37,633 nt of DNA from Paraphysomonas bandaiensis (taxonomy: Eukaryota; Protista; Chrysophyceae): contig CBFFRP010000336.1 in the NCBI GenBank assembly GCA_965644295.1, forward strand, positions 1-37,633, in the 5' to 3' direction. Below, one piece after another: positions 1 to 37,633 of this stretch. The first letter of the stretch is position 1, and each line of letters starts with the position of its first letter. The notes under the pieces are model-generated. The model had not been told where the DNA came from and made no database searches. It worked only from the letters and a program-made list of their open reading frames with translations. The position numbers were made by a program, and so were the translations under genes.

Positions 1-287
1 TCATAAATATTACTGGTTTTATATCCTATATAATGCTGTATGTTTCCACTATAAAAAGCAGTACTCCTGCTTCTCTGTCCAGTACATTCCAATGGTCACA
101 CTTCAGCAGTTGCTTACAACAACCATCCGCTACCATGTCAAGTTATGACACAATTGGATGATTAGTAAGTTAACTGGACGTGTATTCACTCATGAATCAA
201 GTTAATATAAGAGAAGAATATAATAAATACAATAAACTATATATCACGTTATCTCTACTACCACTCATTTCTAGTACGATCTTACAT

Positions 288-515
288 TGTTGAGTTCTGC
301 AATATGATGTGATATATATTGTGCAATTGAAGTGAGTTAACAGTGTGCACCAATAGGTAAAGTCAACTCATAGTAGGTGTAACGGGTGATTATAGTTACA
401 AAGGAATTAAATTCAGTTACTGATGTGTGACTATACAAGATATAGAACTGACTGATGAACATATGATAAACAGATGTTGCTAAGAACAGATGTTTCAACA
501 TATGTTACACGAATA
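288..515 (+). repeat. Copia 5' LTR, first part
   Basis: Matches 14661-14882 of the 3' LTR apart from two 3-bp insertions; ends at the TA where the TIR element inserted. Confidence 0.95.
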
Positions 516-1499
516 CAGGGGGGATTCGAAATAAACAACAGATTTCAGTTTTTTTTTCAAAAATACTTTTTTTTGACTTTTTTTCATCATTTTATGATTT
601 TGATAGTGAAGTGATCATGATGCATCCCTCTTAAGACAAGCATCACACACACATCATCCACACCCCTCATACGATGCTCTCACCCCCACAATAACAACAC
701 ACGAGATCAGAGTAAGTTCATGTGACCATATGCATATCTCATAACCCTATATTAGGCCTAACAAGAGGGAAGAGAGAGCAGCCATATCCATCGGATGAGA
801 ATCACAGAGATGAGCACACAGCAAGAGGAAGGAGGGACGAGACTCCTCTCTGAGCCCTCGGGGACTGAGGAACAGCGATCAGAGTAAGTTATTCGATCTG
901 GAGAGGGGCCGAAAGGCTCTGTGCAGTCAGCATATTCAGACTGCTTCGACGGTCTCTGTTCACATCAGCACAGAGCAGCGCACACACGCAGCTGATATGA
1001 CTGCGAATGAGATCTGCCATCAGATATCTGTCTATTCATTTATTGGGTATCCCTCTAATAGCGTTTTGGTCTGAGTTTGATGTCATCGGAGGTGTTATGT
1101 CGAGGTAACGGCTTTGTGTAGATATTGACTATGCCTTGTAATATACGTTGAATACAGACGTAATATCACTCCTAAAGCAACCTTAAGACAAACGTGGGAA
1201 AAATGTTCAAATTTGGGACTTTTGATTGAAAGCTATGTTCTACGAGTAATTTTAATGTTAATTTGTCCCGAAATGTTATTCGAGTAGTTTGCAAGAAGTT
1301 TTCATAATTATAGTATGATATTTTAATAAAATATATGATATATTCATTATTTATAAGTAGTTACCGTGGGGCTAGTACGTTTTTCCATAACTTTTGGGGC
1401 TGAACCTACTGCACTCTAGTATCTTTTCATTCATAAGGTACAATTTCTACTTCATAACTAGCACAAGTTCTATTGACTCTTTTCATGACGTTAGCAGCT

Positions 1500-4150
1500 T
1501 CCCTTCCATTCCTTCAGCTACTTCACCGACTATGAACTCTATATCATATTTTCCATTCTTGTATTCTAATACGGCACCATTAATATTGTAAATTTTCTGA
1601 TCTTTTCACCTATATTTCATAGAAGTGTTCGTGCCCACTACTATTCTCAGCACTACTATCGCCACAAGTTTCAATGCATTGCGTCGATGACCTCATTTCC
1701 AATATCTTCACTCAACTATATCTTCATTTCCACTTTCTTCACTCATATACTGCTTTCACTTGAACAGAGCTCTTCCTCACTGGGGAGCTGCTAACTTGAA
1801 ATCGTGAACGCTTCTTCTTATGGACAACCTTTCGACGAACAGTTCTACGCAACTCAAAATCACTGCCATCATAGGACACACCAGACAATACAACGGTCAA
1901 GATTGAGTGGGTCACGACGCCCTCCAGGAGTAGCCACATTCATCAACAATGACGCCATCGCCCTGTCCCCCAATGCAATCAACAAGTGCATTTATCTCCC
2001 CATGTGCAATCCAATCTTCCGCTACCACATTCTCAAATGAATTCATGGGGTCATCGCCTGGATGCAACCTGACCACTCCGCTTATTCCTCCAGTAAATCC
2101 TCTTGCCTCCACCTCGGATATTAATCATATGTCCTTGACGAACGAATCGGGATGCCATATCCGTTGGGGACTCTCTCCCCACAACTCAAAATTCCGACCT
2201 CATGTGCAGCCAGCTTTTTCCTTCTCTTCCACTTCCTGAAGACCTGAACTTATACCGGGAGAGCGTTCCTATTCACAACTTCTCCGTTAATCATACAGCG
2301 CTCAACACGCACACTGAGATCAACGTGGTTATCTGAACGCTTAAAGCCCCATCAACTCCATCGAACACAGCCCGTGGCGCACATCCACTGAAGATCGCTG
2401 GCTATACAGCGATCACTCAAGGGAACAACCTCCACAGGTTCCGCAGTTTCCCTTGAGAAAAGGATATCACCAAGTAAGTGGTATTCGAAGACGGTGGTGA
2501 TATATTCTGCTACCGTATCTACACGTAGAATTCTGACCTTGCCCACTCGTTCCCCATTCGCGGAGAGCAGATAGATGTTTCCTTGGAACTCTATTCGGCA
2601 TTCGTATAACACCGCATCTATCACTCCTCTGGACCCTTCATTAAAAGAGTAAGGGTCAGGAGGTTGAGAGGGCTATGACGATAGAATTACCATCCATCCA
2701 TGTAAATACCTTGGTCGATATCCTTCATCGGGTTATCGGAAACATCCGCGGACTTGGCATATCGTTTGGAAGAGTCGGAAATGATCTGACCTACGTCGTC
2801 TGCGCAGTATGCGCGGTAAAACACCCGTACGCCTTTGCTTAAGCACACTGTAGCAAGGGCCAGCGCCTCAAACGTCCACTGAAGTAGCGCCTTCTCACCT
2901 ATGATACGGGCATTTACGAGAGGGTCGACGTGATGTCGAGGGCTTCTTATAATCTGGAATGGCAAAGAGATCTTAAAGCACACGTGGGGTCTTATTCGTC
3001 GACAAAGCTTTCTCAATCTTAGCTTTATACTGTTGAGGGGTATTTATACATACTTCGATTGAATTGCTTTTCACAACAACATTCCAAACTTGGGAGTCGA
3101 TATCCTCCTGAGTGTGTCCTACCATCAGCCTGGTAAGAACAAATCGCTTGCACAGACGCCTTCTTGCTGCAATCAACTCGTACAAGGCAAACCAATCGAA
3201 TAGTCTTCTCCATGGTGTCCAAGAGACAATGCATCGCAACATTTGCACAATTATTAATTGTATGAAATGTACGATACAGTATATAATACTACCACGGTTG
3301 CGGTTAAAACGCCTTGAAGGTGTGCTGGGGCATGCTTTCCATGGTGAAAAGCATGCATCATCGTGATTTATTTTCCCTATCCATATGTGACTTATGGGTT
3401 CGTCGAAAAGTGTACTAAGAGCAGCATAGCATTGACATTTTCCTATCACTCCCTCATTACTACGTAGAGGATGCAGTGAACCCAGAGACGCAAATTGCTC
3501 CACAGATATTGCTCCACGTCCACATTAGTCAGATCGTTAATATACTTGTGGTGGACCTCCTTAATATATCGAGGTTCGAGATGAATATCCCCACCAAGAT
3601 GGGGTTGATAGTCACCCACTACGTGAAAGTGATCAATCATCCAACCATACGCAGATAATACCACGGGGCTTTTGGGGAGAGCTCTGTTGCTGCTACCTCT
3701 TTCTGCGTTAAATGAATTCCAAATGACTTTTTGCAAGACCAGCGAGAAGAGCAGAAGCAACTTGGCTACAGGCATTCAACTTCGCCTCGGTGTTAGTTGA
3801 GCCACCCTTCATATCATTGATAACACTGCCAACATGAGAAAAGGACACAGCGTACACATTGCAGAAACAGTCCTGTAAATAAAGAACCTAAACTTAACTC
3901 ATAATTCGTCCATAACTATATACCTTGCAGACACCACTGATTCTTGTAATCATTCTGTCCACTACCTACCAATCAATCCATGCAATTTGAAAGAAGACTA
4001 CGAATGAGTTTTTACTCCCGACGATTCATAAAATCACTCTCGTGGATACAGTCGAAAGCCAAATCCACAGCTGCATCATATTCCACGCAAAAGGCATATA
4101 TCATTGCAACATGTCGGCCTCACAATCACATCAGGATACTTCTTCAGTTC
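1500..4150 (-). pseudogene. Decayed putative transposase of the GHT-x-EDID (DUF7869-like) type; ends approximate
   Basis: Collinear fragments in shifting frames: VCK^DCF across a 51-nt GT-AG intron (3873-3923), WMIDHFHVVGDYQP..IHLEP, GKCQC, HLQGVL, CANVAMHCLL, RLMVGHTQEDIDS. Family recognised from memory of the motif. Confidence 0.7.
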
Positions 4151-4243
4151 AAAACGATCTACGATACACAATAATTTTAGTTCCATCGAATGAGGCAAAA
4201 TACATATATACTGTATGCTCAATTTACTACATATATAATATAC

Positions 4244-5603
4244 ATATCAAACAAACTGATGTGGACATATATGCCATGTGGGGCGCGGGTCCAGGGCGCT
4301 CAACCTTTCTATGACCACCGAATTTGCTCTAGAAAGGAGCTACCCTAGCGAGCGGCATCAGCCACAGCATTGCTGCTATGTAAGTCATAGTGGGAGCTCT
4401 CATGGGCCAGGGAATTACACCCCGTTAAACTCTATATACCATAAGGTCTACAGAGTAAGCCCTCGCAGTGGACTCGCACCACTTTAAGCACATGCCGAGC
4501 AAGGCCGCGCAAACTAGTACCCCTTCTCTACGTCTACCCCAGCATATACGAGCATACAGTATACTACTACATGATACATGATGTATGTATATATCAAACA
4601 AACTGATGTGGACATATATGCCATGTGGGGCGCGGGTCCAGGGCGCTCAACCTTTCTATGACCACCGAATTTGCTCTAGAAAGGAGCTACCCTAGCGAGC
4701 GGCATCAGCCACAGCATTGCTGCTATGTAAGTCATAGTGGGAGCTCTCATGGGCCAGGGAATTACACCCCGTTAAACTCTATATACCATAAGGTCTACAG
4801 AGTAAGCCCTCGCAGTGGACTCGCACCACTTTAAGCACATGCCGAGCAAGGCCGCGCAAACTAGTACCCCTTCTCTACGTCTACCCCAGCATATACGAGC
4901 ATACAGTATACTACTACATGATACATGATGTATGTATATATCAAACAAACTGATGTGGACATATATGCCATGTGGGGCGCGGGTCCAGGGCGCTCAACCT
5001 TTCTATGACCACCGAATTTGCTCTAGAAAGGAGCTACCCTAGCGAGCGGCATCAGCCACAGCATTGCTGCTATGTAAGTCATAGTGGGAGCTCTCATGGG
5101 CCAGGGAATTACACCCCGTTAAACTCTATATACCATAAGGTCTACAGAGTAAGCCCTCGCAGTGGACTCGCACCACTTTAAGCACATGCCGAGCAAGGCC
5201 GCGCAAACTAGTACCCCTTCTCTACGTCTACCCCAGCATATACGAGCATACAGTATACTACTACATGATACATGATGTATGTATATATCAAACAAACTGA
5301 TGTGGACATATATGCCATGTGGGGCGCGGGTCCAGGGCGCTCAACCTTTCTATGACCACCGAATTTGCTCTAGAAAGGAGCTACCCTAGCGAGCGGCATC
5401 AGCCACAGCATTGCTGCTATGTAAGTCATAGTGGGAGCTCTCATGGGCCAGGGAATTACACCCCGTTAAACTCTATATACCATAAGGTCTACAGAGTAAG
5501 CCCTCGCAGTGGACTCGCACCACTTTAAGCACATGCCGAGCAAGGCCGCGCAAACTAGTACCCCTTCTCTACGTCTACCCCAGCATATACGAGCATACAG
5601 TAT
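4244..5603. repeat. Tandem array, 347-bp unit, 3.9 apparently identical copies
   Basis: Units start at 4244, 4591, 4938, 5285; identical ORF translations recur at exactly 347-bp spacing. Confidence 0.98.
4283..4510 (-). ncRNA. Candidate structured RNA (228 nt), also at 4630-4857, 4977-5204, 5324-5551
   Basis: Closing stems GCGCGG/CCGCGC and GCTCGGC/GTTGAGC, two 5-bp hairpins with 7-nt T-loop-like loops, a GCAA tetraloop hairpin and further stems; G-U wobbles work only on the minus strand. Confidence 0.55.
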
Positions 5604-8600
5604 GCTATCTATATACATGTATATCTAACTCTCAGTCATGAAGACACTCAGCTACACTATAAGCATACAGCACACCAGCGGCACCACTAACCTGTGAGTG
5701 ACACATACTTGGAACGTGAAGAAGTCATAACCAAACTCTACCTCATCATAAGGGACAATCAGATTGTGTGTGTGTGTGCTGACAGCTCTGCTGAATATAT
5801 TTGAATTATCTCACTGCGAGTAACACACACACACACCTACATACATACATCCACATGTCCAAGTCTCTATTTTTGATGTGTGCTTGTTTTCATACGAAAA
5901 CCGTGACCCTCATCATCACCACGCATGACCCTCATCACCGTACTGTATACGTATATACGCAAAATACCACATCTAATTTTGAATGTAGGCATCATGGTCA
6001 CACATACATGCATGTACATATATAGACATGTAGACATGGACATAATGATGCGCATTAAGACGCACTGTGCCAGAGTATGATATAGTAATATCATGACTGA
6101 TTTAGATGCATTGCAAGAATGTATGGTTCAGGATACAACAGGGGACCTGAGTGAGAGCGATACGGGTGACGTCGCCATCACTGCACCCTGTACAGATGTA
6201 TGCACCCCATCTCCATCTGCCACATGTGCGGGTTGAGGTGGTTGTGGCAAGGAGTTCTCGATTGATGAGAAGGGCTCCGATTTTCATCATGGAGTGCTAT
6301 GTGCCGCATGTAATGGGATGTAATCATATGTACCCCACATCACACATATATACAGAGAGTGTACATGTTGTCACGTTCGTAGTATTCATCGAAGGTTCTA
6401 ATCTTGGAGATGCTCTTCAGTCTGACCTCACTACTGGTGATGGCACCCCTCTTTCACAACTTCCCTCTAGTCCCGTGACGTATTACAACGTAGAAGATTA
6501 CTTTTTTGATGATGATGACCCTGGTCATACTCTACCAAAGGTGACGACCCTCTTACTCCTCTGTCTCAGCCCGTTGCATATGAGGAGGTGAGTTCCCGTA
6601 GTATATATTAGTGATTCAATTTACTCCTTCTTACTATTTTCGGACAGTTGCTCCCCGGTTAATGGTTCTTTGAGGAGTAAGTTATTACATGTATACCCCT
6701 CTTTCACTTATGTACCATGCTGGTAGTATTAATACCGGTCAGTGTAGTTGTTGTGCTTGGTGTAAGTTTTTAAATGTTTTTTACTTATATTGTCGCTGTA
6801 TTACTTAGTTAATATTGTATATGTTTTATATTGATGAGGCTATTTCGATACTTACAGACGCAGTAATAACAATTTCGTTGTGCTGAGCACTGTCCTGAAA
6901 TCATTCTTGGAATATTGTTATTTTTTTAATAAAATAACAATAAGAATAGTATTGTATAGCTACTATAATATTATTACACAGTTTTAATAATATTAGATTA
7001 ATGAAAACGATAAGTATAGGATAGGGTACAAAGGGGTCCAAAACGTGGGAAAAATTTTTTCCCACGTTTGTCTTAAGGTTGCTTCTATTTCAAGAGCCAT
7101 TGTGGCAACCGCGTACGAAAGAACTGTGGAGGGGTGGATGGAAGTTGATATGCAGAATAAGCTCTCAAGGCGAGGGAGAACAAGTTACCTGCAGGATTAG
7201 TGGAAGTGGTAGGAACTGCGTATCTCATACCTTCGCTCTGGGTCTGTGACAACAGAGACCACAGTACTTGTCAATGAGTGACAGCAAGCTAACCAGTTGG
7301 TCCCGGAGTCAATATATTGGTCTTGTATTGTCCGCTTTTGCCTCAACAGTGAAGTTATTGACACTCATAGGCACCATAGCCAAAGAGTGGGAGGTGTGAG
7401 ATCCCGACACGTTGTAGTAAGTATAAAGGCTCAGTTCTGTCAGTCTGTCAATTCGTTGGGCTGTATCAGAGTGGGCTGCTACTCCCACAGCAAAGACGTC
7501 GCACCATTCACCTCTATTTTTTGATATGACACTGAAGTTTTACCTATATAAAATGGTAGCGGTGATAAAGGTATATTGCTCTGTAGCAACGACGGTACAA
7601 GTGCTAATGAAGTTGTACCGCAGGAGTGAGATTGGTGCTTTGGTGAAGGACCCTAATATCAGCTAGGTTGTACAGTTCACTCATACAACGGCAGAGAGAT
7701 GTACAGGATCAGAGGTCGATAACGACGGCGATATTCGAGCAATCCTGCAGTACCTGTTGCGATATGAAGGTGGTATAATATGTACATAATAATACGTATT
7801 GTTATTCCTCATTTATTTCTATACAATCAGGAGTTGACAGGCACTGGCGCAGTATATTCTGCATCTATTCTTACTGGAAAACGTGGCAGAAGTTCGGTTG
7901 ATTGTCGATTGTAAGTACTTTTAAGTAATCAATAGCCTTTGTATTGTATAGCACTATGTAGTACACATATATTATGTATAATGTAACCGTTTCATTCAAC
8001 ATTTTTTGGTCTGCAATTGATATAATTTTTATTATTTGTCATTGCAAACATGTTCTCTTCACATCTACTACACTAATTATTGCAATACGTATCATACACT
8101 CAACTTAAATCGACTTTCTCAAAATTTCAACAGGTTTGGCGGTTACATCGACTTATGACCATCTAATCGTTTTTCGTTTATGAGGAATGGCTACCAGAAG
8201 ATGAAATAGAGTCCAGTAGTGGTACTGGGATTAGTACCAGAAGAAGAAATTGCAAGGGGGCACTATAAAGGTCTGTGTGATGCTTGTATGTATATATCCG
8301 CCAGTGCATATAGCGTATATTTGACCTAATTTTTGGTGATAATATGTAGAAATCGGAGAAAATTCAAATAAGCAACGGGAAGTCGGATCAAGATAGCTTT
8401 TTTAACTCTTTACACAGGTGCAATATCATTTTTATCATTTTTATTCAATTTTCTTGAAATATTTTTATATCGGGAATACACATATATGATGTTTGTTTAG
8501 TTGTACTTGTACACTTATTTACGTGGCATATGTATCGAAAAATATAAATATTACTGTAGAATAGCCACTGCTATGTCATTGTGTTTCCTTTGCGCTGTAG

Positions 8601-8878
8601 ATGACGTTCTAATTCGTTTATTTCGTGCAGATATGCTATTTTCAAAATTGTGTCTATTTCACTATTCGATATATATTTGGTAAAAATCATGATTTTTTTT
8701 GGTAATTTGTGTGTAACTGTACAAGTAAATTAGAATAAGCAACGCCCATGTATTTCAAGATAGCATTTTATATAAGTGTTCATATGAATCTATCTACTAG
8801 AGCATCTACTAGCTAGCTAACTAGCTTAACTTAGCATAGCATTCATCGGACAGTTGTTTATTTCGAATCCCCCCTGTA

Positions 8879-9000
8879 TGTAGTGAAGTGTTCAGAATAA
8901 TAATCATAATTTCTTACTTGAAAGTGCATTGTGTTCAACAGCAAGGTTACGGTTTACGTGTAGAGCAAAGTTAACTTCAGTGAAATGTCCATTGTTAACA
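8879..9000 (+). repeat. Copia 5' LTR, second part
   Basis: TGTAGTGAAGTG...CCATTGTTAACA matches 14883-15008 with two 2-bp indels and one substitution. Confidence 0.95.
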
Positions 9001-9911
9001 TGGTAGCGAGTGGTAGCACTGAAGAGACGAAGGAGGACAACAAGGTGCTAAAGTTCGACAAGTATCAGGCGGAGGCGTCTGCTCAAAAAATAAGGATTCA
9101 TCTGATGAAGAAAAATCGGAACCACCTGGGGTTAGAGCCGAAACCTGCTGGAGGAGGCAAAGCACGAGAATTATGGCATGAGCGAAATGACACGTGTGTT
9201 GCAACGATTTGGGAGGCTTGTGAACATGACGCTGATGTATTGGAGGTTGCCAATCAATACATGGAGGCGAAGGCGTTACTTCCAGATGATGATCCCAATA
9301 AGGAAGTTTTGTCCAATGAAATGCTTCAGACGCTGGTGGATAGGTTTAGGGGAGAGTTGGGAAATGTACTCGAGAAGACTACAGCGGAATACCATAGCTT
9401 TAAAATTAGAGCCAATGAAAAGGTCGCTATTGGTATTGATAGGTTGAATGGGATAATACAGAAATTGACTAAGTTGGGACAACCGCCAACCGAGGAGAGC
9501 AAGCTCGCCAAGATCAAAAAGTCCATACATACTCCAGAGCTGAAGGAGTTGTGGTTAGCTATTGCAATGCTGCCTAAAGCAACGACCACGTATCAGATTG
9601 TTAAAGACGCGTGCGAAGAATTTGATGAGGCTAAACGACAACTGGAGGAGTTCGAAATTGACAAACAAGGAGAACAAGTCAATATGCTCGGACCACAAGG
9701 AGGTGTGAAGAATGTCAAATGCTCATTCTGTATGAAAAAAGGGCATACTGCAAGTGTGTGTCGTGTCAAACACAAAAATAAAATTTTCCAGAAGTTCAAG
9801 CGAAATGGGAAGGCTAAAGCAAAGAATATGAAGAAACTGGAGATGAACGAGTGTACCTGGATAGTTGTGCTGGAAAGCAGTTGTTTATCGTCAAGGATGA
9901 TAGAGTGCTAG
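8985..9911 (+). CDS. gag: Copia Gag (true Gag ends about 9830; the tail is out of frame)
   Basis: CCHC zinc knuckle CSFCMKKGHTASVC; position right after the PBS; ORF starts inside the LTR. Confidence 0.85.
   Translation: MSIVNMVASGSTEETKEDNKVLKFDKYQAEASAQKIRIHLMKKNRNHLGLEPKPAGGGKARELWHERNDTCVATIWEACEHDADVLEVANQYMEAKALLPDDDPNKEVLSNEMLQTLVDRFRGELGNVLEKTTAEYHSFKIRANEKVAIGIDRLNGIIQKLTKLGQPPTEESKLAKIKKSIHTPELKELWLAIAMLPKATTTYQIVKDACEEFDEAKRQLEEFEIDKQGEQVNMLGPQGGVKNVKCSFCMKKGHTASVCRVKHKNKIFQKFKRNGKAKAKNMKKLEMNECTWIVVLESSCLSSRMIEC
9001..9010 (+). promoter_or_regulatory. Primer-binding site TGGTAGCGAG
   Basis: Directly follows the 5' LTR and is complementary to a tRNA 3' end (...CUCGCUACCA); initiator-Met identity is inferred from similarity to the TGGTAGC class of Ty1/Copia PBSs. 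Confidence 0.8.
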
Positions 9912-12900
9912 AGAAGTATGTAGAAGAGCCGGGAGTAATATCACTGACCAAAAAGGGATCGGCGATGGAGACCCAAGGAGTGGGAAGTTTTCAGCAGTGG
10001 CACGGCATCAAAGTATGTAACGATGCAGTGAAAAATATTGTCTCTGGAGAGGTATGCTGCGGGCTATGGGGTATGGACTCGAATTACTGAGAGTACCAAA
10101 AATCGTAGAATTGAACACTGGCAGAGAGGTGTTGGTTGGAAATTACGATGAGCATGGAGGAATGCCATGGGTGGCATTGCATGATGTGTTAAATTTACCT
10201 TGCATATCGTCCTGCCATTATGTAATGGGGGGGGGAAGCAGTGAAGTGATGCTGTCCGATACAGTTCAGCAGGATCCCCTCGATTTACTGCACGAAAGGG
10301 CCGGTCATGTTGCTAAGGGAAAACTACTGGAGGCTCATAGACATATGCTGATCAAGGGAACAGGGCTACAGCGACATCATTTATCTAAGACTACCAAAAA
10401 GAAGTGTGAGACCAGTTTGTGCAAGTGGTGTGCTAAGGCGAAGATCACTAGACATGCATTTCGAGGACAAAGTGACCAGAATGTGGAGATGAAGGCGACA
10501 GCATTCCTGGAGCGTATTACAGTGGATATTTCGGTTTATATGAATTGTCCATCTGTGGAGGGGTATAAGTACGCACTTGTATTTGTAGATACGGCTACGA
10601 AAGAATTCTGGGAATACGGTCTACGAACGAGAACTGGGGATGAAGTGTTAAAATGCGTGAAGCATCTCTGTGAAGTCAGGCTACCAAAATACCCAGGGTG
10701 GAACAGGATACAGCAGTACCATGCTGATGGTGGACCAGAGTTGATGGACAGGCGAATCAAAGAATACTTGTTACAAAAATTTGGAACCACATTCTCCTAC
10801 ACTACTAGGGAGACACCAGAATTAAACGGTGTTTCAGAACGGAAATTCAGGACACTAGGAGAAATGACATTATCGCTTTTATTGTCATCGGGTATGCCAA
10901 AAGCGGAGTGGTGGAAAGCCTTTAGACATGCATGCTGGGTTCTTAGAAGATTACCCACAAAGACCTATAGAGGGTGGATGTCACCCTACGAGTGTGTTCC
11001 TGGAGGAACGGTGCCAGATTTTTCTTGGTTACGGAAATGGGGGTGCAAGGCGTACGTTCTCATCCCGAAGGCAGATCGCAGGAAAGACTGGGAAGAAAAG
11101 GCACAGACTGGATACTTTGTAGGGTTCCCAGAGGAGCAAATGGGATACCAAGTATTGATTGGAGATACTATAGTTACGTCTGTGCATGTTTTATTCGATG
11201 AATCTGTGCCTGAGAGATCGGCGGATTATTATCGAGAAATGGACGAGGCCATGGTTGCTGTGGATCCTCAGGAACGAAATATTAGAGACTTCGATTACTT
11301 AATCGGAAAGACCCATGAAGATGGCGGCCACCTATACAAGACCACACGAATATTGGTTCGAAAAGGTTTGATTGTAGGGTATAGATCCCTATTGTCTGGT
11401 GGTGCGGAGCAAGTGGAAGATAAGACTCCTATTCACATCGCCGATATAAAGCGGATGAGTGAAGACCTTGCAACAAGAGCATCTGCAAGTTCTGGATCTC
11501 GTGACGACGGGACCAGCGGACATTTATCACAGCAGTTGACTGGGACGGTTCCATCCCCTTCTGACTTCGTAAGTGCTCCGGGAGAGGAAGCTCCATCAGA
11601 TCGCTCATCAAGGGGCAGGCGTGCAAGGGCTCCAAGGGTGGTGACGAATGTGTCAGTTTTGGGTGAGATGCATTTATTGTCGTCATGTGTCGAAGACGAG
11701 TGCAGCCTATTACAGGAGGCAGATTCCATCTGGTGCTCGTCAGCGGGACCTAAGGTGCCTCAGACATATTCCGAATCCTTGGAGTTGCCGGAACGGAAGC
11801 AATGGAGTTCAGCAAGACAAGCTGAACGTGACGGTTTAGAACGTAGGGGAGTCATGGAAGTTAAGCCCATCCCTACCGGTGTCACTCCATTGAAATCTAA
11901 GTATGTTTTCGCCTTGAAACGCAACAAAGAGGGTGCGATTCAACGATATAAGGCAAGACTTGTGGTACTTGGATGCGGAGACCATGAAGGTGGCAGAGCC
12001 AACAATTATGCTCCAGTGGTAAAAGCGGTAACAGTGAGATTGCTTTTAGCAATCGCTTTTGTTATGAATATGGTGGTGCATCAACTCGACGTATCTAATG
12101 CATTTTTGTATGCAGATATACAAGGAGATGTGTATATGTATGCTACACCAGATTTTAAATTGCCACCAGGACACTGCTTTAAACTGAAGAAAAGTTTATA
12201 TGGTCTTCGAAGCTCACCACGGTCATGGTATAAATGTCTTAACAAGTTTATTAAGTCCTTACATTTTATATCATGTATACTTGACCCATGTTTATATTTT
12301 ACACGGATCAGGGGTGAATTAGTTCTGTTAGTAATATATGTAGATGATATGCTGATAGCATGTCGAGATACGAGTATTATTTTGGAAATTAAGCGACGAG
12401 TATGTGAAAGGTTCGATATTACAGATATGAATGAGATTGGCCAGTTTTTGAACGTGAGAGTGACGAGAACTCAGAATTGTCTCAAACTTGACCAGACAGT
12501 GTACATCAAAAAGATATTGGCGAAGTATGTGGATTTTCTGGGTCCAAGGGACAAGACTCGGCGATACCCACTACCTAGTGATGTCATGGATAGGATCAAA
12601 GTGGGAGTGGAACATGTGCATTCGACTGAAGAGCAGGAATTAGTTGACAATTTTCCCTATCGTCCACTAATAGGAGCGTTACTCTATTTATCTATGAATA
12701 CAAAGCTCCGGGAGAGGAAGCTCCATCAGATCGCTCATCAAGGGGCAGGCGTGCAAGGGCTCCAAGGGTGGTGACGAATGTGTCAGTTTTGGGTGAGATG
12801 CATTTATTGTCGTCATGTGTCGAAGACGAGTGCAGCCTATTACAGGAGGCAGATTCCATCTGGTGCTCGTCAGCGGGACCTAAGGTGCCTCAGACATATT

Positions 12901-14516
12901 CCGAATCCTTGGAGTTGCCGGAACGAAAGCAATGGAGTTCAGCGAGACAAGCTGAACGTGACGGTTTAGAACGTAGGGGAGTCATGGAAGTTAAGCCCAT
13001 CCCTACCGGTGTCACTCCATTGAAATCTAAGTATGTTTTCGCCTTGAAACGCAACAAAGAGGGTGCGATTCAACGATATAAGGCAAGACTTGTGGTACTT
13101 GGATGCGGAGACCATGAAGGTGGCAAAGCCAACAATTATGCTCCAGTGGTAAAAGCGGTAACAGTGAGATTGCTTTTAGCAATCGCTTTTGTTATGAATA
13201 TGGTGGTGCATCAACTCGACGTATCTAATGCATTTTTGTATGCAGATATACAAGGAGATGTGTATATGTATGCTACACCAGATTTTAAATTGCCACCAGG
13301 ACACTGCTTTAAACTGAAGAAAAGTTTATATGGTCTTCGAAGCTCACCACGGTCATGGTATAAATGCCTTAATAAGTTTATTAAGTTCTTGCATTTTATA
13401 TCATGTATACTTGACCCATGTTTATATTTTACACGGATCAGGGGTGAATTAGTTCTGTTAGTAATATAATATGTAGATGATATGCTGATAGCATGTCGAG
13501 ATACGAGTATTATTTTGGAAATTAAGCGACGAGTATGTGAAAGGTTCGATATTACAGATATGAATGAGATTGGCCAGTTTTTGAACGTGAGAGTGACGAG
13601 AACTCAGAATTGTCTCAAACTTGACCAGACAGTGTACATCAAAAAGATATTGGCAAAGTATGTGAATTTTCTGGGTCCAAGGGACAGGACTCGGCGATAC
13701 CCACTACCTAGTGATGTCATGGATAGGATCAAAGTGGGAGTGGAACATGTGCATTCGACTGAAGAGCAGGAATTAGTTGACAATTTTCCCTATCGTCCAC
13801 TAATAGGAGCGTTACTCTATTTATCTATGAATACAAGGCCGGATATATCATATGCAGTGGGAGTATTGTCACGATTCTCAACGAAAGTGAATATCACTGC
13901 ATGTAAACTAATGATACATTTAATGCAGTATGTACGAGGTACTACGGAAAAAGGCATTCAATATAGAGGGAAAGATTTTGATCTTCATATGTTCACGGAT
14001 GCTGACTGGGCGGGTGACCCGTTGACGAGGAGATCAACTTCAGGTTATGTTATGTTTGGAGCTGGTGGACCACTATCGTGGGGTTCCAAACTTCAGTCTA
14101 CTGTAGCTACATCGACTATGCAAGCAGAGTATCAATGCTTATATAATGGATTACAGGAAATGATATGGTCTCGGGGGGTGACTGGTGAAGTAGGATTGAA
14201 AATTGACGAGCCCACACCATTATTCCTGGATAGTCAAAGTGCTCAGGATATATCGGAAAATCCAGTGCAACATCAACGATCGAAACATATTGAGATTAAG
14301 TATCATATGATTAGAGAGCATGTGGATCCCGAACAGTTTAATACAGCGAAATTAATTCATGTGAGCAGTCGACAACAGATGGCAGATATATATACCAAGG
14401 CTTTGTGTGGTCCAATATTCATTGAACAGAGGGAGCGAAATCTTGGGGAAAAATTTAAGACTACTGCACAAATTATCGCAGAGGTACCCAAGGTAAAGAG
14501 AGTTCGTCGTAACTAG
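9851..14516 (+). pseudogene. pol: Copia pol (protease, integrase, RT, RNase H) broken by two frameshifts, a 1.13-kb duplication and an in-frame stop
   Basis: PR YLDSCA; IN zinc motif HERAGH...CKWC and DDE core (TVD, HADGGPE, NGVSER); RT YKARLV, QLDVSNAFL, KSLYGL, YVDD; RNase H FTDADWAG, KHIEIKYH, ADIYTK. Confidence 0.95.
11575..13836 (+). repeat. Tandem duplication (1130-bp offset) covering most of the RT domain
   Basis: 11575-12703 repeated at 12705-13836; at least 10 substitutions, all transitions, plus a 3-bp insertion in copy 2. Confidence 0.95.
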
Positions 14517-14650
14517 TTAGAGGTGAACGAATGGTGGGAGCTAGCTATACCAGCGGAGTCATACGTCCACCAGTGTCCTATGAGGTTCGGTGGTTGCGTA
14601 TCCGATAGCAATGTTCTTCACAAATTTTAGAATGGTTAACTACATCCAAT

Positions 14651-14660
14651 TGAGTGGGAG
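14651..14660 (+). promoter_or_regulatory. Polypurine tract TGAGTGGGAG
   Basis: Purine-rich run abutting the 3' LTR. Confidence 0.85.
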
Positions 14661-15008
14661 TGTTGAGTTCTGCAATATGATGTGATATATATTGTGCAAT
14701 TGAAGTGAGTTAACAGTGTGCAATAGGTAAAGTCAACTCATAGGTGTAACGGGTGATTATAGTTACAAAGGAATTAAATTCAGTTACTGATGTGTGACTA
14801 TACAAGATATAGAACTGACTGATGAACATATGATAAACAGATGTTGCTAAGAACAGATGTTTCAACATATGTTACACGAATATGTAGTGAAGTGTTCAGA
14901 ATAATAATCATAATTTCTTACTTGAAAGTGCATTGTGTTCAATAGAGCAAGAGGTTACGGTTTACGTGTAGAGCAAAGTTAACTTCAGTGAAATGTCCAT
15001 TGTTAACA
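14661..15008 (+). repeat. Copia 3' LTR (348 bp, uninterrupted)
   Basis: TGTT...AACA termini; carries the empty site GAA-TA-TGTAG for the insertion seen in the 5' LTR. Confidence 0.96.
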
Positions 15009-16129
15009 TACATCGTCATGATATCACTTCTCATAATACAGCTCATCACTACTGTATTCTCCAGTAACCGTCATAATTCCAATATCTTAGAATTACAGCT
15101 TTTAATTGCTCAAACAACAAAACTCAACACATTAAATAGTAGGATAATGGAATGTGTACGGATTAGTTATGGGTAGAGGTCTAACTAGTATCTAGCATTC
15201 AACTAGCCACTATATGTTGGTACAGGTTTCTAACGCCTATTGCTAAATAAAAAGCCTTTCAATATAAAAAATATAAGTCAATACTGTGCTACTACAAGTA
15301 TAATTTATTAAGTGCTTAACTGTGGTATCTTACTATTTTGGGCTACAAAAGCTGCTTGTGTGTCACCGAACGCACCAAGGTGCAACCACTTTCGCTCTCT
15401 GTCCTTAAGGTGAACTAGCCCGGATGCATGACTTCAGTATAGGCAGCTCAATACCACGGATGCCCTTGAGGTAGGCCCATGTTGAGTTCTGCTATATGAG
15501 AGCAATTGAGAGCTGTAGTTTTAAGGTACTTAAATTACAGTAGTATACAGTTGTACCCTTAATAGTCGTACCTTGAGAACATCAAATATTGATCAACTTT
15601 ATGTCTCTGTGGAATGTCGTCTAGTTGATCCCTACATAGACCCTTATATCTGTAACTATGCTCGCGAATTGCATCCAATCAATTTTACAACGCTTTACAC
15701 ATGATGTAGGAACAGTATACTAGTCATGTTGTCTGCACGTAAAATACTTATGAAAGATCATTCAGTGCAGCTAAACTTATCATATCCGTCTTGCGCAAAA
15801 GTACTCATCCCGATACACTTGACATGATTCTATTTTCGAGAGCTAAACGCCACTTGTGGCCTGATGCAAACATCTTTCAAATAATTGTGAATTGAAGACA
15901 TAGATGATGAATATGGTGTTAATGCGAGTATTGAATGGTGTTAGGCATTACAATCTGTGATATGATTATACACTTTTATAAACAGTACTAGAAATAAGGT
16001 GCACGCAAGTAATTAGCTACGGACTATATATATTAATACTATTGCAATATATTGTAATATATGTTGGAATACATTGGATTAGTATCAATAGACTCTTAAA
16101 AAACAATTGAACTAGGTATTGGTGGGGAG

Positions 16130-16620
16130 ATATGTCACAATAGTATTACAATATATTGTTCCCTAGCCCTGATATACACGTTTATGTGTCCAGTATACAT
16201 ATGACAGAGACATGATATATCCACTTATCGCACAACATATGTAACAGAGACATATATATAAGCTTGAAGTTTATATATGATAGACATACATAGATGTTTG
16301 AAGTATATACGTGTCACAGACGTGTACTTGTGTGAAGTATTCATATGGCACATATATATACAGTGCATTGGTGACAGACATATAAACATATATGTGGGCA
16401 GCATGTATGTAACAGAGACTTCTATATGTGACATATACATATAATTCGTACATATAGGTGCATGCACTACATATATAACACATATATATACATTTGTGCA
16501 ATATATATGTAACTATGACGTGTATATGTGCAATACACATGTGACAGAGAGATCTATAAGTGTGCAATTCACAATAATGAAACATACGGGAGGTGACATA
16601 CAACTGTAATATGTCACCAC
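16130..16620. repeat. Low-complexity TA/CA/TG-rich tract with recurring GT(G/A)ACAGAGA motif
   Basis: Motif variants near 16201, 16241, 16371, 16408, 16541 within alternating purine-pyrimidine sequence. Confidence 0.6.
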
Positions 16621-17141
16621 TTTCACAACACCCATCATTCACACCATTGCCTGTCACTTAAAGTTTGTCTCTGTTGGTTGGGATCGTGGAATCTCAGTTG
16701 CGGGAGCGGTGAAATGAAAGGGACATAACGGAGCGGTATTTAGCTCAAACAGTGCAAGATAATGCTGATACGTGTGTGGATGTAGGCAGGTATACGGGGT
16801 ATATATGGAGTGACAAAGTACTACGAAGAAGTAAGTTGGATATCATCATAATAATAACTGAAAATGCAAACCAAACTGAAATGAAAAACTGAAAAAAGTA
16901 AACAACATGGTTTTGACCGATTGTGTTATGTGGCTAAAAAATGCGCACCAAAGCAAATGCATATATATCCAGGTATAGACACCAAAGCATTGCTGTGTAT
17001 ACTGCGAACAACATGTTGTGTATATGTAATATGTTTTGTGTCTATAATCAATTATTATATTATCTTATGTTAAATTAAGATATCTATCGGTTATATACTA
17101 CACTTAATTTAGTGGTATAAAGAGGGTTATAAACTGTTGCA

Positions 17142-20100
17142 ATGTCAATCGAGCAGAAATTTATGCGAGCAACACAATATGTTGCCGACGGGGACGTACA
17201 ACTTTCAGATAGTCAGAGAAATGCTTTTTATGGTCTACAAAAACAAGCTATCGACGGAGACTGTAATGTACCTGCCCCCCCATCGTAAGTTATTTATTTT
17301 GTATATTTTAAAGGAGAATTATGTTTTTCAATAGTGGTAATAAGACTGCAAGAAATAAATATGATGCATGGAATGCATATCGCGGGTTACCTAAAGACGA
17401 AGCAATGAAGAAATACATTACTGCACTACAGAAAATTGATAATTCATTTGATCCGAATCCGGAGTCTGTGGTATCACGACCAGTTGCTTCGTCTAAGAAT
17501 GCAACGACTACTCCAGAGGCTGTGGGTGATAGAGAAACATCCTCCAGGGTTATTATTGAAGGCACACTGTATAAACAACGCGATATTTTCAAGGGATGGA
17601 GCCCGCGTCATTTTGTATTGGACGATTGCTTCTTGCATTATTACACGAATAAAGACGACGATCTACCGCGCAAGAGTATGCAGATATTTGGCTGTACTGT
17701 GAAATCTGTGCATTCTGCTAAAGTTGGTGACATGGAGTACTTTCCCTTTGTCATATCGCACCCGAAGTCGACAAAGACGTACAACCTCTCTGCTGATTCT
17801 AAAGCTGCTGCGGACAAGTGGATAACTGCGTTGAAGAATGCGAGTGCGAACGATGCTCCTCCTCCAGTAGTATCATCTGGAGTGGAGAGATTACTCGAAC
17901 GTCGGCCAATAGTAGATGATGATGAACTCGTAGATGCCGCGTATGCACCAGTGAATGAAGAATTGACCCGGAAGAATATTCCAGAGAAGTATTCCTACAA
18001 AATTGAAAAGGCGGTTGAGGCAGTTGTGGACCTTTCTTCAACCGATGCAGAGGGATGGACACCATTATTTGAGAAAAGTGGAGTAACTGCATTTAAACGA
18101 GGCGGAGGGATGGTGTGTATACGTAGCGATTCCTTGATTCCCCAGGCTCTTATTGACATCTTTTCTCTTCTCACAAATGAAAGTAGACGCAAAGAGATAG
18201 ACCCGACACTATCGTCGTGCAAGATTCTTAAGTACTTCTCAGATAATACCACACTCGAATATCAAAGGTACAAACAAGTGTGGCCATCAGCTGTGAGAGA
18301 TTTCTGTAATCTTACTCACTGGAGACTATTAAAAGATGGTCGTGTGGTGTTTGTTTCCTTTTCTGAAAAGTTTGAGGATTTGTGCCCTCTGGAAGAGAAT
18401 GTTGTCCGGGCGGAGCAAATCTTGGCGGGATTTGTGCTACGCGTATCTCCCAAGGGCACGATATGTCAGTATATATTGCAGGTTTGTTTGTATTTTATGT
18501 ATCATTCACTCTTTACGTTTATGGTGAATAGTGTGACTTAAGAGGCAATCTTCCAGTAAGCATTATTAATTTAGTTAGCTCTATGCAGCCTATGCTACTG
18601 GCCAACATCAGGACAGTGCTTGAAGCAGATTCTAGTTCGAAGTCGCGCCCAATGTTGATGGCTAGACCTAATAAGCCTGTCACTTTTCAAGGTTAGAAAC
18701 TTCTATCGTCAGTATAATGTGTGGTGAAAGTATTGTAAATAGACCTTTTATTTGCCTTTGAAAACACCAAGTCTACTAAATCTGCCCTCTCCACTGCCAC
18801 TGATGTGGGAGAAGATTCTGCTGTTTCCGACTCCCAAAAGACTGAGCCAACTGCATCGGATAAGGTTTGTTACAATTTTTATATGAATTGGCAGTGAATT
18901 CAATGCACAGGTGCGACATGCAGTCAAGTCTGCTGTCGATAGAGCAACTGATCCTGCGCAGAGACGTAAAAAGTTACATAAGCTCAACACCGTTTCTCTC
19001 ATGGTTCTACTACTACCGGTGGCGCTGTATTATGCGGTCCACACGTAAGCAACCACAACTATATGTACTTGTTTGTCACATCCCTACAGTAATTATCGGG
19101 CCATTGCATTTATTGCCGGGTTATTATACTCTCTGGAATATGTGTTTCGCCTCCACCTCGGTATTCCGCATCGCAAGGTAACTATCGATATAAATATATC
19201 ATTTGCTCACATCCTTTACTGCAGATTGCGTCTCAATCCATCGGCGCCATACCAAACGGTCGCATGCTAGTTCGATTTACAGTGGACATGGGAAGACTGC
19301 TTCGGTACCTTGAAGGACGCCGTGAGGGATCTGGTGTTGAGATTACTGTTGTCCACATTGCCCTTAAAGCAGCAGCCGTTGCACTGTCTGAAATCCCAGA
19401 TTTGAATGGGCATGTGATTGGTGGTGACTTTTATTACAGTAATTCAGCTGGTGTCGACGTGAGCATGTCCTTGGAGATGTCCGATAATGATACAGTGATG
19501 ATGAAAGTCGAACACGCCGACTCGAAACCAGTAGATTACATTGCGGATGAGATTAAGAAGCGCACCATAGACCTGCAAGAGGGAAAGGACGTAAGTGTTC
19601 AGCGCAAAGCTCGACTGCTTGGCATGTTTCCTCCTGTGGTCGCTGGTGTGATCCGCAAATTTCTCAACATCGTTGGGGGGAAGTGGGGTATATCGATTCC
19701 GCTTCTAGGAATCGTTGGTTTTCCACATGGAGCATGCACCGTTGTGACTATCCCATCTAAAGATTCGAGCGATAATGATGTTGATATCGCTATGCTTCCT
19801 AATATGAGTGATACTGCTACTCCAATTACTATCACCATCGGGGGTGTCAAATTGCAACCAATGCTCGACCAAGAGCGTAAACTTGCTGCCTCACATGTCC
19901 TCAACGTTGCCGTTGCTATAGACACAAATGCTGGATCTCTTGCCGAGGGTAAGAAGTTTGCTAACAGAGTCCAGCAGCTGATGAATACTCCCGCTTTACT
20001 TGACAAGGCCGATCGTATCGCTGCAGTATCGCGCGAGGACGAGAAAGCTGCTGCTGAGAGAGAGGCGGCTCATGCAGCTCTCTTTAGGTCGACGAAGTAA
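17142..20100 (+). CDS. Multi-domain lipid-binding protein: ACBP + PH + START + two predicted TM segments + 2-oxoacid dehydrogenase acyltransferase (E2)-like domain; about 889 aa. Exons 17142-17284, 17335-18481, 18532-18691, 18743-18864, 18911-19044, 19090-19177, 19225-20100
   Basis: Six GT-AG introns (50, 50, 51, 46, 45, 47 nt) join into a 2670-nt frame with no internal stop. ACBP FYGLQKQAIDGDCN..P, KYDAW..YRGL.KDEAM.KYI; PH IEGTLYKQ..IFKGW..RHFVL...KWITALK; START VWPSAVRDF, DLRGNLP..IINL; E2-like VDMGRLL, ITVVHIALKAAAVALSEIPDLNG. Confidence 0.88.
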
Positions 20101-20358
20101 GGTTGAATTTACGATGTCCCCGTGCAACTGGCATTAACGCTTTCAGTTACTGCGAAGTAGATATTTGGGTGTATATCTGCGAAGTTGCCGTAGACTAGAG
20201 TTGGTCTATTTACAAGTAGAAGTAATTTGAATTAATAAAACAGTTCATGAGAAATTATTGAGTATGACCATTTCAGATGATTAAGATCGTTGTAAGAGAA
20301 GTTTAAGTTAGTCAAACTAGATAGATTACTTTATTATAATTGTATACACAATTGTGTG

Positions 20359-23300
20359 TGTTGTCATGTAACACATGTCAACAACATGATAAATTATTTC
20401 GTTCATGTCAACCACTGCTCAACTTCCTTATCTTGAATCGTCATGATATAATACTTCAGTTTCACAGTTATAGCTATATAGCACCTTTGACTATTGACTA
20501 CGTATTACTGTTTTTCACATTGTATTTAACGTATTCTACAGTACTATCTTAGAGAACCATATGTATTCCAACATTCCTCTTCAATGTAAAAACGAGTAAT
20601 CGTCATTATACTGCAGCTATATATATCATCTAGTCATCTTATAAAATAAAACGGATGTGAAAATCTTCATAAAGATACTGTGGACATCATACTTCGCTGT
20701 AACACAGTTATGTGGGATTCTTACCCACTAAAAACACACCCTTCACCTTTCTTGAACCGCTTCTTCTGATTCTTCTCAACTTCATTTGAAATGCTCCTCT
20801 TTTCCCCTGTGATAGTTTATTCATGGAGTTTAAAAAGCTTTGTAGATAACGCTTTTGTAAATATGTCGGCCGCCATATCCTTACTCGATACATGAATCAA
20901 TCTGGCTGTAGGAAACCTTCCATTTAGGTGTTCCCGAACCCAGTGGTACTTTATCTGAATATGTTTGATCTTTTGTGGTAGACTGGATTTTCTGACAGAT
21001 CTTTTGCACTCTTGCTGTCCATGAAGAATGGGGTTGGCTTCGTCTATGCGAGTCCTAGCTCTCGTAGCACCCCCCGTAGCCACACCAGTTCTCGCATGGC
21101 CGCATATTCAGCCATATACTCGGACTCCATACTGGAAGTTGCAACTGTAGTCTGCAGTTTGGACTGCCATGCGATTGCTCCAGCACATAAGAATACACTA
21201 TAGCCGGTAGTTGAACGTCTCGTTAGTATATCACCTGCCCAGTCCGCATCACTAAATACATATGTAAATCAAACTTACTCCCACTGAATTTGATTCCTTT
21301 GCTGATGGTGCCTCTCAAATATTTCAATAAATGAATAGCTAAACGACACGATGCGTATGTAGGATTACTACTGTATCTCGACAGCAATCCGACGACATAG
21401 GCAAGATCTGGTCTTGTATGAAGTGCTAGATATAAAATGGCTCCTATTATACTTCGATATATAGAAATGTTGATACCCATTGTTCTTGTTCTGCGGTGAG
21501 TTCTCTTTCTGTAGCTAGTATTTCCTGTGAATTGGACGGTAGTGGTGCTTCTTTGTTCTTTGGGCTATGTCCCATGACAGATTTGAATTTCTGTACCACA
21601 TTCTCTGCGTATTTAGACTGATCTAATTTGAACCAATCCACACCTCTCGTAATCCTAATATTCAGGAAACTCTCGCACTCTCCCATGTCACGCATTTTGA
21701 ACGTCTGATAGAAGCTTTCCTTGTTGACAAATATTAAAAACTCAAGGTCCACAGATGCTATTATGATATCGTCTACATACAATATAGCAATAATGTGAGT
21801 TTTGCATTGTGCCAACGATAATAGAGACACGTACAGTATCAAGAACACATGCGTTGAATTTCATTGATTTGATGAATTTGTCTATGTGGCGATTCCATTG
21901 ACGTGGTGAAGACCGCAATCCGTATAATGCTTTAATCATCCGTCCCCGAGTTCCTCATCAGGCGTTGGATACATGTACACTTTTTCGTCTAAATTTGCGT
22001 AACTAATGCCGAGCTAACATCAAGTTGGTGCACATGCATATGGAATTACTAAACGAATGGTAATCCCTTTTACCACAGGCGCAAATGTCGATGGCTCCTC
22101 CTCAATCTTTTCTTGGAGATTCTCTCTAATGCGACAAGTCTTCAGGGATGGTTGCACCAAGGTGCTTGCAGCAATGCACAAGCAGTCCCGAGACAACTCA
22201 GTACTTATTAGCAACTTTGCTACCTCTAGTCTAAAGTAGTAGATAGCTAAACAAAGTAGTTCTTTCCTGTAATAATCAGATCTTTATATAATGCGACAAG
22301 TCTGGCTTTTTATATTTCTGGATATTTCGTAGAATATCTCGCTTGACCATATTGGCACCTGATCAGTTTTACACCAGACGGTCTTCGAACTATCTTCAGT
22401 ACGCCTCTTCGAAGTAGAGCTTTCTTCTCTGTTCGTCTGGCTGCTCTCCATTCCTCTACCTGAGGGGACCTCTCTGCCTCAAAGTAACTGTGTGTGGTTC
22501 ACTGACATGTTCATTCTCTCAGTACTCTCCTCTGAATCCATGACATTTACATCGGCATCCATTACCTCTATCATGTTAATTTCTCCTAACACTGAGGCAT
22601 TAGCTAGCCTCCTCCGTAAACGCTTACGTTTCTCTGTATCCCTTTTAGATACTCTCTGTAGGGGGTGTTAGTACTGTTAGAATTTATAGTATCAGTATAT
22701 TCAGGTACTCCCTGTTTTACTGCTCGATCAGCAGGTTCTCCCTGAGCTGCATCTTCATCAAGTACTCCTTGAGACATATCTTCATCAGGTGCTCCCTGAA
22801 TAATACCATGGTTAACTAGCTGCTCCTGATGGCTCTCAGGTGCAGGGATAGTGGACGTACTCCGTCCATCAGTGGTACTAGAAGCGTCCCTCGTTCCCGT
22901 ATATCCCGTGTATCCAGGCGTATTCCTTGTCATTACCTGAACATCTTCTATATGTATGGGTACCTTCTGCTTAATGTGGGTTCTCCCCGCAGTTACAAGT
23001 GACCGATATCCAACAATGACACCCTTTCTTTCTACCACTCTGGTGGTCTTGTACAACAGCCCGTCTTCATCGTCTATGTAAAAAGTCTTCACGAGATGCT
23101 GATAATCATTCACCGTCTTTGGTCTAGGTGCTGTTCGTACTCGGAGTGCGTCGATTTCTGCGTAATATTCCTCGGTGCGGGAAGGTATACTATCGTCTGT
23201 GAGTATATGTACACACGTGATTACCTTATCGGTTGCTGGGAGATACACCTGGTATCCAACTTTATCTTCCGAATATCCCACTAGGTATCCAATCTTTGAT

Positions 23301-23380
23301 TTGTCGTCCCAGTCCTTACGCCTGTCAGCCTTAGGTGTCAATATATAAGTTTTGCACCCCCATACTCTAAAAGTCGGAGG
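20359..23380 (-). mobile_element. Decayed, 5'-truncated Copia element related to the first one
   Basis: Fragments RVWGCKTY..PKADRRKDW, TFAPVVK, KALYGLRSSPR, LYVDD, TRPDLAYVVG, KHIQIKYHWVRE, ADIFTK with many frameshifts; minus-strand PPT TTGAAGAGGAA then TGTTGG at 20573. The far LTR end (20359) is a guess. Confidence 0.88.
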
Positions 23381-23841
23381 AAGGCGATGACCAGAGGTCA
23401 AATGGTCAAAACCAGGTCAAATATGCTATTGGCTAAAAGTTTGTATTTTATGTGTCTAGATTCTTTCTAACATGTTTGTAGCTTGTTTCTACTGCTCAAA
23501 ACATTATATTTGTTCATTATTTACAAAATAAAATTAGCGATATAAGCATTATAATTACCATATATATATAATAACTATTAACTATAGAAAATATATTATA
23601 CATAATATAACAATATTCAACAGTTAAGTCATAACATATATAGTTAATAATGCGTTTCAGAACTACTCAAACATACGAGCAGTACAACTAATCCAAGATA
23701 CAAACATAATTACATAGGCTGATACTGTGGGGGATACTGGAGGGGATACCACGTGTTGCTGTGATTGCATACTCAAGATGAAAGCCTCATCATACGTCGT
23801 CTGAACCTGCAGCTCAGCTTCATTCCAGCGTGAAGTACATT

Positions 23842-25661
23842 TACCTTGATTAAGCAGAGCTTGCGCTTGCATGTATTGCAAAAGAGAGGAAAGGGTAGAA
23901 GAGCAGGGCCCAAGTGTCATTTGTTGTGCCGTTGGCTGCATGTGAGGAGTGCATGTGGGTGTTATTGCTAACCCGAGGTATTTACTCCGGGTGCAGCCAC
24001 TATATGTGAATAATAAGGAAATGTAAGAAAGAAGAAAGGAAAATAAGAAGAGGAATGTGCTTGTTAATAGCCTTACAATAGCTCAGGCACCCCCAAGCTC
24101 TTATAATTGGACACCTCCAACTACGTGTTAAGGTGTAAGGCACTCTAACAAAAACTGAACAGCAAGCAGAACACAAAATAACTCACAAAGAACCACTCAT
24201 GTTCTACAAGCTATCTAGAAACACACAATAACATCTAGAACAATATTCTACAAAAGATTTCACAAGATTTGGTTGATTATGTGGACATATCAGTTTTCTG
24301 GAACACTCCCGTAGAATGCTATGAAGACCAACTCCAACCAACAGAGTCTCCAGCACACCAAAATGAGAATATTGTCCAATCATATGCTTGTACTCGACAA
24401 TATACCGTCACTGTACTATAGACCATACACAGATATACAACAGCACAATACTGTATACTCAGAATCATATACAGCATTATACAATCGTATATACAGAGGA
24501 GTACAAGGTCTCATACATCCCGCATACCAGAGTAGCATCCAGGAGTATACAGCAAATACAGTAAATACGGTAAATACGGCATACGACAAAAACAACAGTT
24601 GAGAAGAGACTGAAGATGATGATGCTCGTAACACTCATTGCAGATACATGCCAACGCTCCATAACCAGTAAGAGATGAATGATGACACTTGGCACACTAG
24701 TCAAGTCCATAATGACAGACGTCTGACGCAAGCCACGGCTCCAAACATCATGAACACGAGAAGTTAGAGTCCACTGCGCTCCACAGGAATATGAAGACCA
24801 CACAGAGAGTACCAATGGCCTCATGACAAGATGAATGGACCCTCAGGCGTTACAATGTGTACATATACCATACATACGTCATATTCATGTCATGTATATA
24901 TGCAGATCGTGCTTATGACAAGACTTGGATCTTATACAAGCACGTGTACACCATACCCTATAGTATGCAAGTGATAAGAGTGTGATAATGGATATAGATG
25001 GTAATACACATACATATAGAGATAGAAGAAGGTATAGATGAATGTGAATGCACTATATTGATATCTAATTCTTTCTATCTGCAGCTAGAGAAGAATTAAC
25101 ACCAACACAGCATAGAGTGTTATATGTGTACAGTGTGATAATGGATAAGGTGCATAATGTATGTCATATGTGTATAGTGTGAGTGATGTTGGTGATATAG
25201 TAATTAGTGTGAGTGCATACAATGCAATATCAATACAATGATGACATGCAGTGCAAGGCATAGTGTTGTGTACATGCAAGCATACATATTATAATATACA
25301 CAATATGTATCACAAGCAAGAGGTCTCACTCTTACTAGCGTAGCCCATATAAGTATCCAACCATAGCCATAGCACTCACCAGTAGATAGACATCCAAATC
25401 TCACTCACAGGAGTATAGTTGAACGCCACAGCGTTACACTACCTTTTCCCACCTCTCTTACGTATCTGCTGAAGAACAATTTGCAGCACGGCTGCACAGT
25501 GTCACAGGTGGATACCCGCCAGTGAAGTGTTGAGAAAGAGTCCCAACAACTTGAGGTACGTCTACCTTGATTAAGCAGAGCTTGTGCCCGCATATACTGC
25601 AAAGGAGAGCAGGGTATAGATGAGGGTGGCCCAATTGTCATGTGTTGGTCCGCTGGTTGCA
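23842..25661 (-). repeat. Diverged 99-bp direct repeat pair (23842-23940 and 25563-25661)
   Basis: QPTAQQMTLGP..LQYMQAQALLNQG versus QPADQHMTIGP..LQYMRAQALLNQG; similarity stops at a CAAG|GTA donor-like site. Confidence 0.75.
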
Positions 25662-26506
25662 CTTGGTCCGAAGGTAGCATAATATTATATATTCCTTCCC
25701 AGATTTGAAATTCCTAGTGCGGACCATTGATAAGTAAATGACCTTGTTGGTGCTTTTATTAACCCTAGCCCGAGGACAAAATAGTTGAAGAGTGTAGAAA
25801 TGGATACCATGACCTCGAGGTTAACAAAAAGTCTCAGTGTGGTACCATGAACTTCTTCCGAACGTAACAGTGGCTCCTCCCTGAGTACTCGATGAAGAAG
25901 GAAGATTCAGAGGTCATATAAAGTCGGTGTGATCATGAAACCTGGTAAAGTGATTTCACCAGGTTTCATATATGCAAAAGTGTTGTATATGTACTTATTT
26001 GAAGACTAGGGTGAATGATAATTACAATTTAGTTGTTTTTATATTTTCAATTATAATATATTTTAAAAATATTTTACTAAAATATTGTATTATATTGTTA
26101 CTTTTCATATAAATCTACTGTTGTATTACTACTTATGAAAAGACAGGACCCGCCGGCTCTTCCTGAGAGCCACCACTGGAGTACATATCTAGAGTGTTGG
26201 AATATGAATCCAAGTCATCCATTACTTTAACATGTATGCTGTATATATATGTCTATGTCTATATGTTTATATGTTAGTATGTTTATATGTGTATGATATA
26301 TCACTTGAGAGGAGTGGATCAACTCAACTCAAAAAAATGATGAATTCTGAATTCCGAATATTCGGATACCTACAAACCTGGTAAATCGGGGCCCCCTCAA
26401 ACCAAAAAACAGTCCCATATGACCGTCAACACTAATTCCTTCAATAACTACACACCCAATCAACTAACACATACAACGCCATGTCCCTCGTATGCACACG
26501 AGTGTT

Positions 26507-28711
26507 CATATCATAAGGACACCTCTCCGCTCATCCATACTACTGCTGCTTTCAACCAGCAATGTGAGGTGAACAACTGTATCGGCAGTGTTACCTGGTG
26601 TCCATCCGCTGTCCTCCGTAAAGCCTTCATTTACACTTTACACTGGTAAGAATGGAGATAAGTAGAGACATTGACTCTATGTGATTTGGTGTGTGTTTTC
26701 ATATGAAGGCTCGGGAATGTTAATACTCTGTCTATAATGTATATATTATATATATATAGCCTCATAATAGCGGACTGATTCCTTATGCCATAGAGTGACT
26801 CTGGATAGAGAATCTACATCGAAGATTATTTACTCTCCTCCAATACAGCTTGAGTAATCTCTCTGGCTTGTTAAAAGTAACCTATTGGCGTATGCTTGTT
26901 TCGTTGCGTGCTCTTCGTGGAGTGTAGATATCACTCCACTATCGCCCTATAGGAATTGCCATTTGATCTCCCTGGCTTTTCCGGAACGCAACACCTCTCA
27001 CAGAGATCACCACGTTTGCTTGATGACTACGTACCATGTACAGTAGGTTCACGATGCAACTTGTACTTATGTTAGTCCTGCCTTGTATGATATGAGTTCT
27101 GGATTGATTGTATAACGTTTCCGTGTGCCTTATATATAATATCTAATTAAGATAGTTTCATCCTGCCTTTGTTTGTATTTAGAAATCAGATATCCACGAA
27201 TTGAAGAAGAAACACACTATATTCTACCATGTTATTATACCATTATTTGCTTCATACTGCAACATGTGTATTACATTACATACCACTGAGAGTATTAATG
27301 TCCAATATAGTGGAAAAACAAATGCTCATTAAGTTAAAGAATAACTGGTTAATATCACAGGAAACGTTCTCTTCCGACGTTGCCCGAAAACGTAAAACTT
27401 CGTGGAACTGTTACTTATCCTGCTTACGAACATCAACATAGACGAACTGACCCATATCCGTCATTGGTCTGAATTAGTTAGTCACGAGAGTGTTGTTACA
27501 AGGTACTATCAGGAGGAAACGGCTTCAAGAGATCCTGCTTAAAGAAAACGGCGTGCAGCAGAGCTCACGTTTATGAGAGAAGAGGACCACTGTGCTACAG
27601 CCGAATGAGTACAAGAAGAAAGAAGGCGGCCAATATCATTGATAAAAATGGCCTTATTATCCGCGGCAGAAAAGGTAGCTGCAACGCAAGCTGCTAAGAC
27701 ATCTTTGAGAGCAGAAAAGGAAGAAGATCGCATTTAGCAAATGAATGATGCGCGTAAAGTACTATCAAATCTAACAATTACGAGGTAGCTTATGATTTAG
27801 CATTCGAAATATCTTTTTATATTTTACGTTCATTACAGTTTTGTTGTCTTCTTTCCAGTGATATTAACCAGTTATTCTTTAACTTAATGATCATTTGTTT
27901 TTCCACTATATTGGACATTAATACTCTCAGTGGTATGTAATGTAATACACATGTTGCAGTATGAAGCAAATAATGGTATAATAACATGGTAGAATATAGT
28001 GTGTTTCTTCTTCAATTCGTGGATATCTGATTTCTAAATACAAACAAAGGCAGGATGAAACTATCTTAATTAGATATTATATATAAGGCACACGGAAACG
28101 TTACACAATCAATCCAGAACTCATATCATACAAGGCAGGACTAACATAAGTACAAGTTGCATCGTGAACCTACTGTACATGGTACGTAGTCATCAAGCAA
28201 ACGTGGTGATCTCTGTGAGAGGTGTTGCGTTCCGGAAAAGCCAGGGAGATCAAATGGCAATTCCTATAGGGCGATAGTGGAGTGATATCTACACTCCACG
28301 AAAAGAGCACGCAACGAAACAAGCATACGCCAATAGGTTACTTTTAACAAGCCAGAGAGATTACTCAAGCTGTATTGGAGGAGAGTAAATAATCTTCGAT
28401 GTAGATTCTCTATCCAGAGTCACTCTATGGCATAAGGAATCAGTCCGCTATTATGAGGCTATATATATATAATATATACATTATAGACAGAGTATTAACA
28501 TTCCCGAGCCTTCATATGAAAACACACACCAAATCACATAGAGTCAATGTCTCTACTTATCTCCATTCTTACCAGTGTAAAGTGTAAATGAAGGCTTTAC
28601 GGAGGACAGCGGATGGACACCAGGTAACACTGCCGATACAGTTGTTCACCTCACATTGCTGGTTGAAAGCAGCAGTAGTATGGATGAGCGGAGAGGTGTC
28701 CTTATGATATG
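26507..28711. repeat. Long inverted repeat, arms 26507-27364 and 27852-28711, spacer about 487 bp
   Basis: Arms are reverse complements with only a few substitutions and one 2-bp indel seen. Confidence 0.95.
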
Positions 28712-30085
28712 TGTGACAAATCCGCATGTAGTCCCATATATCGTAGGGTGAGTGTATCCTGACTACAGTGAGTATACGGCGGTAGGGTAGCTGTTGGGTG
28801 GAGGTATGGGGGTACGTATGTACTTGAGTACGTGTGTACGTATGTAATTGGGTATGAGGTACGACGAGTAGTAGATAGGTACGATGAGTAGTAGATAGGT
28901 ACGATGAGTAGTAGATGAGTACGACTACAGGGACAGCATTACGATAACTGTAGAGATCCACGAAGAAGAGGGGGCAGCGGAATTTAATGGCAACGATCCC
29001 AAAGTGGGGAAGAGCGAAGGGCGGAGCGATGGGAGGACGATGTGGACGGTGCACGGGACACATCACTCTTGGAGGCATGGGGGGATACCGGGACCGGCCA
29101 AGGGACGGCCCCATTCGAGGAACCAGTCTACAACCGTGGGGACGGGAGTAGACACAGTAACAAGGACAGGCCAGGGATGGAGGCCACATGGGAGAGACTG
29201 TACAGAGATTGGAGTGGGTTGCCGGAATATCAAGAGTCCGACGAGGGGGACCCACTAACAGGAAGGCCTGTACGAGCGAGAGAGACCGGAGTGAGGGGTA
29301 TGGAAACCACCAGGAAATTGTTTAGTGAGAAGATGCGGCTAGGGGAATTGGAGCAGGAAGAGAGGGAGTGCAGGCCTGCAGATATTCCATCATGGGTGTG
29401 GGTGCGTCAGAAGTATGCGACAGAGAAAGCAAGAGATCAGCCGGTGATAGAGATGAGAGGGAATCCACGGACAGAGACTCTCATATTTGATCGTAAGTGT
29501 AGGAGCTGCCAGGCAGTACTGAAGGCAGGATCAGCGCCGAAGTATGCTACACAGTGTTGGGTATGCTGGTATAGAGGAGGTCGGAGAGAAGGGAAGATAA
29601 TGAGGGAAGAGGGGCAGACACCGACGAGTAAGAGGGAGGACACAAGAGCAGAGCATTATTGGCAGTCTCATAGGGGAGAAAGAGGGGACGATTATCCGAA
29701 GACACCAGCCAGAAGGGATATAGGGGAAGAGTATCGAAGTACACCAGTGATGGAGGAGTTGGCTGCGATGGGAGTAGGGGGCGGGAGAAGAAGACGAGGG
29801 GAGGAGATGTTGTCACAGGATGAGTGGAGTATGGGAAGTAGGTCCAGTGGTAGACGGAGGACAGATGAGGAGGAGAGCAGACGAGATGGCGGATGGATGC
29901 AGGAGGACATTCAGGTAGCCTCGAAACCCGTGGGACTATCACAGGAGACCCGGAACATGCTTCAGAGGAATATGCTGCTACATCTGGTGAAGCCAGTGGA
30001 ACCAGAACATCAAGACAAGTATGTATGGCAAAGTGAGAGGCTGGTGAGGAGAGAGATACAGAATGTGAGAGAGAGGATGACGGAA
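28712..30085 (+). mobile_element. Deleted copy of the same LTR (28712-28957) joined to the gag-like coding region
   Basis: Same LTR start and 20-bp tandem; purine-rich ORF with CRSC...CWVC; cut at 30085 by the duplication junction. Confidence 0.55.
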
Positions 30086-31264
30086 GGCTTCAAGAGATCC
30101 TGCTTAAAGAAAACGGCGTGCAGCAGAGCTCACGTTTATGAGAGAAGAGGACCACTGTGCTACAGCCGAATGAGTACAAGAAGAAAGAAGGCGGCCAATA
30201 TCATTGATAAAAATGGCCTTATTATCCGCGGCAGAAAAGGTAGCTGCAACGCAAGCTGCTAAGACATCTTTGAGAGCAGAAAAGGAAGAAGTTCGCATTT
30301 AGCAAATGAATGATGCGCGTAAAGTACTATCAAATCTAACAATTACGAGGTAGCTTATGATTTAGCATTCGAAATATCTTTTTATATTTTACGTTCATTA
30401 CAGTTTTGTTGTCTTCTTTCCAGTGATATTAACCAGTTATTCTTTAACTTAATGATCATTTGTTTTTCCACTATATTGGACATTAATACTCTCAGTGGTA
30501 TGTAATGTAATACACATGTTGCAGTATGAAGCAAATAATGGTATAATAACATGGTAGAATATAGTGTGTTTCTTCTTCAATTCGTGGATATCTGATTTCT
30601 AAATACAAACAAAGGCAGGATGAAACTATCTTAATTAGATATTATATATAAGGCACACGGAAACGTTACACAATCAATCCAGAACTCATATCATACAAGG
30701 CAGGACTAACATAAGTACAAGTTGCATCGTGAACCTACTGTACATGGTACGTAGTCATCAAGCAAACGTGGTGATCTCTGTGAGAGGTGTTGCGTTCCGG
30801 AAAAGCCAGGGAGATCAAATGGCAATTCCTATAGGGCGATAGTGGAGTGATATCTACACTCCACGAAAAGAGCACGCAACGAAACAAGCATACGCCAATA
30901 GGTTACTTTTAACAAGCCAGAGAGATTACTCAAGCTGTATTGGAGGAGAGTAAATAATCTTCGATGTAGATTCTCTATCCAGAGTCACTCTATGGCATAA
31001 GGAATCAGTCCGCTATTATGAGGCTATATATATAATATATACATTATAGACAGAGTATTAACATTCCCGAGCCTTCATATGAAAACACACACCAAATCAC
31101 ATAGAGTCAATGTCTCTACTTATCTCCATTCTTACCAGTAATGAAGGCTTTACGGAGGACAGCGGATGGACACCAGGTAACACTGCCGATACAGTTGTTC
31201 ACCTCACATTGCTGGTTGAAAGCAGCAGTAGTATGGATGAGCGGAGAGGTGTCCTTATGATATG

Positions 31265-31975
31265 TGTGACAAATCCGCATGTAGTCCCATATATCGTAGG
31301 GTGAGTGTATCCTGACTACAGTGAGTATACGGCGGTAGGGTAGCTGTTGGGTGGAGGTATGGGGGTACGTATGTACTTGAGTACGTGAGTACGTATGTAA
31401 TTGGGTATGAGGTACGACGAGTAGTAGATAGGTACGATGAGTAGTAGATAGGTACGATGAGTAGTAGATGAGTACGACTACAGGGACAGCATTACGATAA
31501 CTGTAGAGATACGATGGTGATAAGTATGATATGGGTGCTTAAGTGTAGAGCCAGCTTGTAAGTGCAAGATTGCTATGTGAGTCACTCTTTAAGGTTATGA
31601 GAGCATAAGTAAGAAAGTTCTAATAATTGATAGTTATACGATTATCTGAGCTTAAGGGTCTGGTTAATAGTATCTACCAGACACCTAGTAAGATTAGACG
31701 TCACAGCACGTGTAAGAAGTTATCCGCAGGTATGAGCACAAGGTACCCAGCTGATGCATCAAGGCGAAGCCCTCTGCCAAGGACCCCCACATCTCCAATT
31801 GTCTCATGTGGTGGACAACGTGGGCTGCCCTCGCGACCCAGTGGACTTGATCAGCCACGAAGAAGAGGGGGCAGCGGAATTTCATGGCAACGATCCCAAA
31901 GTGGGGAAGAGCGAAGGGCGGAGCGATGGGAGGACGATGTGGACGGTGCACGGGACACATCACTCTTGGAGGCAT
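31265..31975 (+). mobile_element. Gypsy-like LTR (31265-31705) followed by the start of a gag-like ORF, truncated at 31975
   Basis: TGTGAC...GTCACA termini; starts exactly where homology to the inverted arm stops; internal 20-bp tandem AGGTACGATGAGTAGTAGAT x3; ATG at 31732 reads into the same peptide as ORF 29042. No TGG PBS and no pol seen. Confidence 0.6.
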
Positions 31976-33754
31976 TGTAGTTGTTCTTAAGAACAACGTA
32001 TGCTCAAGCAAAAACAACACTGATCTATAACGTTTTAAAAAGATTTTAAGTGCACGCCAGCGGGCTGCTACACTGTTAAGCTCACCAGCGGGTGATGCTC
32101 CTCAACTCAGACGCAAACCGCGAAAGAACTTAAATAAATCGTTATTTAAAACGTGTAATAGAAAAGTGAGTAACATGCTATACAACTCTACAGTAACACA
32201 CACATACAACATCATGTTCAGCATTTCACTTCAGCACACTGTGACCACGTGGCATTTCCCATGCCCCATCTACGTGGCTATAGTATCACGCTATTGAGTC
32301 ACATGCATGGTTACATTGACTTTTAGGACCCTATGTTGGTTTAAGACCCTATATCAGGACCCTATATATTGCTTTAGGACCTTCATTGTGTTCAGGATAC
32401 ATATTATGCAACACCATTTGGACATTGGTAATGTACCACAGTGTATCTACATATTGAGCCAACGTTCGGGTATGATGTCCAATTTTTATCTGCTGCTGAT
32501 GATGTACGACTATGATCTGCTGCTGGTGACTTCGGTCGATGTGAAACCTGCTGCAAATTTATATCAAAGTTATGTGGGCCCGTATTCCTGTGTAGCAGTT
32601 GCAGTATATACTTCCATATACATACATACATGTATTACCCGTACTACCCTATAGGGGGGCAAATACATGTGACCATCACAGGAGAGAAGTCGCTATTATA
32701 CACTTGAGGTGCACGAGTGTTCATGCAAGGCTTATTGGGGTTGGATTGCAATGTGGTATGCGTACTATACGTACTATATGTACCGTATTTATGTATTTCC
32801 TGGATTATGGGGTTTTCAGTCTCTGGTAGGGTATAGATACGTAGTATACGGTGTACTCTCGGCATATGGTGGTGAGCCATTCCCTATCAGGTTGCTGTGT
32901 ATTTTTCAGTTTTGATTGAAGAGTTACACTACCTGTGGTGGTGAGATGATACCACGTGTGTTGCACCATGTTAGGAGTGTGTGTGTGTGCATATATGCTT
33001 CTATGGTGTTTATCACTTGTTTTAAGTTAGACCAAAGCTTGGTGCTAGTGATCTTGGGTGCCAGCGGTATACCATTGCGCGGTGACTCTTCGCGGGAGTC
33101 ACTAACTGAGTTTAGGTCTAAACTTGGAAAAAAGTGTTTTAATAATAATACCGTTATTACTGTGCTTGTTGGTTCAGTGTAGGTGTTGTTGTAGTTTTAT
33201 TGATTACGAGCCAACACCCTGGTTATCAAACCGGGTGTTGTTATAGTAAATATTTACTTTACTGCTCGTACAGAAATTTCTGTCTTTGCGCTGTTGTTTC
33301 ACTCTCTTATAAGAAACTAACTGCGACACGCTTCTTTGGGCTTGATTCTTTGGGTTTGTTGTCTGTTGCCTTCGGTTGCCTGTGGTTGTTGGTTGTCTGT
33401 TGTTCTCTGGGTGTGAGTTGTCAGTAGTTGTTCTCTAGGCTCTTTGTTCAGTGGTGATTGTTTGATACACAGTGTGGTGACTGGGGAAATTCGGTTCTTT
33501 TCGAAGTCAATCGACCGTGGATACCGCCTGTGTGTTAACTGTTGTCACTTGTACAAATCCGACGGGTTCAACGGGCTTGAGTGTTGAGTGTTGAGTTTTT
33601 GGATTCTTACGCAGGGTTGTCTTTGGGATTTGTCTTGGTGTGTTGTTGAGATCTGGGTCAGTGGTTCTAGGAGTTGCCAGGGTTGCTTGTCTCAGTGTGT
33701 TAGGGAAAAGTTTGGTGGATATAGTCTTTGAGGCGGAAGTTCTTCTCATTAACC

Positions 33755-35377
33755 ATGTCTACTCCGACTGGTAAAACGAGGAGAGGCGGCAAGAAAACTC
33801 CTGGGAAAGATCAGGAAGCCGCTGGTAGTGGTGAAACCAAACAAGATGCTGCTGGAGGTGTGCAGGATGTCGTTCAGGAGTCTTCTGCTCCAAACATCAA
33901 TCCAAACCAGGAGATTTTGGACACAGTTCGTGCCATGTCTCAGTCTTTTACAGAGGTGGCTACTGCAGTGTCTAACCTCAGCAGCAGGATGCAAATATTG
34001 GAGAATAGAGTACAAAATGTTGAGGATGGTGAGAGCAGTCAGTCTCAGGCTTCTGTGGGCTCACATCAGCGGCAAAAGGTTACCAAGCGCACGTCGAAAC
34101 ACAAACGTCAGCCGAGGTATTCCACTCTGGAAAACATGGCTAAGTTTCGCATTATTCCTCAGGAGGAAGATAGCAACAAGGAGGACGATGGTTCGAATCC
34201 CGATGTTGATGGTGATGGTGTTAATGATGTGCCTACCCTCATGGATAACATCTTCAAGGGCAAGAAAGCGGGCAAGTTATTCAGGGATTTGAAGAAAAGT
34301 TCCGAAGTGGCTAGTGCCAAAACAGTTACCATAACTAGAGAGGAAAGGAGGTGTCATGTTCGCATCAATGACTTTAAGTTGGGTAAAGTGGCGAAAGCGA
34401 TCAAAGACATCTTAGAGTTTCAAGAGCAAGAAGAAACTGAGGTGCGAATTCAAAAGGTACTTTCAACCAGTTTGAAGGCACATCTGCGGAATGTGTACAG
34501 CATCACACATGCGCAGCTAGCACAAATGGATGTTTCGGATTTGCTTCTCATTGTGGCTCAGGAGACCAAGGTGTTCAATTGCGTGGCATTTTATAATGAA
34601 CTCAGAGATTCCTTGAAACATATCCAGATCATGGACTGGAAGTATGTAAATGCTGTGACTTTTGAGGCATTCTATCATCAGCAATTGAACTTGATGCAGT
34701 CGTTCCAAACAATGTTGTCTATCATGTTGGTCTCAAACAAAACATGGTGTCCTCGTATCGATGACAAAGAGTACGGATTGATAAGACTCTTTAAGACTTT
34801 GAATGACGGGACCTATGTTAAGTATGTGTTGGGGTGCATGTCGACTAATAAATTTGACTCTATGAGCGAATTATTCAAAGAGTATTCGGCTGTACTCTTG
34901 GATCATTATCAAGTAACCATCGCGTACCGACAGTTACCTATGGAGTCGACTACGATGTTTCAACAGAAGCACGAGGACTATCTTAAGAGGAGAAAGGAAC
35001 TATTCTCTCAACAGTCCAACAAGCCTTCGTTGAACAGTCGTGTTGATTCTAAACCAAGGGTTTCGCAAGTGTCACATCTAGATACTTACGATGAGTCTGG
35101 TGCAAACTATAACGATGAGTGGGATGATAATGATGGGTATGTACCCAATGATGATGATTTGTGGGATGCTCCGAGTGAGACTTGGCGGTCCAGCAATCTG
35201 GAGGTACATGACGATAAACAAGTCGCTATGATGACAGATGTGAAACCAATGTCGGGTAAGGACGCAGCAGTTGATGAGGAGCGTCGTTTTAACTCAGATA
35301 GGTCTCTGTCAGCCATGCATTCCAGACCCACTGTAACCCTGGGGGTTTATATAGTAGCAAGTGTAGTAGTGAAATAG
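33755..35377 (+). CDS. Intronless ~540-aa ORF, probably a retrotransposon Gag-like protein, truncated near 35331
   Basis: Disordered N-terminus, coiled coil (VRAMSQSFTEVATAVSNLSSRMQILENRV), helical core, acidic tail; long GT-rich leader; no canonical motif recognised. Confidence 0.5.
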   Translation: MSTPTGKTRRGGKKTPGKDQEAAGSGETKQDAAGGVQDVVQESSAPNINPNQEILDTVRAMSQSFTEVATAVSNLSSRMQILENRVQNVEDGESSQSQASVGSHQRQKVTKRTSKHKRQPRYSTLENMAKFRIIPQEEDSNKEDDGSNPDVDGDGVNDVPTLMDNIFKGKKAGKLFRDLKKSSEVASAKTVTITREERRCHVRINDFKLGKVAKAIKDILEFQEQEETEVRIQKVLSTSLKAHLRNVYSITHAQLAQMDVSDLLLIVAQETKVFNCVAFYNELRDSLKHIQIMDWKYVNAVTFEAFYHQQLNLMQSFQTMLSIMLVSNKTWCPRIDDKEYGLIRLFKTLNDGTYVKYVLGCMSTNKFDSMSELFKEYSAVLLDHYQVTIAYRQLPMESTTMFQQKHEDYLKRRKELFSQQSNKPSLNSRVDSKPRVSQVSHLDTYDESGANYNDEWDDNDGYVPNDDDLWDAPSETWRSSNLEVHDDKQVAMMTDVKPMSGKDAAVDEERRFNSDRSLSAMHSRPTVTLGVYIVASVVVK

Positions 35378-35565
35378 GGTATTCAACAACAAGAAGAGAG
35401 TCAACAACAGAAGAAGGACAGCAAACAGTACAAGATAATTATTTACGAAGGAAGTGCAAACATCTAGCCACGAGTCACGGAATTACAACAAGCCATTCAC
35501 ACTGAAGTGCATACTTGCGGCTACTCTAGGCAGTTATTAATATCACGACACTCAAAACACGTTAC
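35332..35565 (+). repeat. Possible solo-LTR remnant
   Basis: Begins TGTAAC where the gag-like ORF changes composition and ends GTTAC; no clean TSD. Confidence 0.3.
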
Positions 35566-36713
35566 CCAGTATCTCTACTACTTGCAATACATGTGAAGCC
35601 AGCCGACTGCACCTGTTGTTTTACGACGTAGAGGCAATAAGGGCAATGGAGAGAGACTTAGGTAGCATCAACGTGATGTACACACAATTCTCTCTGCATC
35701 ATCCTCAGAACAGCATAAGAAGGGATCTTCAGATGTTGCTAGTACATCCTGAACATAAATGTCTCAAGTTAAGTGCAGAACTATGGATGTACACAGCCCA
35801 ATACCTCTGTGAGCTGCATTTTCATGATGGTGCTCTGGATGTGGAGATGAGCAGGAGTTAGGACCATTCAAGAGCATACTATAGACGCTATGCATGGTGA
35901 TGCTGCTAAGCAGGCATAGTGGGTGGCTATTATGGCAAGCGTGTGGCTTAAAGAGGAATATATGGAGAGAGTAAAGATGCAATAAGTTTTATATGAGTTT
36001 AGGGAGTATGATAAAGAGCAGTAGACTATCAGCGGATACGGTATCACGTTACTCATTTTAGTTAGCTGTTTTTCAGTTTTATCACTATGGTTTTATTTCA
36101 GTTTTATGCGTAGTTTCAGTTTTATACGCTGTTATTCAGTTTTGTTTTATTGTCAGAATACGTGTGGTATACACGGTGTATGCAAGAATGCATGCGGTGT
36201 GGTGTGTGTGATATAAAATGGACTTGGTTCATTCTGTAGATGCGTACCATTCTATATGTTATTCCTTGCATGTCATTGTTTTAAGTTACTTGACACTGTC
36301 TTAACAGCGACCTTTATTCTTAGAGGGAATACTGCGCGGCGTTATCTAGCGGATATCGTTGACCGTGTTAGGTGATTTAACAGTAATAATAAGTGTTTAC
36401 TCATACCTTATTATACATTTTGTTGGGAGCAAACCAGCAAGTCTGGTTTGTGTACAGTAATATTACTTTTAGTCCCACAAGGCCTTTTATATTGCGTAGT
36501 AGTGTAATAGAAAATTATCATCTACATTGGAAGTCATTGACCATTGTGGGAGCGAAGTTTGAAGCAACAATATCTCATCTTGTACTGTGCCTGCGGACAA
36601 GCACGTCAAGACAGTAGATTTGTTACAGAGAGCTTAGCATTCACATAGGACAAAGACAACCACCAGTAGCTAGTCTGATAGTAAGATACAATTGTCTTAG
36701 CATATAGACAGTA

Positions 36714-37085
36714 ATGGATGTCAATCAAGACGAAGCCACAGACCTGCAGCGTCTAATGCAGGGATTCGTAGAGCAAATAACGGGTGCTGTAAATACTCTA
36801 ACTGAGACAGTAGCTGGGGTAAAAGATGATGTAGCTGGGCTCAAGCACGACGTAGCTGAGGTCAGCGATGAGCTCAAGGAATTGAGAGTAAGAGTAGCTG
36901 TCCTGGAAGGGACTTATTCATTTCCGGAACCATCTCCTCCTAGAAATTCACCAGCACCTGCCAGTGAACTTAGCCAGGAAGAAGCCGTAGAAGCGGCAAA
37001 GCCGAAACAAGGACCTGCTGAGAAGCAAAAGAAGGGTAGACCTTTGCAATGGAACTCAGGTTGGGACCTGAGAGCCAAACTCTAA
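36714..37085 (+). pseudogene. N-terminal fragment of a second coiled-coil Gag-like ORF
   Basis: Heptad run VNTLTETVAGVKDDVAGLKHDVAEVSDELKELRVRVAVLE then a P/S-rich linker, the same layout as the ORF at 33755; frame ends early. Confidence 0.4.
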
Positions 37086-37633
37086 ATAAGCTAAAACACG
37101 CTTTAAGAGAGAGAATGTTGCTTATTATTAACCTATACTACTTCTGCAGTACTAAATGCTTCTCGGCACCCCAAGAAACTAAAGCACAACTCACCAGCTA
37201 TGCAGTTCAGTACTAAACAGAAAAGTGACGAGCTACAACAACCAACAAAGAGAGAACAAGCTTAACTAAAAAGAATGACGATGCGCTTGAGCGTTGACAG
37301 CCACACAGTGACTAAATCCAAATTTTCTGCGAAGGAGTGACGATATTTATGAATATTCTTGGAGAATTCTTCTTCTTCATACTCTACACATTAATGTATG
37401 GACTCTGCCGTATACACTCTCAACTGCTGCTCATCTAAACGATAATGGGCACTCGACCAATCAGCATTGAGAATAGGGAAAGCATTGGTTCAGTATTCGC
37501 TTCCTGTATTTATACAGTGTAGGGTACAGTATACTGATACTGTATACCTACGAGTGATATAGACGCATACATACGATAGAGGAATACTGCAAATACATCA
37601 TATACAGTATATACGGTATACAGTGCGGTTGCT

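Follow-up and report, generated by a model that had tools for sequence, protein, structure and literature searches.

What is a tandem array of GC-rich, stem-rich units doing directly upstream of a transposase-like gene? The question is raised by a stretch of Paraphysomonas bandaiensis DNA of 37,633 nucleotides, which was analyzed over its whole length and is referred to here as the window. A first-pass annotation had proposed that each unit of the array encodes, on the minus strand, a closed multi-junction RNA of ~228 nt, which could be a ribozyme, an RNP scaffold, a retrozyme template or a relative of group II intron domain I. The answer depends on where the array resides, on how a single unit folds and on what diverged versions of the unit have retained. 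The coordinates of the features discussed are collected in Table 1.

The array and its host transposon

The four-copy array of 347-bp units is real. A single large array was identified in the window by TRF, with a period of 347, 3.9 copies and 99% matches. Units 1-3 are identical, and unit 4 ends at approximately unit position 320. Each unit has, as described earlier, a GC-rich core (4283-4510, 228 nt) between AT-rich linkers, with a G+C content of 54% versus 39%. The array lies within a 5,910-bp transposon (1175-7084) that has 29-bp inverted ends and a CTA target duplication. A second copy of this element, on another contig (C73, 89526-95440), matches it at 99.4% identity over precisely the extent of the element and contains the same 3.9 units, while its flanks are unrelated to those in the window and likewise bordered by a CTA duplication. 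Since the second copy has an equal number of units, it is unlikely that the array is an assembly artefact. More than 20 further copies carry the same ends at 70-100% identity. The terminal inverted repeats (TIRs) and target-site duplications (TSDs) at two loci with unrelated flanks, along with the >20 copies sharing these ends, identify a cut-and-paste transposon. The suspected tie of the module to a transposon is supported by the position of the array within the TIR- and TSD-bounded element and by the second copy elsewhere; the array is internal to the transposon and moves with it.

Table 1. Positions of the transposon, its gene and ends, the array and the candidate RNA helices in the window.
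Feature	Position	Strand	Remark
Target-site duplication CTA	left 1172-1174, right 7085-7087	.	read directly
Left terminal inverted repeat, 29 bp	1175-1203	+	100% complementary to 7056-7084
Right terminal inverted repeat, 29 bp	7056-7084	-	pairs with 1175-1203
DUF7869-type transposase-like gene, probably degenerate	1915-4188	-	tblastn with the C104 paralog covers ~4147 to 1915
Tandem array (TRF)	4244-5607	(-), sense taken as transposase strand	units 4244-4590, 4591-4937, 4938-5284, 5285-5607
Helix of GAGCUCCC (4399-4392) with GGGUAGCUC (4345-4337), proposed earlier as a pseudoknot	4337-4399	-	8/8 pairs kept in relic
Hairpin CAUAGCA-GCAA-UGCUGUG	4363-4380	-	7/7 pairs kept in relic
UUAA plus hairpin CGGGG-UGUAAUU-CCCUG, best-supported element	4408-4428; repeats 4755-4775, 5102-5122, 5449-5469	-	pair probability 0.82
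8-bp hairpin ACUCUGUA..UAUAGAGU, apical UUAU loop	4429-4456	-	pair probability 0.97; deleted in C111 relic
Register-shifted hairpin GUGGUG-CGAGUC-CACUGC	4465-4482	-	from RNAalifold; replaces the AGUGG 'T-loop' hairpin of the earlier annotation
ORF of 146 aa, no Pfam match	6151-6591	+	open in five copies of the element family

All eight array units in the genome, distributed over the two element copies, differ at one linker base in ~2.7 kb. Thus, the array itself yields no covariation data, and the identity of units within and between both copies indicates that the four-fold expansion is young. The array with its left flank has no other occurrence in the genome beyond the window and C73. Expansion of the array outside the element was not seen, as the sequence occurs nowhere but in the two element copies and in a relic with a single unit. 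Every further copy of the element whose interior was checked is an internal-deletion derivative which lacks the array and has recently moved. Transposition thus does not require the module in cis, which is what one would expect if it were a promoter region.

The same observations bear on the possibility that the array is a neutral, satellite-like internal repeat, in which slippage or unequal exchange copied an interior stretch not long before the most recent transpositions, the array has no function as such and its hairpins are incidental. The youth of the expansion, with its one linker difference between two copies, is in agreement with this, as are the good transposition of copies without the array and the finding that transposon-internal arrays are common (PMC4079207, PMC3879986). 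The four-fold expansion of the unit may itself be neutral. As an explanation of the array, we nevertheless consider neutrality unlikely on balance, given the evidence from the relic and from a second transposon family presented below.

The gene downstream of the array was correctly described as transposase-like and located on the same minus strand; it is a DUF7869-like gene, and the module lies on its strand. The candidate ATG of the transposase is at 4188-4186, with the end of the array 56 bp upstream on the same strand, and its N-terminal exon has the motif CCxDxCLL near 4112. At least 24 DUF7869 loci are present in the genome. The element's own ORFs (1175-7084) match DUF7869 at E 0.0056, which is below the cut-off, and a paralog on contig C104 matches it at 2e-21; the homology of the element's gene to this paralog is clear from the tblastn alignment. 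The frame also changes along that alignment, a conserved block is interrupted by at least one in-frame stop, and there is a gap of ~60 aa. While introns may be behind some of these breaks, the transposase of the element in the window appears from them to be probably dead. With the transposase apparently broken, a promoter at this location would now serve nothing, a point against the promoter reading proposed below. Intron-encoded reverse transcriptase or maturase was not found in 1175-7084, where the ORFs give the weak DUF7869 match only. The window, which is contig C336 of a 62.5-Mb assembly, also contains a copia-type reverse transcriptase/integrase and an ACBP-PH-START gene. The reverse transcriptase, at 10-14.5 kb, is part of a separate copia-type element and not of 1175-7084.

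Known RNA classes and the fold of a single unit

Coding potential was not seen in the units, as stops interrupt every sense frame and the unit length of 347 is not divisible by 3. Exact look-ups of two unit ORFs returned nothing on record. Entire units would make a poor scanned leader of an mRNA, given the 12 AUGs that each has on the sense strand. A cmscan search of the window with Rfam 15 gave 0 matches at the gathering score; with the E cut-off relaxed to 10, only chance matches to snoRNA and sRNA (E ~9) were returned for 4200-5000. The same search of the diverged homolog on contig C111 (see below) gave nothing. No family was therefore recognized, including group II introns, hammerhead, twister, HDV-like and the other ribozyme models of Rfam 15, and the suggestion of a retrozyme or a known ribozyme is not supported, given the lack of a hammerhead or other Rfam ribozyme match. 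The proposed relationship to group II intron domain I is not supported either. The resemblance of the unit is limited to a short motif, with no Rfam match to E 10; a domain V is lacking, and the element does not encode an intron protein.

Small polymerase III genes were considered as well. ARAGORN detected no tRNA in 4000-5900, and a direct reading of the sequence after the core found no run of four or more T on either strand, hence no sign of a Pol III gene. An origin as a tRNA-derived SINE was rejected since there is no tRNA, the sequence GGUGNAAYUCC of the hairpin discussed below differs from a B box at U55-C56, and the module exists only as eight units and one relic. Two motif patterns had 0 matches in metagenome and viral collections. 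Among the bacterial and archaeal genomes scanned, two bacterial matches were obtained and set aside as chance occurrences inside coding sequence.

All eight stems named in the first-pass annotation are present in the places it gave them, including five G-U pairs over four stems on the minus strand and the GCAA loop, but only four of the eight helices are likely in the Boltzmann ensemble. Pair probabilities are high for the closing helix (0.91), GGGC/GCCC (0.96), the 8-bp hairpin (0.97) and the CGGGG hairpin (0.82). The GNRA hairpin (CAUAGCA-GCAA-UGCUGUG) has a pair probability of 0.38, and GCUCGGC/GUUGAGC, the AGUGG 'T-loop' hairpin and CUAUGAC/GUCAUAG each have a probability of ≤0.005. The minimum free energy (MFE) of the 228-nt core is -92.7 kcal/mol on the minus strand (z -2.91) and -77.9 kcal/mol on the plus strand (z -2.07), a difference of 14.8 kcal/mol in favor of the minus strand. 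The core does fold better than its shuffles, but not clearly beyond chance: 102 windows of 228 nt, taken arbitrarily from these 37 kb, gave a mean z-score of -0.47 (sd 1.33), and 4% of them reach -2.9 or lower, so the folding energy of the core is unremarkable for this genome. A core within the 4% tail of arbitrary windows is also what a neutral repeat with incidental hairpins could contain.

The presence of all stems, the probable closing helix and the lower minus-strand energy are the points in favor of a closed multi-junction RNA. They are countered by the three helices with a probability of ≤0.005, by the lack of an Rfam match or a tRNA, and by the absence of the motif from the metagenome and viral collections scanned.

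A diverged relic and a second transposon family

A covariance model of the core was run on the 62.5-Mb genome and matched the eight units and C111:52914-53068, with no other match. By blastn, MAFFT and nhmmer, the C111 match is a true homolog, with 67% identity in the core and an extent of ~285 of the 347 nt that takes in 'linker' sequence. The module is single-copy rather than tandem at this locus, and it is intergenic, upstream of a Peptidase_M16 gene. The homology runs ~350 nt beyond the module into a remnant of the transposase N-terminal exon (nhmmer E 3.7e-30), and we read the locus as an old relic of a related element. As the homology continues into the transposase exon, the module is considered native to the 5′ region of the transposon, and capture of the module from a host gene is ruled out. 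The Peptidase_M16 neighbor was tried as a synteny route and led to one distant protein (51% identity), with no close relative in the collection.

The relic has not kept the closed fold. One deletion of 8 nt removes the 5′ arm of the closing helix and another of 32 nt removes the whole 8-bp hairpin, while GCUCGGC/GUUGAGC and CUAUGAC/GUCAUAG take non-compensatory double changes which break their pairing. Pair retention in the relic, the one clear homolog, was compared with a null in which the observed substitutions were permuted among like bases. The eight helices of the first-pass annotation kept 28 of 38 pairs (null 22.9 ± 2.6, P=0.03), and 36 of 46 pairs were kept when the proposed pseudoknot was included (null 27.5 ± 2.7, P=0.0014). 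The latter value, for helices defined a priori, argues against a neutral repeat. The long-range helices alone kept 10 of 17 pairs (P=0.67). The local helices plus the pseudoknot helix, a subset defined post hoc, kept 26 of 29 pairs (P<0.001), with 5 compensatory changes versus 1.6 expected (P=0.017); the same local pairs read on the plus strand retain 22 of 29, a count lowered by the G-U pairs. Some local hairpins are thus kept with compensatory changes, but the long-range helices match the null. With the closing-helix arm and the 8-bp hairpin gone, two helices broken and the long-range pairs at null level, a closed multi-junction fold of 228 nt is not supported as the functional unit, and we regard the RNA first proposed as very improbable.

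Other measures of the relic are more mixed. RNAalifold applied to the unit and the relic recovered local helices only. Its column-shuffle z is -2.14 for the minus strand versus -0.27 for the plus strand, but its number of compensatory pairs is matched by shuffled alignments (P=0.38). Taken alone, the relic does not fold better than its shuffles do (z +0.41 and +0.81); a dead copy would be expected to behave in this way, and these values would suit a neutral repeat as well.

The individual local elements differ in what they retain. The CGGGG hairpin takes the form UGAGG-UGUAAUU-GUUCA in the relic, where four of five pairs are kept although seven of ten stem bases have changed, and the loop is identical. 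The CAUAGCA hairpin has one compensatory and one wobble change, and its loop has gone from GCAA to GUA, so the GNRA loop is not conserved. The pairs of the suspected pseudoknot, between GAGCUCCC and GGGUAGCUC, have all survived in the relic, one of them via a C-to-U wobble. The helix becomes nested, and hence is no pseudoknot, once CUAUGAC/GUCAUAG is dropped. Because both arms are located in conserved blocks, the evidence for conservation of this helix as such is weak. Of the two 'T-loop' hairpins described earlier, the one with the UGUAAUU loop stands, but the AGUGG hairpin, already improbable in the ensemble, has 3 of 7 loop bases changed in the relic and loses one pair in that register. The register-shifted alternative GUGGUG-CGAGUC-CACUGC keeps six of six pairs with one compensatory change.

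The CGGGG hairpin also has a counterpart in a second transposon family. Family B comprises three closely related DUF7869 elements on contigs C104, C210 and C192, the N-terminal exon of which is 40-52% identical to that of the element in the window (family A). A covariance model with filters off placed the hairpin upstream of the family B genes, on the transposase strand. On its own, the match would carry little weight (E 0.08-0.3 in 10 kb); what counts is its position and architecture. On C104, the hairpin is within a tandem repeat of 248 bp × 1.9, 99% identical, which ends ~108 nt before exon 1. The spacing of the family B hairpins is 248 bp on C104, 241 bp on C192 and 243 bp on C210. Their sequence is UUAA UGAGG-UGAAACU-CCUCA, with the loop UGCAACU in one copy. 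Compared with this UGAGG/CCUCA form, family A differs by compensatory double changes at two pairs and by G-U in place of G-C at a third, while the relic has the UGAGG arm in common with family B and the exact loop in common with family A. Each of the three versions therefore contains a hairpin composed of UUAA, a covarying 5-bp stem and the loop UGNAAYU, as aligned here. A counterpart of the 8-bp hairpin, CUCAC-UUAU-GUGAG, is present at the matching place in family B.

Searched genome-wide with an exact pattern, which was written after both families had been seen, the hairpin was found only in the eight family A units, twice on C104, twice on C192 and three times on C210. Hairpins of this class occurred twice in 187 kb of other strand-bases scanned. 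A match at two mismatches with a perfect covarying stem was observed at C297:387378-387398 on the minus strand, and that contig has no DUF7869 gene. Beyond the 21-nt motif, no sequence homology between family A and family B units was detectable (local alignment P=0.96). Neither the array nor the hairpin was found upstream of the DUF7869 paralogs on C373 and C390. Given the number of DUF7869 loci in the genome, the module is a feature of one clade, not of all.

By sequence comparison, the module is thus found directly upstream of the transposase and in sense orientation as four units in the young element, as one in the relic and as two to three in family B, where the module of ~245 bp is analogous to that of family A. 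Tandem modules that occupy an equivalent position and share their orientation, upstream of transposases as diverged as these, are difficult to reconcile with a neutral repeat, as are the covarying stem and the kept loop of the hairpin.

If the hairpin is not incidental, it could act as RNA or as DNA. A transposon-borne RNA would consist of a two-hairpin domain serving as a cis-regulatory leader element, as a binding site for transposase or host protein or as a precursor of small RNAs with a regulatory effect on the element. It would be in agreement with the retention of the local and pseudoknot helices in the relic and their excess of compensatory changes, with the stronger minus-strand signal in both RNAalifold and the pair counts, with the sense fold of the family B unit (z -2.97), and with the UGNAAYU loop closed by G-C, which fits the T-loop pattern in family A, family B and the relic. 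However, the local-helix subset was picked after the result had been seen, the compensatory count does not exceed that of shuffled alignments, and there is no T run after the core. The family B antisense strand folds as well as the sense strand (z -2.90), so strand specificity is weak. On these sequence-based grounds, we judge an RNA of this kind to be rather unlikely.

Alternatively, the units could be tandem DNA binding sites for the transposase, forming an internal transpositional enhancer. The module is specific to these transposons, its hairpin is also a DNA dyad, and the two family B strands fold equally well. Yet no TIR-like sequence was found in the units at up to 3 mismatches, and copies without the array have spread to >20 sites. 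The half-sites also change while remaining complementary to each other, which is unusual for protein half-sites. We therefore give this possibility very little credence.

Possible roles of the modules and comparison with known systems

Taking these analyses together, the explanation in which we have moderate confidence is that the array represents tandem promoter- or leader-type 'monomer' modules of the transposase upstream region, each with a small conserved hairpin. A ~300-bp non-coding module from the 5′ upstream region of a DUF7869-type transposon would have been duplicated in tandem. Its units would act as the monomers of mouse L1 do, that is, as repeated promoter/enhancer and perhaps leader units driving transcription of the transposase. 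The conserved hairpin would be a cis element, recognized either in RNA from the transposase strand or as a dyad in the DNA, and the number of units would shift through unequal exchange or slippage. The layout observed is that of monomers, with 3.9 units 56 bp before the ATG in family A and 1.9-3 units ~108 nt before exon 1 in family B.

A narrower possibility is that the two-hairpin domain shared by these elements, composed of the UUAU-loop hairpin, UUAA and the T-loop-like GGUGNAAYUCC, is a functional RNA and a partner of this DUF7869 transposon clade. It might then be transcribed from the tandem modules and serve as a protein-binding or processing signal for transposase expression, or assemble with the transposase. 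The G-U pairs weakly favor the transposase strand for such a role, which we consider decidedly improbable from the alignments at hand.

If the modules are promoter units, they would provide a simple, testable example of a protist cut-and-paste element that tunes the expression of its transposase by unit number. Should the hairpin work at the RNA level, it would represent a new cis-regulatory or RNP element in a group of transposases that is poorly characterized. The locus is also a warning that tandem units rich in G+C and in stems are, in this genome, often parts of transposons and not free-standing RNA genes. Our literature search, which was not systematic and was limited to DUF7869, found no description of 'monomer' upstream regions in eukaryotic DNA transposons.

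Several known systems resemble parts of this arrangement. T-loop hairpins occur in the tRNA T arm, in RNase P and in riboswitches. The hairpin described here is similar to these in having a 7-nt loop that starts U-G-N-R-A and is closed by G-C (GGUGNAAYUCC), conserved in three lineages, and the similarity is one of sequence pattern. It differs in that there is no partner motif, no tRNA and no Rfam family; tRNA positions 55-56 (U, C) are not kept, hence the motif is not a Pol III B box.

Tandem repeats internal to DNA transposons are known from the Tetris foldback element (PMC4079207) and the DTC84 tandem-repeat MITEs (PMC3879986). As in these, a DNA transposon carries a short tandem array inside its inverted ends and takes it along when it moves. 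In Tetris and DTC84, the array forms the core of non-autonomous elements, whereas here it is fixed upstream of the transposase in two families and has been lost in the short derivatives. Satellite expansion of the array of the window's element was not found outside the element.

The 5′ monomers of mouse L1 (L1Md) are the well-known case of tandem upstream regions in a retrotransposon (PMC9022269, PMC6454616). The modules described here differ from L1Md monomers in that the host is a protist cut-and-paste element with TIRs and not a LINE, in that the units contain a covarying hairpin and have no sequence relation to L1Md, and in that promoter activity is putative. Like L1Md monomers, however, they are tandem non-coding units of ~200-350 bp which immediately precede the first ORF and have its orientation, and they vary in number between copies and families.

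Copies of the transposon and their divergence

The 5,910-bp TIR transposon that carries the tandem array belongs to a family whose young copies number more than 20; most are internal-deletion derivatives, 0.5–2.9 kb long. The transposase seems to be broken in the only two full-length copies (the second lies on contig C73), and no intact transposase gene with the ends of this family was found. When these two copies are compared, the left arm, on the transposase side of the array (1175-4243), differs by 0.26% and the array by a single position in 1,364 bp, while the right arm (5608-7084) differs by about 1.2% plus indels, making it ~4–5-fold more divergent than the left. The right arm holds a 146-aa ORF, possibly a second gene carried by the transposon, whose reading frame remains uninterrupted in five family copies, one of them at 88% identity.

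Features of the window and of related contigs
Feature	Location	Strand	Description
Element family copies	window 1175-7084; C77, C20, C41, C28, C182, C100, C213, C409 and others
146-aa ORF	window 6151-6591	+	no Pfam match
Copia-type retroelement	window 8985-14516	+	gag, integrase, SH3-like, RVT_2 domains
Exon	window 17321-18541	+	ACBP-PH-START domains
Minisatellite	window 28857-28924		20 bp x 3.4
Minisatellite	window 31410-31477		20 bp x 3.4
Hairpin pattern match	C297:387378-387398	-	two mismatches; ATAA CAAGG TGCAATT CCTTG
Inverted repeat, 47 nt	L058 (C111 locus) 1741-1787 and 1982-2028

Hairpin candidate and relic module

The further candidate for the array hairpin, on C297, has a perfect 5-bp stem of different sequence and a loop that fits the pattern; that contig carries no DUF7869 gene. 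Directly upstream of the relic module on C111, a single diverged homolog of the array unit, lies an inverted repeat with arms 85% complementary and a 194-nt spacer.

Other elements in the window

Because the RT domain of the copia-type retroelement is present again in two subsequent ORFs (12768-13469 and 13482-14516), the analysis suggests that a nested or duplicated copy is included. The two minisatellites, identical to each other and 2.55 kb apart, flank a G+C-rich 406-aa ORF (29042-30262) with no Pfam match, and may represent long direct repeats belonging to another element.
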